Source of the DNA: Guillardia theta CCMP2712
Taxonomy: Eukaryota > Protista > Cryptophyta
Length of the DNA: 64,000 bases
Assembly (NCBI RefSeq): GCF_000315625.1
Contig: NW_005434616.1
Coordinates: 434,437 to 498,436 of the forward strand
Reading direction: 5' to 3'
The notes beneath the pieces are model-generated. The model saw only the letters and a program-made list of their open reading frames with translations, ran no database searches and was not told where the DNA came from. Positions within the stretch are counted from its first letter, which is position 1; every line of letters begins with the position of its first letter. The position numbers and the translations under genes were made by a program. Positions 1 to 64,000 of the stretch are shown in pieces.

Positions 1-1504
1 GGCAGGAGGGGCAGGATGCGGAAGGAGTGGAGGAGAGGCTGACCTGGGAGTTTGTTCTGAGACGCAAGGGAGGGTCTCCCTCGCTTGCGCTTTGGGACGA
101 TGGGGGAGCTGGAGCTGTCGCCGTCCCTCGCGTCGGTTGAAGGGGTCAGACGCCTGTAGAGCATGCAGATGCTGTCGGAGAAGTCTGTGGGCTTTCCTTC
201 GTCCTTGTCATGCACGAGGCTCAGGACGAGCTTGAGGGACTGACAGCCAGCAGTCACTTGACTTGACTTGACCCAACGGCTGCTGTACCTGAAGCATCAC
301 GCTTCCTCGCACTCGCTTCCCGTAGTGCCTAAGGTAAACCTCCCGGTTGAGTCTCGTCCAGAACAATCTCTCCTCCTGCTCTCCTGCTCCTTCTCGTCAC
401 GTCAACCACCACAAGTCTGCAAACACCTTTCTCCAGCAACTCGAACGTCTCTTCGGCCCCCTGTCTCACCCTCCCGGCCTCAACTTCCTCGTTCCAGAAT
501 CGTTGAACAGCCTGCCCGTCCTCGTCACATCCCTTACCGCCCCCGCCCCTCCTCCATCTCCTCCTCACCTTTCCTAACCCGGAGCAGTTCATCTGAGCAT
601 CCAACTGGCTCGCCCTCCACACCGGGTCATCCTCGGAGAGCCACTCGAGGGGCACGCGCTGGGTAGACGCTGAGGACAACAGACACAAAAGGAACTTTGG
701 CAACCTTGACCCCCAAGGGAGGCATGGAGGCCGATCGAGAGCTGCCATGTCCCGTCTTGTCCCCCTGCTGCAGCCTCACCCCTGCATCCACCTCAAGCTC
801 ACCTGCGGGGGGTCAGCGGCACAAGGACTGGCTCCTACTCCCCATACCCATCGGCAGGTGGGGGAACGACAGGCTGGCGGGCAGCTGCTGGGGGTGGTAG
901 GGAGGATTCATAGCTTGAGACTGATGCTGCATATAAAGTGAAATCAGGAGGAGAGAGGAAAGAAAGTCAGCGATAGGCCGCGAGAAGGGGAAGGGATGTT
1001 GTATCCAGAAACAGATCAGGGCACAATATAGGCAGTGGGAAGGGGGAGAGGGCAGGAGAGGGCGGGAGAGGGCAGTACCTGCAGGACAGCTCCTAGCGAT
1101 GAACTGAAGGCTCCTGGCAGTCATTGTCATGGCTCGGGTGCAATCTAGAGCAAGGACCTGAGAAGACGTGAGAAAGCCGTCCCTGCTCCTGTAGCCGGAG
1201 CTGGTCATCATTCCGTCCCATGGGTGGTGGAGTAGGATGGAAGGTTTGAACAGGAGGATGGGCACCTGTAGGAGGTATCAGGAAGTTTCTCTGCTGCACT
1301 GAAGGTCAGACCGGTACGGAACATATCCTGCGACAGCCACGTGGGCGAGGAGAAGCCGGTCATGGAGTTGAGGAGCCCCGACGACGACACGGTCTGCTGC
1401 TGCTGCTCGTAGAGGATATTGATGACGTTGTTGGGGTTGGCAGGCCGAGGCTCATTCCTGTTGCGATCTTGTTCGCCCTTGTCATCATTGGGGTATGGAA
1501 ACAT
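1..1504 (-). CDS. Hypothetical multi-exon protein, 3' end beyond the window start (begins MFPYPNDDKGEQDRNRNEPRP...)
   Basis: Coding-like minus-strand ORF segments (1208-1504, 329-660) separated by CT-rich intron-like tracts; no recognisable domain. Confidence 0.45.
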
Positions 1505-2303
1505 GTCCAAAAGGTCGAGTCGAGTCAAGCTCTCGAGTCTAGCCGTGGCTTCCTTTCAGCCCATGGGAACCTGAGCACTACCCCCACAGAATCATCAAGA
1601 TCAGCGCCATGCACATGCCATGCTCCCTTGGTCATCTCCTTGCGATCGACACAGACACATGTATGTGTACGGTCGTCGTTGCTCAAACCAGTATCGCAAC
1701 CCTTGCGGTCCAATCGCCTGACAGAGACTATCAGAAGGGTCATGAGGAACAACAAGCTGTGAATATGAAATTGCGCAAGCTTGGAGCTCGCGCAATCTAG
1801 AAGAGTTCAAACAACAAATGTAGATGATCACTCCTGATACGAGACAAGACGCCACGTGTGGCTGAGCGGCACGAGGCCGAAGAAGCTCTATGACAGCATG
1901 GCAAGAAGAATGTGGTGACAGCGGAGTGGTTACGGCATGCTGGAAAGAAATGGACAAGAAGGTTGTCGACAGGAGTATGAGACTGTCTTTCATCGGACAT
2001 AACGAGAAAACGAACAAACGAGGTGAGGACTCTTTGAGGACGCGTCGAGAGAAGCCAAACAGCCAGCACAAGGCCATGATTCCAGACTCGTACACAAGGC
2101 AGCAGAATGACAGGTTGAGGAGCAGCCAAAAAATGAGAGCGTTGAGGCGTAAGTGTTCAACAGTTTGCAAATGGGCTAGAGCGACAAGGAGGCAAAAGTA
2201 GGAGCCATAAAAAAGTAAGAGGCGGGGGCAGGCGGCACGAGGAATGGAGTAGATCGACCGGGAAAAAGCTGACGAGGCAGGTAACGAGACAGATAGAGAT
2301 GAC

Positions 2304-2373
2304 GGAGGCGGAGGCGGAGGCGGAGGCGGAGGCGGAGGCGGATGATGATGATGATGAGGAGGAGGAGGAGGAG
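2304..2373. repeat. Compound microsatellite (GAGGCG)n-(GAT)n-(GAG)n
   Basis: Directly visible simple repeats. Confidence 0.85.
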
Positions 2374-2484
2374 AATGGCGCGGCGAGAGAGCACAAGCGA
2401 AGGGAGCAGACGGCAGGGAGGCAAGCAAGAATCCAGACTCCCCGGATGCCATGGGACGAACCGAGGACAAGGTCCAAAAGGCTT

Positions 2485-2790
2485 GAAAAAAGGGGGTACA
2501 TAAGGGGGAATGAGGGGGGTGGGGTGTATAGAATTTATGACTTAAGTTCGAAGAGTTCTAATTTTGCAACGAATCGCTGAGATTTTTTTTTCATAATCCG
2601 ATCACGGGAGTGAGTCCTTCCACGGAGGGTCGGAAGACCGGGGGGGTGGGGGTACTGATAGTCAAATCTGGGGGTAGAGCTGTAGATATAACGTGACGAA
2701 GGTGGAGAGCATGAACGTGGGCAGTGATACCACCCCTTTCAACGAGAACATATGAAAGGAAGGGGTAGTCAGATTTTCTGTTACACCCAA
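2485..2790 (-). promoter_or_regulatory. TACCC/ACCC-rich putative promoter tract (G-rich on + strand)
   Basis: Clustered gggggtac/ggggtag motifs upstream of the minus-strand gene; the same pattern recurs at other promoters in the window. Confidence 0.45.
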
Positions 2791-3265
2791 AAACAAACCT
2801 CATCGCAGCGAAGATTCGAGAAGTGCTGGAACAGAACAAAAAACAAATCTTTTAAATGTAAAATATTATAAAGGGCCATCTCAAGATGCCATGTGACTTG
2901 ATCACGTTACTATCCTGCGTCCCTGACCCTTTCAGGTGGTAAAGCTGAGGCGGGTCGAGTAAAGAAGTCCTTTCTGCTGCCCTGACATGTCGACATGCTA
3001 GCGAGCCAAGAGCTTATGGCCGATTTACTGCCCTCCGAGCTTCTTTTTCACGAGTCTGCCTCGGCGGCCGGGCCGGGGGCCGGCAAGGTCCACTGGAAGC
3101 GGCGGCGGCTGCCGGCCCGCCCGCCCGACGTCGCTCAGTTTCAGTGAACAAGCTTGATCAAGCCTGCTGAGTAACTTTCAGAGACACCGGTCACGGATGA
3201 CTTTGACACAGTGCCGCATTCGAGTCATAAACATTCCTCCAAACAGATTTTGAACTAAAAGGATT

Positions 3266-5985
3266 TCAGGCTGTTGGGCAGGAGCAGGTTGCAGTGGGGT
3301 GCAGGCAAGAAAGGATCCTCTTGAAAACTCCTTCCACTCGCCTGAAAGTCATCTTAGCACAGCCTATAGGACTGCCCAGCGAATGATGATGGGAGGGAGG
3401 ATGCACCATTGGAGTAAGCATGCAGATGATGTGTAGTACAGTGTGTAGTAGGTGGCACAGCAGGGAAGGAGATTGTGGCGCTCAGAGAGTTGGGAGAGGA
3501 ATGGAGAGCAGAGGGTGTGTGGGAGGAGATGGGTGGAAGGCTCCTTGGGAAACGGCAGGACCAATGGAGGGAGGGAAGGCAGAAGAAAGGAGAGCAAGAA
3601 GGTGGAGCAACGGAACATGGGGTGGAGAGGCTCAGGACTTACTTCTGGACGTCGGCGCTCTCACAGCTGACCACCTGGTTGACAACATCGACAGTGACCT
3701 CCCAGCCATCGACTTCCATCCCCAGCATCGAGCTATCACTCAGTTTCGACTTCTGATCCACCACCTGCACAGCTCCGTAGCGCTCCTCCAGCATGGTCTT
3801 GACGATGGCGACCATCTCGTTCTCGCAATTCTCTTCCTTGATCATGGCCTTGTTGGTCGTTGGGTTGCTCAGAGTCTGTACGGGTTCGTCAGCAGCGTCG
3901 AGCACTCCCAACAAGAATGTCTGACCTGAAGGACGACGCTGAGGACAGAGTCGGCCACGAGGTCGTTGACGGGGTTGGACGCCCACTCGAGTTGGATCAT
4001 GTTGATGGCCGTCTGCGGTTCATAGATGAGGAGGAACGGGAGCAAGAAGTAAGAGGAGCACCTTCCGGACTGTCACAGCATCGAGGATTCTGATGGGGAA
4101 CTCTTTCTCCTTGAAGTGAAGGATTTTTTTCTTCTCCTTGCCTTCCTTCCCAGTGCCCCCGGCTGCCTCTTGGCCCTTCACTGAGCCATCCGCCGAGAAG
4201 TTGTCAACATGCATCATCTCCTTGTCCGTCTTGATCTGAAGGAAGGGAGAGTCAGGTCGAGCACACAGGGCACAGCAGCTCACCTCTACTATCGAGTCGA
4301 AGAGCTTCGACAGGTGGAACCGGAGCACGTCCCATGGCTGGTGGAAGGGGATGCTCTGCCTCTGGATCAGGTGGGAGACCTCTAACCCAGCGTGGGCTCC
4401 CATCTCGTCCACTCCGACTATGGTCAGCTGGAAATTCTTGTGAAGCACTACACCGTGCAGGCTTCCTCCTGTCTTGGGTCTCTCGACAGCCAAAGATCCC
4501 ACAACCTTGGCGACTTTGCTCTCGTGGAAGGTCAAGGTGACATTCTCGGTGTTCTGAGGAGACCAGACTCCTACACCCATGTGCTCATACTTGGACACCA
4601 GCTGCTTCTTCAAAGACGCCATCATGTTCGCCTCCCCGTGCACCAGGACGATGTGGGAGGGTCGGAGCTCGTCGATGAATTGAGAAGTCTGGATGAAATC
4701 CGCATGGGCTGAGAAGGAGATGTAGTGAACCCTGATCTTCAGGGGCACCTCCTTACCATCCTGCAGTGTGTGTGTAGCGGGTTGAGCGTCAAGCAGTTCC
4801 TTGGCCAGGGTGTTCTGTACACAATACCCTGTGATGACAACTGAGTTGTGACGGTATTCACACCATCTGCAGCTCAAGTGTCAACGGCATCTAGGCCAAG
4901 TACAAGGATCATTACCTGTCAAAGAGATCTCGGGATGGCCCGTTCTGAAGCATTCCAGGAGAGGCCATAACAACGCATGGACAGTTGTCTTGGAACTCCG
5001 CCATCGTCGTCATGTAGCGGATGTGACGAAACTCGAAGGGATTCTCGATATCGTTGAGATGACGGATGCGATTGTTCATCTGATTGATGTAAGTCTGATA
5101 AGAAGCAATACATCTTTTGGCCATCCCCGACAGGCATATGATGGGATATCTGTGCAGTTCTGGATTTTTCCTCCAATACTCGTCGAGGAGCAGCAGAAGT
5201 TCCTGCGCCCTTCCTATCGCAAAGACGGGAAGCAGGACTCTCCCTCCCAGCTGCAGCGTGCTGACAACCGCCTCAAGAAATCGTTTCTCTCTTGATCGCC
5301 GAGGTTCGTGGGTCTGAACACCATAGGTCGACTCCACCACAAGCACGTGCACCTGGACTGAAGGCATCTCAGCAGCCATCAAGTGCCTATCCTCCTGACG
5401 AGAGTAGTCTCCTGTGTAGAGCAGACGTACTCCTGCTATCTGGACAATGAACATGCAAGCGCCAAGCACATGCCCAGCATTGTAGCACCAGAACTTGACG
5501 CCCTCCACCTCCACCTCCTGATGGTAGTCAATGCAGATGATCTTGTTTACAGTCTCTTGAATATCTTTCTCTGTGTACAAACTTCCTCCATACTGCTCTG
5601 ATATTCCAGAAACTTTGATGAAGTCTGACCATACCAACTTGCAGATTGCAAGAGTGGGGTAGGTCATGTATACCTTGCCCTTGAATGTTGTTTTGGTCAG
5701 GAAATATGGCACGGATGCGGCATGGTCAACGTGAAAATGAGTGACAAGGAGAAGATCGATGGATTCAGCATCAACTTCGTCGAAGAATGGAAGTGATTCT
5801 TCTCCTCGATAGCCTGGATGCGCCCCGCAATCGAACATGATGGTTTTCCCCTTGAATTTCAGCAAGCAACACGACCTCCCAACTTCGTTCCCTGCACCAA
5901 GAGGGATGAATTCAAGCGTTTCATCGCCTTGGAAAGGAAAGCTTCTCTTCGCCGATCCTGGCCCCAACGTAATGTGCGGTTCCAT
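3266..5985 (-). CDS. CPSF3: Cleavage and polyadenylation specificity factor subunit 3 (CPSF73/Ysh1; MBL fold + beta-CASP), 6 exons
   Basis: Motifs PLGAGNEVGRSC, THFHVDH, AGHVLGA, ESTYG, FSAHAD, LVHGE and C-terminal LEWASNPVNDLVADSV. Introns at 4867-4915, 4236-4283, 4013-4061, about 3877-3925 and 3342-3642. Last exon reads KRVEGVFKRILSCLHP...stop. Confidence 0.96.
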
Positions 5986-6299
5986 CTTCACCCTCTCCCT
6001 CCTCTCAACCCGCTTTTAGCTGACCTGCCGGTTCCTCACGTACCCTCCAGCAGTGTTTCAACCGACTTACTTCACAGCTCTGCTGCCCTCAGCATGCTTC
6101 ATCGTCATCATTCTCATACTTCTCCTCTCCTCTCCCCTCCCCTCTCTCGTCTCTACTCCGTCATCGTCAGACCTGAGCCGCGCATGTCAGCTCCTTGGAC
6201 TGCTGCGACCACCGGTACTCTTCACATGCGTAACTTGGGGTCATAGACATAGGGGGTGAAATCATCAGTGAGTGGGCGCCGGCCCTGGATTAAACCTCC

Positions 6300-7115
6300 G
6301 ATAGACCGGGCCGAGCAACCCGACTCGGCACCGTGCCACCAGCTATACAAACTTCAGCTTGCCTCTAAGAACGGGTCCTTTTCCCTGTAAGGACCCCCTT
6401 GTTAAGCCTTACGCCCCTTCTGGACAACACCGGGCCCTCTTTCCACCTTGTGCTACCCTCCGACCCCGCCGGGCCCGGTGACAAACTCCGCCACCCCTAC
6501 CCCCTTTAGATTCGGGTACCCCTACCCCGTCAATTACAACCATCGACTGTGACTGACCCCTTCTCTCACCTAGACAAAATAGAGCTGACCACCCGTTTCA
6601 AAGGGGTTTATATTGTTTCAGTACCGTACCCATGCCTCCCAAGTCCGCCATGTCGAGTAAAGTCCCGGGCTTCTCCTAGTACCCCTCCCCATGTGCTTCA
6701 ACCACCGGTAATCTCTGAATCTTGTGCACCCCCACCCCTGTGGCACGTACATTTCGAACCACACCCCTATGTGGACTATCACCCCACCCCTATGTGTAGT
6801 GTACCATACCCGTCACTTTCGACAAACTCTCACCCCACCTTCAACAACTACTACTACCTACTACAACAAAATCCATCACCCGCCTCATCGTTATCTGGGT
6901 GAAACCCCGAGAAGGAAATTGCACAAAGGGTACAAGTATTGGGTGATGTTTTCATAATTTCAAAAATACTTGTATTATATTTTGTATATGCTAAATTTGT
7001 AAGAACACATTTAGTGAATCTGGATAAATCTCGAAAATATTTGGTTTCCTACAACCCCCTCTGATATTGAATCCCCGGGCCCCAAGATCACCCTCAGATC
7101 ATCTATCACCCTGAA
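6300..7115 (+). promoter_or_regulatory. Long ACCC/TACCC-rich intergenic tract in the divergent CPSF3/RWP-RK promoter
   Basis: Many C-runs preceded by A or TA on the + strand, with no credible ORF. Confidence 0.45.
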
Positions 7116-7933
7116 AATGTTGGTGGAATGGGTGGGTACTAAAGTTTCTTTCTTTGTTTTTTTTATTTCGGGGGCTGCAGGCGGGCGGATCGCTATTATG
7201 GCAGGAAGGTGTAACGCTACTGCCGCCATGGCAGCAGTAACAAGCACATTTGAAGCTTGTTCCTCCCTTCCTGCTTGTTATTCTATGCCTACCTCTGACT
7301 TGCTGCTCTTATCATGATTGCTCATGTCCGGCCCCGCAGCCATGCCGAAGTTACGCCTCTTGTTTGAAGGGCTGTTTGATACCTTGAGGGTCGTAGTGGT
7401 AGAATGCAAAAGACGATCTTTGAGACGCCGGGCTTTTATTGAGTTGATAGTGCGTAACAACATCAGCTCATCATGCTGTTGATAGATTGCTCCCCCCATT
7501 TTTGTGTATGGAGGGCTCAACACGCCTATCCAGGCAGCTTGTACTTATCAGTGTTGCATGAGGGCAGCTATTGTTTGTCATGTTGGTGATGCCCTGCATA
7601 CATGAGAGCATTTGATGGCAAAAACCTTATTGCATTATCTAACTTCAGTATATTGACTGCTTGATTTTTGCTAAAGTCATGCACGGGTGGTTAGTTTGGC
7701 TGACGACGGCCCATTGATTGAGGAATAAGGGTCAGTACGAAAGGTATATGATATTGCTCCGTTGGTAATCGATATGAGATCTACAGCAATGCAGGGAGTC
7801 AAGCCGGTTGGAATTAAACGATCTTATTTTAGCAAATAATTCAGAAACCAGATGCAATCTCCAAATCTATACAGGACCGCAATCATTTTTACAAAGAATT
7901 TCTGGAAATCAACATGCATGCTTTTATCTCTGA

Positions 7934-9854
7934 ATGGCTACACCTGGAGTATCTGATATAGGTCGTGAAAGTTCAGATATAAGCAATATGTCGTGGAGAT
8001 CTGCTGATGAAAGCAGCCCCAACGGGAAGGATGGGAAACTAAAAACGGAGGCTGCAGGAAGCAAGGCTGAAACAGAAACTCATGAAACCCTGGCGATGAA
8101 GCTGCAAAATGCAAGCAATTCAGGAAAAGATAGTGATTTCAAGATATTCCCAAGGCGAAAAGGGGGACAACAAAAGAAAAACAACGACAGTGCACCAGTG
8201 GTTATCACCGCAGAGGTACATTTTATTTGAGCAACTGTGTTCCCATGACATGCTAGCAGTTGCTCGAGACTTGTTTCGAGATGCCACTTGTCGCAGCAGC
8301 GAACAAATTGGGAATTTGTGCGACGGCTCTGAAAAAAGGTGTCTTTCCTATATGAATTTGTGCATGATTTGATCCCTGTTACAGTTTGCCGCAAACTAGG
8401 CATCCACAAATGGTGAATGCTCAGAAAAGAGAGAACCCCTTTCCAGCGGTGACCTTTTGCGTCAGGCCTTATAAGGAAATGAAGCCAAGCCTTTCTCTTT
8501 GCCGAAATCAGGTCGAGTGGTACAAAGGTTGTGTTTCTGTTTCTTATTCTCTCAAAAGGGATTGGCTTGGGATTCCTCTGGAAAATTTGTAAACAATCCG
8601 ATTCCAGAAGCAGGTTCCAGTAACCTTTGCAAGGTGATTCATCAAAGTTTTGTTTGCAACGGAATTGATTTTTTGACTGTAGTCGGATCTTCAAGGAGCA
8701 AAGACCATGACCATAGGCAGTTTGACCAGTCCGGAAAATCGAAAGTTCGAGGGCAGCAGTTCGAAACTACTGTCTAATGGCGATTCGCGTAATGTCGCAT
8801 CGCACGACAATTTTGCAAGTGTGTCGTCGAAAGAATTTTTGGTGAGACCACTGTTTCTTTTGCCTTAATCATCCTTGTCTTGCTTTCTTTGGAATATCTA
8901 CTCATTCTTGTTTCGTGCTGTCTTCAATTATTGTAATGCCGTTGTTTTAGTCATCCAAAACCTCACGGAGCGATGGAGCCGATCTTCTTTCATCTTTGAG
9001 ACTACTTGTGTCGAACAATAGCGCTTCAGATTCACAATCTCAATCCACCTTGCAACCAATTGAGGTTTGAACGCTACTCTTTACTTGAATGGGTCATGAA
9101 TCCGATGCAGGGGCAAAACTCTCACACAAAACAAAGCCATATGCCTAGTTTATCAAGTGCAGCTGGGAGTTCTCCGTCAAAAAATGGTTCAAGAACTTTG
9201 AAGATTGAAGGTCGTGGATAATGCTTGTTTTACATCGTCTGCTACATCTAACTTTGATGTTTTGAAAGAAGGCGGAGATCAATCGAAGGATGAGAAAAGC
9301 TCACATGACGACTACACAGTTTTCCCCAGAAGACGCAATGGAAGAAATCCTCGAGTGGGAGAAAGGGCCCCGGTCGTCGTGACGGAGGAGAAATTAAAGC
9401 AGTGCTTCGATCTTCCTCTACACGTGGCTTCCAAAAAAATGGGGATATGCATTACTGCAATCAAGAAAGTTTGCAGGAAGCTTGGTATCCACAAATGGCC
9501 TTACAGGTGACTCATGCTCTCTTTTTTTCGTTAGCTGCTGTTGACAATGATTTGTTTGAAAGGGACCTAAAAGAGCGAAAAAATGCGGCAGGAAAATCAC
9601 TATCGGAAGGAGGTTTCTCAAACATGGGTGCATTGACAATATCTTCGGAAGGTCCAAGTGTTCCTTTGGAGACATTGAGTGAAGCAAGCGAGTACGCAAG
9701 GCTTCGAGGAGGAGCTGCCGGGGAAGAATCAGACTCAAAGGATTCCGATCCTCAAGAAGCTCAAAGTGACCAGGACAGCAAGTTGAATACGTTGTGCATC
9801 GCAGCCTTGGAACTGTCGCAATCGGATACCAAACAGGGAGGGCAGCGAAGGTAG
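7934..9854 (+). CDS. RWP-RK (NIN-like) transcription factor with two RWP-RK domains
   Basis: Spliced domain 1: ITAE|LLETCFEMPLVAAANKLGICATALKK|VCRKLGIHKW|PYK. Domain 2: VTEEKLKQCFDLPLHVASKKMGICITAIKKVCRKLGIHKWPYR. The intervening exons splice in frame. Confidence 0.88.
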
Positions 9855-10421
9855 CATGTGATGCGTTGCTTCCTGCTCGTATTGACGCGATGTATCAGAG
9901 TCGTGAAATCTGAAAGATCACAGGGAAAGAGCAACTTCAAGCAGACTGTCGCCAACACTCAACGCCACCGCGAAACCTCGGGCAAAGCCAGTGCAGGCGA
10001 TGATCGTGCGAATGAGGGAAGCAGCAGCAGCAGCAGGAATGTCGCTATTGCATCTTCAGACAGAAACTCTGAGAGGATTGGTAAGGGAGAAAAGATGAGT
10101 TGTGTTCTTGTCTGATTTTTCGGTTCGGACAGAGGTTTCAAAACTTCTTGGATGAAGCGTTGAAGTCCACAGTTCGAAATAACACCTTGCTGGTACATCT
10201 ACACATGCATCTTTACATATTTATTTGTCCATATTCCCCCTTGTCGTGAAACACTAGAATTAATCGTGCAATGTAACAATTACCTCGCATACTGGATATC
10301 TCCGTTAAAATAAATGAATTACAAGAAAAAGAACACTTGGGTTAAAAAAATAAAAGAATTACAGCAAACAAAACAGATTGCTGTCAGCTGATACGTCTAG
10401 GTACAGGTATGCTGTAGTCTC

Positions 10422-10850
10422 CTACACCTCACTCAAAAACTTCAACCTTGTTTCCTTGGCCACAAATTTCATCCTCTGCCATAGCAGCCAACCACCGAAC
10501 AAGCAGCTGGCAATGAACATAACGAGCAACAAGATTGAGCTCGTCTTCTCCTCTTTCCACTCACGTTCTATCTCCATCCTCAACACTGGAATACTTACTA
10601 TGCTCCAACATATCCACAGCAAGGCTGCCAGCCCGAGCCCCAGCATCACAGCTTCTCCGCTCGCCCCGGCGATACGCGGCTTCAGCAAGCGGGTAGCATC
10701 CCAAGACGTCTTCACCGCAACATGGTAGACAGCTCCTCCTGCCGTTCTCCATGCTCTGCTCCACTTTCCGACTCGTCGCTCCACTTCCTCTCGTCTCAGT
10801 GGCCCCACCCTGGCGCCATTCTCCAGCCGCATCCAGTACCCATCTGCCAT
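10422..10850 (-). CDS. Small membrane protein with an N-terminal GYF_2/DUF4339-like motif and two TM helices
   Basis: YWMRLENGARVGPLRREEV resembles the W-x-x-G-x-x-x-GP pattern; two hydrophobic segments follow. Confidence 0.55.
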   Translation of the reverse strand: MADGYWMRLENGARVGPLRREEVERRVGKWSRAWRTAGGAVYHVAVKTSWDATRLLKPRIAGASGEAVMLGLGLAALLWICWSIVSIPVLRMEIEREWKEEKTSSILLLVMFIASCLFGGWLLWQRMKFVAKETRLKFLSEV

Positions 10851-11413
10851 GTCACCCCCCTCAGACGCATTATGCATGCCCGCCCCACCGGGGCCCGGCG
10901 GGCTTCGGAGTCAGTCGGACTGACTTCAGTAACCCTCGCGGCAGCAGGTTAGCCATATTTCGCACGTGCAGTGAGGGCACGTGAAGAAGACCCCTACCTA
11001 ACACCTCATCCACCGGTGAACTTGTTTGCTCTGATCTATGAAAAGGGGTGGGTACTTTGATTACCCTACCTAGTCTTTGATATACCCTGGACAGGGATTC
11101 TCTTCTTCACCAGCTCCCCTCCCTCCCCTCCCTCTGTCCTCGTTTCCTCCTCCCCCTCCCACCCTCTTCCTCCTGTATCTCCCACCCTCCCTCCCTCCCT
11201 ACTTTCCTTGCCTCCCTACCTACCCTCCTCTTCCTCCCTCCCTCCCTACCTCCGCTACTTCTCGCCCTTCCTCTCTCTCGATCATACTCTCCCTTCCTCT
11301 CTCGCTCTCCTCCTTCTCTTCCTTGTTCTCTACCTCCATCTGTCTATTATCCTCACCGCCAGTCTGATCTTCGAGGCGCCGTCGGGCCCTCCCCCTTCTT
11401 CCTCGTTGCTGGC

Positions 11414-13041
11414 ATGACGGTCGGCATGGAGGCCGATGAGCAGCATGTCCAGATCTCGCTCACGACGCAGCTCCCGCCTCCTCTTGTGGTGTCCGACCTG
11501 CCCCTGGCTGTTCCTGCGCGTCTTACTCGCCTCGGCCTGTCGGAGGTTGTGAACCATCTCCTGGAGCACGACGAGCCGCGTGCCTTTGACTTCCTCATCG
11601 ATGGCGAGCTGCTCCGCTCATCGTTAGAGGAGCACCTGCGCAGCAAGGGGCTCTCCCTTGAAGAGGTCGTCATTGTGGAGTACTTCCTGGTCCCAAAGAA
11701 ACCAGAGCACACGGAAGATAAGCCGCACGAGGATTGGGTAGCCGGCATCGCCATCTCTTCCTCCTCCAGCGTTCTTACCGCCTCCTACGACAAGACAGGA
11801 CGGATATGGGAGGAAGGCGCTGACGGGCATGCAGCGGTCACGCTCCTTGGGCACGAGGACAGCGCGACATGCTGCACGTGGGTGGAGGAACAAGGGGAGG
11901 GGAGCACTCGATTCGCCATCACCGGCAGCAAAGATTACTCCCTGCTAGCCTTCGCCGTCCCCAAGGGCACGGGCGGGGGGCAGAGCATGCAGCCTTGCTT
12001 CCGCTTCAGAGGGCACGAGGGGGCCGTCCAGGCGGTCGCCTGCAGAGACTCGTTGCTGTGCAGCGCGTCCTGGGACAAGACGATCAAGATCTGGCCGATG
12101 CCGACGGAGAAGGAGCTGGAGGAGCTGGCGGGGAACTCAGGGGAGGCGATCAGCCAGACCGGGAAGAGAAGCAAGGGAGAGGAGGGGAAGCAGGCGGTGA
12201 ACATGAAGGACCGGGGGTGTCTGAGCACGTTGGTGGGGCACACGCAGGCAGTGACAGGGGTGGAGGTGGGAGGGAGACAGGAGATCGTGTCGGGAGGATG
12301 GGACCACACGGTCAAGTCATGGGATGCTGAGAAGCAGCAGTGCCTGACCAACTTGACCTCCAACTCAGCCGTCAATGGCGTCGCCATCTCCCTCTCCGGC
12401 CTCTTTGCCTCCGCCCACGCCGATCGCGCCGTCCGCGTCTGGGACCCTCGAGCTGGGGCTCTGGTGAGGAAGTCGCTGGCGTCGCACAAGGGATGGGTGA
12501 ACGCAGGTTAGCTTTCTACCTGCAAACCCTCCTCTCCCTTCCTCCTCTCCCTCCCTCCTCCCTCCTCTCATCCCGCCATGTTTTGGGGGTCATCAGCTTT
12601 GAGTCGCGTCTTGCCATACGCGCACTCATCGTTCCAGGCCCCAAGATGAAGCTCTCTCTGAGAGGAGGTCTGAACAACCTTGTCTGGCTAAAACAATTGT
12701 TGAGGCCTCTATGGCCCAGCGATCACCAAAGCCAGATAAATCTAATCCTCCTCCTCCTCCTCTTCTTCCTCCTCCTCCTCCTCCGAACTGCTGTGTGCCT
12801 GTTCACCTGAAATGTTCTGTTTGCAGTCAGCTGGAGTCCGAGCTCGGAGCATCATCTTGTCTCCTGCTCTCATGATCACACCATCAAGCTCTGGGACTTT
12901 CGCTCTTCTGTCCCTCTTCACACCATCGCCGCTCATGACGGGAAGGCGCTCTGCGTGAGCTGGGGCAGTGACGGCTTCATCTATAGCGGCGGAAGTGACT
13001 GCAAAGTCTCGCGCTACTCCTGCCCTGCCGCTCTGGCGTGA
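11414..13041 (+). CDS. WDR12: Ribosome biogenesis protein WDR12/Ytm1 (NLE domain + WD40), 2 exons
   Basis: NLE motif LSEVVNHLL...FDFLIDGELLRSSLEEHL...EEVVIVEY, then HEDWV and multiple GH...WD repeats. Intron 12507-12826; exon 2 reads VSWSPSSEHHLVSCSHDHTIKLWDFRS. Confidence 0.95.
12581..12743 (+). ncRNA. Putative intronic box H/ACA sno/scaRNA
   Basis: Two hairpins with internal pockets (TTGGGG/CCCCAA + TGAGTCGCGT/ACGCGCACTCA; TGTCTGGCT/AGCCAGATA + ATTGTTGAGGCC/GGCCCAGCGAT). H box AGATGA lies 15 nt from pocket 1 and an ACA-like AAA lies 14 nt from pocket 2. The host is a ribosome-biogenesis gene. Confidence 0.7.
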
Positions 13042-13186
13042 GCTGACGTGTACATACTTGTAGAATGTTTGGGAAAGAGGAGGAGCGGGGGGGGGGGGGG
13101 GGGGGAGGGGAGGGAGAGAGGATTGCTTGAATAAAGATTCTTTATGTTCAATCAATCAATACCATCAATATCACATGCTTGTCTCC

Positions 13187-15543
13187 TCATCGAAGATAGC
13201 TTCTGTACATGTACCCGACCCCTCCTCCTCCTCGTCCTGCTCCGTCCTGCCCCCGTCCTGCCCCCCCTTCTCCTCCTCCTCCTCCCTGCCCCGTATTGCG
13301 CCCTCCCATCATGTCAAAGTTTGCTTCACCCGCTGCTCGTCGTCTCCTCATCTCCTCCACGTTTCTCAGTCGCTCGTCTTGCTTCATGTCCGTGTGCGAG
13401 CTGACGGCAGCGGCCATCTCGTCCCTCCTCCCCTCCCTCCACCCAATCTGCTTCCCAACCGCATCGCCCCCGTAAGGATCCATCGGGCCGCGCCACGAGT
13501 GGGAGAAGGAGGGCTGGGGCTCTCGCTCAGTCCACTCGGGGAGGGGAGGACGCGACGAGTGGGACATCAACAGGTCCGCATGCAGCGGCATGCCATGGAA
13601 GCGACTGTACTCCTCGTACACCGTCCGCACGAACTGCCAAATGCCACGGTCAGAGACTGCTGGCTGATGCCAAAGAAGCTGCGTGAAGGGATAGTGGATG
13701 GTAGACATTGCAGGGAGGAGGAAGCAGGGGGGAGGGGAGAGGAGAGAGGGGAGAGGAGGAGCAGACCTTGAATGCGTTTCTCTGCGCCTCGTTGTTGGGA
13801 TCGTTCTCCACTTTCCCTGCTCCACTGTCAGAGCTTGCAGCGACTTCACGGTTCGCACCTGCGACGCAATGCAGGACAATCCGAAACGCCTTGCCCACCT
13901 CCATCACATGCGGGAGGCGCCGGGCGGCAACGAGGAGCAGCTTCTCCCCAGCTGACTGTAGAGCTCTGAGTTGAGCAGGAGGACAGTGACAAGTTCCCAC
14001 CTGCAGCCGAGCACCAGCAGACTCGCTCTGTGCGATCTCAAAGTTGAGCCGCTCGCGCTGACAAGAATTTTCAAGAGTGGCACGAAGAGTGGAGAGGCGA
14101 ATGGAGAAGGAGGAGGAGATTGGAAGGGATGAGGAACAGGGGAACGAGCACAGGGGGATGGGAGGAGCGGGAAAGGGTCGTCCACCAGTACCTCAGTGAT
14201 GAGCGAGACGTTGTAGGCTCGCAGGTTCTCGTTGTCCTGCATCAGGTCCCTCAACTCATCCTCGAAGTTGAGGTTGTAATGAGCTCCTGCTCACAGTCAC
14301 TCGCGTTGTCGAGCAGATACGACGAGAAGAAGCGAGCGAGCGACAGAGAGGAAGAGACAGAGACAGAGAGGAAGGGAAGGGGGGAGGGAGGGAGAGGAGG
14401 ATACGAAAACAAGAGGAGAAGGAAAGAACCTGAGGAGGGCATGAAGCTCTTGTCTCCACCAGCGGCGAACATCTCGTAAACTCCCATAGGAGCTGCCAGG
14501 GGATACTGACTACCTCGGCTCATGCTCGGCTCTAGTCCAGACGGTCCGCAGGCGAGGTGAGGGAACGCGAAGGGGTCGACGGAGCCCTGGAAGGGCATCG
14601 CCCCGTGCATGCTGCCATGCGCGTGATGCTCCGGCAGCATCCCCCCCGCGGGCTCATGCATGAAGTGCCGCATCCCCCACCTCTCCTCCTCCATCGTGTA
14701 CCCGAACTTGCCCAGCAGACCACCAGGGCTATGCATCATCCCCATGTGCCCCCATGGAGGCCCCGCGTACTCCAACATGCCGTGCGAGGCCAGCTGGGGA
14801 GGCAGCTGGGAAGGGCTCGCTTGGGGCGGGCCAAGCTGAAGGCAAGCTCGGGTAGGTACAAAGTCGTCGCTGACCCCCACGGCCTCCATCGGCGTCGCCT
14901 CTAGGTCGTCGTAGGATCGCTTCATGGCCCGAGGCCTCCCGGGCCCAGCCGGTCGGGAGGGTCGCCGGACGGCATCCCACTCAACGCGGAAGTCGTTGAC
15001 TCGCTTCTTGATCCTCTCGATGCGCTCCTTGCTCACGCCGATGCTGCTCATGATTCCCTCGCAGATCCTCGCGTCCTGTGCAACGTTGGCTGTGTCCCGC
15101 CAACGCGCTCGTCGGAAGCCGTAGCCTGGGTTGCCGGGCTTGGCTCGGACGGCAGGCACGCGCCTGCTCTGCTCCTTCTCGTACATCTCGTACCCGAGCT
15201 TGTTGAACTGGAGGCGCATGAGGCCGTTCTTGCCTGCTCTGACTATCACAACAACAGCCCGGTAGCTTCTCAATGCTCACCCGTGTTGGCGAACTCCGGG
15301 AAAAGTTCAGCGAAGAGATGAAAGACTGAGAGCTTGTAGTCCACTGCATCCTCCTGAAGAGAAGGAGTGAGGAATTTTCCAAGCTCAGGAGAGCTCGAGG
15401 AGCCTAAAGTTGATAGATCAGCTCCTGGGTCAACGAACCTGAGGCAAGATATCCTCGTTGTCGTCTGAGAGTTTGGTACACGCTTGAAAGAAGGCTCTTG
15501 CCACCTGGACTGCTCTGCCCTCAGACTTGCCATGCTGAGGCAT
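13187..15543 (-). CDS. Hypothetical nuclear-type protein (conserved-looking N-terminal domain ...AKPGNPGYGFRRARWRD..., GRPR AT-hook-like motif, coiled coil)
   Basis: Multi-exon frame can be assembled from MPQHGKSEGRAVQVARAFFQAC to the stop at 13187. Confidence 0.7.
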
Positions 15544-16554
15544 CACTCCTCCTCTCTTTAAGACTTGTGATTGTATGATTGAAGTTACTCCGACTTCGAC
15601 GAGCAAAGCAAGAGATGCAGTAACGAAGAGCAACAGCAACTATCACTTCAAACTAGCAGCTCTTCCGCTTCAAACTTTGATCGCAGACTGGAAGTAGAGC
15701 ATCTCCCGGTGTCCCCAGTCACCAGATGCGCCTGCATCTCTCCTACGTTCTTCCTCCTCGGTACCCCAAAAGATCATCAAGGATCTCAGGAGCACCAAAG
15801 ACAAGGAAAGTTCCCGACTTCATCGAAACCAACCTGGAAGCCCATGCTGGCTGACCCTTGAACAAGCGTTCAGATCACCCAACCTCTCTGATCATGGTGG
15901 AACAATACATCCTGAAAGACGAAAAAATCAGTGTGGAAGAATAGAATCGACGCGAGAATGCATGACGAAGGGCAATCGTCTTGTAAGTTAACTAGTGACT
16001 AACAGAGTGCTAGGTTAGACTGAAGATAACTAGTGACTAACGGCGTATTGGAGCAGGATACTGGGTCTCATTCTCGTAGCCTTACAAGAACAGGAGGAAA
16101 AACACTGTCTCAAAAGTTTATACGCGGGAGAAGGATGGAAGGACAGAGAAAAGGATGATCTTTGACGACTCTTGAACAGTTCCACACAGAATCGACAAGC
16201 ATCAATACAGGTGATGAGGGTGGAATCAGGGAGGTCGAAATCAACAGCTTGCTATTAGGAACATTTGAGAGGAGGTCTCTGCAAGTTCTCTGTGATCTGT
16301 GAAACTGAGATCGGTAAAGATCGAATTCCGAACGTGCACATTCGACAGGGTACTGTACACAGAACAAAGAGCACGCGTAAAGAAAACACAACTGTGAGCA
16401 GAAACGGTGTGAGAGGAGTGAGAGGAAAAGGAAAAGGTAGGCTCAGAGGAAGAGATCGAGATCCAAGACGAGCATGTGTAAGGCGACCGAGGACAGAATT
16501 GGGATGTAGCGACATTGTACCATTGCGATGCCGACAAAGTAACGATTGTAACGG

Positions 16555-17300
16555 CATGACGCAAAGCGTAGGGTGGGGTACACATATCCAATTTCGAATC
16601 AGGGTGGGGTACAAAATGGAGGCGGTGGTCCATAAAACTATATTAAAATAACTCCATAGTAGTCAAGATTCTGCAAACAAGCTATAAATCACCTAAAATA
16701 GTTCAGATTCGGGTTAAATTGTGAAAGAAATCACTAGAGTTCGTTTACAACTGTTTTAAAATTCGTTACAAATAAGGAAGGTGGTAGTCCAATGACCTCA
16801 GCACGAGGAGGTGGTCTCAGGAGGAGGGTCCAGGTCCCAGTATGGAGTGGGGGTAGGGGAAAGGAAAATGGGCGGTAGGGGTACATATATGGTTATCAGG
16901 TGAGGCAAGTGGTCAAAGAGGTGGGGGTAGACGACGGAGAGGGTGAGTGGGTAGGGTGGGGGTACTCACTTTGTACCCTGCAACAGAAAACACGTAGGAG
17001 AACTCACAACGTTTGATACAAGTACCGGTGCAAAAGCTCATTTCTAGTGGGTTCAATACTACATGGGGTGGGAGTAATAATTACCGGTGTTCCTGATTCA
17101 TGAGCATCGGGTAAAGAGGGGGGTAGGGTAATCAGGAATAGATCGATCACCGGTTTGTTTTCTGGGAAAAGAGGGGGTATTAATGATTCATGGAATGGTG
17201 CTGGAGGTAACTTTTACGAAGGTATCGAAAGGTCTCGGGCGGAGGGGGTGGGGGTGGGGCTGTGTAAGGACCTTCTTAAATCTGAATGGAAACAAGCTTA
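16555..17300 (-). promoter_or_regulatory. GGGGTA/GGGT-rich tract (TACCC on minus strand) upstream of the minus-strand gene
   Basis: Dense ggggta/gggtg motifs, non-coding. Confidence 0.45.
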
Positions 17301-17379
17301 TCAATTTGAAATATTAAGGATAAAAATGTGGAAGATGTAGAAAATTAGTAAATAATTGTGAAATCCTACTTGCACGGTT

Positions 17380-17680
17380 CGCACGGCCCGGCCCGGCCCG
17401 GACTCCGGGACTCGGAGGCTAACGGATTGAGGCTGCCGCGCCGCGCGCTCCCCGCCGATTGACGGTCCGGCCTTTCCGAAGTTCCGACAGGCCCGGCAGC
17501 AGCCGGGTCGCTCCCCTGAGCCGCTCGAGCCTCGCCGTCTGACCGTCGCCGCCGACCATCCGATTTCGGACGCACCGGAGGCCGGCCTCGACTGAGTCAC
17601 GCGGCGCGACCGCCGCGCCGCGCCAGGCCGAGCCCGCCGGCCACCGCCTCGCCCAGTGACTGAGCCCGGGTTTGCCGTTC
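17380..17680. promoter_or_regulatory. CCGG/CpG-rich island with GAGTC/TGAGTCA motifs
   Basis: Very high GC, repeated ggcccgg; similar islands at about 3060, 6275, 10880, 41715 and 42140. Confidence 0.45.
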
Positions 17681-18030
17681 TCGCTGTCTTTTCTCTGAGT
17701 CTCGCCGTTTGGCCAGTGCGGCTCTCAGTGTCAGGGTCAAGCCTGCCCTCCTCGACTCTCCTGATTGTCCTCGTACTGATTTTTAACTTAACTTTGAGTA
17801 AAGGACGCGTGCGAGCCCGGGTAGTGCCGTGAGGAAGTGGTTCAAAGTTACTTGACTTGGCTAGGCTAGCAGTGGGGCTCGGTGGCTGCACGTGCAACAG
17901 GAAGGTGAACGAGGCGAACTCGATAAAAGCAAGGGATGAGGACGATGATACTAGCTTGAGCAGCAGGATGTGCGAGGGGATGAGAGAGAGGAGGTGATCG
18001 CAGCGCTACAACCTAAGAAGAGGGTTGGGC

Positions 18031-19194
18031 ATGAGAGGAGTGGCAGTAGGACTGCTGATCTTGGGGGGAGCGGAGGCTTGGCAAGGGGCGGGGGGATCAT
18101 GGTGTTGGAGAAGACAGGCAGGCAGCAGACTCAGCGTCTTCGGAAACAGATGTCTGAAGCCTCAGGGAGTGATCATGGCAGGGGATCGAAATAGACAGCT
18201 GAGCACAAAGTTTGCATGGGATCAGGGAGGGGATCCGCTCATGGATGTATTGACTCCCACAGGAGGAGGAGGAGGTAAGGTCCACACGAAAAGGATCTCG
18301 AAGCACAAGCTTGATGTCTTCGACCTGAAGGACTACGCTGGTTCCTCTCTCTTTGATCTCTTCGCCCGCCTCGTGTGCGAACTCGATGGAGTTGTGCCCA
18401 GGAAGGAAGTTCACGAGAGCTGGGAAAGCGCGAGTATCATCCATGCTGCCTTCCCTCACTCTGTTCAGGTCGTCGACCTGGCAGGAGGCAACACGCTCCT
18501 CTCTTGGGCCCTGCTCATCCTCGACGACTCGGGGAGGCGCAACGTGCTGTGTGTCGACAAGTTCAAGTCCAGCGCTGCATGTCGCATTACCGACAAGTTC
18601 CTCCAACGCTGGCCCAACTTGGGGTCGAGGTTCCGACACGTCGAGGGAGACCTGGCGGACCTGCGGCCCAGGAGGGACTCGCTGCTGGTTGCAGTGCATG
18701 CGTGTGGGGCTCTGACGGACACCATCATGGAGCTCGGGGCAGCTGCGAGGGCGCAGATGGTGCTGGTGCCATGCTGCCACTCCCTGCAGGACAGCTCGAG
18801 TACCATGACGTTCCTGCAGCACCCGCGAGGAGAGGAGGCGCTCCCGTTCGTGCGGAGGATGTCGAAGCGTGTGGGGATGGGGGCGGCGATCGACTCGGCG
18901 CGGGTTCGCTGCCTGCGGCGGATGGGATACATCGTACGTTGCTGCAAGATATCAGACAGCATTACCCCGCAGAACCGAGTTATCCTCGCGCATATGCGGC
19001 AGGAGGAGGCGGAGGAGACCGATGCGTCTCGTTCTACTTTGCCTCCTCTCTGGCCTTTCCAGAAACTTCCAAGAAATGCCTGGTCGTGGTACGCGGGGGA
19101 TGCAGGCTCAAAACAAGTGAGGAGGGAGGAGGAGGGAGAAATCAGGTCTTACTTTCTAGCAGAAGCTGGAGAGAAAGAATTCGGGCCTACCTGA
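18031..19194 (+). CDS. SAM-dependent methyltransferase (Methyltransf_32-like), probably plastid-targeted
   Basis: Motifs VVDLAGGNTLLSW, VAVHACGALTD, VPCCH and ITPQNRVI. Signal peptide MRGVAVGLLILGGAEA followed by W and an R/S-rich transit-like peptide. Confidence 0.8.
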   Translation: MRGVAVGLLILGGAEAWQGAGGSWCWRRQAGSRLSVFGNRCLKPQGVIMAGDRNRQLSTKFAWDQGGDPLMDVLTPTGGGGGKVHTKRISKHKLDVFDLKDYAGSSLFDLFARLVCELDGVVPRKEVHESWESASIIHAAFPHSVQVVDLAGGNTLLSWALLILDDSGRRNVLCVDKFKSSAACRITDKFLQRWPNLGSRFRHVEGDLADLRPRRDSLLVAVHACGALTDTIMELGAAARAQMVLVPCCHSLQDSSSTMTFLQHPRGEEALPFVRRMSKRVGMGAAIDSARVRCLRRMGYIVRCCKISDSITPQNRVILAHMRQEEAEETDASRSTLPPLWPFQKLPRNAWSWYAGDAGSKQVRREEEGEIRSYFLAEAGEKEFGPT

Positions 19195-19209
19195 AAGAGA
19201 AGCGGTGAG

Positions 19210-20224
19210 ATGGAGGAGGAGGAGGAGGAGGAGGAGGAGGAGAGAGGATGGGCGGCATCAGAGGAAGCCGAGGGGGTACTGAAGGATGTGAAAGGTAACG
19301 AAAGGCGCCCCTCAGCTGTTGCATTGGGGATCAAATCATCGTCGTCAGAGTTTCAAGGAGGTTTTTATGATGCACGAGACAACAAGACGTCAGACTCTTT
19401 TTTGCTTTTGCTACCAAAACATCCTCCCGAGCTCCCTCTCGATGGTCTACAAGTCTCTTGGTTCCCTTGGCGTCAAGGTAGGATAGGATGTCTTCTCACG
19501 ATTACGATGCCAATGTCCATGACGATGACTTTGACTTCTGCCCAGGGAAAGAGAAGTCTCGACGGCCGATACTTCTTTGTCTTTCCTTCTTTGGACTTCA
19601 ATGATGATCAACAAACAATCCTCAAGGGAATATTCGACATCGTACAACTCTTTGCCGTGGTCGACGTTCGATTAGCCCCGACTTCAAGTGACGCAACGGC
19701 TCTCGTGCTCGACGACTCTCTTACCAGGTGGTCGACCTTGTGGAGGGTCTTGCGACGAAGGCAACCAAGGGGAATACTGCAAGTCACCTGCAAGACCTTC
19801 CACAAGAGCTGGTGTTTCCCTCCTCCTCCTGCTCCTGCTCCCCCCCTCCCCTCCCTGTTCTTGTCCCTGCTCCTCATGGTGGTGGTGGCGCCGCTCTAGT
19901 TCTTGCTCGAGCTCGTGCTTCTCCTTGTGCTAGTGCTCTGCCCCTGATGTTTGATTCTGAGTCTTGTTCAGGAATCCCCTGCTCCACCACTCTCTCGAGG
20001 AGATGTTCTGTGAAAGAATCGAGCGTATGATGCAGCAGGAGCTCGGAGAGGAGGAGAGAGTTGAAGTGAGGAGTGAATCCAGCCTTGAATCCTCCTCTTC
20101 CCCTCTTTCCTCTTCCTCCCCTTCCTCTCCTCCCATATCCTCTTCTCTGTATCTATGGTGCTGCAGCGGATGTTTAGTTTCCGCTGTTCCCATCGCACCC
20201 AATGAGATCAAGTTGTTAGAATGA
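19210..20224 (+). CDS. Hypothetical multi-exon protein
   Basis: Coding-like segments (GKRSLDGRYFFVFPSLDF..., RWSTLWRVLRRRQPRGILQVTCKTFHKSW, RNPLLHHSLEEMFCERIER) separated by intron-like tracts. Confidence 0.5.
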
Positions 20225-20315
20225 ACCATCGCTCCTTCTTGTCCTCCTTGTCCTCGTCCTCGTCCTCCTTGTTCCCTTGTCTTCCTCCTCGCTATCTTGA
20301 TCGTCTCTGTGGTGC

Positions 20316-23300
20316 TCATATCTTCATCTGTGCTGTTCCTTCTCTCGTAGTGGTCATCAATTTAGAGCTGCTGCTCTCTGTGTGATCTTGCAACCTGCTG
20401 TGCACCCGCCTGACCTTGTCCTGCTCTTGCGCGTCTTTCTTGCCTGATGACGCATAACACAACTCGACAACTCCCGCAGACAAGGCTGATACCAGGGTTG
20501 TCAACCCTCTACAAACACCTCCCACCCCACCCCACCTTCACTCCAGCTGTCGACCAGCTCTCCTTGTAATCTCGACATGTCGATCTTGTCGGCTTGGTAG
20601 ACAGTCGTATTGTGATGCAGCAGCTTGACATCTGTCACTTCTCCCTCCACGTCCTCCATCATCAGCTGTAAAACTTTCCTGTCGTTGCTCTTTGACAAGT
20701 CCAACCAGAACCTACCGGAGACAGGAGCGTCGCTCATCATCACGAACCTGCTCGAGCATCACGTGCTGGCACTCGCTCCCTCCTCTTGCCTCGCCCCGAG
20801 CCTTCGCTGCAGGTTCAGCCTCGATCGCTCCGAGAACGCCTTGTTGCACAGCCACAGGTTGCGCCGGTCTATGATGCGCGAGAACAGCATCACTAGCGCT
20901 TTCTCCCTGCAGCTCTCCAACGAGAACCTGCGGGAAGTCACGAGAGAATATTTGACGGCTGCTCACATGAAGAGCATGTTGATGGCTTGTCGAACTGAGA
21001 ATGTCATGACCTGCTGCACAGTCAGCTGGGGAGGTCAGAAGAGTGAAGAGACCGAGCATGCTCGCTGAAGGATGTCGATCTTCGCCTCTTCGTCGGAGTT
21101 CTTGGACATGATCTCAGTCAGAGACTTGAACGCTTCCTCGCTCGCCTCCGCCTCCGCCTGTCCCCTCGTCACCAGCAGTCGCTCGGTCAGTCGCTGACTC
21201 ACTTTGGTTCCATCCAGCAGCACGAAGTCAAGCTCGACCACGCCTGACAAGGGGATACGCCAAGGCTTCCCGCTGGCCGGGAGGTACTGGAAGCGCTCGC
21301 CGTTGCAGCTCTCGCTCCTCCAAGCCTCCCCGTCGCTTCGTTTCGCCTGCTTCTCCTGCCTCGCCGTCACCGCACATCCGCTAGCACGCGGCTCACCAGG
21401 ATGCGCAGCACCCGCAGGTCCTCAGCGATCGACACGTCCAGCCGGTAGTGCCCCGAGGGGTTCAGGTCGTCGAAGCCTCTCGCCCTGCCGGCTCGTCACT
21501 CGGCGCCTCCTCCTCTGCTTCTCTACTTGCTCCTGTTCGACGTGCAGCCGTTGGCCGAGTAGCGGAACGTCGCGACGCTCTCCTGCCTAGCTCGCAGCTT
21601 TGCGTGAACGTGCGTGATGGAGTCACCGATGGGATTGCCGTCGAGCTTCAGGCTGGTCAAGCCCTTGTTGGTGCTGATGGCACTGCAGAGGAAGACGGCT
21701 AGCAGCTCGAGGTCACAGAGAGCAGGGGCAGGAGAAGAGGGAGGGGCACCTTGTGTCTCGGAGATGCGACAGTAGCTGAGGTCGAGCTCGGTGAGGGAGT
21801 GGGAGGTGTCAAGGGCGCGGGTGAAGGCGAGGAAGCAGTCCTCGTTGAGTCGCTGCACGTTGCTGCCGCTGAGACCATTCCAGGAGAGATTGAGCGACTG
21901 CAGGGTTGAGTTGCCTGCTAGACCCCCACTGATAGACCTGAACGCTCGTCAAGGGAGAAGCCATGCAGGAGAAGAAGGAGGAAAGTAAAAAGCAGAGGGG
22001 ATATGAAGAAGAGGAGAGAGAAGGACCTGATATCTGACAGCTGTAAGTGGTTCCATGAAAGGTCGAGAACTCTGAGGCTTGTGTTGCAAGGCAGCATGTT
22101 CTGACATGCTCGAGCGCTGAGAGCGGCCATGCCGTTGTCAGCGATGAAGAGATGTCGAAGCTGCAACTCGCTCAAGCTCAGCTTAACAGCAGCACTTCTC
22201 ACCGTGGAGTTGGTGCAGAGAGCGAGGAGGAGCGCAGACAGGCTTCTGTCTCCCAGCTTGTTGCTGGAGAGGTCAAGTAACGTGATGGAGCAATTGGACC
22301 GGAGCAGAGCACCGAAGCTTGTTCCAGCAGCTGGGGTGAGGTCAGCAGCTTTGATTCTGACTTGAGTCACTCGATCGTTCTGTTCCAGCGCTCGCGCAAG
22401 AGTGTCGCCGGCAGACTTGAGGCTGTTTCCGCTGAGATTGATCGCTTGCACAACTAACTGCACGTCAGACAAGCTGCGAAGAAGGCGCAAGAGACCTCGA
22501 TTGTGCTTCATGGCAGCCGCCAAGCTCAGACCCTCTCGCTCCACCAGGCCTGTCACGAGCTCAGCGACGTCATCGCCTGGCGTTGGCTCGCACCTGCATG
22601 CTGCAGCTCCATGTCAGGATGGTTGAGCGCGGCGACGACGAGGGGCTGAAGGCGGACGCGCATGCCGTTGCAAGCATGGATGTAGTGGGGGATGCCGGTG
22701 TTGGACCTGACGCTCATGCTGTCAAGTCGCCACGAGCTCGCTGCCTCGACATACGCGTCGTGCTCTGGTCCATGCTCGAGGGCCTCGGGTGGCGTCAACG
22801 CCACCTGGTGCATGCACTTGATGGCCGAGTAGGTGATGGAGCTGATGTAAGGTTGAGAAGCAGGTCGAGTATATGAAGTCTTCTCACTCGATCTCCTTGT
22901 CAGTATGATCCTCTTCGCTGTTGTCGCCATCCTCAAACTCGCTTCCCCAACTGCTGTCTATCAGAGACCAAGCAAGACGAGGAGAAAGCGAGCAAGAGGC
23001 TCTGATACCCACCTGGCGTCGTCATCTTCTCCTTCGCAAGATGCAGCAAGCAACATGTCTTGCCTACATTCGCAGCCTCCTCTCGGTCTTCACCTCTCCC
23101 CAGGTAGCGCAACTGACCAGTGCGAATTAGGTCCAGCAGAAAAAGAAACCTGAGGTGCTGCAGTGCGAGGGAAGCGACTAGGGGAGTGGGGAGAGAAGGA
23201 GAAGAAGCAACGAGAGCAAGGGAGTGGGAGGAGAACGAGGAGAAGGAGACGTGGAAGGAAAGGAGAGGAGGCACGAGAAGAGAGTTAGAAGGAGTCAAGA

Positions 23301-25435
23301 AGAAAGGCAGCGAGTTAGAAGGAGTCAAGAAGAAAGGCAGAGGAACCAAAGGAGGCAGAAGTTGGTCTGTTGCCAGGAATCTTTCGACTAGTCAGAGGCT
23401 ATTGTAACGCATCAAAGTGACAGGACAAGCTCGGCAGGCGGGTAGTCGATAGAGGCGTGAGGGAGAACGTGAGGTGTGGTGTATCTACTACATGGTCAGT
23501 ATTTACAGTATATCTAAGCTGCGTGTCGTTTGGGAACTATCTCTCGTCTCTCGCGTCCTTGATTTCTCTGTCAGTTCTGTCAGCAAGACATTCGCCTCCT
23601 CCATCTCCCACCTGAGCTGCTGCTGGCTGATGCAGCACCCGGTCACTCCGAGAGTTCTGCAACGACCATGTATTAGAAAACGCCCAGACAGAAAAGTACA
23701 CATGTCAAGACATAGAGAGATAGACATGTCAAGACATAGAGAGATGGACATGTCAAGATGCAAACAGGAGTGTACCACAAGCAGGGGCATCCCCTCGCCG
23801 TTGATCGGATTGACTTCGATCTGAAGGTGGGATTAGAGGAGCAGGAGTGGAGCAAGGGCAGCAAGCAGAACCTCGAGAGCATACATCTCCTCCTCCTTCT
23901 GGTCCTCCTCCTCCTCCTCCGACGTCGCAGAGTCGCTGGCCCTACGTCAGTTTCCTCCCTACCCGTCTGTCACTCCACCTATCATACGGCGCTGAGAATT
24001 CTTCTGAGAGCTTTGACTTGCGGAGAGAGATCGGCTTGGCCAGGAGCCCGGGCACGCCAGACGCTCGTTCCCACACGGTTTGAGGGACTTCTCGTATCGG
24101 CATCTTAGATCGCATGCTGGTGGAGGGGAGAGGCATGTCACTGCTGGATCGCAAGATGTTGGAGTCAGCACCGACTCAAGTATTTGTTGCGAGAAAAGAT
24201 GTTCTGAAGGAAGCCTTCTTGTTTCTTCTCTCGCCCCTGACGCAAACTTAGATTCATCACAAGGACCTTTGCTCACCATGCTCCACTTAGGCAAGTTAAC
24301 CTTGGGCTTCACTTTGACATCCAGCCGAATCTGCTCGAGTTCTGCTGAGGAGTGAGGAGACACTCGCAAGCAAAGGACGCCGGTACTCAGTTCCTGTTCC
24401 CGGAAGGCTCTCAGGTATGGGTCTGCTTCTCTGCAAGGGGTCGTTACTGATCTGTTACGTTATGTTGGGGTGAGAGCAGCTGATCACCTCGAGTCCTCGT
24501 TGAGTTTGTGCCCCTCCATGGCCTCCTTGCGAAAGGAACGATCTACAACGTAAGTGAGCAAGCGAACGAGATTGACGAGCTGATACTATTCATCAAGACG
24601 TTCTTGTAATCTCTTCCTGCAGAACCATAACTTATTTTACATATGCTCCTGATCTCAACGACTGATATCAGAAAACTATCTCAAAAGATCTCAGAACAGA
24701 GTGTTTTCGCACATAAACTCTTCGACGCCCTCGTTAATGAAAGAGTTGGCATGATACTTGTGTCCTGTACGAGCAGGTCTGAAAGAATCTCACCTCGCAT
24801 ATGTTCATTGCAGCAGCACTTACATCTTGGTCCTGGTAGCAACCTTCTGCTTCCTTCCTTCCGCCATTCTTGTAGCGACTTGATCGTCGAACGCGTCTTT
24901 AAAGGCAGAAGCATGCTTGGCCTCAGCGAGCTGGGGAAGAGATAACCTGGCTGGGTCATCCATGGCAGCAAGATGAGCTTCGGATCTGCTGCGGTAGACC
25001 TGGGCATGTGGTCATGCTATGGCACAAGCTTGCTTCCTCCACATGAATCTTGGGTTTGACGTCTCCCTCCTCCTTGCCCTCGTCGTTGCCATCTGTCAAG
25101 AATCAGTCACGAATACCAGGCAAGCTTCGTCCTCACTTCGCTTCGGTTTGGAGTGTCTCCTATGGCCCTTGGGTGATTCTGGTTCGACTTCCCGTGGAAT
25201 CGTTAGTTCCCAGTTCAGCTCCTCCTCAGGACTCTCCTCGTCTGATTGGATTGAAAGATAAGCCTGAACAATCGCTCAGCATGGCTGCAGTAGTACAACA
25301 AGCGATCACCAACGAGCTACAGGACCGCATCTCGGTCTCTTTTCTTGTTTTCTCATCCTGAATCCCACCTTGCTGACCAGAAGCGTAGAAGGAGATGAGG
25401 GAAAGACTGTCGGGAGAAGCTTTCATTGCCTCCAT
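20316..25435 (-). CDS. Large RNI-like leucine-rich repeat protein (NLRC3/LRRC74-like), many exons
   Basis: LRRs: ITLLDLSSNKLGD, LRVLDLSWNHL, LTELDLSYCRISE, LTSLKLDGNPIGD; C-terminal LDLS motifs. Gene ends are approximate. Confidence 0.75.
23699..23758. repeat. 24-bp tandem repeat (CATGTCAAGACATAGAGAGATRGA) x about 2.4
   Basis: Directly visible, probably intronic. Confidence 0.8.
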
Positions 25436-26051
25436 CTCTTTCAATCCTTGCAACACCGCGAGGACACGGTGACAGAAGACTCAAAAGGCTGACGGCAAAC
25501 AGAGAGGGGCATGATGGGAGGATGAGACACCAAAAGTTTTTGTCTTGTCGTCTTCATCTCTTCATCTCTTCTTCTCTCATCTCTTCTTCTCTTCTTCTCT
25601 CGCTCTCTCGCCATTCTTGTGCCTCCATTCGCTCACTGTAGGACCGGCTGGTAGCATCGGCGACAGGCACTACCACCCCGCGCTCACAAGTACCCTACCG
25701 CCTTTCTAATTATTTACCACCCCTGTTCTCTAGTCTCATTCCTTCTTGCGATACCCCACCCACCCCCTTCAGCTGAACCTTATCTCTTTGTTGTCACCCC
25801 CACATCCCCTTGACCAGTTCCAAGTCAGTTTCCCAAAACTCTTCTCCCTCCTCCCTCCTCCCTCCTCCCTCCCTCCTCCCTTCCCCCGTCTCGCCTCCTT
25901 CCCGCCGTCCTTGTCCCGCCCTCCCTCCTCCTCCTCCCCCTCCTTCCTTGTCTCTGCCTCCAGTTTTCTTCCTCTTTCTGTCTTATCTCCTGCTGTTCCT
26001 CTTCATCCTCTCCTTCACTTCACCGCTTTGCCAGCCTAACCGCCATGCCGG

Positions 26052-28893
26052 ATGACCGCGTCAGACCAGGTTCCCGATCTCCTGCGTGTACTCTCTCCTT
26101 CACCGTTCTCTCTGTCTCTCTCTTCCTTCGAGTCAGGAAATAATTCTCAGACATCAAACACACACGCATTCTCTCTTGTCCTCCTTGTCGCAAGTTGGTT
26201 TTTGAAACTTTGTACAGGAAATGGCGTGTATGCTCGAAGATCGGCCAGATTTCGAGAGAGTTTGTTGTATCAGACATTCACAGCTCGCCCCAGCGAGAAG
26301 CAGCGAGAAGTTTTACTGTTTATCTGTCTTCTAGTATGTTTTACACTTGGATGGTTTCTTGGTCGCCCGGGACAAGACGCTTATTTCCTGTCAGAGAGGT
26401 CAGGATGCGGAAACAAATGACGAGACTGACTGACCTGTTGTGATCGAAGAATGAGAGCGAAGATCCTGCACGGCTCAGGATGCTACAACGTCTCCAGCTG
26501 GGAGGATCTCGTCGACATCGTCCAACTGTGGGAGTGGCTGCAGGGGCAATTCATCCCCTCCATCTACTATCAAGACACTCCCAGCAGCGGGCTGGGAAAC
26601 GTGCTGGGTTACAACTACCTCATAGGAACGATCCGGCTGCGACAGGTGTACCACCTGGAGGACCTCGAGAGCTTTTGGCTGATGGTGTGGCCAGGTCAGA
26701 GGAAAGGCTGCGAACTGCGAGAGCTTGCCCGAATGGTTGAATCATTCGCTATTCTCGCAGAGCTCCATCTCCTGCTATCCGAGGTGGGCGAGGCTTTCAG
26801 GCTTCGAGTAGCGCGATGTGACTAGCAGATGCCAGCATCACCACGAGGAACGCGGACCATCAGTCGTACGGGCTGCCAGTAGCTGTCGAGACCTGCTGTG
26901 AAGCTACTGACTTGACAACAGGCTCTCCCGTTCGTGTGGAGTCCTGGGGATCCTTTTGGGGACACGATAAGCACTCAGGTCTTGTGCTGTACCTGCTGAG
27001 AGCTCTGATGGCTGAGACAGTTCGGCGAGTATGAAACCGGCGGCTTCATCATGGAATTCCCTCAATACAACGCGAGCAAAGCGCAAGACATTCTGTCGTT
27101 TCATAAACGTGAGCTTGTTGAGGAAGGAGGCTCGTGGTGAAGACAAGGGCAGTGCATGGCTGGCTTGACGTCAACTCGAGACTCGTTCGGATCAGCGCCA
27201 CCTTCTTCAACCCCTCCCTCCAGCTGGTGAGCATGGACGAGACGAGGACAGCAGTGACTTGATCGCTCAGTGTCTCTTCATGTCGCTAACGGCAGAGATG
27301 CCTCCGTTCGGAGGGCTCGTGACCTCTTCGAGCTTCATCGCTCTTCCTCTCAAGATGTACCAGGGTACTCGATGACCTCAACCCCTCCAGCTGTGACTCC
27401 AACTACGACAGGAGTCACAGGAGTCTTCAAACTGATCTTTCAGCTGCTCTTCTGCGCCATCGAGCTGAAGTTTCTCTTTGACGAGTACCTAGCAGCCAAG
27501 GAGCTGGGGTTTGAGGTCAGCGGGTAGGGGGCGAGCCTGCAAGTCTGACGTTGAGCAGTACATCAAGAGGTTTTGGGGTTGGGTCCGCCTCATCGAGTGC
27601 GGCCTCATCGCCGCCATCGCCGCCATCCGCATCAGCTCCTTGTCTATGGTGGACCAGCAGTACGCAAACCTCAACACCTCGTCCGTCTCCAGCACCTACA
27701 TCGACCTCCAACGCATCCCGAGGCTGACGACGTCTGACAACAACCTCGTCGTTGCCCTGTCCATCCTTCTCTTCGCGCGGCTCTTCAAGTACGCGACCTT
27801 CTATGATGGGGCTGATCACTTGTTTCGAGTAGTCGCAAGAGCTCTGCTGGAAGTGGTTCCCTTCTTCGTCTTCTTCAGCATCGTCTTCATCATGTACACC
27901 CTTGGCTGTTACACCCTCTTCGGAGACAAGTCTGTCAACTTCCGGAGCTTCACAACGTCGGTTCAGAGCATGATGTTCATCATGATGGGAGACTCTTCCG
28001 TGTACAAGGAGATGGCGGCCATCGACGACTCTCTCACGCCGCTTCTTGTCTACTCTTTCCTGACCGTTCAGTTCGTCTTGTGCCTTAATATGTTCACAGC
28101 CATCATGGTACACACGCACGCAAGAGTCAAGTCAGAGCTGGACAAGGAGCCCGAGGACGCGTTCAGGGAGCAGCTGGACGGCTTGATCAAACTTCTGCGA
28201 CGCTCCCTCGGCAAGGTGGAGCCGGAAGAGAACGAGGAAATCGAGAACGAGCTCGAGGACGAGATTGCGCGAGTGTCCAGCGACGCGTGAGGAGGATGGA
28301 GGAGGTGGGGCGTTGCTGACTAAGGGGCAGGCAAGACGGGAGGGCTGAGAAGGAGGGGAGAGGAGGAGAGAGGATATTCAATCGCATCCCTTCCAATGGG
28401 TCGAACTATGCTGAGGTGCGTGCTGCCCCTGCTGCTTCTTCGCGCTGAGGAGAGCGCAGGTGATCAAAGCTGCTCCCATGCTCGAGGGAGGCGACAACGA
28501 GCTGAGCTCCATCGTCAACCGCAAGGTACCTCGACCTCCTCGGATCCACGAGTTGCTGTTACCTGCTACATCCTTCTCCTCCTCTTTCACTCTTCCGCTT
28601 GTCAGTCTCTACTCGCTGACTTGGAGCAGCTTCAGAGGATTGAGAGTCAACTGACGTCTCTGGAGAGCGTCAAGCTCAACGTGCTCGCGCTCTCCGACCG
28701 TCTCAACGCTCTGACTGAGTTCCTTGTGTCCGACCCCTCCCGCCTCCGCTCCTCCAAGCAGATCGACGCTATCAGCCGCAAGCTCGACATTCTCTCCGAG
28801 ACCCTCGCCGGGGCCGACCCGTCAGCCCGTCCGAGCCTGGGCGAGATGAAGGAGGCAGAGGTGACGGTAGAGGAGTCGGACTGGAACGAATGA
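26052..28893 (+). CDS. PKD2: Polycystin-2 / PKD2-like TRP cation channel
   Basis: Motifs LWEWLQGQFIPSIY, NYLIGTIRLRQVR, GGF...WLDVNSR...FNP, RLFKY, LFG...FRSFTTS, LNMFTAI, plus a C-terminal coiled coil. Confidence 0.88.
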
Positions 28894-29002
28894 GTCAAGC
28901 ATGTAACTTGTCACTCTATCTTGTACATAGACGTTTAAACTTAACTTGAACATTTCATGGCTCGATCTGATACAGACTCGCTAACTCTTTACCATCTTCT
29001 CC

Positions 29003-31359
29003 TCACTGCATCGCACAATCCTGCCCAACTTTCTCTGCCAGATAATCCGCCAACACGCTCTTCAATGCTCTGCCACTCGTGTGAGTGAGCGAGACGAAAG
29101 CAAACGAGGAGGAGAAGGCAAGAGGAGAAGGGAAGGCGAGCAGAGGACTGCGAGCTGAGCAAGAGGCTCAGGGAGGAGGACTAACTTGATTTCCTTGAGC
29201 ATATGCTCCAAGTCTAGCAGCCCGTCCTTGTACCTGCAGCTGCCTATCATCGAGGACGCGGGGGAGGAAGAGCAGAACAGGTCAAATCACCCTGATGCTG
29301 CGAGCTTGTCTGAGCGCACAGGAGAGGATAAGAGAGAGGCGACGGCAGGAGCAGAGCCAGCGAGCATCTGACGGAGCTGCATGGCAAACTGACACGCGCC
29401 AGTGAGCAGCTGGAAAGAGAACAAGGAAAAGGACATCAAGACAAGGATGAAGAGGAGGCGGCCAAATGCGAGGCGGAGCGATGATGAAGCGGGAAGGAAA
29501 GGGAATAAGTAGGAGGAGGATTGAGGACGAGAGGACAGAGGGGAGGAGGGTCACCGAGGAGAGCTCAAGGCGGCACTGAAGAGCTTTGCTGCTCATCTCC
29601 GCCATCTCTCGCGATACTTTCAGTTCGAGAGCGAAGGCTTCTGACGAGTTTCGCGCCTCCTCCATTTCCTCCCTGAGGTCCTGCACCTTGCTCTTCTCAG
29701 CTCGCAGCTGCTCCCTGCAGGCGTGCAGCTGGTCGGTCAACTGCATCTCGTGAGGTTGCGGGGGAGGAGGCGGAGAGAGACCTCAAGGATGAGATCTTTC
29801 TGCTGCTTCTCGACTGTCGACAGGTTGCTGTGCGAGCTCTGCATAGTCTCCTGTCCTGCCGGTCAGTCTGATTGTCTAGAGCAGCAGCGACGTCACCAGC
29901 TCTCGTCTCAGGTTGGCACAGTCGCTCTCAAGCACGTCGATGTAGGTCTGAGCGTCTCTCTTCGCAACTTGCATCTCCTCGACCTTACAGAAAGATGAGC
30001 GGGAGACAAGGAGGAGGAGGAGGAGGAGGAGGAGGAGGAGGAGGAGGAGGAGGAGGAGGAGGAGGAGGAGGAGGAGGAGGAGGAGGAGAAGGAGGAGGAG
30101 GTGAAGGAGGAGGAGGAGGAGGAGGAGGAGGAGAAACCTGCTGGGAGAGATGCTTGATGCTTCCATTGAGCTCGGAGACTTGTTCTTTATGCTGCAACAC
30201 TTCCTGTTCTCTAGTCACCTGCTCCTTCTGCAATCTTGATCGGACCTGACAAGCAGTAGTCAGACAGTGAGATGTACTTGCTTGACAACCAGACTGAGTT
30301 CGTGGAGAGTTTCTTTCAGCACGCCTGCAATGTCTGACCGCTGCTGTTTGTCAGAGTTGCTCTCGTCCGTCTGCACTTCTTGGTTTTGAGTCTTTACAGC
30401 AAGATCTTGGTCTCTTCGTCCACTCACGGCATGTGACAAAATCTGTGCAGGTGTGAAGATGGCAAACAGACAGAGCAAGGAGTAAATCATCAGCGGCACA
30501 ACAGACTTGCCTACCTCGTTTGCAGATTCGTTGGAAATTTGTGCCCGCAGTCTTTCATGCATGGCTTGTTCTTGCAGTTGCTGGATGAGAACATTTACAT
30601 CCGGCAGACATGCTGTCGCCTCCTCCCTCTGCCCCGACATCCTCGTCTCCTCCACATCCCCGTGAGAATCGTCAGGCCGGTTGACCTGCTCGTCCATCCA
30701 GTCGTCGAACATGTGCGAGTCCAGGACGTTGGAGGAGCGAGAGAAACGGGACGATTCTCTCCTCACCGAGTAAGAGTAGGACCTCGACGCGGCTTCAGCA
30801 AACGCTCTCTTCGCCTCCCAGCTCATCGGTATGTGATTCTCGTGCTCACGTGACAGCTCCCGCATGGACAAGGCAGGTCCCTGCTCCCCCAGGGCCCCAA
30901 CGTGTGCGATGCTGGGCCTTGTCTCGCTCCCCATCTCTCTGACTTTCCTGTCTGTCTGACGAGTCACCGAGAGCACCCAACAAGATCTACGAGACCTGCG
31001 AAAGCTCCATCGCTTCTCACATGCCTGGCTGCCGCCTCCTCCAACTCGTCTCGAGCTAGAGAAGGAATGTGAATGTTGTACTTCCTCAGAAGACCAAGCT
31101 CCTCCTCCCCGAGTTTGAGAAGAGGTCGCATCGATCTCTCTCCCTCCCTCGTCCTCCTTTCCTGTTCCTTGTCATGGTCGTCTTCCCTATAGATCCTCGT
31201 CTTGGCAAAGCTTGGCCCGTCCCTGCTCGCATACCTTCGCGTCCTCCTCGCTTCCTCAAAGCTGTCCTCCTCCTCGTCAAAGCTCCTGTCCTTGAGTGAT
31301 GGCGGGAGAGGAAGCGGCTGGTCAGCGAGTCTCCGAAGTTCTTGACGGAGCCGCTGCAT
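29003..31359 (-). CDS. Hypothetical coiled-coil protein, multi-exon
   Basis: E/Q/K/L-rich heptad exons (MQLTDQLHACREQLRAEKSKVQDLREEMEE); start codon uncertain. Confidence 0.65.
30009..30132. repeat. (GGA)n microsatellite, intronic
   Basis: About 40 near-perfect triplet units. Confidence 0.95.
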
Positions 31360-31417
31360 TGCGCCGAGCTGCAAAGAAAAAGATTCGTCAATGAGCGACT
31401 TCCCCCCTACCACGATT

Positions 31418-31745
31418 TCTCTCTCCTCTCCTCTCCTCTCCCTCGCTCCCTCCTCTCCCTCCTCTCCCTCCTCTCCCTCGCTCACTCTCTCCCTCCTCTC
31501 CTCTCCTCTCCACTCCTCTCCTCTCCCTCGCTCCCTCGCTCCCTCGCTCCTCTCCTCTCCTCTCCTCTCCTCTCCTCTCCTCTCCTCTCCTCTCCCTCGC
31601 TCCCTCGCTCCCTCTCTCCTCTCCTCTCCTCTCCTCTCCTCTCCTCTCCTCTCCCTCGCTCCCTCTCTCCTCTTCTCTCCTCTCCTCTCCCCTCCTCTCC
31701 TCTCCTCTCCTCTCCTCTCCTCTCCCTCGCTCGCTCCTCTCGCTC
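31418..31745. repeat. Polypyrimidine (CTCTC/CTCCCTCG)n low-complexity tract
   Basis: Directly visible. Confidence 0.9.
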
Positions 31746-32039
31746 TGTTCTTCCACTCTAGGACATTAAATTTCGAGCATATCATTTGCTATGACGGTTT
31801 TGCTGTCTTTCAGAGATCGGTTGCAAGAACTGCGACAATGGGCGCAAACGAGATGGAGGGTGAAGGAGCGGGGAGAGCTCATGCAGAAGGAAGAGGAAGA
31901 GAGAGACGAGAGCTCATGCAGAAGAAAGAGGAAGAGAGAGACAGGAGGGAGGGAGAGGTCGGAACTCTTCTTGTTAGTTCCAAGTCTATTGGCAGACCAT
32001 GAAATCGACTAAGTTCAACAGATTTATTAGTCGAGATGC

Positions 32040-32314
32040 TTCATGATATGATCTAGCTCCATCTAGTTTGATTCAACTCCTTCATAAGATCTTCATGATA
32101 TGATCTAGCTCCATCTAGTTTGATTCCACTCCTTCATAAGATCTTCATGATATGATCTAGCTCCATCTAGTTTGATTCCACTCCTTCATAAGATCTTCAT
32201 AATTGATCTAGCTTCATCCAGCTTCATCTAGCTTGGTTCCAATCTTTCATTAGATCTTCATGATATGATCTAGCTTCATCTAACTTGATTCCTCTCCTTC
32301 ATTAGATCTTCATG
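32040..32314 (+). repeat. 52-bp tandem repeat, about 5 copies (TTCATGATATGATCTAGCTCCATCTAGTTTGATTCCACTCCTTCATAAGATC)
   Basis: Units start at 32040, 32092, 32144 and so on; the last partial unit contains the MMAB ATG. Confidence 0.92.
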
Positions 32315-33311
32315 TTGTCGATCCATCGTCGAGCCCTCTGGTCGCTGCTGCCTGTTGCCCGCTCAAGCGCTCCAGCTGTGTTGAGCGCCACCTCCAGGCT
32401 AGCGGGGTCGAGGTTGCAGAGGTTCGAAGCAGCAGCGACGGCAAGGCAGGTATCAGTGTACACGAGGACAGGGGACAAGGGCAAGTCGAGTCTCTACAAC
32501 GGCGAGCGAAGACGCAAGGACGACAAGATCTTCCATGCGCTGGGAGACATCGATGAGCTGAACTCGGCGGTGGGAATCGGGAAGGAGATGATAATCAAGG
32601 AGAAGGTTGAGGACGACATTCTGCTTGCTCGCCTGGAAGACATCCAGTGACTTCCAAGTCTTTATGTGCAACTCGGCAGCTCATGAGCTTGCTAGATGTC
32701 GCCTGCTAGACCTTGGAGCTCACATCGCCACGCCGACGAGCGAAAAGACGGCTGAGAAGGTGAAGAGGATGAAGGTAGAAGACGTCTGGGTGGATGATCT
32801 CGAGCTTTGGATCGACGAGATGGACAAGTATTCCTCCTATCTCCTATGCCTCCACCTGCTTCCCTTGCTCCCTCTCTCATCGTGTCTTGTATCTCTTAGG
32901 GAGCTCCCGCCCCTCAAGAACTTCATCCTCCCCTCCGGGGGGCTTGCAAGTGCAACGCTACACAACGCGAGGACTGTCTGCAGGTTGAGGAGGGGCAGCA
33001 GGGGCGGGAAGGGGAGTGGAGGGGGAGTAGCAAGGGAGCGGTCAAGAGTCTGTTGACGCCTCTTGTTCGGCAGGCGGGCTGAGAGGAACGTCGTGGCGCT
33101 GCAGCAGGACGAGCAAGCAGTCATCGACGCGTCGGCCGTGCGCTACCTGAACCGACTCTCCGACTTTCTCTTCGTCTCTGCTCGTCGCTGGTGACTAGCT
33201 GGAGATTGAGCTTGGGTTGTGCTGAGGGTCAGTTGATGCAGCGCCAAGTTAGCGGGGAAGCCCGAAGCCTTGTACCAGAGCGGCCATGGCCTCAAGACGC
33301 GCTCGCACTGA
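32312..33311 (+). CDS. MMAB: ATP:cob(I)alamin adenosyltransferase (PduO/MMAB type), mitochondrial presequence
   Basis: Motifs VYTRTGDKGKSSL, ALGDIDELNS, LPPLKNFILPSGG, LHNARTVCRRAER and YLNRLSDFLFVSAR. Confidence 0.95.
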
Positions 33312-33396
33312 TACGTCAGGTTCACTCACGTCACGGACCCAACGCGCTACTTCGAGCAAGTGCCCTCCTCCCTTCCTCCGCGCTATCCCTGAGCGT

Positions 33397-36300
33397 TCAA
33401 GCCCCGCCTGTTCCAGGCCATCTCCACTCCTTCCCTTCTTCCTGTTGTTGCAGCATGAGCGATGCAGGTAAAGCAGCACAGGACTTCACCTTGTGAGTGT
33501 ACCTCTCCTCCCACACGCCCTTCTCCTTGCTCGTTATCATGATGATATGTACATGGAAACTCTCGTCCTTGTCGAGGCGAATTACTTTCGCCGGAACCCA
33601 TTCCACCTCTTCAGTTTCAGGGTCCTGCACCTCAACCTCGATGATAGCCCCGAGCTTGATCTCTCTGACAACAGCGTTAGCTTCGCGACTTCAAGTCTCG
33701 TTTCAAACCTGTCGAAGATCTCGGGGATCTTGTACATGCCCGTGCTGCTGTCAACGCCCGCGTTCTCCTTGATCCGCTTCAAGTCCGACTGTCTTTCTTG
33801 CGCTTCGCTCAGAGCAGCCTTGCCGTCAGCACTCTGAAGTTTCTCGACGAAGCGATCGAAGTAGAGGTCGAAGGGCAGGGTGAGGGGGTACCGCACCCAC
33901 ATCTCCTCGTGAGTCCCAAACAGCAGCACGAGGCTCTTGCCCACGTTTCTCCTCGCGATCTCTTCAGGAACGAAGCAAACTTCTGCTGGCCATGGCTGTG
34001 ACCAGTGCGAATCCATCTTCACCCAGACCAGATTTCCGCTCCTCCTCGCGTTGCTGGAAGATACGATAGCATTTGCATCCTCGTCCTCGTTGTCGACAGC
34101 GTCTTCAAAGTTATACCCGGCGTCCAACATGTAAACGATAGAAGCTACTCCCGAGGTAGTCATGGCAAATTCGTCTAGGGTGTATGATCTTGAGAGGATC
34201 AGTTCAATCTCCTCTTCTAGCTCGTTTTCCTTCTTTCTCGCCTCCTCTATCTCCGCCAGGGCATTCCGAGAACCCTCCGAGTTGCCGGTGTAAGTTACCC
34301 TCGACGATCTTCGCACCACGTCGTCTCTCGTCTCAATCCCCTTCTCTTTGCCCTGCAGCCCCCCCAGCTCGCCTGAGACATTGGAGACGACCTGCAGGAG
34401 TTCGATCGATCCCTCGCACAGGGCGAATGCTTGCGACATTGCCTGCGCATAGTCCGCACTGTCATCGTTCTCGTTGAAGATGTCCAGGTACTCGAGGAAA
34501 TTCCTCGTCGAGTGAAGTTCACCCCAGAAGAACTCCTTCCGCACCAGCGAGAAGAGCAGCACGAGGCGGCTCGGGCCCACAGTATCCGCCTGCGTGTTGG
34601 GCGGGATTTGCAGGTGATCTAAGACGCGAAGTTCCTGCTGGGCCTTGTCCTCGAGGAGCACACAAGGCCACCAGGAGCTCGAGAGCCGAACCCACACGCA
34701 CGTCAAGTCAGACTTGCTCTGCTTCGACAAGCCGCTCCCCCCCTGCTCCCCCCAACGACTGCGCGACTCTTCCGGCAAGTACTGCCAGAACTTGCTGATG
34801 TTCTTGAGCTTGGAATGAAATGAGCCGTCTGAGTGCGTCACTTTCAACTTCACACTCATTGCTCGCACAAAGTTCTGCGGAAGTTGCGTGAGGTTCATCG
34901 GATCAAGAGGAGCGAGGGAACAGACCTGGAACCCGTTCATCATGAGCAGCTTCGACCTCGACAGGGCCGTAGCTTCACTGCTTGCCGCCTTGTCATCAGA
35001 TGAAGGCACTCCCTTCTTTCCCGGCTTCTGCTGCTCCAAGTCCTCACTGGAGTCGACTGACCGCGAGGTCTCAACAGAACGAGTTCGTTTCTTGGGCTGC
35101 AAGTCGAAGGCGGTGTTTCTTGCCTTGTCTTTCTTGCCCTTCTTGTCTCTTTTCGTTTGTGCGCGAGGCTCCTCCTCCTCTTGGCTCTTCTTTGACTGTC
35201 GAGAGCTCGTGGAGTCGTCGGTATCCTGGTTCCATCGGATGTCATCGAGTGACAAGGCACATGGGATCAGAGAACCTTGGTCTTCCTTGACTTTGACGGG
35301 ATCGACTCCTTGCCCTTCCGTTCTTTCTGATTCATTTCCTGACACTTGAGTTATGTGCAACGCAGGAGAAGAACAGAAATCGAAGGACCTTTGAGAACGA
35401 GACATTCCCTTGAGGTCGCTCATCAGTCCTATCAAAGCTTGTCAGACTCGTTAACTCTTTCGCACGCTCCCACGTGTCCATCGCCTCGTCTCCTCGTCCT
35501 TTGGCCGCATCTTGCTCCTTTCCTCCATTTTTTTCCGTCGCATTTGACAGGTCACCGTCCTCCACGTCCTTGAGCCGCTTCGGAAGAGCCTTCCACTTTT
35601 GCTTCATCCATGATGACTCGATGAACGCTTCTAAGTAGAGCACGGCCGTCGCCACGTCCTCGAGCGACCTGGAGTACTTGACCAGGTGGGTCCAGTGGTA
35701 TCTCTTCTCCTTGGTCCAGTAGGGCATTGCCTTGTCGGGGATCGCAGCCTCAAGGTCCAGCAAGCTCCGCCTCAGAAAGCTCAACTCGCTCGGCAGGTCG
35801 ACGGGAGTTTTCCTCATGATGGCTGCCATGATCGCCAGGAACTCTTGGAAGCAGACGTAGCCCTCGCACGGTGAGGGCCCAGCAAGCGCGAGCAAAGTCG
35901 TCAAGTGCTCGCTCGACACGACGAGCTCGCAGGCCTCAAGCGCATCGATAAGTGACCTCAAGTCAATCATGTCGGAGAAACCCTTGTGGTACGACGGCCG
36001 ATCTCCCAAGATGCAGCGAGCCCTGATCTCAGCCTCCAGCTTCGTGAAAGCATCACTGTTTCCATTCAAGATCTGCTCAAAGTCCTCGAGGTGCTGCTTC
36101 CATGTCTTTGCAGCATGTCCAGGCTGTTTCTTTCGTCCCTTAGAGACGGGTTGGTGATACATATCACGGTCAATCGTCAGGTATGTCATGGGGCAGCGCC
36201 AGTGAGTTCGAGGATTGTGAGTCTCTCCAGTCACGTTGCAGGTCTCTTCAGATTCATCCACATCCAAGAAATCCAATGCGTGCAAATCGCCACTCCTCAA

Positions 36301-39300
36301 TCTTCTCTCCTTTGCGTTAAGGATATCGGGATCGTTCTTGCCCTTGAGCTGCAAGGAAATCGAGTAAGAGACACGAAAACTTGAAGCATTGCGATTGACC
36401 TTTTCTAATGATTTCTCCACTTCTCCACCTGCGTTTTCCAGCTCATTCTTGACCACCACAAGCCGATTCAACGTATTAAGAATGTTTTTTTCGCCATGAA
36501 CATTGCGATTCAAGGCTGAAACAAACTTTTGAAAGTCTTGTTTGTAATATACAGACCATTTGTTGTCTTGATTCACAGCCAAGACCTGGAAAAGTTTTCT
36601 GTCAAACTCGAACATTTTTAATGTAAGCACGGGACCACCTTGTCCATGTCCCCACTCAAACGGAATATCATTCGATCTTCCCTATCGCGACCTTGGCAAG
36701 TCTTTTCAATTCAAAGCCTCAAATACGTAACCAACATTCACCAAGCGGTTCCCATCGAGAGCTTAGGAGTGTAACAAGTCTCTCGATCTCAATCAGTAGC
36801 CAGAGTTTCGTTTCTCCGAGGCTTATCGCTTGTTGTTTCCTATCCCAAACATCATCTCCATTCCGACCAACAACGATTGCCTCATTTCCCTAACTATCAA
36901 GGAACATCATAATCTCCACAAGCACCAACAACCATCCCCAAAAGCCAACCCTCCTCAACTACTTCAGCGACAGAAGCCATCTGTGTATCTTCAAATATTC
37001 TCAACTCTACCATCATCGCCAACACAAGCATCATCATCATCATCATCGCCAACACAAGCATCATCATCATCATCATCGCCAACATAAGCAATTAGCCAGA
37101 GAGGGCTGCAGATCACCTCAAATCAGCTTCGGTCAAAGCAGTATCCAACAAGTCGAATTTTTCCGATTCGCCCGAAGCCTATCAGACCCATGGAGTGACC
37201 TATTGGGTAAATCTTTCGCATAGGCTTGCCTGGGCCGCAGGGTATGACGTGAGGTCAATCCGTTTGATCTCGAACCTGAACCTGGTCAGCAAGCGCGCGG
37301 GTAGCCCAGCAAAGTCACCATCCATTCAAGAAGGCGCGAGTGATGATGCCCTTGCAATGTTTGATTCCCGACGGGAGGGGGTCGCCATTGGCAAAACCGA
37401 CTATGAGCACTTCCTGACCTTCTAGTCTCGTCCCGATGTCAAGCTTTGTACGATCTTTGGCGAGCAGGGATTTGAGCGGTCGCACGAGCCTTGAAACTTT
37501 CTCAACGGCATTGACACCATTCACTTGACTTGAGATCACACGATTCCTGTAAGCACACATCAGTTGTGCTTGTCAGCATTCAGAATGTCTACCTCTCAGG
37601 GAAGACAAAAACTTCTTCATCCAGCATCGCCTTAAGCACTTCCTTGTGAGTCATCTTCATCAGATGCCCTTGGCTTTCTTCTTCTTCCAATTCCTTTCGC
37701 ACGTCATACATTTGCAAGAGTCGTTCGCACAGAAAGCGGAGGATTACAAATCGGTCATCAAGCTTCAAATCTGTGTATGGATGCTCCCATAACTTAGTAG
37801 CCAACTCCTGCAATCTTTCTGCCGAACTTGACATCTCTGAATTCATTCTTTCTCTCGCATCATCTGCTTCTGGTCTTTCAAACACATTCGATTCTTCTGA
37901 GTCATGCTTCTCGTTACATTCATCTTTGCGGCATCCAATAAGGGCCACATAAATATTTCTCGACATCCATAGAATGTAAAAGCGAAGACCTTCATGCCAT
38001 GTATGTACATTCAAAGCACTGATGTTGCGAACATGATGTTCAGGACGCCTGAATTCCTTACAAAGCTCCTTCAGCAGCGAGATGTGCAGGTCATCTACAT
38101 AAGTCTTTAGACTTCCTTGCTTGTCGTATCGATGTATCGCAAGTAGAAATGCCTCCATGTCCAAATCAGGCAGCTGTAAAATATTTGCTGTTCGCCTGAT
38201 GATCCCCCAACTAACAAGCAAATTTTCCACAAAGTCATCTCCCAGCTCGATATCAACAGCATTTTCAATGATTTCATGGACAGAATTCACATCCATAGAC
38301 TCGTTTGCATCCTCCACATCCTGCGCCCTTGAGGTTTCCTTCGTCTCTGCCTTGACCTCTTTCTGTTCCCCATGAGACGAAACTTCAGAAATCTCTCCAG
38401 AAACATTTTCAGAGGTCTTTTCCATATTGTTTTCAGAGTCCTTTTCCGAGATCTTTCGAGTGGTATCTTCAACAATCTTTTCAGCGGCATTGTCCGAGAT
38501 CTTTGCACAGGTGTTTTCAGTGGTCCCTTCCGAATCCATCACCATTGGGACATTTGCATCCGTCTCGTTTTCTTTGGTTTCGCCCACTTTGCATTCTGTT
38601 TCTGTTGCTGGTGGTTGTGACTTGGGATCTAAGGACCCGACGTTTGAAAGGACCGACTTGAGATATTGTTCCATGGGCACAGCAGAGGGAAGTGGAGGCA
38701 AGGGTTCTCGTATTAATTTGTTTGCTGCAACGGCAGCATAATTGCTTTGAAAGCATTTCTGCAAGTGAGATTGAACCATCGATGAATATTGTTCGATTGA
38801 AATTCCAGAAGATAGAGCGGGTTGCAGAGAAATTCTGTCTTGTATTCTGCTGTCCAAGATGGAGGATGCCGTTGTATTCGTTGGTGGCTGAGCACCATTC
38901 CGTCAAAGAAGAAAACAGCACATGAAGGCAAAGTACCTCATCAAGCAAGCCTGAGTCAATGTCTACGAGCGTTTGCTGAGCAGCGGCTCGATCTTCCTTG
39001 GTCCGAGGATCCTTCTTGGGTTCCATTTCGTTGTTGCTTCTGGTGTCATGGACACAATCGATTTTGCAATCACAATAAGGACATGTTATGCGTTGCACTC
39101 CGATCGTGCCTCTTTCCACTTTACCAGTGATTTTTTGTTGGCACTGATTGAGCGTAAAGGTTAAAGATCACAATAAAACCTTTGTGCTGCATACCTTCGG
39201 GTGTGGGCAAATAACCACATAATCCTGCATTTCAAACTTGGTCGAATGATTCAGCCCTTCAACAGCTTCCATCGATGTTACAGCCTTGTCCTCCTCCTTT

Positions 39301-40608
39301 TTCAAAGATAAGATGATTAGAATGTATCAAGTTCAAGCAGCCTTACATCTGAGTCCTCGATTGTGATAACTGGCGATGGACACTCATTTTCCTTTGACGA
39401 GCCTTGAACAGTAAGATTTTGGGCTGATCCGACCGCTGTCTGAGAGGAGTTTCCAGCATGAGACGTTCCATTGGTCTTCATCAGCCTCGCTTTTAAATCT
39501 GGGTATGCCTCCTTCTTGCTCTTCTGTTTCTCGTTTGTGCGCATCCGACTATTTTCAAAAGCCTCCATAGCGAATCTCTTTGACAGCTCTAGTTGCTCTG
39601 AGAGCTTCTCATTTTTGGTCGATTTCTGAATAAGAATCAAATATATCTCTAATGCTGTGAAGAAAATTGAAACCTTGTGCTTTGCCTCAGTCGGCGTTTC
39701 AAGCTTTGATGATGCTGTTTGGTCACGACCTGGTTTCCCCAGTCAGATATGAATGATTTTTAGAGCAAAAGATAGGAATTGAGACCTTGTTTCAGCAACA
39801 AATCCTGTCCACATCGAAATATTTCCAGAAGCAGTAGAGCAAAAACAAAGTCATTAATGGAAATGTAAGGTCATCACGACAAACCTGGTACAGATCAGGT
39901 TTTGTGGATTGAAAACTATTATGGAAAGTCTGTAGAAAGCGGAATCACACATGTTCTCAACTCAGGCATCAAAGACCTGCGTGTTCGATCCTGAATGAGG
40001 AACAGAATTTGGAACATCGGGACGGCTTCTATTCTTGTGAACACTACTACTTGCAAAAACACTTGATCATTTCAGTGCAATGTCGTCACCCCCTGCTGAT
40101 ATACCTGAGGTCTCTATTCGAAATTGATTGTAATCGATTCGCAACATCATGATAATCGAAAAGACTCGTCCTTGCTAAGTCAGCTGCGTTCTGATTCAGT
40201 GCAGACAAAGACTGATTTTGAGTCGGCTGGTGAAATGGCGGATATTGCATTGAGTTGACGCCAAAATTTGCTTGATTCCATGAATTGAGGTTAGAGCTCG
40301 ATCTGAGTTGCTCAGTCATTGCAGAAATCTATGGAGAAACACACTTCAGATCCTCAGCGGCACAAGGAAGCCATCACCTCATCAGCGGTCTTGATGGTCA
40401 TCGAACGTTTCAACGACTCAATTTTCTCTGGTGGCAATTTGGTACAAGCATCGATAGGGATAGCACATCCCGAGCAGTTTATCCTCACACTATCTACACC
40501 AGGTGCGACCAGAAAGACCATCATGCTCCCACACGCCGGGCAACTAACTTGCATCTTGAACCGCATTCCTTCGTCGTCTTCGTTGTACTTCCCCGACTGC
40601 AGGTTCAT
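33397..40608 (-). CDS. Large DDT-WHIM1-WSD chromatin protein (BAZ/ACF1/RINGLET-like ISWI partner) with two PWWP domains and a C-terminal Tudor/Agenet-like domain
   Basis: DDT (ENLLVSWGIIRRTANILQLPDLDMEAFLLAI...LHISLLKEL), WHIM1 (YTDLKLDDRFVILRFLCE), WSD-like (WSVYY...FVSALNRNVHGEKNI; LLDLEAAIP...W) and PWWP (VWVRLSSSWWPC; LVWVKMDSHWSQPWPAEV...VLLFGTHEEMWV). Confidence 0.8.
37011..37090. repeat. 30-bp tandem repeat (CATCATCGCCAACACAAGCATCATCATCAT) x about 2.7, intronic
   Basis: Directly visible. Confidence 0.85.
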
Positions 40609-41079
40609 CCTTCTAGATGTCCTTCAAATCTTGCTAATGTTCCATGTTCAATGTATCAATCAGAAGCCTGGAAACCAAAGCAAGATTTAGACACCAAGGC
40701 TTCGCTCTATCTCATCGATCATATCCCTTTCGGATGCACGCTTTGTACCTGAGCCAAACCCTCTCTAAGCAAGTGCAAATTCCATCGCTAATCAGATTTG
40801 CTCTCGTCCTTTTGTTATACGCTCCTATCGTTGCTCGCCACACAGACCCTGTAGCTCAATTCCCTTGTTGCCGTAAAGCAAGGGCCATACCCTAGTTTCC
40901 ACTGACCTCGAATGGGGGTAACCTAAGCCATTGAATTACCACTGGATCTCTTCATTGGCGCGTCCTCGTGCAACGATCTCAGTGCAGTATCTCAGCAGCA
41001 TTTCGCTTCCAGCTTCTTGTTCTCTCGTCCTCACACCTCATCTCATCTCATCGCCTTCTTCACGTACCTCCACCACGCC

Positions 41080-41405
41080 ATGCCTTCCCGCCAAGCCTAC
41101 CGGTACCCCTACCCTCCTATTCAACAACTACCCATCAGCCAGACAACCATGCATCAGACCCCTACCCCCTTTGTTTTTCGATACCACCCCCCAGTTCACA
41201 GACAATGACGATGAGATTACGAGTTGCCAAGCATGCCTACCCCAGAGGTCTTTGTGAATTGTGAGACCCCTACCCCTCATTGAACATGTACCCCATTGTA
41301 CTACCCCGTTTCGAAATTTTCACACCCCTCAAACACCCTAGTATCACCCCACCTTTCAAAGCTATTCTTCAGTACCCCAATTTTACCAGTCTAGAGTACC
41401 CCTGC
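41080..41405 (+). promoter_or_regulatory. TACCC/ACCC-rich promoter tract
   Basis: Same motif class as 6300-7115, including the shared TCACCCCACCTT(T)CAA at about 6830 and 41344. Confidence 0.45.
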
Positions 41406-42316
41406 TTGTAGGGGCCGGGGGCCTCAGGTTTGAAAGAAGCGAACTCACTCGAGGACCTCGGCGCAGCTTTTCTTTGACCTAGGATGTTTCAATCCAATTT
41501 CAACAAATTCTCTTTGTTTTGAAATTTCAATATACATGTAATCTAGAAATATTCAAGATAAGTAAATCATTTTGTACCAAAGATGTAACTCTCGTAGTAA
41601 CCGGACACAAATCATCGGAAATGATTGCCCCTTCACTTTTGGTACCAAAAAATCAACCCGTACAACTTCTCCTAGTAACGGTAGTGATACCAGCATTTCA
41701 TTTACCGGACTGTACCTCGGCCGCCGGGCCGCCGGGGCCGCCTTGCCGGGGCGCCGATACTGATACTATGAGTCACTCGGGAATTCGGCTGACTCCCGTC
41801 ACAAGTTAGGAACCGTTGAAGGCTTAAACTTCGCCCACTGTGACTTGGGAAGACGAAAATCGGAAACTTCAAGTAGAAGAAAGCCTACAGTAAGGTCTTA
41901 TCACACGGTGTCACCTGACTTCAGTGACTTGCCAATGCTTGGGTTTCACATCCTAGCATACAGTCTATCTCTCATGTGCTCCTCAATTCTGGTTTTTGTG
42001 TGCATTAAACTCGGTCTTGAGCAAACTTGAAAACTGTCTTGACGGTTACAACTAAGGTCGATGTGATATCTGACGGTGACCGGCTTTGGCACAGTTGACA
42101 GTACAAGTCTAACAAACTTGTGCTTCGTCGGTTATGACGGAGCGGCCGGGACAGCGGCTGACCGGGGGCCAGCCGGCCTGACCCGGTGACCTGAGCCCTC
42201 CGAGGCTCGGACCCACTGGCCCGGCGCCCGGCGCTCGGACCCGCCTCCGAGTCGGGACCTGGGCTCAGCTAGCTAGCAGGCAGGCCACAGCAGCAGGTTT
42301 TGTATTCATCTCGGAC

Positions 42317-43886
42317 ATGGCGCCGCCTTACCTGTCTCAAACAAGGATATGGCAGCGCAGGTTCTTGCGAGGAGATCGCAATGACGACGATTCTTCGAAC
42401 GAAGATGCCATGAAAGGCTCAGAGAGCTTAGAGCGCTCTCATGCAGTACCCTGGATGGACGCGCTTGGAGGCCTCACCAGGTACAAATGAATAGGAATGC
42501 TCATGCCACTCACTCGTTGCCTCGCCTCAGAGAGAACTGGTTGAAATGGCTGCATGCAGTCGGCGTGCACGACAAGATTTTGAGCCTACAGGTCTTCAAA
42601 ATGCTCTTGTCCCTGGCACAGAGCGCAAACCTTGAGGTACGCCTTGAATTATGATTTCCATTGCATGCTGAACACATGAGAAGAAGGGTAGGTGGGAAGC
42701 CAGAGACATTGAGGAGCTTTGGAAACATCTGAAGTCCATCGATTCAATTGCTTCTCCTTCCAGCGAATATCTCACCACAAAGACGTTTCTTGAGTTCATG
42801 TATAGCAACAATCTCTTCGTTTCGGTCCCAGATCCAGTACATGGTCACGAGGGATCGTTGATGGCAAGTAACCGGGAGGCAGAAGCATCAAACTTCTTGT
42901 TCTTAGACACGGACTCTGCCTCAAAATCTCGAACAATCGACAGAGTCGATGCGGAATGCATTGATACTGTTTCAAACTTGAGCGACTTCAAAAGAGACAT
43001 TGTAAGTACGATTTCAACTCTTGACAAACCCACGAGAAAGTTCAAAACTTCAAAGAGAGCCACTCTCGACAGAGTCTCTCAAAGGAAGCCGAACGGGGTT
43101 TCTTTGAGGTCCGATTTGGCGAACAAACGGATATCAGAACTTGAGGAAAAGGTCAGGGATGCAGAAGACAAAGCTATGGCAGCAGAAAGGCGGGAGAAAC
43201 AAGCGCTGGAACTGGTGAAGGAACATATTCAATTGTACACACAGGTCTCGCAGCTCTGCAATGCGTGTGTTTCAATTTTAATCTGAGCGACAGGCCGAAA
43301 CAGACTTGGAGTTGTTGTCAGAGATGGTCAAGAAGAACAAGGTGCAAGGAGACAGGGGTTTAGGTATCTTGGATGGAAGGTGCCTGCTTCTTACGCCTGT
43401 GCAGAGCATGCCATGAACATCGAATTGGCGAATACGAAGCGTCTACTGGAAGAAGAACGTCAGAGAAACGATCTCTTGCAAGTGAAGCTCAGGCAGAAGG
43501 AGTTAGAGTGTAAAGATCTCCTCAAAAAAATCTATGAGCTTCAAACGGTTTGAAAACTGACAGCTTTGCAGAAAATCTTGACACGAATTATGCAGGAGAA
43601 AGTTTGCGAATTGCCCATGTCCAAGGCAGACTTGAGATCTTCATCCCTGGCAAACGTGTCTCATCTCAAAAACTCTTTGCAGCCGTCCATGAAGCCGTTG
43701 CCTCGGGAACAACACAGCGTATGGTCACAGCGCTGGCGATTCTATGACTCAGACTCCGATACCTCTGATTCCAGCGAAGAGCCCAGCAGAGTTACGCAGG
43801 TGTCAAAACCGTCGGAGAGGAAAGAGAAGGAAGACAGGCGACCCTTCAAAGCAGGTGAAATTCAAAATACAACTTCACGATTTTGA
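42317..43886 (+). CDS. Hypothetical coiled-coil protein, multi-exon
   Basis: Spliceable frame from MAPPYLSQTRIWQRR; heptads such as RISELEEKVRDAEDKAMAAERREKQALELVKE. Confidence 0.65.
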
Positions 43887-45295
43887 TCCCTGAGCAGAGC
43901 AAATTCTCCATCGGTGGACGAGAGGATTACGAAATTTAAGAACGTGAAAGGTTCGGTAATGTAAAGAATGACCAATGTTTGCCTGGATTTCAAGAATCGT
44001 GCATTCCTGTTCGATTTGCTTTCCCCGACACATCCCCGACATTCGCTCACTCATAAGACTCTCGCACCTTGTCAAAACTGAGAGAAGGTGTGAATGGGAC
44101 TCTGAGAAACACGCAAAGTCTGACCTGAAACAGAAATTCTTGCGGTATTGCTCTCCTGAGACGCACGACATACAACAGATTTGCCGTATGATTTCCACAA
44201 TCACAATCTTATCGGGAGCAGTCAGGTTGACCTTCAGTTTCGACGAATCAGTGCATTTTGATGCAACACAATAAGTGAGATTCAGTTACCTTGTGAGCTC
44301 CCATGTGGCTGATTGTATCAGCAATGGCATGGATGAGCTTTGTTCTGTCCAACGCATGTGAACAAACCTCGAGTCAACGTATTTCGTACTTGTTAGCGCT
44401 GCTATTTTGTCGAACTTGAATATCGACGCGAAACGTGAGCGGTTTTGTGGCATTGAAGTGAGGTTGACACAGCTGTCAATCTGTCATGAGCACGCGAGCA
44501 AGTCTAAGGTCACCTGTAGTGCAAGGTTCGCTGCCTTCTCAGGAGAAGCATAAGTCGTGTTCTCTACAGGGATTAAGCGCTTCAAAGAATGAAACATGTC
44601 GAGCGAGATGTTGTTCGTCACGATCTTTTCAAACAATCGCGTTGTGAAGGTATTGGGGTCCTCTCCTATGCGATCAATCCACCGAACGAATACCTAAAAT
44701 ATCGATCACATAGGTCGAGGATAGGGGCACAGCAAACCAGTCCTTTCACTTCTGTGAATGAGTGAGTTTTCTTCTTTGACTGGGGATAGAGGTGCTCATC
44801 TTCTAGGTCATCGATCTCCTCCTTGATGATGTCACTCAGTCGTCTCTTCCCGTCAAGCTCCTGACGGATTGGGGTCTCGGGTTCCTTCTGATCCAACCTA
44901 AAGTGGTCGAAGAGCAATGCTACATGCTTGTACCCAACGTCCTGCCATCCTCGACGTCGCGGGTTGACTGAGAAGATCATTCCTTGCGACCCATTTCGAA
45001 GATTGTCAAACGTCAGCTCCTCTTCCTCCCCTTCTCTGATCCTCCGTTTCTTCCTTGGGAAGTACTTTCTGCGCTCTGATCTCGTCGCTCGACCCCCTTG
45101 CAGGCGGAGGAAGAGACGGAGGCACGATGTGGAAGTAGGAGCAGCAGGAGCAGCAGGAGCAGCAGGAGCAGCAGGAGCAGCAGGAGCAGCAGGAGCAGCA
45201 GGAGCAGCAGGAGCAGCAGGAGCAGCAGCAGGAGGGTAGCAGGCAGTCATGAGCAGGATTGCGGCATGCAGCATCAATGTCGCGATTGGCCGCAT
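43875..45295 (-). CDS. THUMPD1: THUMPD1/Tan1-like THUMP-domain protein with signal peptide and presequence ending LRLQGG (putative periplastid/nucleomorph-targeted)
   Basis: Spliced motifs GSQGMIFSVN, LKRLIPVENTTYAS and HKVNLTAPDKIVIVEIIRQICCMSCV match the Tan1/THUMPD1 pattern (KVDLxxP...VVEII...CCLSVV). 3' end approximate. Confidence 0.75.
45139..45231 (-). repeat. 9-bp coding repeat encoding (PAA)n in the presequence
   Basis: (GGAGCAGCA)n, about 10 copies. Confidence 0.9.
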
Positions 45296-45596
45296 TTTTT
45301 CCAATGAGGCGGAATGGGGATCAGTGAACCGCGGAAATTCTCGTAGGAACTCGAAAATGCAGAGCGAGTAGAGGGAGGAGAGAAGAAGAGGAGAGAGAAG
45401 AGGGAGGAGAGAAGAAGAGGAGAGGAGAAGAGGGAGGGGAGAAGAAGAGGATGAAGTCAGCTGTGACTCAAAGATGCGGTGACATGACGACTGGAGTTTC
45501 ATGATGCCGTGATGACGAGAAATCGCGAAGAAAACGAATGAAGACAAGAAGTCTAACAGACTGGATGACGAGGACGAGAATGATGTAGCGAACACA

Positions 45597-48500
45597 ATGA
45601 GGCTTGAAAGCTTTGTCGACATCTTCAATGCAAACGGCGATGGTTGCATCGACGACGAGGAGCTTGAAGATCTTTTGGATCGAATGGAAGGAAAGAAACA
45701 AGCAGCCGGGAAAGAGCGCTTGCATGAAGACGAGAACGAAAGAGGAACGGCAGAGGGCGCAGAGCCGAAACTCGCTTCGGAATCAGAGTCTCATCAAGAA
45801 CTAGACATCATTCCTGATTCCGAGGAAGAGGAGGACAAGCAGGAGAAGGAGCAGGAGCGTCAGCAGGAACAGGAGCAGAAGCAGGAGCAGGATCAGGACG
45901 TCATTCCAGACTCCCAGGAAGAGGAAGCTCGCGCAGCTGACGGCGATGAAAAGCAAGACGCTCATGCGCCTGCAGAGCCTTCATCTCCTCCATTCAGCTG
46001 CACAATGCTTGTGACGTCAGACCTAGACACGGCGTTTCCTCCTATGAAGAACGAGAGGTTCTCACCAAGTCCCTTCCAGGTAGCTCTGCTGCAGCACGTG
46101 GAGCAGGTGCGGGGCCACCTGAGCCATCAGGTCGGGCTGCTAGTCATGGCGACAGCGCTGGGCAAGACGATTTTTTGCATCCTCGACATCGAAAGGCAAC
46201 TGAAGAGAAGAGAAGCGGAGCAAGGAGAGGGAGGGGAGCAAGACGAAGACGTTAGGTTTCAACAAGGCCACGAGGAAGCGCATCAAGATGGGCTGAGAGC
46301 GGATGAGGAGGGAGCCTTTGAGGAGCGTGGAAGTGATGCAGTGCTTCCATGGCGTGTTGTGACAGAGGTCGACAGAGAGATACCCGTGAAGCAGGAGCAT
46401 CTCGAGCTCATCCTTCCGCTGGGTTTCCCTGAGGTATCCTGTCGAAGGTGATTGCTCTGCTCTTGCTGCCCTCTTGGCCTAGCGCAGTCGTTTTGTGACG
46501 TGTTTCTGCAGAGCTCTGCAAGTGCGCGATCACGATCCGCACGCAGCCATTGATTGGCTCCTGTCGCTCCAGGAGGGAAAAGTTTGGGAGGAGCTAAAGG
46601 ATAACCGGGAAGGAGAGCAACGGGGCAAGAGGAGAGCTGGCGGACATTTTCTCCCAGACACGAGGGGAGGGATGAAGTTGACTTGTAGCAAGCGATCGAA
46701 GAGCGAAGGAGGAAGCAGACTGATCGACTTGAAGGGGAGGAGGGCGATGCCCCTCTGCAAGCATTTCACCTTTCTGTTTCTCGTGCACACGAGAGCGATC
46801 CGAGACGCCGCGTATGAGAAGTTTCAACGTCACTTCGTCTCTTTGGGCTATGACAGGTTGTAACAGAGAAGATCGATTCTGATCTCACCCGCTTGTTTGA
46901 AGGGCGAGTTTCTTGAACGTCAGCGAACATCTTGGCAAGGGGCAGCTCCCCGAAGAAGTTGGTTGGTGCCTTGCAGGATTGAATTCTCACGAGCTCTCAG
47001 ACGTTCAATCATGTTCTCTTCATCTTCTGCCTCTTCCAGTCGTTTGATCGTCTTCCTTCATCCGTAGTTCCTCCCTCGACCTGACGCTGCCCTGACGGCT
47101 GTTGGCACAGATAGTCGCGCGCGTGACGCACGTTTGCTTCGACGAGTGTCATCACCTCCTGGCAGAATCTTATCTCAAGATCTTTGAGACCATTCGGCAG
47201 TCGTCCAACTTGACTTACTGCCTGGTGGGCCCTTTGACGCGTCCTTGTTTTCTCTTACACGTGTGTCAGGGAATGACGGCAACTTTGCGTCATCGATCTG
47301 ACCCTCAGGTGTCTCCGACTCTCTCGAGTTGTATCACATTTACTGTCTTGTACATGTCATACACATTGTTGAATCATAGCAATCAACGAGTGATTTATGT
47401 TAAAAAATGTTCAGGGTGAAGATCTCAAGAAACTTTTTAAGGGGGTCCTCTACATTGACTTCTCTTGGATCTCTGCCAAGGTTGTTGCACACCTGTCATC
47501 TGACGGTTCTCACATATGGCAGTCTCTCGGGTTTTTCCCTTCAGTTGAATACCTCGAAGCTCTCCCGACGTTACACAACGGAGCAGGTAGACGCAAATCT
47601 GTCCCACATTTCATTTCTGTCAGATTCTCGTTTTCATGTTGGTGTAGATGCCAAGACTTATGCCCAGCTGCACGTTGACCCTTTGACATTGGCGAGGCAT
47701 CGGTGACGCTACGAGCAGGACATGTTCGTTCAGCACGGGAATGTGAGGAGATTTGTTCGAGACATGGAAACGAGCCTTACATTGATGGGCATGGGCTCAA
47801 CCGAGCAGTGGTAGCAACCTCCCTCCCCCAATCCTATCTCCTTCCTATCATTGCCTCCGTTCTTCTGTCGTTTCTAGTGCTTGACCCACTGCTGCCCGTC
47901 TCGGCTCTCATGTTCCTCGCTTCTTCTTCTTATTCCTCACATATCCATCAGCAGACGGTCGCTCACTCCTGACAACATCGTGCGCACCATCTTCGCCTAT
48001 CAGACTGCTCGCGAGGTTTCCTTGTTGCTCAGCTGGGCTGTAGCTGACGAGTAGTCGAGGCGGCTTGTCTGAGTCCTAAGAGGCGGATGCTCATCTTTGT
48101 TCAGTCTACCTTCGATGCCGACGAGGTTCTAGCGATTCTCCCAAGCTGGTGCTCAACTACAAGCCCACCAGGTGTCGCGTCTGCTCAACCGATCGGAGAG
48201 TCACGATGCCGGGGGCCTCCGACATCTCGCGATGTCCGCACATTACAAGGTTAAGCGTGAGGCCCCGGCTAGCTCCCTGCTCATCTGCCAGCAGCAAGGC
48301 GGGCGAGCCGAGCGCAATGTCGCCAAGTTTGCGTCTCGTCCAGCAGCGGGGATGGCACATGCTCTCGTGACAATCTCGATGCTCAATGAGGGATACGACT
48401 GTCCAGGTACGTGCTGACTCTCTCGCGCTTCCTCCTCACGGGTAGCAGGCGTTGACTTCGTTGTGCTCGCAAGAGTGACAGACAGTGAGGTGAGGGCGTG

Positions 48501-49008
48501 CGAGCTTGCGACGCGTCTTGCTCTTGCACTTACTCGCTTGCACTTGCGCGCGGCAGATTGTCTTTGCTCAGCAGATGGGCCGCGGGCTCCGACGTGACAC
48601 GTCGGATCCCTCCAAGGAGGTAGAAAGAGCGAGCAAGCGCGAGCAAGGAGAGGCAGCTGAAGCTGATCTTGCTCCTTCAGGTCACCATCCTCGACCTTGC
48701 ACTGAACCTGCGCAGACGGTGAAGTCGATGACGCCTGTTCCTGTGCCTTTCCTGATAGGACTTTACAGCTGGAAACGCCTCATGGGCGAACTGCCTGACT
48801 CAATCGTCCACGAGATGATCAAGGCATGCCTGCGACTTCTGCCTGCTCCCTCCCTTACCTGCTCCCTCCCTTACCTGCTCCCTCCCTTCCCTGCTCCCTC
48901 CTATTCCAACGCTTCTGTTGCGCTTCTATCGGGTAAGACTTGGGTAACTAGTCTATGCAGAGCTTCTGGCATGTGACAAATTTTGTCGGACACACGACAA
49001 AGTTATGA
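45597..49008 (+). CDS. SF2 helicase (ResIII/Irc3/RadD-like) with N-terminal EF-hand and inserted UBA domain
   Basis: Motif I MATALGKT, Ia FLFLVHT, II DECHH, III GMTAT, V MLNEGYDCP, VI QQMGRGLR. EF-hand DIFNANGDGCIDDEEL; UBA-like LILPLGFPE...RAL...AAIDWLL. Confidence 0.85.
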
Positions 49009-49061
49009 GATAGCAGCACATGGCAGATTTTACAGTATCTCAACCATATCACACTTTTTCC

Positions 49062-51113
49062 TTACTTAGGGACTACCAGGTTGTCGATACCGGAAACAAC
49101 CTTGGCTGAAATAATCTTGTCGCCGACCTGTAAATAAATTTTCAACGTCAATCAAACCATAGCGGGTGTCACTTGTGAATTTACCTCGACATTTGAGAGA
49201 AGGCGGTTTCCTTCCACAACGTAACTGCCCTCTGAATCAGTCCGACTTGAAGCTCGTGGCATAATACCTCACCCGAAAGTGCTGAACCTGCCGTCCATCA
49301 GATTTCTCCCAGCGGTGGTCAATTCAGGATCGAAGAGCAGGAAGAAGAACTGGCGTAATCGGAACTCGTCATCTCGCTGCTCAGATGAAGGCACACAGCA
49401 TACTTGCGTAGACGCATCGTTGGCATTATCTTCGGATCTTGCCATGGCTAGGGTGCCGTAGACAGAGAAGGGCAACTGCAAGACGATCAGAAATTATCCT
49501 GCATGCACCTTGTTTCCTCACCTTGGGCTGAGCTAGAGGGCGGCCGTCATCCTCAAGAGTTGTCTGCATCCTCCTTTGTCAGCTTGCCGTGTTGATTGCA
49601 AGGATCACGAGGTACCTCGTAGGTTGGCTCCTTGTCTCCTTCAGCGAACACCTCAAGCGGCAGCGTTCTTACGGATCTATCCATCCTGTGAGCCGCACAA
49701 CACCACCTCTCTTCCTCCGCTACCCGTCGGAGTTCTTAAAACCATGCACGCCCTCAGTGTTCTCCGGCTCAGGATCGCCAGTTTGAACAACAAAACCATC
49801 GGAGCGCTGTAGGCAATTAGAAGTGAACACAACCAAAACTGACAACATACCTGGATAGACATTCCGTTATAAAATCCTCTGTTTACCTACTTAATATGTC
49901 AATTGAAATATGGGTTCATGTTTGTACAGATTCACCAGATCCACAAAGGCCCCAGCGTTGATAGGAGCAGTGTAACCATCGCAAACAACTCGAAACACTG
50001 CTTGGTCGTAAACCGTTCCTGTAACAACAACCAAGAAGTCATTAACGAGCTCACTGAAATTCATAGAAGCGAAGCCCCACCATCGACATCAAACTTGGCA
50101 CCGTCAGCTGCTTTCTTGACTGTCATCTCCACTACGGCTCTTCCCTAAACGAGATGGTGAACGCCGAGACCCCGACAAGACAGTATATATTCAGCCTCGC
50201 ACTTGTTACCTTGAGCTGAGGAAGCTTGGCATATTCTTTCGGAATCCTGAGACAAGGTTATGCCGTTTAGGGAGCGAAGCGTAGTCCTCACTGATAAGGA
50301 AAGTCCTTGATCATAAGCTGCTCCAGCAATCCAATCTTGTCAAGGGCCGCTCGTTTTGCTTTCTCAACAACTGCAACATCTTGTGTTTCCACGCTTTTGA
50401 CGACATTTTCCAAGCTGCTCTTTACTTCATCAAGCAACGCCTTGCCCTCAGCTTGACGATCAGAAGAAACGTCCTGAATGGAATTAACGGCAACGCAATG
50501 AGAATAATTGTTCGTCAACCTTCAGAATGGCATCAGATTTGGTCGTGACGACATTCAGGGCCTTCCTAGAGTATCCAAGAATCTTGCTCCACCTCTCGCC
50601 CCTGATCTCTCGGAAAGCTTTGTCCATCTTCATCTCGAGTTCAGCCTGTCCAGAAATAAGGTCGTAGACCTGAACGCGAGACAAGAACTATCCTACCTGC
50701 GCTTCTCGGATGGGATTCTTTGGATTGATAGGAAGTGAAAGTCGGAGGATAGACTCCGGGTCCTTGTTGGCATCAACTGAAGGGGCTCCACGAGTGACCT
50801 TGGACGACGTGGCTCCTTGCGCATAAGCTGTGCCTCCATAGGACACAGGGGAATCTGGCGTAACCATGCCCGGGGAAAGAATCAACGAGGCTCCAAGAAT
50901 GCCAGAGAAGATCATGTTGGAGATGCTCGAAAGTTTAGCTTCCAAGGTGTCCTGAGGCTTGGCAGACATCAAGATCGATGGTCTTGCTGACCTCAAGGGG
51001 CTCATCGTTCCGTGTGAACGAAGCTTCAAACAAGACGGAGCGAAGCAAAAGCAGGGCGAAACAAGCAGGACCAGTGCAGCCTGAAGGGCCAGAAGCGTAC
51101 GACCTTGAACCAT
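49062..51113 (-). CDS. CYP38: Thylakoid-lumen cyclophilin CYP38/TLP40 (peptidyl-prolyl isomerase family)
   Basis: NKDPESILRLSLPI, YGTLAMAR...DASTQFFFLLFDPELT...NLMDGRFSTFG. Signal peptide ends in FC|FAP, followed by a transit peptide and an AYA lumen-processing motif. Confidence 0.9.
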
Positions 51114-51699
51114 GAACATGATACAAGAGATCGTGAAGCAACCTACACAAACGTGAGGACAAGGAGATGCTGCTTGTAAGCCTAGTGATTGCGATAGTAG
51201 AAAAGCTGGTGCATCGGAGATACGCACACAGCGATCTAACGCGATAATAAAACAGTGGCAACGACAATCGAGTTGAAGATGATGAAAGAGAAGGAAACAA
51301 CATGAGATTCGGAAGCAACAGCCCGGATGGTTTGAGAGAGTTGGACGGAGCCATGGATCACAAGCAGGGGGATCAGACACATGTGAGAGAAGATCCGAAC
51401 GAGAAGAAATAGAAACATCAAGATCCAAACGGGAAGAATAGAAACATGATGAGGAAAAGAAACAGTGATAGACGTAGAGGCATGCAGATCAGCGAGGTTT
51501 ATGAATTGGATTAGGATGGTCAGAAGAAAGCGCACCAAAGAAGTGGAAGGGAAGGAGAAAGAGAAGAAAGGAGTGAGGGAATGGGGAAGGATAGAGACCA
51601 AAAAGGAGAACGAGGAGAGAGAGGATTCAGATGATGAAGCATAACTCGCCAAACGTCATGACAAACAGCATGAGATCCCGTTCGGCGCTTTCGCGGCAT

Positions 51700-52130
51700 G
51701 GTGTAAGGGTGTAAAAGGATCGAGATCGTAGTGGGGGGTGGGTAGGAGTGAGGGTGAGAGTGTATGGAAAGGGGGGTATCAAATACTGTGAAGGAGGGGT
51801 ACTGTAATACAAACCTTGTGCAGACTCATGGGTGGGGTCTTTCTGAGCCATGACGGGGTGGTTTTCCTGGAACACTTATAGGTCCGACAAGGATTTCTGG
51901 GGTGGGGTAGTAGATGACGTATGAGGGGGGTGTATCTCATGATTTCCTTGCCAACGATTATTTTCGTGGGTCCCCTTTTTTTCACACTATTTATTTCATT
52001 ATAAAGTAAATTTCAAAATTGTGAGACAAAGAATAAAGAAATTCAACTTTTTGTTGCAAATTATCAATCTGTGAAATTTTCTTTTTTTTTGCTGACCACA
52101 TATAAAGACCTGGTAGGGGTGGTGGGTCTG
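51700..52130 (-). promoter_or_regulatory. GGGGT/GGGTA-rich tract upstream of CYP38 (TACCC on its sense strand)
   Basis: Same motif class as the other promoter tracts. Confidence 0.45.
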
Positions 52131-52634
52131 AACTTTCGCTCACGAGTATCTCCGATGATATATCTCAGTTCCTTCAGGATACTTTGGCCCTACTTGGACT
52201 TGTGCATATTTTACTGCCTCAAATTGTACAACAATAGCGAGCTGAGGTGAGCTCGAGCTCTATGCGATGGGACCCAACCATGGCCAGGTGTTGAGTAGGG
52301 CAGACGAAGATGAGGGAAGAGCTGGGGAGAAGCCGAACAAGGGTCGAGAAGCGTAGAAAGAAAAGATATGAGGACTGAGAAATGAAAGATGAGATGTGAA
52401 GATGATGAACGGGGAACTAAAACAAAACGATGACAGTAAGATTGTATGGAGGTCTTTGCGAGAGGGGATTGAGAGGAGAAGTTAGCGTTGAGCAAATATA
52501 ATTTTGAGAAGGTCACAGCATGTGGACACATCTGAAGATTGAAGGGAACTATCTGATTGTTGATGAAGAGAAGGAAGTTCTGGCATGTGGAAGCAACATG
52601 AAATGATTCGGTTTTCTTGGCCAGGTTCTTGGAA

Positions 52635-54396
52635 ATGAGCAACCAGATCAAGAAAGTTGGGGTGATCGGAGGAGGAATTGGCGGAATGGCGCTTGCTGCT
52701 GCTCTAGTACGGAAGGGGATCGACGTCTCTGTGTATGAGAGAGATGCGGCAATGGAGTCGAGAAGTCAAGGCTATGGGCTTACCATGCAGCAAGGGGGCA
52801 AAGCCCTCAAGGAGCTCGGGATCACAATGAAAGGCATTAGCTCAATCTGCCACTACTCTCTCCTACCAGACGGAGAAGTCATCGGATGGTATGGGCGACA
52901 ATGGCGGAGCGCGGAAGGGAGCAGGAAAGAAGAGCTTTGTTGGAAATGCAAGGGCACGACGTGGAAGCCGCAGAAAAACAAGGACGCTAAGGCAGGGAAG
53001 CCCAAGACAACGTGTACGGTTTGTGCGGGCACGGGAAGGATGAATGCAGAAACCATTTACAATGTACATATTCCTCGTCAACAACTTCGCGCTGAGTTGT
53101 TCGCTCAGTTGCCTGCTGGGGTTGTGAAGTGGGGGCATCAATTCGTGAGGTTCGAAGAGGATTCAACCCAGGGAGACGTCATTATTCATTTCGGCAATGA
53201 TGTCCCTTCTGATCGCGTTTCAATCTTGGTGGCAGCTGATGGAATATATTCAGGTGTTAAGATGCAGATACTACAAGAATTCCTGGACAAGTCTAACAAT
53301 GACAACACACGCATTGACGAACTCGCAGACATCCTCTCGTCTCATCCGCGAGATGATCTCATTAGCACCCCCCCAGCGAGATGCATCTCAGTGAGAGATT
53401 TTGAAGACAAAGCTTCTCAGCACTATCTGATGCCATTGAAGGTGATAGTAATCTTGGGCATTACCAACGTACATCACCCTCTCTTGAAGCAAAGAGTCTT
53501 TCAAACCTTGAATGGAGAGACTCGCATCTACGTTATGCCTTTCTGTGAAGGAAATCCTTATGAGACTATGTGGCAGCTCTCGTTCCCATACCCCCAAAGT
53601 TCCGACGGCTCAGAGCCCACAGACTTGTCTCCTTCCAGCTTGAAGCGCATGGCGCTGGAGCGCTGTAAAGACTGGCATAGGCCAATACCAGAGCTGATTG
53701 AGAGCACGAAGCTCGAGGGGTTGACGGGTTACCCAGCCTTCGACGCGGATCTCCGCCTCCTCCAGCACACGCTGCGCCAGCTCCGAGATCGTCGTTCGAG
53801 GGTCACCCTGCTCGGAGATGCAGCTCATCCCATGTCACCCTTCAAAGGTCAGGGGGCCAACCAAGCTCTTCTTGACGCTGTCAGCTTGGCTCGCTTCTTG
53901 TCTCTGAGCGACTGGGCCGGAAAGAGGGAGGGAGATGGAAACGGAGAAGGCTGTGGGAAACGAGACCTGCACGACTACTTGAAGGGTTGTGGGAGGGCCT
54001 CCATGTGCTTGTCGGACGCATTGGGCTCCTATGAGGAAGAGATGATGCAGAGGAGCAGGAAGAAGGTCAGCATCTGCTGCTCGGCCTTCGCCTCACTCGT
54101 CACAGGTCGTCGCCTCTCGCGATGCTGCCAGGGTTTTGCATTCGCCTGCCGCTTGCGCCAAGTGAGATGAATTCTGAAATGATAGAGCTGACGGAGCTGT
54201 ACAGGACTAATTGCGTGAGGGCGAGTGCTGCTCTTGCTGCAGAAGGGTTCGAAAACGATCCAGAGGTTACTTGGATGGAATGGCATGTGAATGAAGTGAC
54301 TTGATGCTTTACAAGGGACTTGCTAAAAGAACAGCGATTACAGAAGAAGAGCTCTTGCTGGCACGAGACGAGATCAGAAGACTGATATCACAGTAA
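52635..54396 (+). CDS. FAD-dependent monooxygenase (FAD_binding_3) with inserted CxxCxG zinc finger
   Basis: GGGIGG Rossmann motif, LVAADG and LLGDAAHPMSPFKGQGANQA; short 3' exons inferred (…LHSPAACAK|TNCVRASAA…). Confidence 0.88.
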
Positions 54397-54414
54397 TGAA
54401 TGTCTACCTTTGAA

Positions 54415-56822
54415 CTACTTCATGCGTTGTCCTCGGAGGAGTTTCGGTGAACCTACAAAGCCAATAAGAATAGCAGACGCTGACGCACTAGCAAATTCCT
54501 TCCAACTTCCAGTATCATAGTTGATCTCCAGCAAGATGCTCTCAATCTTTCCATCCAGCCTCTCCGATCGCAGCCTGCTCCATCATGATTTTGTGCTCGA
54601 GTAAGCGAGGCGAATCTCTCACGTAAAGCTGAGAAGCGGCGGCTGATCAGGGAACGGATTGACTCGCACGCCGCGGATGAAATCAATGATCGCACGCTTA
54701 GCCCCCTGACATAGGTCCGCCTGTCAGAAGAATCTTCCATCTCCACTCCTCGTCTTCCCAGCCCTGAATCCTCCAGCTCCTTCTCCCTCTCCTCATCATC
54801 AAATGCAAAAAGATCATTCGCAAGTTCGCGCCCTCTGCTAATATTCTACGCTGCAGTTCAAATGCCGTCACCTCGTTCAAGTGTCGAGAGGTTTCGACGA
54901 GCTCGATCAGGCCAGGGACAGTTTTGAGCTGGATTTCTGTTAGACGTTTTGCATATCATGCGATTCATGTACTTGTTTCTTCCATAGCGCTACGCTCTCT
55001 CCCGGAGGAGCAGCAGGAGGATTATCAGCTGGAGCACTAATTAGTATGCTGCGTTGTCTCACATGCAATGAGCTACTCGCAGGGGCGTCAGAAAAGCTCT
55101 CAGGCTTAGAAGCTGATCCGCTATCTTCTGCTGCGATCCTCTCAGATTTCCTCTCCCTCATCCTCTTATTCCTCCTCCAGACATGACCTTCTTTGGCAAG
55201 AGCTTGCTCCGCTAAGTGTATCTCGTCAAACACAAGACCAAGGGTGTTTGCATTAGCTCACCACCGGCACTTGCTGCATCATTCACTCTGTGCTTCTTTT
55301 GCTTCCCTCCCTCCTCCTCGTTTTGATTTTTCTTGCCCCTAGATCGCTTGCCTGAAGGAGCCTTCCACAAAAGACTCAGTCGCGAGCCTCGTCGAAAGAG
55401 CATTCACATACTTGAGCCTCATCGGTTGTCTTGTCGTTTTCTTCATCGACTTCTTCCACGAGGACTTGCCTGCACTCATACACATCACAAGGCGATCAGA
55501 CATGTTTCAAGGCAGCACAAAATATCAGTGTGGCGGGGGATGCCAACTGAAGTAGTTCGCTGCGGGGCAGTGAGATGTAGACTTCAGGGGTACTGTTCCT
55601 CAAACCTGTGTTCCTTCCCACCAGTTTGCTTCAGTCCGAGGTCTCGGCGTTATTGCCTTTGGAAACGCCGCATTTTGCCCACTCACGCTGAAACTGTGCT
55701 CTCTTGCCTCGCGATCTTTCCTAAACGACCTGTTTCAAAAATACGAAGGTTTCTTTGCAACACACGATTTACATCTCATCTTTGGTTTGTGGTTTGATGT
55801 CAAAAAGCCCCCTCTTCTTGAATCTTTCATGAAAATTTTCGGGTCTTCGCAGTTCGTCATGGTTCGACCTGATCAGCATTGCAGTCCTCACCTCAAACAA
55901 TGAGAAGTGTCTATGCAAGAGACTTTCCAGTTCTCATCGCTCAGGTCTGACAACAACGTGAGTTCAAGGAACAAATCAAGAGTTGATACCAAGAGCACGA
56001 TTATCGATGCTGAGGAATCGTTTTTGCAACGAGGTGATCCCCTTCAAGCTGTTCTTTGCCTCCGATGTGCTCAACATGTTCGAAAGAGAGGTGCCGATAT
56101 CGTCCATCTGTTTCTTGTCCAACCGAATCCTATTGGCTGAGACTATGTCGCTCATCAGCGTACCCGTGAGCTTCACCTGCTCACTTTCAGCATGCGCGTC
56201 TGATCTCTGCTGCTCATATACCCAATCGTCATCGTCTTTGGCCGCACAGTGCAATACAGCCCTGCACGATAGGATTTACATATAACACGTGATGGACATT
56301 TAGCTGACTTGAATGCATCTTCAAGCTGCTGCAAGTCCTCTCCTTTTCTTGCACCGGTCTGACAGCATGTCATGTGAAGCAGCAATACTTGAGCGTTCGA
56401 ACCATTGCGAGAAGCAATCGTAACTTGACCGGTTGTTCTATCTTCTTCCACTTGCTTTCATCCGCTAACTGTCCAACCTTCGTTAGTGGGGTAACAGCAA
56501 TTTTGTTACGTGCCTGCGTCAGCACTTTCGAATTCAATGCCGAAGAAACTCTATCAGCTGTCAAGAAACAACACCATCAAACCAACCTTCGTGTGGCAAG
56601 AGAGTGGAGAAAGTCTTTATTGAAAGAAAATGAGGAAAAGGTTGAGGATGAAAATGAATGTAATGATAGGTAGAAGGGATGGAGGGGATGAAGGCAAGCA
56701 AGGAGGAGGATTCGCAGAGGGCAAGAAGGAAGAAGGAGAACAGGAAGGAGGAGACGGATCTTGCCTGTCCACGAAGTGCTGACCCTCTCTGCCAGCCACA
56801 CGCTCCAGTCTCGTTCTTCCAT
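54415..56822 (-). CDS. NELFA: Negative elongation factor A (NELF-A/WHSC2) ortholog
   Basis: Spliced N-terminus MEERDWSVWLAERVSTSWTADRVSSALN...KWKKIEQPVKLRLLLAM...VLHCAAKDDDDWV. Spliced C-terminus AKRAIIDFIRGVRVNPFP...LRSE...ILLEINYDTGS. Both match the conserved NELF-A termini. Confidence 0.8.
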
Positions 56823-57147
56823 GTCCGCTGTTCGCTACAAAACTTTTCTGTAGACAAAATTGAAATCATAAAATCGAGTTCTCTGGGGCTAAAATTTATA
56901 TCAAATTCTATGTTTTATTTTGAAAATTCAAACTCGATATCGCAGTGAAGGGAGAATTGCCATTGGGTAGGGCAAGGAGATAGGTCGATAGGATCGCTCT
57001 CCATTGCTCCACCTTGGCCCAGCTTGCGTGGGTGTTACTTGTCACGTGATACTCCTTTGATGTGCGTTTCTTGCTTTGTTACATCACTTTGATATCGGTT
57101 CTTTCTGTGCGACATCATTTCTTGCTCTCAACTATGTAACAAGGGCT

Positions 57148-59877
57148 CTACCTCTCTCTCTCTCTCTCGATCCAGGCTTGTCGTTTCAGTGCTATCGCGG
57201 TCCTGAGATACTCGTACGTCTCGTGCCATCTTTCAGGTCCAGTCCACTCCTGCCATAGCACATCAAAGAAGTGTGAGCAGCAGGCAAATTCAGCTGACAT
57301 CGAGCGGGCTTCGTCGCATTTGTCCTTTGGTTGGTTTATACTCCACGGTGGCAAAGTGAAGACACATCTTCTGCCTGCAATCTCGACTCATTTCCCTCTC
57401 CTCCTCACATCTTCTTCTTCTCACGCTTGCATGATGCAGTTTTCTCCCAGATCGTTCTGTGCCAGCAAATCGCCTCCAGCCTCCACCAACACCTGCGAGA
57501 TGCTTGACAAGAGACGAGAGCAACAGAGAGGTTCGTCACCTGCACCGCGTCTTTGTGACCCCAGTGGATGGCAGCCATCAAGGGGGTGTGGGAGGCTTCG
57601 TTTCGAGCTTCAAGGTTGGCCCCATGAGCGACTAGAGCTCTTATCGCCTCCACGTGTCCCTCATGTGCCGCCCAGTGCAGAGCGGTGAAGCATGGCGCAT
57701 ACTTGAGCCCTCGACCTCTCACCCCCCCATCCAGCTCGATTGGGATGCCAGCGGAGAGAAGGCGGCTGATTGCTCGGCATGAGTTGTTCCTCGCAGCATA
57801 ATGCAGGGCCGTCCAGTTGCCATGGTCCCTCGCCAGGACATCAGCTCCGTGTCTCACTAGCACTGCTATGTTGTCATCCTTGTCCTGATTTGCAGCATGA
57901 TGCAATGCTGTGCACATTTGAACCTCCGGATCTCTGGCGTTAATGTCCACCTTGTACACTGTGAGAAACTCGTCTAAGTCCTCCTCATCGCCAAAAGCTG
58001 CCACGTTCCAGAAAGTTCGTTTGAGGACCCAATCGTAGGTTGAATCCTCCCTGCTCTCATTAAGAAATGAGTTGATTTGCCATGGTTGCCTTTTCCATGT
58101 CCGATTGCAGACATCACATAAAACGTCTGTTGCATGCAGAAGGTAATGCAATCTGAGCCTCCCATTATTGAAACGCCTCTCGTTGGCAAGGGAGATGTGA
58201 TTTCTGTCGAAAAACTTGGAAAGATTATATTTCTTCAGCTCTCTTTGGTGTGATTTGCTTCCTCTCGCTGCAAGCTGTGTCATGTTCAAGATCTTTGAGT
58301 AGAATCTTCTTGTTTCTTTTGACATCCAGTGCTTTGCCAAATGGCTTGGAGGAAGAGTGGAACAATACCTGCAGTCACCAGAAACCCACTGATTGTATTT
58401 CAAGCGGAGGCGCGTTAGCTGACTATCAGGTACTCGTCGATCCGAAAATGACCAATATCCAACTGTAGATTCTTTCAATAATTTGATCCATTTATTGTAT
58501 TCTTGGTCTTCATCGATCTTGAAATGCACATCCGGCAGATTGTACCTGAATCCAAGAGTGAAACAGATCGCAAAAGGATTTCATGGCAACCTGCCGTTGA
58601 AAAGTCGTTCTCGAAAGAACTTGGTGCAAATTTTCCCTCCGTATGGGTTGCCAAAGTAGCGTCCGTGTCTGCCTCGCATCGGCTCTGCAAGTCTTTTCAG
58701 GGACCAACAATCTTTCATCTCCAATACTACCACAATACAATGTTCCGTTGTGCGCGCAGAAGACTTCCCATTCTTTGCTGCTGTTTCACAATTCAGAAGC
58801 TGGAATTTCGATGTCACTTGCCTGTCTCGTGTCAAAGCTTCCTCATAAACCCGGCAGCATTCTTCTTCGTTTACAGGAGGCAACAACCATGCACCCTAGA
58901 AAATGTTCAGAGCAAGACCAGCGATCTTGAATAGCTTACAAAAGAGGAATTCGACTCCTCAGGCGAGAAGAACACGGAGCCCGGAAAAGCATAGAGAGTC
59001 TCGCCTGGATAGAGCACACTGCCGTCGCACAAGCGACGAGCAATTCCATCCTCATCGCCCCTGAATGATGTCAAACACGACCCGGGATCATCTGTCCTTG
59101 GTTCGCCAGGGATGGGGCTTGGGAACGGAGAGGAAGTAGGAGCAAAGGCAAGCATGTGGTGAGGACGCTTGTTGGAGCTTCCTATGCATGGAATAGGACA
59201 ATTGATCTGCATGAAGCATGAGATGCTTGCTACCCGATGATTCAACGTACTTGCGACGGCGCTGTAAGCAAGAGCGCCCCATGCCCAGCAACTACAAAAG
59301 TGAAATTCTCACCAGGACGAACGTCGAAGGGGATTGGAACTTCGATCACTAAGATGCAAAGTGACACGCTGTTGCAAAGCAAATAGGAAGTCACCTTTCA
59401 GGGGATAGCGAGGTCGAGGATTTCCCGTGGTGTGCCGAACATGAACACTATGATGGTCTAGCACCTCAATTTTTTTATCTTGCTTGTTGATTACGACACG
59501 AACATCTTTTGGAAGCTCCAACTCCTCGTGATGGAGATCTATTGTCATGTCTTCGTCTGGAATCATTTGGTCTTGTGGAGTTTCATCTTCAGTCGTCTCG
59601 TCCGAGAGGTTTTCACTCGAAGTCAGTTTGTAACGATCACTCCCTGAACTTCGCTTCAATCGCGATGATGAATCAAAATCAGACCCCCCACGGAGCTTGA
59701 TCCAAGGTTGCCTTTCAGCGCTTCCATGTGTCTTCAAGAGCTGAAAATCAACACATCTCTCATACCTGCAACTTGATGGGATCAAAGAACGGAGATCAAG
59801 GACGCAAGGATGTACCGTGTGGACGTTGAATGAGAGAGAAGTAAGAGCAAGACAGTGGTCAAAGACAGGCGATGCAT
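57148..59877 (-). CDS. Ankyrin-repeat protein with signal peptide and presequence ending IKLRGG
   Basis: Ankyrin repeats TALHHAA, TALHYAA, TALHWAAHEGH and TPLMAA. Spliced N-terminus MHRLSLTTVLLLLLSHSTST|RYERC...PWIKLRGG. Confidence 0.8.
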
Positions 59878-60227
59878 CTCTTTTCATTCACCGAACGAGT
59901 TTCTTCTTTCACCTGGGAGAAACATGCGGACATGTTGCCATCGCCTGCTTGTGCCTGGATGCTCGGCGAGATCAAACCCATCACGAAGCTTGCATGGGTT
60001 GTTTGAGATCAAGCTCACCTCAGAGTCCTCACGCTGCTAGCTACTAAAAGCTCTAGCTAGGCGACCCATATAAGGTAGGTGGTTTTCGCTGCCTCCTTCG
60101 TTTCCTAGTATTTTATTGAGGCGGGTTTGTAGGCTCTATCCTCCCCCTCCTTTGTTTGCTCCGGTTTGCCCTTCTTTTTCAGTCAATATAGGTGGTGATC
60201 CCAGAAATTCCCTTCATGCGATCTTCT

Positions 60228-60549
60228 GCACCATCCTTGTACCATCCCATCTCTTGCCTTGTACCATCCCTTGTACCATCCCTTGTACCATCCCTTGTAC
60301 CATCCCTTGTACCATCTCTTGTACCATCTCTTGCCTTGTACCATCCGTTGTACCATCTCTTGCCTTGTACCATCTCTTGCCTTGTACCATCCCTTGTACC
60401 ATCTCTTGCCTTGTACCATCCTTTGTTGTACCATCCCTTGTACCATCCCTTGTACCATTCCTTGTACCATGTCTTGCCTTGTACCATCTCTTGCCTTGTA
60501 CCATCTCTTGCCTTGTACCATCTCTTGCCTTGTACCATCCCTTGTACCA
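60228..60549. repeat. Minisatellite of mixed 12-bp (CCTTGTACCATC) and 17-bp (TCTTGCCTTGTACCATC) units
   Basis: More than 20 TTGTACCA cores, between divergent genes. Confidence 0.93.
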
Positions 60550-60637
60550 ACACGTCTTGACTTCGTTTTAGCTGCCCGTGTGGAGCTGACTCTGAGCTGC
60601 TCAGGCTTGGATGAGATAAAGACTGGAGTCGCTTAAG

Positions 60638-63541
60638 ATGAGCGGTAAGAAGTCGAATTTTATATCTAAGCGAAACGTTGTCGCCAGTTGGGTTCCGACA
60701 AATCTAGAAGAAGAGTTTGCAGATGAGTTCAAACACGTGTACTTCATAGCTGTACTGCTCTTCAGCGTCATACTCAGTGTATATGTTGCAACCATGCACA
60801 GATCAGTTTCTGGGGGCGACAATGGTGAGCTTCTTGGATGTGCTTGTGAGCTGGGGATTGCACATCCGCCTGGATATCCCACCTTCACCGTTCTCGGGCA
60901 TTTTTTTGTTCGCTTCTTCCCGTTCGGAACTCCAGCATTTCGCGTTGCATTCATGTCCGGAACATGCGATGCTCTCGCAGGGGTCCTAGTGATGCTTTCT
61001 GTGCATCGATGGTTTCTGTTGGAATCAACGCTGGAGAAGAAAAGCGTGGCTCAGGCGTGGGTTGGCTCTGTTTGGCCATCGTTGCTTGCTGGTGGATTGT
61101 ATTCTCTCTGTCCTCTAGTTTGGATGTACTCAGTTCAAGCAGAAGTGTTTGCTATGAACAATTTTTTTGCGGCGCTATTGATTTACTTGATCCTGAGGTT
61201 CAATGAAAAGAGAAGCCTGAAGCTTGCTTGTTTGGGCTCATTTTCTATTGGACTTGGTCTTACCAACCAACATACTCTTGTTCTATTCGCACTTCCGGGT
61301 AATTCTGGATATTCTTGACGTGCAAGCTGCAAATGACAGATTGACAGTTGTTGTTTGGAGCTTGTTTGTTGGCAGAAATGTTTTGATCAATGTTCGAGCC
61401 ATCTCGCTTCTTTCTTTCTGTGGTCTTGTGGGGTTGACGCCGTACGTGTTCTTGTTCACTCATGCGAAGTACGCTCCACTTGGATCATGGGGAGACACGT
61501 CGACATTTGATGGCTTCATGACACACTTTCTGCGGAAAGAATATGGAACCTTCCAATTGTATTCCGGCAATGATATGCAGGTCAAATATGGAGTGCAGCA
61601 TTGCTACTCTTAAACCTTATTACAGCAAAAACAAGTCCTTGTGGCGACATTGCGGTATTTCAAACAGGTAAATGTATTCGTGTCTTGACTTTTTCTTACT
61701 GTCGTGAAAGTTTCTGCTTGATGGTCTTTACATTGGTGCACCTCTCATGCTTCTCGGACTAGTCGACTCAGTGCAAGCGAGGATGCGAAATCCCCATCGA
61801 TCTCCGGTCACTGTGATAGTTGGGGCGTGGATTACCTACTTGTTGGTGTTTCACTCCTTATCAAATCTTCCTATCGACAAACTTCCTTTGTTTCTTGGTA
61901 TCCACATGCGTTTTTGGATGCAGCCGCACATTATCTCTTTCATGATTCTTGGGAAAGGACTCAAGGTTAGCCAAACACTCACTCCCAGCTTGTTCGCTGA
62001 GAGCTCGCAGCCATTTTTGGAAAGAATTTCATGCTGGAAAGCGCAATTTGTTATCCCAGCAGTGCTCTTGATTCTGTTCGCTCAAGTTGGAATCAACTAT
62101 AAGTAATCCAGCCGTCAGCATGAAATTGTGTTGATCTTTTTTCCAGGTCTATGGATCAAAGTAAGAATTTGCACGTGCGAGATCTTGGTAGGAAGCACCT
62201 TGAATTTCTCCCGCCCAACACGATCCTTATCTCGCAGGGCGACCTTGTGACTAACTCGATGAGGTGAAAAGGATAAGTAGTAATGAAGCTGAGTGCTGTG
62301 GTTTCAGATACCTGCAACGATGTGAAAAGTACAGGACGGATGTTCTTCTTCTTGACGAGACCATGATGACCTACAAATGGATGAGAAACAATCAAGGTAT
62401 TCTGTTGTTCTCATGATTCTTCGATTTGATTGCGGTTTCAGGCCCTCGTATGAAAAAATGGAAAATCAAGTTTCCGAATGAGTTGCACTCTCCTAACCCA
62501 ATGGCAAACACGTAAAAACCTCGCTGCCTATCATTTATGCTGCTATGTTGCTCACTTTGCATGGTAGGTACACTATGGAAGAGTTCCTGGCAGTTAACGG
62601 AAGAAACCCAAAGTTCCCTGTCTTCAAAGCTGTAAGATTCACAATCCCCTCGCTGCTGCCCTGACGCGCTTTCTGCAGGGAGCATGGCTAGGAGGCGTGA
62701 TGGGTCGCCAAGACAGTGGAGTCCCGTCTTGGCACACGGTTCCGGTGGGATTGGTGTCAGCAGTGATGAGAAAAGGACGGGACATGTCGAACGAAGAGTG
62801 GCTTGAGTGGTTCAACAAGATTGATCTCTTTCCGCAAGAACCGGATTTCTTTGCTTTCGACGACAGAACGTGGGAGTGGCTTATGCGCAGGATCATCTTG
62901 GAGTGGCGCGCCAAGGTAGGGTTTCGCTTCTCAAACTTGGCGGTGGAGAAAGCAAACGCGTTGGGCGAGAGAGCTTGGCTTGACCGCGCCGAGACGTATA
63001 TCGCCGACGTACTACGATTGGAGGAGATTGCTCATGGGCACGAGCCGAAGACTTACATCCTTGCTGACCTTTACAACGCGCTCGGGATGCTACAAGTGCA
63101 CATCCAACACTTCCTCACGTCTCGGGAAGAGATCATCGAGTCCAATCGAAAGATTGCCAAGTTCTTCGCCCTCTACGTTGAAAAGAGTCCCAAGCCTGAC
63201 ATCAGCAGCTCGCAGGAGGCTAGTCTCGTGACCTTCCTGCAGCAGAACCCCAGCTACGACCAGATGATCATCCCCAAGGAGAACTTGGATGCGCAGACAG
63301 CTGAGTTGGCAAAGGAGGTAAGAGAGCTGAGAACGTCTTCTTGCAAGAAAACGAACTGATTACAAATAGAAGGCGAAAGCGACAGAGCCTGTAAGCGAGT
63401 CCGCGAGGTAACTCGCGCAACATGTGTGGAAATATTGTTGAATTTCGAGGTTTTAGGTCGAGCAAACAGAGCAAGTCTTCCAAGAAAGGGAAGAAAGCGA
63501 AAGATCCGAATAAGAAGAAGCGCAAGAATGCTGAGTTGTAA
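60638..63541 (+). CDS. TMEM260: TMEM260 / DUF2723 GT-C protein O-mannosyltransferase
   Basis: [10 protein letters not shown]...[46 protein letters not shown]...RFWMQP. The last exons splice to ...KKRKNAEL*. Confidence 0.92.
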
Positions 63542-63626
63542 ATTTCTACATCGGCACGTTATGATTGTTCTATGTCTATGGGTTGAGAGTAGCAACAAGA
63601 TTAGTACTGTGTTTGCGTCATAGATT

Positions 63627-63900
63627 TTACATAAAGATTATCGACGATGCTGCTGATTCGCACGATCGCGAACTAAACCACCATGAAACTTGGCAAATCC
63701 CTGGAAACAGTAGATGAGTAAAGACACCATCGTGTCGTAGCGCATGTACAGAATTGTAGCCCGTGCGATAATCGTCTTCGACACTTGTGCTCGCAACGCT
63801 GAAAATATAATCAGAATAAATAACAGTTGTCATGCAATGCAACCGTCTGCTCGAGGGAGCAGAAGCGCTCATGATGTCAGCAACTTTCCTTCTTTCAGCT
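63627..63900 (-). CDS. Probable 3' exons of a gene that starts beyond the window end
   Basis: Short exon/intron-like pattern convergent with TMEM260; no domain recognised. Confidence 0.3.
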
Positions 63901-64000
63901 TCCTACAAACAATGTCAAGTTACCCCCCCCCCCTCTCTCTCCCTCTCCCCCACTGGAGGGGGTGGGGGGGGGGGGGGGGGGGGCGGCTTGAGGTACTCAA

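What the first reader, a model, noticed from the sequence alone, without database searches (positions are those of the whole stretch)
45085..45295. Signal peptide + ubiquitin-tail mimic (LRLQGG) on a Tan1/THUMPD1-like protein: candidate DUB-cleaved targeting system
Seen: a hydrophobic signal peptide, a (PAA)n spacer, then CLRLFLRLQGG directly before a basic THUMPD1-like N-terminus (RATRSERRKYFPRKKRR). Known: Tan1/THUMPD1 is the nuclear/cytosolic adaptor for tRNA ac4C modification and has no role in the secretory pathway. Ubiquitin ends in LRLRGG, which is where deubiquitinases cut. Cryptophyte periplastid and nucleomorph proteins are imported through the ER and the ERAD-derived SELMA machinery, and they lack the +1 Phe of plastid cargo. 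Inference: this is a nucleomorph/periplastid tRNA-modification factor whose transit peptide is removed by a ubiquitin-protease-like enzyme that reads the LRxxGG motif. I am not aware of a mechanistic description of such a presequence-maturation route.
Basis: partly seen in the sequence, partly recalled or inferred. Interest (0 to 1): 0.85.

Follow-up and report, generated by a model that had tools for sequence, protein, structure and literature searches.

The report
Ubiquitin-tail leader on periplastid THUMPD1
A second THUMPD1/Tan1 gene of the alga Guillardia theta has a signal peptide and a spacer ending in LRLQGG, a one-letter variant of ubiquitin's tail LRLRGG. I find that this tail closes the leaders of probably more than 100 genes for proteins sent to the remnant red-algal cytoplasm and nucleus, so it is probably where those leaders are removed.

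Summary
The gene lies on the minus strand of Guillardia theta CCMP2712 (GUITHDRAFT_112393). ATG 45295 opens a signal-peptide-like stretch, a perfect (PAA)10 repeat, then LRLFLRLQGG, followed directly by the basic THUMPD1 N-terminus.

The public gene model starts 105 codons too late. Spliced RNA contigs run unbroken through LRLQGG into the repeat, and family homology extends upstream of the annotated Met.

A second THUMPD1 copy with a canonical leaderless N-terminus lies on contig C13.

The motif is not chance:
- An LRLRGG-type DNA pattern occurs 353 times in the genome against 255 for the control.
- Of 73 true LRLRGG sites sampled, 40 have an in-frame Met plus hydrophobic core 28-109 residues upstream. 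The null rate is 4% (P about 3e-36).
- The leaders are mutually unrelated and their codons differ.
- Cargo is cytosolic or nuclear in type (eEF1A, L22e, HAT1, an aaRS).
- Hanusia phi keeps the motif in its HAT1 ortholog.

LRLQGG is a rare variant, with two other convincing cases.

Cleavage by a deubiquitinase is plausible but untested. Transcription of the signal-peptide codons of this gene is not shown.

The scan has flagged this motif before on other DNA of this genome. I found no paper describing it.

The parts
45239..45295 (-). Signal-peptide-like segment, residues 1-19 (MRPIATLMLHAAILLMTAC). ATG 45295 is the first ATG on this strand below 45345.
   Evidence: sequence, ATG list, context gaaaaaATGc. 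(hydrophobic core score 2.39, passes the caller used for the class). (candidate cut sites LMT|AC and TAC|YP). Not covered by any RNA contig.
45110..45238 (-). Transit-peptide-like spacer, residues 20-62 (YPP, (PAA)10, TSTSCLRLF). It has no acidic residue. It contains the perfect 9-bp x 10.2 repeat at 45137-45228.
   Evidence: tandem repeat, 100% matches. (RNA contigs of X1, X2 and X6 extend 40, 38 and 16 nt past 45125 into it). (class spacers are Ser/Ala/Arg/Pro-rich with 6.8% Asp+Glu).
45092..45109 (-). LRLQGG, residues 63-68 (CTC CGC CTG CAA GGG GGT). It is a one-residue variant (Arg to Gln at P3) of the ubiquitin tail LRLRGG that ends the leader class. Proposed leader/mature junction.
   Evidence: genome hit C58:479529-479545. 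(inside an unbroken spliced RNA contig). (the class). (two other leaders ending in LRLQGG: L118, L123).
44981..45091 (-). Residues 69-105: basic N-terminal region of the mature THUMPD1 (RATRSERRKYFPRKKRR...FDNLRNGSQG), omitted from the public model.
   Evidence: profile alignment starts at residue 96. (the near-invariant family Gly corresponds to Gly105). (the C13 paralog's FERLRSAGINGILVSCDIR matches FDNLRNGSQGMIFSVNPR). (family N-termini are KRK-rich).
44738..44980 (-). Rest of exon 1, residues 106-186, starting at the annotated Met106.
   Evidence: 100% identity to P0001 residues 1-82. (intron 44694-44737 seen in three RNA runs).
44047..44693 (-). Exons 2-6 (44693-44514, 44472-44390, 44344-44290, 44231-44125, 44077-44047 including the stop), carrying the THUMP domain. 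The full precursor is 337 aa; 269 aa remain after GG.
   Evidence: five GT..AG introns in spliced contigs. (the joined CDS is in frame and its last 232 residues read the same as P0001, checked by eye). (THUMP, E 6.3e-13). (PDB 2DIR, human THUMPD1 THUMP domain, E 3.8e-9).

Best explanation
This gene encodes the endosymbiont-compartment copy of THUMPD1/Tan1, the tRNA-binding adaptor for N4-acetylcytidine formation.

The 337-residue precursor carries a three-part leader:
1. an ER signal peptide (residues 1-19);
2. an acid-free transit-peptide-like spacer built from a (PAA)10 microsatellite (residues 20-62);
3. LRLQGG (residues 63-68).

SHOWN:
- LRLQGG and the spacer are in the spliced mRNA, in frame with THUMPD1.
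- Family homology begins right after GG.
- A leaderless paralog exists elsewhere in the genome.
- 'Signal peptide + 20-90 residue spacer + LRLRGG + mature protein' is a recurrent, protein-level-conserved architecture on unrelated cytosolic and nuclear-type proteins of G. theta. It is kept in Hanusia phi.

INFERRED:
- The precursor enters the ER and crosses the periplastid membrane through the ERAD-derived SELMA machinery.
- It is released in the periplastid compartment, where the leader is removed at or after GG to give a 269-residue protein with a normal THUMPD1 N-terminus.
- That protein then acts on nucleomorph-encoded tRNAs.

The motif is ubiquitin's last six residues. The periplastid compartment must already process nucleomorph-encoded ubiquitin precursors. 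The most attractive enzyme is therefore a periplastid ubiquitin-specific protease, but its identity is unknown.
For: Gene and mRNA:
- spliced contigs from three RNA runs are continuous over 44738-45125 and run on into the repeat.
- there is no in-frame ATG between the repeat and Met106. An out-of-frame ATG at 44994 with a strong context precedes Met106.

Homology upstream of the annotated start:
-.

Family membership:
-.

Paralog:
- a multi-exon gene on C13 starts MGEEGKR with no leader.

The class:
- 353 pattern hits against 255 for the control.
- of 100 sites, 73 are true LRLRGG (32% expected from codon degeneracy). 40 of those 73 have a signal-peptide-like Met 28-109 residues upstream (median 46). 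The null rate is 809 of 20000.
- binomial P 3e-36. Only one pair of leaders is homologous. There are 43 distinct 18-mers among the 45 signal-peptide-positive sites.
- no conservation at positions -12 to -1. Asp+Glu is 6.8% before the motif and 16% after it. The residue after GG is never Pro in the 45 signal-peptide-positive sites, against 5 of 55 in the rest.

Cargo:
- eEF1A with LRLRGG|GKEKHH, Ribosomal_L22e, HAT1_N, an aaRS OB-fold, SAP, LisH, a methyltransferase, GT4.

Conservation:
- the Hanusia phi HAT1 ortholog, from a transcriptome, has a signal peptide and LRLRMRGG at the same place.

Link to the periplastid compartment:
- the Dre2 (CIAPIN1) locus on C8 has a same-strand upstream ORF with a signal peptide and LCLRGG. 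PMC6105332 localised the predicted periplastid Dre2 of G. theta to that compartment in a diatom.

The LRLQGG variant:
-.
Against: - No RNA contig covers 45139-45339 in three runs. Only two DNA runs, and none of the 13 RNA-like runs, hold the six sampled words of 45236-45345. I judge this uninformative: to my knowledge, a dead-end piece of about 100 nt or less attached to a perfect repeat is clipped as a 'tip' when such contigs are built.
- The motif here is LRLQGG, not LRLRGG. LRLQGG as a pattern is not enriched genome-wide (58 against 54), and only 2-3 of 26 other sites look like leaders.
- Only one NAT10/Kre33 locus was found in the nuclear genome, without an obvious leader. The known catalytic partner is therefore not shown to be in the compartment.
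- The spacer has no lysine. By my recollection of diatom work, lysines matter for SELMA import.
- Tyr could be the first residue after signal-peptide cleavage, which would point to the stroma instead.
- No cryptophyte ortholog of this protein was found for comparing leaders.
- Most deubiquitinases need the folded ubiquitin domain, and none is present. Cryptophytes also lack ptDUP.
Confidence: 0.6

Rival explanations
1. The leader is real and directs the protein to the periplastid compartment, but LRL[RQ]GG is not a deubiquitinase cut site. Either it is a recognition or sorting element, or it is cut by an unrelated processing peptidase. As a recognition element it could be a ubiquitin-tail mimic read by SELMA or Cdc48-Ufd1-Npl4, or by an E1-like factor. 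It could also be a 'stop here' signal that keeps cargo out of the plastid import channels.
For: - The class exists and the motif is under protein-level selection, but nothing here shows a cleavage.
- There is no ubiquitin fold upstream of the motif (and the leader sequences). Most deubiquitinases need that fold (established knowledge).
- ptDUP is absent from cryptophytes.
Against: - The motif sits exactly at the start of the conserved mature sequence: eEF1A residue 2 follows GG, and four cargos have their own Met right after GG.
- Acidic residues jump from 6.8% to 16% across it.
- Pro is avoided right after GG (0 of 45 against 5 of 55), as expected for ubiquitin-fusion processing.
- A periplastid activity that cuts after LRLRGG must exist to mature nucleomorph-encoded ubiquitin fusions (my inference from the known nucleomorph gene content).
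Confidence: 0.2
2. For this gene the signal-peptide codons are not part of the mRNA, or are not used. Translation starts elsewhere (Met16, a non-AUG codon, or the annotated Met106), and the protein is a second nucleo-cytosolic THUMPD1. The LRLQGG would then be a relic or a coincidence made from pyrimidine-rich simple sequence.
For: - The public model starts at Met106.
- Depth is zero over 45139-45339 in three RNA runs. Only DNA runs hold words from 45236-45345.
- The neighbouring plus-strand transcript contig already starts at 45342, only 47 nt from ATG 45295.
- The leader is built from low-complexity DNA.
- LRLQGG is not enriched as such.
Against: - The mRNA continues in frame at least 130 nt above Met106 without a stop and without any in-frame ATG.
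- Family-conserved residues, including the near-invariant Gly105, lie upstream of Met106.
- A strong out-of-frame ATG precedes Met106.
- Met1 plus a hydrophobic core, 62 residues, then the motif, then the mature N-terminus reproduces the class architecture, which has a 4% null rate for the signal-peptide part alone.
- A canonical leaderless paralog already exists.
Confidence: 0.1
3. The leader is a plastid-stroma bipartite signal with Tyr20 as the first residue after the signal-peptide cut, and the protein acts on plastid tRNAs.
For: The TAC|YP cut satisfies the -3/-1 rule and would expose an aromatic residue.
Against: - THUMPD1 is a eukaryotic nucleo-cytosolic family.
- Cargo of the LRLRGG class is cytosolic or nuclear in type.
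- Phe is rare at candidate +1 positions in the class (6 of 167 candidate sites).
- The alternative cut LMT|AC is equally allowed.
Confidence: 0.05

Closest known systems
Bipartite topogenic signals (signal peptide + transit-peptide-like region) of periplastid-compartment proteins in cryptophytes and diatoms (Gould et al. 2006; Gruber et al. 2007, as cited in PMC6105332 and PMC4494062)
   Same: It has an N-terminal signal peptide followed by an acid-poor, Ser/Ala/Arg-rich region. The cargo is a eukaryotic housekeeping protein with a separate host copy.
   Different: The published rule concerns only the first residue after the signal peptide (non-aromatic). A conserved hexapeptide identical to ubiquitin's C-terminus at the END of the leader is not part of that description. 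I found it in no paper searched.
Ubiquitin C-terminus and processing of linear ubiquitin-fusion precursors by deubiquitinases
   Same: The class carries the exact hexapeptide LRLRGG immediately before the released protein. Pro is absent from the next position in the signal-peptide-positive sample.
   Different: No ubiquitin beta-grasp domain precedes the tail; here it is a (PAA)10 repeat. This locus has Gln in place of Arg74.
Tail-only LXGG cleavage sites read by coronavirus papain-like proteases (recalled from memory)
   Same: They set a precedent that a deubiquitinase-fold protease can cut a polypeptide at a ubiquitin-tail-like motif without a ubiquitin domain.
   Different: That is a viral polyprotein context. 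No such protease has been identified here.
SELMA ubiquitylation and ptDUP deubiquitination of imported preproteins (Hempel et al. 2010, as discussed in PMC12412216)
   Same: Ubiquitin enzymes act on preproteins in the same compartment, so a ubiquitin protease there is established for diatoms.
   Different: ptDUP removes conjugated ubiquitin; it is not reported to remove leaders. It is absent from cryptophytes.
PEXEL (RxLxE/Q/D) export motif of Plasmodium (recalled from memory)
   Same: It is a short conserved motif a few tens of residues after a signal peptide, which is a protease site and licenses onward transport.
   Different: It has a different sequence, protease (plasmepsin V), compartment and lineage.
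Canonical THUMPD1/Tan1 (PMC4344512; PDB 2DIR)
   Same: It shares the THUMP domain, the basic N-terminus and the G-x-x-G-[FIM]-[LI] motif. Its best database hits are THUMPD1 proteins.
   Different: It has a 68-residue leader. It is very divergent (best hit 38% identity). The family Cys in 'TC' is replaced (FSVN).

Membership tests
THUMPD1/Tan1 | C-terminal THUMP domain | tested here: met
   Pfam PF02926 E 6.3e-13 on P0001 residues 131-210. PDB 2DIR, the human THUMPD1 THUMP domain, E 3.8e-9.
THUMPD1/Tan1 | Nearest relatives are THUMPD1 proteins rather than other THUMP enzymes (Trm11, THUMPD2/3, ThiI) | tested here: met
   380 hits; every one of the 11 top-ranked hits whose sequence I read has the THUMPD1 architecture, without an enzyme domain. 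One cluster member is named THUMP domain-containing protein 1. The other THUMP locus in the genome (C119) is a methyltransferase fusion.
THUMPD1/Tan1 | Basic N-terminus followed by the G-x-x-G-[FI]-L-x-[TS]-C motif of the N-terminal domain | tested here: met
   RSERRKYFPRKKRR...NGSQGMIFSVN. The profile alignment starts at residue 96. The near-invariant Gly corresponds to Gly105. The C13 paralog matches. The Cys is not kept.
THUMPD1/Tan1 | Works with NAT10/Kre33 to acetylate tRNA Ser/Leu | not testable with these tools
   Only one nuclear NAT10 locus was found, with no obvious leader. The nucleomorph genome is not in the searchable assembly.
Periplastid bipartite topogenic signal | Cleavable ER signal peptide at the N-terminus | tested here: inconclusive
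   A hydrophobic core and the -3/-1 rule are satisfied. No dedicated predictor was available, and no RNA evidence covers these codons.
Periplastid bipartite topogenic signal | Transit-peptide-like region poor in acidic residues | tested here: met
   Residues 20-68 contain no Asp or Glu. Class spacers have 6.8% Asp+Glu against 16% after GG.
Periplastid bipartite topogenic signal | First residue after signal-peptide cleavage not aromatic and not Leu | tested here: inconclusive
Periplastid bipartite topogenic signal | Experimental localisation to the periplastid compartment | not testable with these tools
   There is only an indirect link. The Dre2 locus with an LCLRGG leader matches a factor localised to that compartment in PMC6105332.
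LRLRGG-ended leader class of G. theta (defined here and in earlier notes of this scan) | Met + hydrophobic core 28-109 residues upstream of the motif, in frame | tested here: met
   The distance is 62 residues and the core score 2.39, using the same caller.
LRLRGG-ended leader class of G. theta (defined here and in earlier notes of this scan) | Exact hexapeptide LRLRGG | tested here: not met
   It is LRLQGG (CAA for Gln). The variant occurs on two other convincing leaders, L118 and L123. Other variants seen are LSLRGG, FRLRGG, LCLRGG and, in Hanusia, LRMRGG.
LRLRGG-ended leader class of G. theta (defined here and in earlier notes of this scan) | Motif abuts the conserved N-terminus of the mature protein; next residue not Pro | tested here: met
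   GG|RATRSERRKYF aligns with family N-termini such as MGKGKKRKSYY. The next residue is Arg. There are 0 Pro among the 45 signal-peptide-positive sites.
Ubiquitin / ubiquitin-like fusion | Beta-grasp ubiquitin fold preceding the GG tail | tested here: not met
   No Pfam family was found on the 209-residue exon-1 reading frame. The preceding sequence is a (PAA)10 repeat. Class leaders are unrelated to one another and show no conservation at positions -12 to -1.

The most novel reading that the evidence does not exclude
In cryptophytes, leaders of nucleus-encoded periplastid and nucleomorph proteins end in ubiquitin's own C-terminal hexapeptide. They are removed by a periplastid ubiquitin-specific protease. 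One candidate is the ZUFSP/UfSP-like putative deubiquitinase encoded in all four sequenced cryptophyte nucleomorphs (PMC6559170). One enzyme class would then both strip SELMA-attached ubiquitin and mature more than 100 imported proteins. THUMPD1 would show that Gln is tolerated at the Arg74 position.
Probability: 0.35. Interest if true: 0.9.

Novelty: new variant of a known kind. Interest (0 to 1): 0.75.

Why it matters
How the leaders of periplastid-compartment proteins are removed is an open point in complex-plastid biology. So is how the cell tells them apart from stromal cargo, beyond the single '+1 aromatic' rule.

A hexapeptide identical to ubiquitin's tail, at the exact leader/mature junction of an estimated 100-plus unrelated proteins, has three consequences:
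- It ties maturation to the ubiquitin-based SELMA import machinery.
- It gives a simple sequence rule for predicting the periplastid and nucleomorph proteome. It also allows truncated gene models like this one to be repaired.
- It is directly testable with GFP fusions, N-terminomics and recombinant proteases.

For this locus it also implies that nucleomorph tRNAs may receive N4-acetylcytidine through their own Tan1-like adaptor. That raises the question of where the acetyltransferase partner comes from.

Tried and rejected
- An intron acceptor at CTGCAAG|GGGG (45098) that would splice the leader away: rejected. RNA contigs are continuous across it.
- A start at the annotated Met106: judged unlikely.
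- Raw-read RNA run X14: no reads were laid, so it is no test.
- Using the absence of RNA contigs over 45139-45339 and the word search as proof that the signal peptide is not transcribed: rejected as uninformative, because short dead ends at repeats are dropped from such contigs. It is kept as evidence against.
- Cryptophyte orthologs of this THUMPD1, for comparing leaders: none were found. The look-up of encoding contigs had no record of P0001.
- A second NAT10 with a leader: only one locus was found and no clear leader.
- Nuclear candidates for the protease: the single Peptidase_C78 locus shows no leader. One OTU gene (L148) has a signal peptide but Phe right after the likely cut, which is stroma-type. 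No candidate was established.
- The Nar1 locus on C33: no leader within 1.5 kb upstream.
- The Pfam search on the ORF upstream of Dre2 gave nothing, so my guess of a glutaredoxin-like fold is dropped.
- PEXEL, TEXEL, RxLR or furin-type readings of the motif: the residue spacing does not fit (by inspection).
- Curtis et al. 2012 could not be read because it is not held, so a mention in its supplement cannot be excluded.
Full report
WHERE AND WHAT. The window is Guillardia theta CCMP2712, contig C58:434437-498436. The feature lies on the minus strand. From ATG 45295 the reading frame gives MRPIATLMLHAAILLMTAC, YPP, (PAA)10, TSTSCLRLFLRLQGG and then RATRSERRKYFPRKKRR. The (PAA)10 block is a perfect 9-bp x 10.2 tandem repeat at 45137-45228.

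GENE MODEL. The public protein GUITHDRAFT_112393 (P0001, 232 aa, THUMP domain) starts only at Met106 of this frame. That start is too far downstream, for four reasons.
- Spliced contigs from three RNA runs show five GT..AG introns. They run without a break from the end of exon 1 through the LRLQGG codons to 45125, and 16-40 nt further into the repeat. There is no intron at the acceptor-like CTGCAAG|GG.
- Between the repeat and Met106 there is no in-frame ATG and no stop. An out-of-frame ATG with a strong context sits 14 nt before Met106.
- A profile of 20 THUMPD1 proteins aligns from residue 96, and the near-invariant family Gly is Gly105.
- The paralog found on C13 reads FERLRSAGINGILVSCDIR against FDNLRNGSQGMIFSVNPR here.

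Joining the six exons gives a 337-residue precursor. Its last 232 residues read the same as P0001, checked by eye. After GG, 269 residues remain, a normal THUMPD1 size.

FAMILY.
- Pfam THUMP scores E 6.3e-13, and PDB 2DIR (human THUMPD1) scores E 3.8e-9.
- There are 380 homologs. All 11 top-ranked hits that I read are THUMPD1-like with KRK-rich N-termini and no signal peptide.
- The protein is very divergent, with a best identity of 38%.
- The only other THUMP locus (C119) is a THUMP-methyltransferase fusion of another family.

A SECOND, LEADERLESS COPY. A THUMPD1 profile search of the whole genome gave a weak hit on C13. On reading, this is a multi-exon THUMPD1 gene that begins MGEEGKR|RNESSNNDRRNK with no hydrophobic leader. 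G. theta therefore has one canonical copy and one copy with an N-terminal extension. This is the pattern expected when a host copy and an endosymbiont-compartment copy coexist.

THE MOTIF IS A GENOME-WIDE CLASS. Notes from this scan's first stage pointed to the same motif on other genes of this genome. I treated them as leads and tested the idea independently.
- The degenerate DNA pattern for L-R-L-R-G-G occurs 353 times, against 255 for the backwards control.
- I fetched the 100 sites that the tool listed, on contigs C1-C22. 73 are true LRLRGG codons, against 32% expected from the degeneracy.
- 40 of the 73 have, in the same open frame, a Met followed by an uncharged hydrophobic core. The Met lies 28-109 residues (median 46) upstream. 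The same caller fires at 809 of 20000 random positions, giving a binomial P of 3e-36.
- Five of the 27 near-variants (LSLRGG, FRLRGG) also qualify.
- The leaders are unrelated to one another. One duplicated gene pair is the only BLAST match. The 45 hexapeptides use 43 different 18-mers. Selection therefore acts on the amino acids, not on a shared piece of DNA.
- Nothing is conserved at positions -12 to -1. Asp+Glu rises from 6.8% before the motif to 16% after it.
- The residue after GG is never Pro in the 45 signal-peptide-positive sites, against 5 of 55 in the rest. Four cargos have their own Met directly after GG.
- Cargo is cytosolic or nuclear in type. It includes eEF1A, whose sequence continues LRLRGG|GKEKHHCSIVVIGHVDSGKST. 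It also includes ribosomal protein L22e, HAT1, an aaRS OB-fold, SAP and LisH proteins, a methyltransferase and a GT4 pair.
- Scaling 45 per 100 to 353 sites suggests about 150 such genes. This ignores leaders split by introns.

LINK TO THE PERIPLASTID COMPARTMENT AND TO OTHER CRYPTOPHYTES. The HAT1 cargo has a transcriptome-derived ortholog in Hanusia phi. It has its own signal peptide and LRLRMRGG at the same position as MRLRLRGG in G. theta. G. theta has two Dre2 (CIAPIN1) loci. The one on C8 has a same-strand ORF 0.7 kb upstream with a signal peptide, a spacer and LCLRGG; the other locus has none. PMC6105332 localised the predicted periplastid Dre2 of G. theta to that compartment in a diatom. 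That this ORF belongs to that gene is my inference.

WHERE THIS LOCUS FITS. Run through the same caller, the THUMPD1 leader passes, with a distance of 62 residues and a core score of 2.39. Its motif differs by Arg to Gln at the position of ubiquitin Arg74. A single G-to-A change from CGA would give the CAA codon seen here. LRLQGG as a pattern is not enriched (58 against 54). Among 26 other true sites, two are convincing leaders: L118, with LRLQGG|RRSESRKRR, and L123. The variant is therefore rare but used.

MECHANISM. Shown: the architecture, its recurrence, its protein-level conservation, and its position at the mature boundary. Inferred: ER entry, SELMA passage, and removal of the leader at GG in the periplastid compartment. 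The hexapeptide is ubiquitin's tail, and the compartment contains a ubiquitin system. A ubiquitin-specific protease is therefore the most economical candidate. Against this, there is no ubiquitin fold in front of the tail, and cryptophytes lack ptDUP (PMC12412216). A conserved nucleomorph-encoded ZUFSP/UfSP-like putative deubiquitinase of unknown role exists (PMC6559170) and is worth testing. I found no nuclear candidate.

MAIN WEAKNESS. No RNA contig covers 45139-45339. Only DNA runs hold the six sampled words of 45236-45345. The plus-strand neighbour's transcript contig starts at 45342. To my knowledge, a short dead end attached to a perfect repeat is removed when such contigs are built, so I read this as no test. 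Transcription of the signal-peptide codons is nevertheless unproven. Only one NAT10 locus was found, so the usual catalytic partner is not placed in the compartment.

NOVELTY. Bipartite leaders for periplastid proteins are known. A ubiquitin-tail hexapeptide ending them was found in no paper of the library. Curtis et al. 2012 could not be read. Within this scan the motif had already been flagged many times. Two follow-up agents reached the same reading. My tests agree with them but were run independently on a different sample.

Noticed in passing
window 44977-44994 (-): A five-codon upstream ORF (ATG GGT CGC AAG GAA TGA, strong context) has a stop that overlaps the annotated start ATG at 44980. 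It would hinder initiation at the annotated Met106.
   Followed up: partly
window 45296-45600: The plus-strand neighbour (ATG 45597, EF-hand-like N-terminus, acidic repeats) has an RNA contig starting at 45342, only 47 nt from the minus-strand ATG 45295. This is a very tight divergent promoter, with a 29-bp GA-rich repeat at 45362-45451 in the neighbour's 5' UTR.
   Followed up: partly
L010 (G000:C13:628399-631509, minus strand): A canonical, leaderless THUMPD1 paralog with at least nine short exons and GA-rich introns. It was found only as a weak profile hit (E 0.05).
   Followed up: partly
L001 (G000:C119:19483-22755, + strand): A THUMP + SAM-methyltransferase gene (DPFCGSGT and NPPYG motifs) begins MKLFQRWLMAHALLLSVLVQPLKSF. 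It looks like a signal peptide with a Phe close behind, which would be a plastid-type leader.
   Followed up: no
L148 (G000:C32:183102-186479, + strand, ORF from nt 1159): An OTU deubiquitinase ORF of 358 aa starts MSAVRLLPMAMLAWRSCA|FHVG. This is a signal peptide with Phe after the likely cut (stroma-type) and a Ser-rich region. It is a possible plastid-directed deubiquitinase.
   Followed up: partly
L155 (G000:C8:981879-985055, minus strand): An ORF upstream of a Dre2/CIAPIN1 domain carries a signal peptide + spacer + LCLRGG. Cys replaces the residue equivalent to ubiquitin Arg72.
   Followed up: partly
L100/L101 (G000:C18:772924-775940) and L071/L072 (G000:C13:130019-134653): Two recently duplicated gene pairs both carry LRLRGG leaders. 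One is a divergently oriented GT4 glycosyltransferase pair with identical leaders. The other is a tandem pair in which one copy seems to have its signal peptide in another exon.
   Followed up: no
G000:C71:64851-72000 (L013-L016, L143): Only one NAT10/Kre33 locus was detected in the nuclear genome. A short SQLRGG lies about 600 nt upstream of its N-terminal exon, without a visible signal peptide.
   Followed up: partly
run X21: A run labelled freshwater metagenome holds all sampled words of this marine alga's intergenic stretch. This suggests contamination, a spike-in or a mislabel.
   Followed up: no

What the first reader, a model, noticed from the sequence alone, without database searches (positions are those of the whole stretch)
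54415..56822. Full-length NELF-A ortholog in an alga, missed by the ORF track
Manual splicing (including a GC-AG first intron at 56558-56764) yields both conserved NELF-A regions. The N-terminus (D-x-x-x-WL...W...VKLRLLL...AAKDDDDWV) parallels human DTGLWLHNKL...WAPPS...VKLKLLL...ASLDSDPWV. The C-terminus (KRAIIDFIRGVRVNP...EINYDTG) parallels KALILGFMAGSRENP...EMNYATG. NELF drives Pol II promoter-proximal pausing and is absent from yeasts and land plants. Its presence here suggests NELF-dependent pausing in this lineage. The human sequences were recalled, not aligned computationally.
Basis: partly seen in the sequence, partly recalled or inferred. Interest (0 to 1): 0.75.

Follow-up and report, generated by a model that had tools for sequence, protein, structure and literature searches.

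The report
NELF-A homologue gene in Guillardia theta

Summary
A database transcript ORF (P0035, 421 aa) threads codon-exactly onto the minus strand as 19 exons, 56822..54423, with a TGA stop at 54422-54420. N- and C-terminal exons lie on one transcript.

P0035's best Pfam hit is NELF-A_N (E 1.6e-4, 22.1 bits, below the 27-bit cut-off). Its only PDB sequence hits are human NELF-A (E 1.8e-5), with both ends matched in order. Both tryptophans that plug into NELF-C are kept (W18, W86). The C-terminal block matches the human "NELF-A CTD" microdomain, but the INTS12-contacting arginine (R453) aligns with E358. NELF-C/D (TH1) is encoded elsewhere in the genome, and a paper lists a NELF-B candidate.

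It is not new. Chivu et al. (PMC11482795) include this gene (GUITHDRAFT_112397, an N-truncated 365-aa model) in their "NELF-A-like" set.

- a corrected gene model
- two GC-AG introns and one GA-AG intron
- conservation of the CTD outside animals

Single exons searched by reference gave nothing.

The parts
54420..56822 (-). Whole coding region of the NELF-A-like gene (19 exons, 421 codons plus TGA stop)
   Evidence: P0035 threads codon-exactly. Transcript contig L004 is 100% identical.
56765..56822 (-). Exon 1 (ATG at 56822; MEERDWSVWLAERVSTSWT); holds W18, the counterpart of human W24
   Evidence: alignment; W24/W89 role from PMC4940160
56558..56764 (-).
   Evidence: Only GC-AG placement is possible. 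A Geminigera transcript reads across the same junction.
56514..56557 (-). Exon 2
56469..56513 (-). Intron 2, 45 nt, GC-AG, in frame and without a stop (would add ARNKIAVTPLTKVGQ if retained)
56403..56468 (-). Exon 3 (…KWKKIEQPVKLRLLLAM)
56309..56358 (-). Exon 4 (TGARKGEDLQQLEDAFK)
56222..56261 (-). Exon 5 (AVLHCAAKDDDDW); its last codon, 56222-56224, is W86, the counterpart of human W89
55990..56176 (-). Exon 6 (end of the NELF-A_N match)
55892..55946 (-). Exon 7
55773..55844 (-). Exon 8 (PENFHERFKKRGLFDIKPQTKDEM; missing from the NCBI model, kept in Hanusia phi)
55606..55720 (-). Exon 9
55519..55559 (-). Exon 10
55412..55469 (-). Exon 11 (acidic stretch)
55262..55361 (-). Exon 12 (basic K/R-rich stretch)
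55188..55211 (-). Exon 13 (24 nt)
55077..55127 (-). Exon 14
54973..55028 (-). Exon 15 (missing from the NCBI model); the C-terminal module starts here
54872..54928 (-). Exon 16; its last codon, 54872-54874, is E358, which aligns with human R453
54623..54705 (-). Exon 17 (GAKRAIIDFIRGVRVNPFPDQPPLLSFT)
54499..54574 (-). Exon 18 (…ILLEINYDTGSWK)
54453..54498 (-). Intron 18, 46 nt, non-canonical GA-AG
   Evidence: No GT/GC-AG placement is possible. Hanusia phi P0002 has the same C-terminus, SWKVHRNSSEDN.
54420..54452 (-). Exon 19 coding part (VHRNSSEDNA) plus TGA stop 54420-54422
54358..54407 (-). GT-AG intron in the 3'UTR
   Evidence: junction 19
56066..56807 (-). Genomic footprint of the NELF-A_N (NELF-C-binding) domain match, residues 6-123
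   Evidence: coordinates computed from the exon map
54438..54993 (-). Genomic footprint of the C-terminal microdomain (about residues 333-416), counterpart of the human NELF-A CTD (431-528)
   Evidence: coordinates

Best explanation
The locus is the Guillardia theta gene for a full-length homologue, and probably the orthologue, of NELF-A. Shown: it is one expressed 19-exon gene. Its product has an N-terminal helical domain that matches the NELF-A N-terminal (NELF-C-binding) domain and keeps both tryptophans that insert into NELF-C in the human structure. Next comes a long, low-confidence, charged middle part, like the 'tentacle'. It ends in a small ordered module of three helices and three strands that matches the human NELF-A C-terminal domain. 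Inferred: the N-domain pairs with the Guillardia NELF-C/D (TH1) protein, and through it with the NELF-B candidate, to form a NELF core on early-elongating Pol II, and the tethered C-terminal module contacts a further partner. In humans that partner is the INTS12 PHD finger, bound through R453. Here the aligned residue is glutamate, so the same lock-and-key contact is doubtful.
For: Gene structure and expression. Pfam top hit NELF-A_N, E 1.6e-4, covering profile 2-119/146. The N-truncated orthologue P0002 gives no such hit, so the recovered N-terminal exons are what bring the match within detection. Human NELF-A is the only PDB sequence hit for P0035 (E 1.8e-5, two collinear stretches), for P0002 (E 0.015) and for the two-species profile A2 (E 3.7e-4). 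W18 and W86 align with human W24 and W89, the invariant NELF-C-inserting residues (PMC4940160). Nearest language-model clusters carry NELF-A_N: diatom 0.94, apicomplexan 0.91, chordate 'negative elongation factor A' 0.90. The C-terminal module is the only confidently folded part (pLDDT 70-78) and aligns with the human CTD, residues 431-528. Partners: TH1 at G000:C43:276708-277208, 55 bits. The paper's files list Guillardia NELF-C/D (TH1 203 bits) and a NELF-B candidate (COBRA1 46 bits). Chivu et al. independently placed this gene in their NELF-A-like set.
Against: The Pfam score of 22.1 bits is below the 27-bit gathering cut-off. Each aligned stretch alone is weak (i-E about 0.5). No single exon hits anything. 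The six-frame genome search with PF23553 did not pick up the locus. Nothing aligns to human residues 114-412, which hold the Pol II-binding/HDAg-like region. The paper found HDAg only in animals and Capsaspora, and calls the rest 'NELF-A-like' with no firm conclusion on function. The structure test failed: the N-domain model has pLDDT about 40 and the fold searches were uninformative. My own COBRA1 search of the genome found nothing. NELF-E is reported only in metazoans. R453 aligns with E358.
Confidence: 0.8

Rival explanations
1. It is a NELF-A-like protein that shares ancestry with NELF-A but does not work in a pausing complex: the 'existing protein of unknown function' from which animal NELF-A arose by gain of the HDAg-like Pol II-binding region.
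For: Chivu et al. propose this model and keep Guillardia out of their final NELF-A candidates. Nothing aligns to the human middle region. R453 is not kept. No NELF-E is reported outside metazoans.
Against: Both NELF-C-inserting tryptophans and the whole N-domain are kept. NELF-C/D and a NELF-B candidate are encoded in the same genome. That argues for at least an A/C/B assembly.
Confidence: 0.15
2. The resemblance to NELF-A is chance, and the gene is an unrelated cryptophyte-specific protein.
For: Sub-threshold Pfam score. No exon-level hits. Few relatives are retrievable. The exon-6 piece alone attracted spurious hits to bacterial TPR-repeat proteins.
Against: Human NELF-A is the only hit among 177,635 PDB sequences in three separate searches, with two collinear stretches at the two ends. 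NELF-A_N is the top Pfam hit with near-full coverage. The language-model neighbours agree. A published HMM-based survey agrees.
Confidence: 0.03
3. The N-terminal and C-terminal exons belong to two different genes or transcripts.
For: The NCBI model starts only at M56. The transcript contig L004 is itself a merge with the convergent neighbour at its 3' end.
Against: One uninterrupted 421-codon ORF spans exons 1-19 on L004, at 100% identity and with minus-strand splice sites throughout. The merge begins only downstream of the stop codon.
Confidence: 0.02

Closest known systems
Human NELF-A (NELFA/WHSC2; PDB 5L3X chain A, 6GML chain U)
   Same: The N-terminal helical domain is collinear with residues 4-113, including W24 and W89. 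Then comes a long disordered charged linker. The C-terminal module is collinear with residues 413-516 (…ILGFMAGSRENP…EMNYATGQW against …IIDFIRGVRVNP…EINYDTGSW).
   Different: It is shorter (421 against 528 aa). No detectable counterpart of the HDAg-like/Pol II-binding region was found. R453, the INTS12 PHD 'key', aligns with E358. Overall identity is low, and the Pfam score is below the cut-off.
'NELF-A-like' proteins of unicellular eukaryotes in Chivu et al. 2024 (PMC11482795), including GUITHDRAFT_112397 itself and those of Geminigera, Chroomonas, Baffinella and Cryptomonas
   Same: It is the same gene. The Geminigera transcript shares …DADWSQFIGERLSEPWMADR…KLRLLLAV…DDDDEWV….
   Different: The paper used the N-truncated, mis-spliced 365-aa NCBI model. 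The transcript-supported 421-aa product adds 55 N-terminal residues (with W18), exons 8 and 15, and a different C-terminal tail.
Apicomplexan proteins annotated as NELF-A (Plasmodium, Cryptosporidium, Babesia)
   Same: [quoted passage not shown]
   Different: Those are described as truncated and lacking the tentacle. The Guillardia protein has a long linker and the conserved C-terminal module.
NELF-A CTD microdomain that binds the INTS12 PHD finger (Blears et al., bioRxiv 10.64898/2026.06.30.735463)
   Same: It is a small ordered domain at the distal end of a flexible tether, with clear sequence similarity. Integrator subunit INTS3 is encoded in this genome.
   Different: The key arginine is not conserved in the alignment. 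No INTS12 candidate was identified here. The preprint shows conservation only among human, Xenopus and Drosophila.

Membership tests
NELF-A | N-terminal NELF-A_N domain (Pfam PF23553) | tested here: inconclusive
   It is the top Pfam hit of P0035: E 1.6e-4, 22.1 bits, residues 6-123 matched to profile 2-119/146, but below the 27-bit curated cut-off. Single exons and the N-truncated orthologue give no hit.
NELF-A | Significant whole-protein similarity to an experimentally defined NELF-A, collinear at both ends | tested here: met
   phmmer against all PDB sequences hits only human NELF-A, E 1.8e-5, 27.1 bits, with 1-110 matched to 4-113 and 315-411 matched to 413-516. The A2 profile gives E 3.7e-4.
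NELF-A | Invariant tryptophans W24 and W89 that insert into NELF-C pockets (PMC4940160) | tested here: met
   W18 and W86 occupy these alignment columns. Their role is described in the paper.
NELF-A | HDAg-like / Pol II-binding region (PROSITE PS51838; human residues about 89-248) | not testable with these tools
   No PROSITE profile is available here. phmmer aligns nothing to human residues 114-412. Chivu et al. predict HDAg only in animals and Capsaspora.
NELF-A | C-terminal ordered microdomain (CTD, human 431-528) at the end of the tentacle | tested here: met
   Aligned. It is the only confidently folded part of the AF2 model (pLDDT 70-78, H-H-H-E-E-E). Defined.
NELF-A | CTD arginine (R453) that enters the INTS12 PHD pocket | tested here: not met
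   Human R453 aligns with E358 (E also in Hanusia phi), with no gap between it and the conserved NP motif. R354 lies four residues upstream.
NELF complex | Partner subunit NELF-C/D (TH1, PF04858) encoded in the same genome | tested here: met
   G000:C43:276708-276965, 55.1 bits, E 1.9e-13, plus a neighbouring exon. The paper lists XP_005830940.1 with TH1 at 203 bits.
NELF complex | Partner subunit NELF-B (COBRA1, PF06209) encoded in the same genome | tested here: inconclusive
   My six-frame search found no candidate, but that search also missed this NELF-A locus. The paper's file lists Guillardia P015370 with COBRA1 at 46.0 bits, E 3.9e-12.
NELF complex | NELF-E subunit | not tested
   The paper reports it only in metazoans. 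I did not search for it here.
NELF complex | Physical assembly with NELF-C/D and NELF-B, and stabilisation of paused Pol II | not testable with these tools
   Needs biochemistry or PRO-seq.

The most novel reading that the evidence does not exclude
The complete NELF-A architecture was already present in the common ancestor of cryptophytes and animals, close to the root of eukaryotes. That architecture is an N-domain with both NELF-C-inserting tryptophans, a flexible tentacle, and the C-terminal microdomain described in 2026 as the INTS12-binding CTD. NELF-A would then not be a recently derived subunit. The CTD's ancestral contact would not depend on the R453 'key', since the alga has glutamate there.
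Probability: 0.45. Interest if true: 0.5.

Novelty: already known. Interest (0 to 1): 0.3.

Why it matters
NELF is usually presented as a metazoan pausing factor. [quoted passage not shown] The corrected Guillardia gene model shows that a distant alga keeps both ends of NELF-A: the NELF-C-binding domain with its two anchoring tryptophans, and the C-terminal microdomain that was only recently given a function in human cells. That gives a concrete target for testing whether a three-subunit NELF acts on Pol II outside animals. It also shows that the CTD is older than its known INTS12 contact residue. The existence of the homologue is already in the literature, so the gain is a refinement, not a discovery.

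Tried and rejected
- Exon-by-exon searches by reference gave no relevant hit: Pfam and PDB sequences.
- Six-frame genome search with PF23553 missed this locus. Its only match (C63, E 0.57) lies in a beta-adaptin-like gene and is chance.
- The COBRA1 genome search returned no candidates.
- The exhaustive phmmer run with the exon-6 ORF piece returned two Hanusia phi gene models. The other 32 hits match one short stretch several times; the two I fetched are bacterial TPR-repeat proteins, so I rejected these hits as spurious.
- The word-indexed database searches found only P0035, P0002 and P0036, so no deep alignment could be built.
- AlphaFold2 on the 4-row alignment gave mean pLDDT 39.9. Foldseek had no match at E<=0.001. 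VIA-align gave only generic helical matches at Z about 8, which is the tool's stated background level. The structural test of the N-domain is therefore inconclusive.
- The C-terminal module could not be folded or searched alone, because it has no single reference (it spans exons 15-19).
The spliced protein I used is the database entry P0035.
- The separate-transcripts idea was rejected.

Full report
**What is at the locus**

The window is G000:C58:434437-498436 of an 87.1-Mb, 669-contig genome. The NCBI name attached to the local gene model identifies it as Guillardia theta CCMP2712. The minus strand between 54400 and 56850 carries many short open segments in changing frames, which is what a eukaryotic gene with small exons looks like.

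**Exon-level tests**

Pfam gave nothing relevant. phmmer against all PDB chain sequences, which include human NELF-A, gave nothing at E<=10 for four pieces. A six-frame search of the whole genome with Pfam NELF-A_N (PF23553) did not pick up this locus. Its one weak match (E 0.57) lies in a beta-adaptin-like gene. Short exons therefore have no power here.

**Finding the spliced product in databases**

They turned out to be from Hanusia phi (P0001, P0002). It also returned 32 long proteins that match one short stretch several times. The two I fetched are bacterial TPR-repeat proteins, so I rejected these hits as spurious. Searching with P0002 returned two more entries:
- P0036, which is NCBI 'hypothetical protein GUITHDRAFT_112397', 365 aa
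- P0035, a 421-aa MMETSP/JGI transcript ORF marked complete

**Gene structure**

P0035 threads codon-exactly on the window as 19 exons, 56822..54423, followed by TGA at 54422-54420. Its 2884-nt contig L004 is 100% identical to the window in every block.
- Introns are mostly 43-60 nt.
- Junction 2 (56513..56469) is also GC-AG.
- Junction 18 (54498..54453) has no canonical placement and reads GA-AG.
- Hanusia phi has the same C-terminal tail after that junction.
- An in-frame stop lies four codons upstream of the ATG.
- The NCBI model starts at M56, skips exons 1-3, 8 and 15, and reads through introns.

The N- and C-terminal conserved regions are therefore on one transcript.

**Family tests on the spliced product**

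- Pfam: the best hit is NELF-A_N, E 1.6e-4, 22.1 bits, residues 6-123 on profile positions 2-119 of 146. That is below the 27-bit cut-off.
- Against 177,635 distinct PDB sequences the only hits are human NELF-A chains: E 1.8e-5, with residues 1-110 on human 4-113 and 315-411 on human 413-516.
- P0002 alone (E 0.015) and a two-species profile (E 3.7e-4) give the same exclusive result.
- In the alignment, W18 and W86 occupy the columns of human W24 and W89. The NELF-AC crystal-structure paper describes these two as invariant tryptophans that insert into NELF-C pockets (PMC4940160).
- The nearest clusters in the ESM Atlas feature search carry NELF-A_N: diatoms 0.94, apicomplexans 0.91, chordate 'negative elongation factor A' 0.90.

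**Structure**

AlphaFold2 on the shallow 4-row alignment gave mean pLDDT 39.9. The helical N-domain is not confidently modelled. Foldseek and VIA-align returned only background-level matches, so the fold test of the N-domain is inconclusive. The only confident part is residues about 343-415 (pLDDT 70-78), which form three helices followed by three strands.

**The C-terminal module**

A 2026 preprint (10.64898/2026.06.30.735463) defines a previously unrecognised ~10 kDa 'NELF-A CTD' (human 431-528) at the tip of the tentacle. It binds the INTS12 PHD finger through R453. The preprint shows its conservation only among human, Xenopus and Drosophila. The Guillardia module aligns with this CTD. Human R453 falls on E358 (also E in Hanusia), with no gap before the conserved NP motif. 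INTS3 is clearly encoded in the genome (443 bits), and INTS2 gives only a sub-threshold exon hit. Integrator parts therefore exist here, but the specific arginine contact is doubtful.

**Partner subunits**

TH1 (NELF-C/D) hits G000:C43:276708-277208 strongly. My COBRA1 search found nothing. The supplement of Chivu et al. lists a Guillardia NELF-B candidate (COBRA1 46 bits) and NELF-C/D XP_005830940.1 (TH1 203 bits), as well as HEXIM-like, Spt4, Spt5 and Paf1 entries.

**Comparison with what is known**

Chivu et al. [quoted passage not shown] Their file FinalNELFAlike_renamed.fasta contains this very gene (XP_005828670.1, GUITHDRAFT_112397) together with other cryptophyte sequences. It is absent from their final NELF-A candidates, and they draw no firm conclusion about its function. 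The Geminigera transcript in that file reads across the exon 1/2 junction in the same way. The homologue is therefore already on record.

- the full-length gene model
- the two anchoring tryptophans
- conservation of the CTD outside animals, with R453 replaced
- three non-GT introns in one gene

**Mechanism**

Shown: gene structure, expression, domain-level similarity and the presence of partner genes. Inferred: the N-domain heterodimerises with NELF-C/D, which bridges to NELF-B, and the resulting core sits on early-elongating Pol II with Spt4/5. The tethered CTD would engage another factor. Whether this produces promoter-proximal pausing in cryptophytes is untested.

**Verdict**

Interest is low to moderate.

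Noticed in passing
window 54453-54498 (minus strand): The last coding intron of the gene can only be placed as GA-AG. The transcript contig is 100% identical on both sides, and Hanusia phi has the same post-junction tail. The NCBI model reads through it, presumably because no canonical site exists.
   Followed up: partly
window 56469-56513 and 56558-56764 (minus strand): Two GC-AG introns sit in the same gene. The 45-nt one is in frame and has no stop, so retaining it would add 15 residues without breaking the ORF.
   Followed up: partly
window 52617-54413 (plus strand) and L004:1273-2883: The convergent FAD-monooxygenase-like gene has plus-strand GT-AG introns at 54066..54105, 54162..54204 and 54266..54315. 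The 517-aa ORF from the ORF listing is therefore not its true C-terminus. The transcript contig merges the two convergent genes, whose 3' ends overlap around 54314-54357.
   Followed up: partly
window 54358-54407 (minus strand): A 50-nt GT-AG intron lies in the 3'UTR of the NELF-A-like gene, downstream of the stop codon.
   Followed up: no
G000:C12:822138-823376 (L005): A single open frame matches the Integrator subunit 3 N-terminal domain (Ints3_N) at 443 bits, E 1.9e-131. INTS2 gives only a sub-threshold exon hit at G000:C42:290085-290183.
   Followed up: no
G000:C43:276708-277208 (L002, L003): Exons of the Guillardia NELF-C/D (TH1) gene, at 55 and 23 bits.
   Followed up: no
window 55979-56260 (minus strand), residues 53-91 of the piece: The stretch …SLKGITSLQKRFLSIDNRAL… attracts repeated matches to bacterial TPR-repeat proteins in an exhaustive phmmer search (E down to 7e-19 by summed repeats). 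This shows how repeat proteins can inflate scores for a short helical query.
   Followed up: yes

What the first reader, a model, noticed from the sequence alone, without database searches (positions are those of the whole stretch)
59680..59877. Second independent LRGG presequence on the ankyrin protein
Removing a roughly 50-bp intron gives MHRLSLTTVLLLLLSHSTST-RYERCVDFQLLKTHGSAERQPW-IKLRGG, followed by an S/D/E-rich region. Ankyrin repeats are normally cytosolic or nuclear, so a signal peptide suggests periplastid targeting. Both non-plastid signal-peptide proteins I identified carry the LRGG-like motif, whereas the two plastid-type presequences (CYP38 with +1 F, methyltransferase with +1 W) do not. 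This fits a compartment-specific code.
Basis: partly seen in the sequence, partly recalled or inferred. Interest (0 to 1): 0.7.

Follow-up and report, generated by a model that had tools for sequence, protein, structure and literature searches.

The report
LRGG-ended periplastid leader on ankyrin protein
This gene of the alga Guillardia theta makes an ankyrin-repeat protein behind a secretion signal and a short spacer that ends in LRGG, ubiquitin's last four residues. The same ending closes the import leaders of many proteins sent to the relict cytoplasm around the plastid, so it is probably an undescribed processing or sorting mark.

Summary
The order is signal peptide exon, 50-nt GT-AG intron, spacer, IKLRGG, then a Ser/Asp/Glu-rich stretch. 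The public NCBI model (GUITHDRAFT_153795, 329 aa) lacks this leader.

The motif is not chance.
- Every homologue with a complete N-terminus has a signal peptide and one LRGG before the conserved domain, while the rest of the leader differs. There are six such homologues, plus a Hanusia phi fragment.
- Genome-wide, 27 of 60 unselected LRLRGG-type sites lie behind a signal peptide, against 3 of 300 control frames. For KLRGG the figures are 6 of 40 against 1 of 200.
- The leader of G. theta TyrRS1, shown by others to take GFP to the periplastid compartment, contains EKLRGG.
- The SP-bearing eukaryote-type TrpRS and an SP-bearing AspRS, which I take to be the published PPC-predicted copies, and an EF-1alpha copy also carry LRGG. 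In EF-1alpha the LRGG abuts the mature N-terminus.
- Three plastid-type leaders with an aromatic residue after the signal peptide lack it.

I read the leader as periplastid, with LRGG probably the site where a ubiquitin-type protease removes it. Cleavage and localisation are untested.

I found no description in the searchable literature. This scan noted the same motif earlier on other DNA of this genome.

The parts
57148..59877 (-). Whole coding region of the ankyrin-repeat gene (GUITHDRAFT_153795, full length 755 aa by transcript), from the start ATG at 59877 to the stop TAG at 57150-57148
   Evidence: P0004 matches the window exon by exon. The NCBI model P0003 covers only the last 329 aa.
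59816..59877 (-). Exon 1, the signal peptide MHRLSLTTVLLLLLSHSTST(R). It has n-region MHR, h-region LSLTTVLLLLL and c-region SHSTST.
   Evidence: The h-region Kyte-Doolittle mean is 2.84 over 9 residues. A relative about 97% identical at the DNA level changes V9L, L14F and H16R only.
59766..59815 (-). Intron 1, 50 nt, GT-AG
   Evidence: It is spliced out in P0004 and P0005. Both splice sites are kept in L134.
59696..59765 (-). Spacer (transit-peptide-like part) (R)YERCVDFQLLKTHGSAERQPWIK. Measured from the h-region end to LRGG it is 32 residues with net charge +2.
   Evidence: It changes fast between close relatives (Q->E, K->N, H->P in L134) and is unalignable in more distant homologues.
59684..59695 (-). 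LRGG motif (protein residues 45-48), identical to ubiquitin's last four residues
   Evidence: L134 keeps it with only a synonymous GGG->GGA change. It is also kept in Hanusia phi and in five further homologue lineages.
59395..59683 (-). Rest of exon 2. It holds a Ser/Asp/Glu-rich linker (SDFDSSS...DETTEDETPQDQMIPDED) and then the start of the conserved N-terminal domain (DVRVVINKQDKKIEVLD..TGNPRPRYPLK).
59349..59394 (-). Intron 2, 46 nt, GT-AG
   Evidence: The P0004 junction ..PRYPLK|VIEVPIPF.. compared with the genomic sequence
57540..58004 (-). Ankyrin repeats (Pfam Ank, Ank_2, Ank_4)
59885..59887 (-). Out-of-frame upstream ATG, 10 nt before the signal-peptide ATG. It has T at -3. In the spliced mRNA it opens a 25-codon uORF. 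If intron 1 is retained it reads into exon 2 without a signal peptide.
   Evidence: Whether it is transcribed is unknown because no reads were available.

Best explanation
The gene encodes a 755-aa protein with a 48-residue N-terminal leader. The leader is a cleavable ER signal peptide (about residues 1-20), a positively charged, non-conserved spacer with no aromatic residue directly after the signal peptide, and LRGG at residues 45-48. This is the bipartite leader that cryptophytes use to send nucleus-encoded proteins across the periplastid membrane (SELMA route) into the periplastid compartment, the relict cytoplasm of the red-algal endosymbiont. LRGG marks the end of that leader. The most likely reading is that it is where a ubiquitin-type (LRGG-specific) cysteine protease in the periplastid compartment cuts the leader off, releasing a mature protein that begins SDFDSS. 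Shown: the transcribed, spliced leader; the conservation of LRGG in this family; its strong genome-wide link to signal peptides; and its presence on an experimentally periplastid leader. Inferred: that this protein goes to the periplastid compartment, that cleavage occurs after GG, and the kind of protease. The mature protein has an unassigned N-terminal half and C-terminal ankyrin repeats, so it is probably an interaction or scaffold protein. Its function there is unknown.
For: Transcript proof of the leader.

Conservation within the family: P0004 IKLRGG@45, P0011 TRLRGG@52, P0014 IHLRGG@68, P0042 IVLRGG@68, P0043 LVLRGG@74, P0019 LRLRGG@101 and Hanusia P0008 IQLRGG. Each of the six with a complete N-terminus has a strong h-region and exactly one LRGG before the conserved domain, and the remaining leader is dissimilar. 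A relative about 97% identical at the DNA level keeps LRGG with one synonymous change, while the spacer takes three replacements.

Genome-wide link to signal peptides: 27/60 LRLRGG-type sites have a Met plus hydrophobic segment 10-130 residues upstream in the open frame, against 3/300 control frames (p=7e-21). For KLRGG it is 6/40 against 1/200 (p=9e-5).

This leader is typical of the set. Met-to-GG length is 48 aa against a median of 54, and the spacer has net charge +2.

In an EF-1alpha copy the sequence runs ...LRLRGG|GKEKHH..., so LRGG sits immediately before the start of the GTP_EFTU domain match, at the mature N-terminus.

Link to the compartment: Gt_TyrRS1 has a signal peptide followed by EKLRGG inside the published GFP construct that gave the PPC 'blob'. 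The eukaryote-type TrpRS (VRLRGG) and an AspRS (MCLRGG) carry it, while the bacterial-type TrpRS with F after the signal peptide does not.

Other cargo types are cytosolic or nuclear (SAP, LisH, methyltransferase, THUMPD1).
Against: No localisation or N-terminal proteomics exists for this protein or, to my knowledge, for any LRGG leader's cut site. Signal peptides and cleavage sites were judged by a hydrophobicity heuristic, not by SignalP. The negative set is small: three plastid-type leaders. Deubiquitinases normally need the ubiquitin fold as well as the tail, and exon 2 has no Pfam ubiquitin match, so a classical DUB may not accept such a short tag. An out-of-frame upstream ATG 10 nt before the start could lower translation of the signal-peptide form. 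TyrRS1-GFP was also cytosolic, and it was tested in a diatom, not in G. theta. A RETICULATA-like membrane protein also carries the motif, so the destination may include membranes of the plastid complex.
Confidence: 0.72

Rival explanations
1. The leader is periplastid, but LRGG is not a cut site. It would instead be a recognition or retention element. For example, it could be bound by the ubiquitin machinery of SELMA or by a PPC receptor, marking proteins to stay in the periplastid compartment rather than continue through the plastid envelope.
For: LRGG accompanies non-aromatic +1 leaders and is absent from the three aromatic ones. The periplastid import route is ubiquitin-dependent according to the literature (PMC3101018). 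No cleavage data exist.
Against: In EF-1alpha the motif abuts the mature N-terminus. In this family, conservation starts right after GG (S[DN]FDSS in Guillardia and Hanusia) while the sequence before it diverges. Both fit a boundary or cut site better than an internal signal. No P follows GG in the 37 leaders, but this is a weak point.
Confidence: 0.17
2. The protein is an ordinary secretory or endomembrane protein, and its LRGG is a chance or compositional feature.
For: Signal peptide alone does not define the destination. The bulk count of KLRGG-type sites in the genome is not above the control (430 against 540).
Against: The chance of LRGG in the zone is about 0.3%, yet all six complete homologue N-termini have it. 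The link between signal peptide and LRGG is strong. The cargo includes aaRS and EF-1alpha, which have no role in the secretory path. Ankyrin repeats are typical of cytosolic or nuclear settings (my own knowledge).
Confidence: 0.04
3. The signal-peptide form is a minor product. Translation would mainly start at the upstream out-of-frame ATG on an intron-retaining mRNA, or at internal ATGs, giving a cytosolic ankyrin protein.
For: The unspliced ORF 59887-59309 is open. A second transcript isoform with retained downstream introns exists (P0001 and P0005 from Transcript_31197). The NCBI model starts internally.
Against: Both assembled transcripts have intron 1 spliced out. The upstream ATG has a weak context, with T at -3. 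Substitutions in the close relative are conservative in the signal-peptide frame (V->L, L->F, H->R) but include C->S and S->F in the upstream-ATG frame (P0006 against the unspliced ORF). Distant homologues keep the signal peptide.
Confidence: 0.07

Closest known systems
Bipartite targeting sequence of periplastid (PPC) proteins in cryptophytes and diatoms (signal peptide plus transit-peptide-like part without an aromatic residue at +1; Gould et al. 2006, Gruber et al. 2007, as cited in PMC3101018 and PMC4494062)
   Same: It has a signal peptide, a positively charged non-conserved spacer and no aromatic residue directly after the likely signal-peptide cut. Cargo of this leader type is normally cytosolic or nuclear. 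The same arrangement occurs on Gt_TyrRS1, whose leader gave a PPC signal.
   Different: The published description treats the transit-peptide-like part as unconserved and poorly characterised (PMC3101018). Here it ends in a conserved LRGG that I could not find described.
Ubiquitin C-terminus (LRLRGG) and its processing by deubiquitinases and LXGG-specific papain-like proteases
   Same: The leader shares ubiquitin's last four residues, six in many other leaders. The motif sits at a boundary where a cut after GG would release the mature protein. A ubiquitin system with a deubiquitinase (ptDUP) is known in the diatom PPC (PMC3101018).
   Different: No ubiquitin fold precedes the motif, and Pfam finds nothing in exon 2. 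Cleavage is not shown and the protease is not identified.
Signal peptide plus short motif plus acidic region leaders of pathogen effectors (oomycete RxLR-dEER, Plasmodium PEXEL)
   Same: The layout is similar: a signal peptide, a short conserved motif within about 30-60 residues, then an acidic stretch. PEXEL is a protease cut site that decides onward trafficking (my own knowledge).
   Different: The motif, the organism (a free-living alga) and the destination differ. This is an analogy of logic only, with no homology.

Membership tests
Cryptophyte periplastid bipartite targeting sequence | N-terminal ER signal peptide | tested here: met
   The n-region is MHR, an 11-residue stretch is Leu-rich and uncharged (KD mean 2.84 over 9 residues), and the c-region SHSTST is small and polar. 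This is a heuristic test, not SignalP. An in-frame stop lies 9 nt upstream.
Cryptophyte periplastid bipartite targeting sequence | Transit-peptide-like extension between the signal peptide and the mature protein, with net positive charge | tested here: met
   The spacer is 32 residues with net charge +2, within the range of 37 tabulated leaders.
Cryptophyte periplastid bipartite targeting sequence | First residue after signal-peptide cleavage is not aromatic (F/W/Y) | tested here: inconclusive
   Cuts that fit the -3/-1 rule (after S17, S19 or T20) give T or R at +1, and no small-x-small-aromatic pattern is present. However, Y22 lies 2-5 residues further on and the cut site is not predicted by a trained tool.
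Cryptophyte periplastid bipartite targeting sequence | Localisation to the periplastid compartment | not testable with these tools
   The only support is by analogy to Gt_TyrRS1.
LRGG-ended leader class (this scan's working class) | One [L]RGG 15-90 residues behind a signal peptide, at the border to the conserved or mature part, kept in homologues while the spacer drifts | tested here: met
Ubiquitin / ubiquitin-like proteins | Beta-grasp ubiquitin fold preceding the C-terminal LRGG | tested here: not met
   Exon 2 has no Pfam family. Only 4 residues match. The sequences upstream of LRGG in homologues are unrelated.
Ankyrin-repeat proteins | Ankyrin repeats above Pfam gathering scores | tested here: met
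   Ank_2 scores 90.6 bits and Ank 80.6 bits in P0004. The exon ORF was tested.

The most novel reading that the evidence does not exclude
LRGG is the cut site of a periplastid-resident ubiquitin-type protease, so the ubiquitin machinery that drives import across the periplastid membrane also matures the resident proteins. The mark would also not be confined to Guillardia. High-GC marine eukaryotes of unknown affiliation carry the same signal peptide plus LRGG on the homologous gene (L131-L133). It may therefore be a general, sequence-readable signature that separates periplastid proteins from secreted and stromal ones in algae with red-derived complex plastids.
Probability: 0.35. Interest if true: 0.85.

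Novelty: new variant of a known kind. Interest (0 to 1): 0.7.

Why it matters
Periplastid proteins of algae with complex plastids have been hard to predict. Moog et al. 2011 (PMC3101018) describe the second part of their leader as unconserved, and I know of no processing protease described for resident periplastid proteins. A conserved LRGG at the leader's end would help in three ways. It would give a simple mark for listing the periplastid and nucleomorph proteome. It would correct truncated gene models, such as this gene's public model. It would also point to a testable enzyme class for leader removal, linked to the ubiquitin-dependent import machinery. This ankyrin family adds a clear evolutionary case, because the motif is kept in every complete homologue while everything around it changes.

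Tried and rejected
The transcription start and the status of the upstream ATG remain open.

The database protein P0004, which equals the spliced model, and single exons by reference were used instead.

4. A larger negative set was not possible. No search for a periplastid deubiquitinase gene with its own LRGG leader was made for the same reason.

5. Four other LRGG hits that fall in long open frames in the window were examined. One is this gene. I rejected the other three as leaders. The hit at 32917(-) is antisense to a cobalamin adenosyltransferase exon. The hit at 9702(+) is internal to an RWP-RK protein. The hit at 12658(+) lies downstream of a WD-repeat (WDR12-like) exon that ends at 12511 and has no signal peptide.

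6. The bulk count of KLRGG-type sites is not above the control (430 against 540). Only the subset linked to a signal peptide is enriched.

7. The function of the non-ankyrin half is unassigned. Pfam found nothing. The Atlas gave no usable hit. The AlphaFold model built on a 19-row alignment had mean pLDDT 49. Foldseek against the PDB gave nothing at E<=0.001.

8. The taxon of the high-GC metagenomic homologues (L130-L133) could not be set. The Atlas look-up of a neighbouring gene was uninformative.

9. Literature: no paper in the searchable library combines LRGG or LRLRGG with periplastid, Guillardia, plastid or transit peptide, apart from one unrelated cyanelle paper. Subscription-only papers were not searched.

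Full report
**Observation.** The gene lies on the minus strand.
- Exon 1 (59877-59816) encodes MHRLSLTTVLLLLLSHSTST and two bases of an Arg codon.
- A 50-nt GT-AG intron spans 59815-59766.
- Exon 2 continues (R)YERCVDFQLLKTHGSAERQPWIKLRGGSDFDSSS..., with LRGG at 59695-59684, and is followed by a Ser/Asp/Glu-rich stretch.
- An in-frame TGA lies 9 nt upstream of the ATG.

A word search with the large ankyrin exon returned MMETSP proteins. Their cluster holds NCBI EKX41691.1/XP_005828671.1, 'hypothetical protein GUITHDRAFT_153795 [Guillardia theta CCMP2712]'. The signal-peptide exon and its splice are therefore seen in cDNA. The public NCBI model (329 aa, starting MTQLAARG) lacks the whole N-terminal 426 residues. 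P0004 also corrects the middle of the gene: exon 2 ends at 59395 (..PRYPLK), a 46-nt intron follows, and several more 44-51-nt introns follow after that.

**Is LRGG more than chance in this gene?** By composition, LRGG is expected at 3.7e-5 per residue, or about 0.3% for a 75-residue zone. A full HMMER search with residues 1-340, followed by a profile word search, found homologues. Every homologue with a complete N-terminus and a strong hydrophobic segment has exactly one LRGG between that segment and the conserved domain.

| Homologue | Motif | Position |
|---|---|---|
| P0004 (G. theta) | IKLRGG | 45 |
| P0011 | TRLRGG | 52 |
| P0014 | IHLRGG | 68 |
| P0042 | IVLRGG | 68 |
| P0043 | LVLRGG | 74 |
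| P0019 | LRLRGG | 101 |

The conserved domain carries the pattern DV.V.ID...R.I.VLD..G....TG.PR...E..P..V.P.Q.F.Y..AGHG.
- The Hanusia phi fragment P0008 (EukProt) reads ..KGIQLRGGSNFDSS, against ..PWIKLRGGSDFDSS in G. theta. The motif and the residues after it are kept, and the residues before it are not.
- Homologues without LRGG also lack a signal peptide and are evidently cut-off gene calls. For example, P0009 is the short form of P0019.
- P0043 and the 749-aa ankyrin protein P0013 are two exons of one gene on marine metagenome contigs L131-L133. These have GC 65-74% and an intron of about 113 nt. The taxon of these organisms stayed open.
- A metagenome contig of a relative about 97% identical at the DNA level (L134) keeps the ATG and both splice sites. 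It changes the signal peptide only conservatively (V9L, L14F, H16R) and changes the spacer three times (Q->E, K->N, H->P). It keeps LRGG with a single synonymous change.

**Is the arrangement recurrent in the genome?** The window is C58:434437-498436 of an 87.1-Mb assembly in 669 contigs.
- I took the first 60 listed genome matches to a back-translated LRLRGG pattern, with no selection, and asked one question. Does a Met followed by an uncharged hydrophobic 9-mer lie 10-130 residues upstream in the same open frame?
- This held for 27 of 60 sites, against 3 of 300 for the five other frames at the same places (Fisher p=7e-21). Several more cases are visible by eye.
- For the variant in this gene (K before LRGG), 40 true KLRGG sites gave 6 against 1 of 200 (p=9e-5), although KLRGG sites as a whole are not in excess.
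- In 37 tabulated leaders the Met-to-GG length has a median of 54 residues (range 35-115), and spacers are mostly net positive. The residue after GG is G, S, M, T, Q and others, never P.
- The ankyrin leader (48 residues, spacer net charge +2, S after GG) is typical.

**Which compartment?**
- Cargo behind these leaders includes an EF-1alpha copy. There the leader runs ...LRLRGG|GKEKHHCSIVVIGHVDSGKST, ending immediately before the start of the GTP_EFTU domain match, which I read as the mature N-terminus.
- Other cargo includes a SAP-domain protein, a LisH/WDR26-type protein, a methyltransferase and a RETICULATA-like protein. In this window there is also THUMPD1 with LRLQGG.
- A natural experiment comes from the aminoacyl-tRNA synthetases. 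Gile et al. 2015 (PMC4494062) predicted cytosolic, PPC and plastid/mitochondrial copies in G. theta. They showed that the N-terminal extension of Gt_TyrRS1 takes GFP to the periplastid 'blob', and also the cytosol, in Phaeodactylum.
- Both of their cloning primers match locus L101. The cloned piece contains a signal peptide, a spacer and HEKLRGG.
- The eukaryote-type TrpRS locus has a signal peptide and VVRLRGG. An AspRS locus has a signal peptide and ERMCLRGG in one ORF with the enzyme's OB-fold and class II domains. Both types have a PPC copy in their table. That my loci are trpRS3 and aspRS3 is inferred from copy type, not from accession.
- The bacterial-type TrpRS (plastid/mitochondrion type) has ..AGCFA|FRTPF and no xRGG.
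- In the window, CYP38 (..SPCFC|FAPS; Pfam CYP38_PsbQ-like) and a Methyltransf_32 protein (..GAEA|WQG) likewise lack it.

**Mechanism.** The shown facts are a transcribed signal peptide, a drifting positive spacer and a conserved LRGG at the border to the mature part.
- The best reading is co-translational entry into the ER lumen, signal-peptide removal and SELMA-type transfer into the periplastid compartment. The protein stays there because no aromatic residue follows the signal peptide. The leader is then removed after GG by an LRGG-specific, ubiquitin-type cysteine protease.
- The last step is inference. It rests on the EF-1alpha boundary, on conservation starting right after GG, on identity to ubiquitin's tail, and on the known ubiquitin system with a deubiquitinase in the diatom periplastid compartment (PMC3101018).
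- Against it, no ubiquitin fold precedes the motif, and classical deubiquitinases usually need one.
- A recognition or retention role without cleavage is the main rival.
- An out-of-frame upstream ATG at 59887 (weak context) would give a 25-codon uORF on the spliced mRNA and may damp translation. Whether it is transcribed is unknown.

**The mature protein.** Apart from the C-terminal ankyrin repeats, the protein matches no family. The Atlas, an AlphaFold model (mean pLDDT 49) and Foldseek gave nothing usable. Its role in the periplastid compartment is unknown. I guess an interaction scaffold.

**Novelty.** Full-text searches found no paper linking LRGG or LRLRGG with periplastid, Guillardia, plastid or transit peptides, apart from an unrelated cyanelle paper. 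ASAFind 2.0 and Moog et al. 2011 do not mention such a motif, and the latter describes these sequences as not conserved. Subscription-only literature was not searchable. Earlier notes of this same scan describe the same motif on other parts of this genome. I used them as leads and re-tested the core claims on independent loci.

**Verdict.** This is one more member, well conserved in evolution, of an apparently undescribed class of periplastid leaders that end in LRGG.

Noticed in passing
window 57148-59877 (-): The public NCBI gene model GUITHDRAFT_153795 (329 aa) is truncated. The transcript-based protein is 755 aa and adds the leader and a conserved N-terminal half. A second isoform (Transcript_31197) retains downstream introns and splits the ORF into P0005 and P0001.
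   Followed up: partly
window 60230-60544: A degenerate tandem array lies in the roughly 750-bp divergent intergenic region between this gene and the TMEM260-like O-mannosyltransferase gene, whose first exon is 60638-61318 (+). Its units are 12, 17 and 29 bp (ACCATCCCTTGT and CTTGTACCATCTCTTGC), with about 14-18 copies and 74-77% matches.
   Followed up: partly
L131:2929-6152, also L132 and L133: Marine metagenome contigs with GC 65-74% carry the homologous gene. It has a signal peptide, LVLRGG, the conserved domain, an intron of about 113 nt and a 749-aa ankyrin part. The organism is not identified. If it is not a cryptophyte, the LRGG leader is more widespread.
   Followed up: partly
L015 (G000:C3:1064484-1066100, minus strand): An EF-1alpha copy has a signal peptide and a leader ending LRLRGG directly before GKEKHH, the start of the GTP_EFTU domain match. 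This is a candidate translation factor of the relict cytoplasm.
   Followed up: partly
L016 (G000:C4:67302-68918, plus strand): A RETICULATA-like protein also carries a leader with a signal peptide and LRLRGG. In plants this family is plastid-envelope proteins (my own knowledge). The LRGG class may therefore include membrane proteins of the plastid complex.
   Followed up: no
window 63921-63990: A long C-run/G-run inverted stretch (ccccccccc...ggggggggggggggg) lies near the window end, downstream of the TMEM260-like gene.
   Followed up: no
window 45100-45240 (-): The THUMPD1 leader spacer is a perfect (AAP)n repeat. PAAAPAAPAAP... sits between the signal peptide and LRLQGG, so spacer content appears free as long as the ends are kept.
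   Followed up: partly
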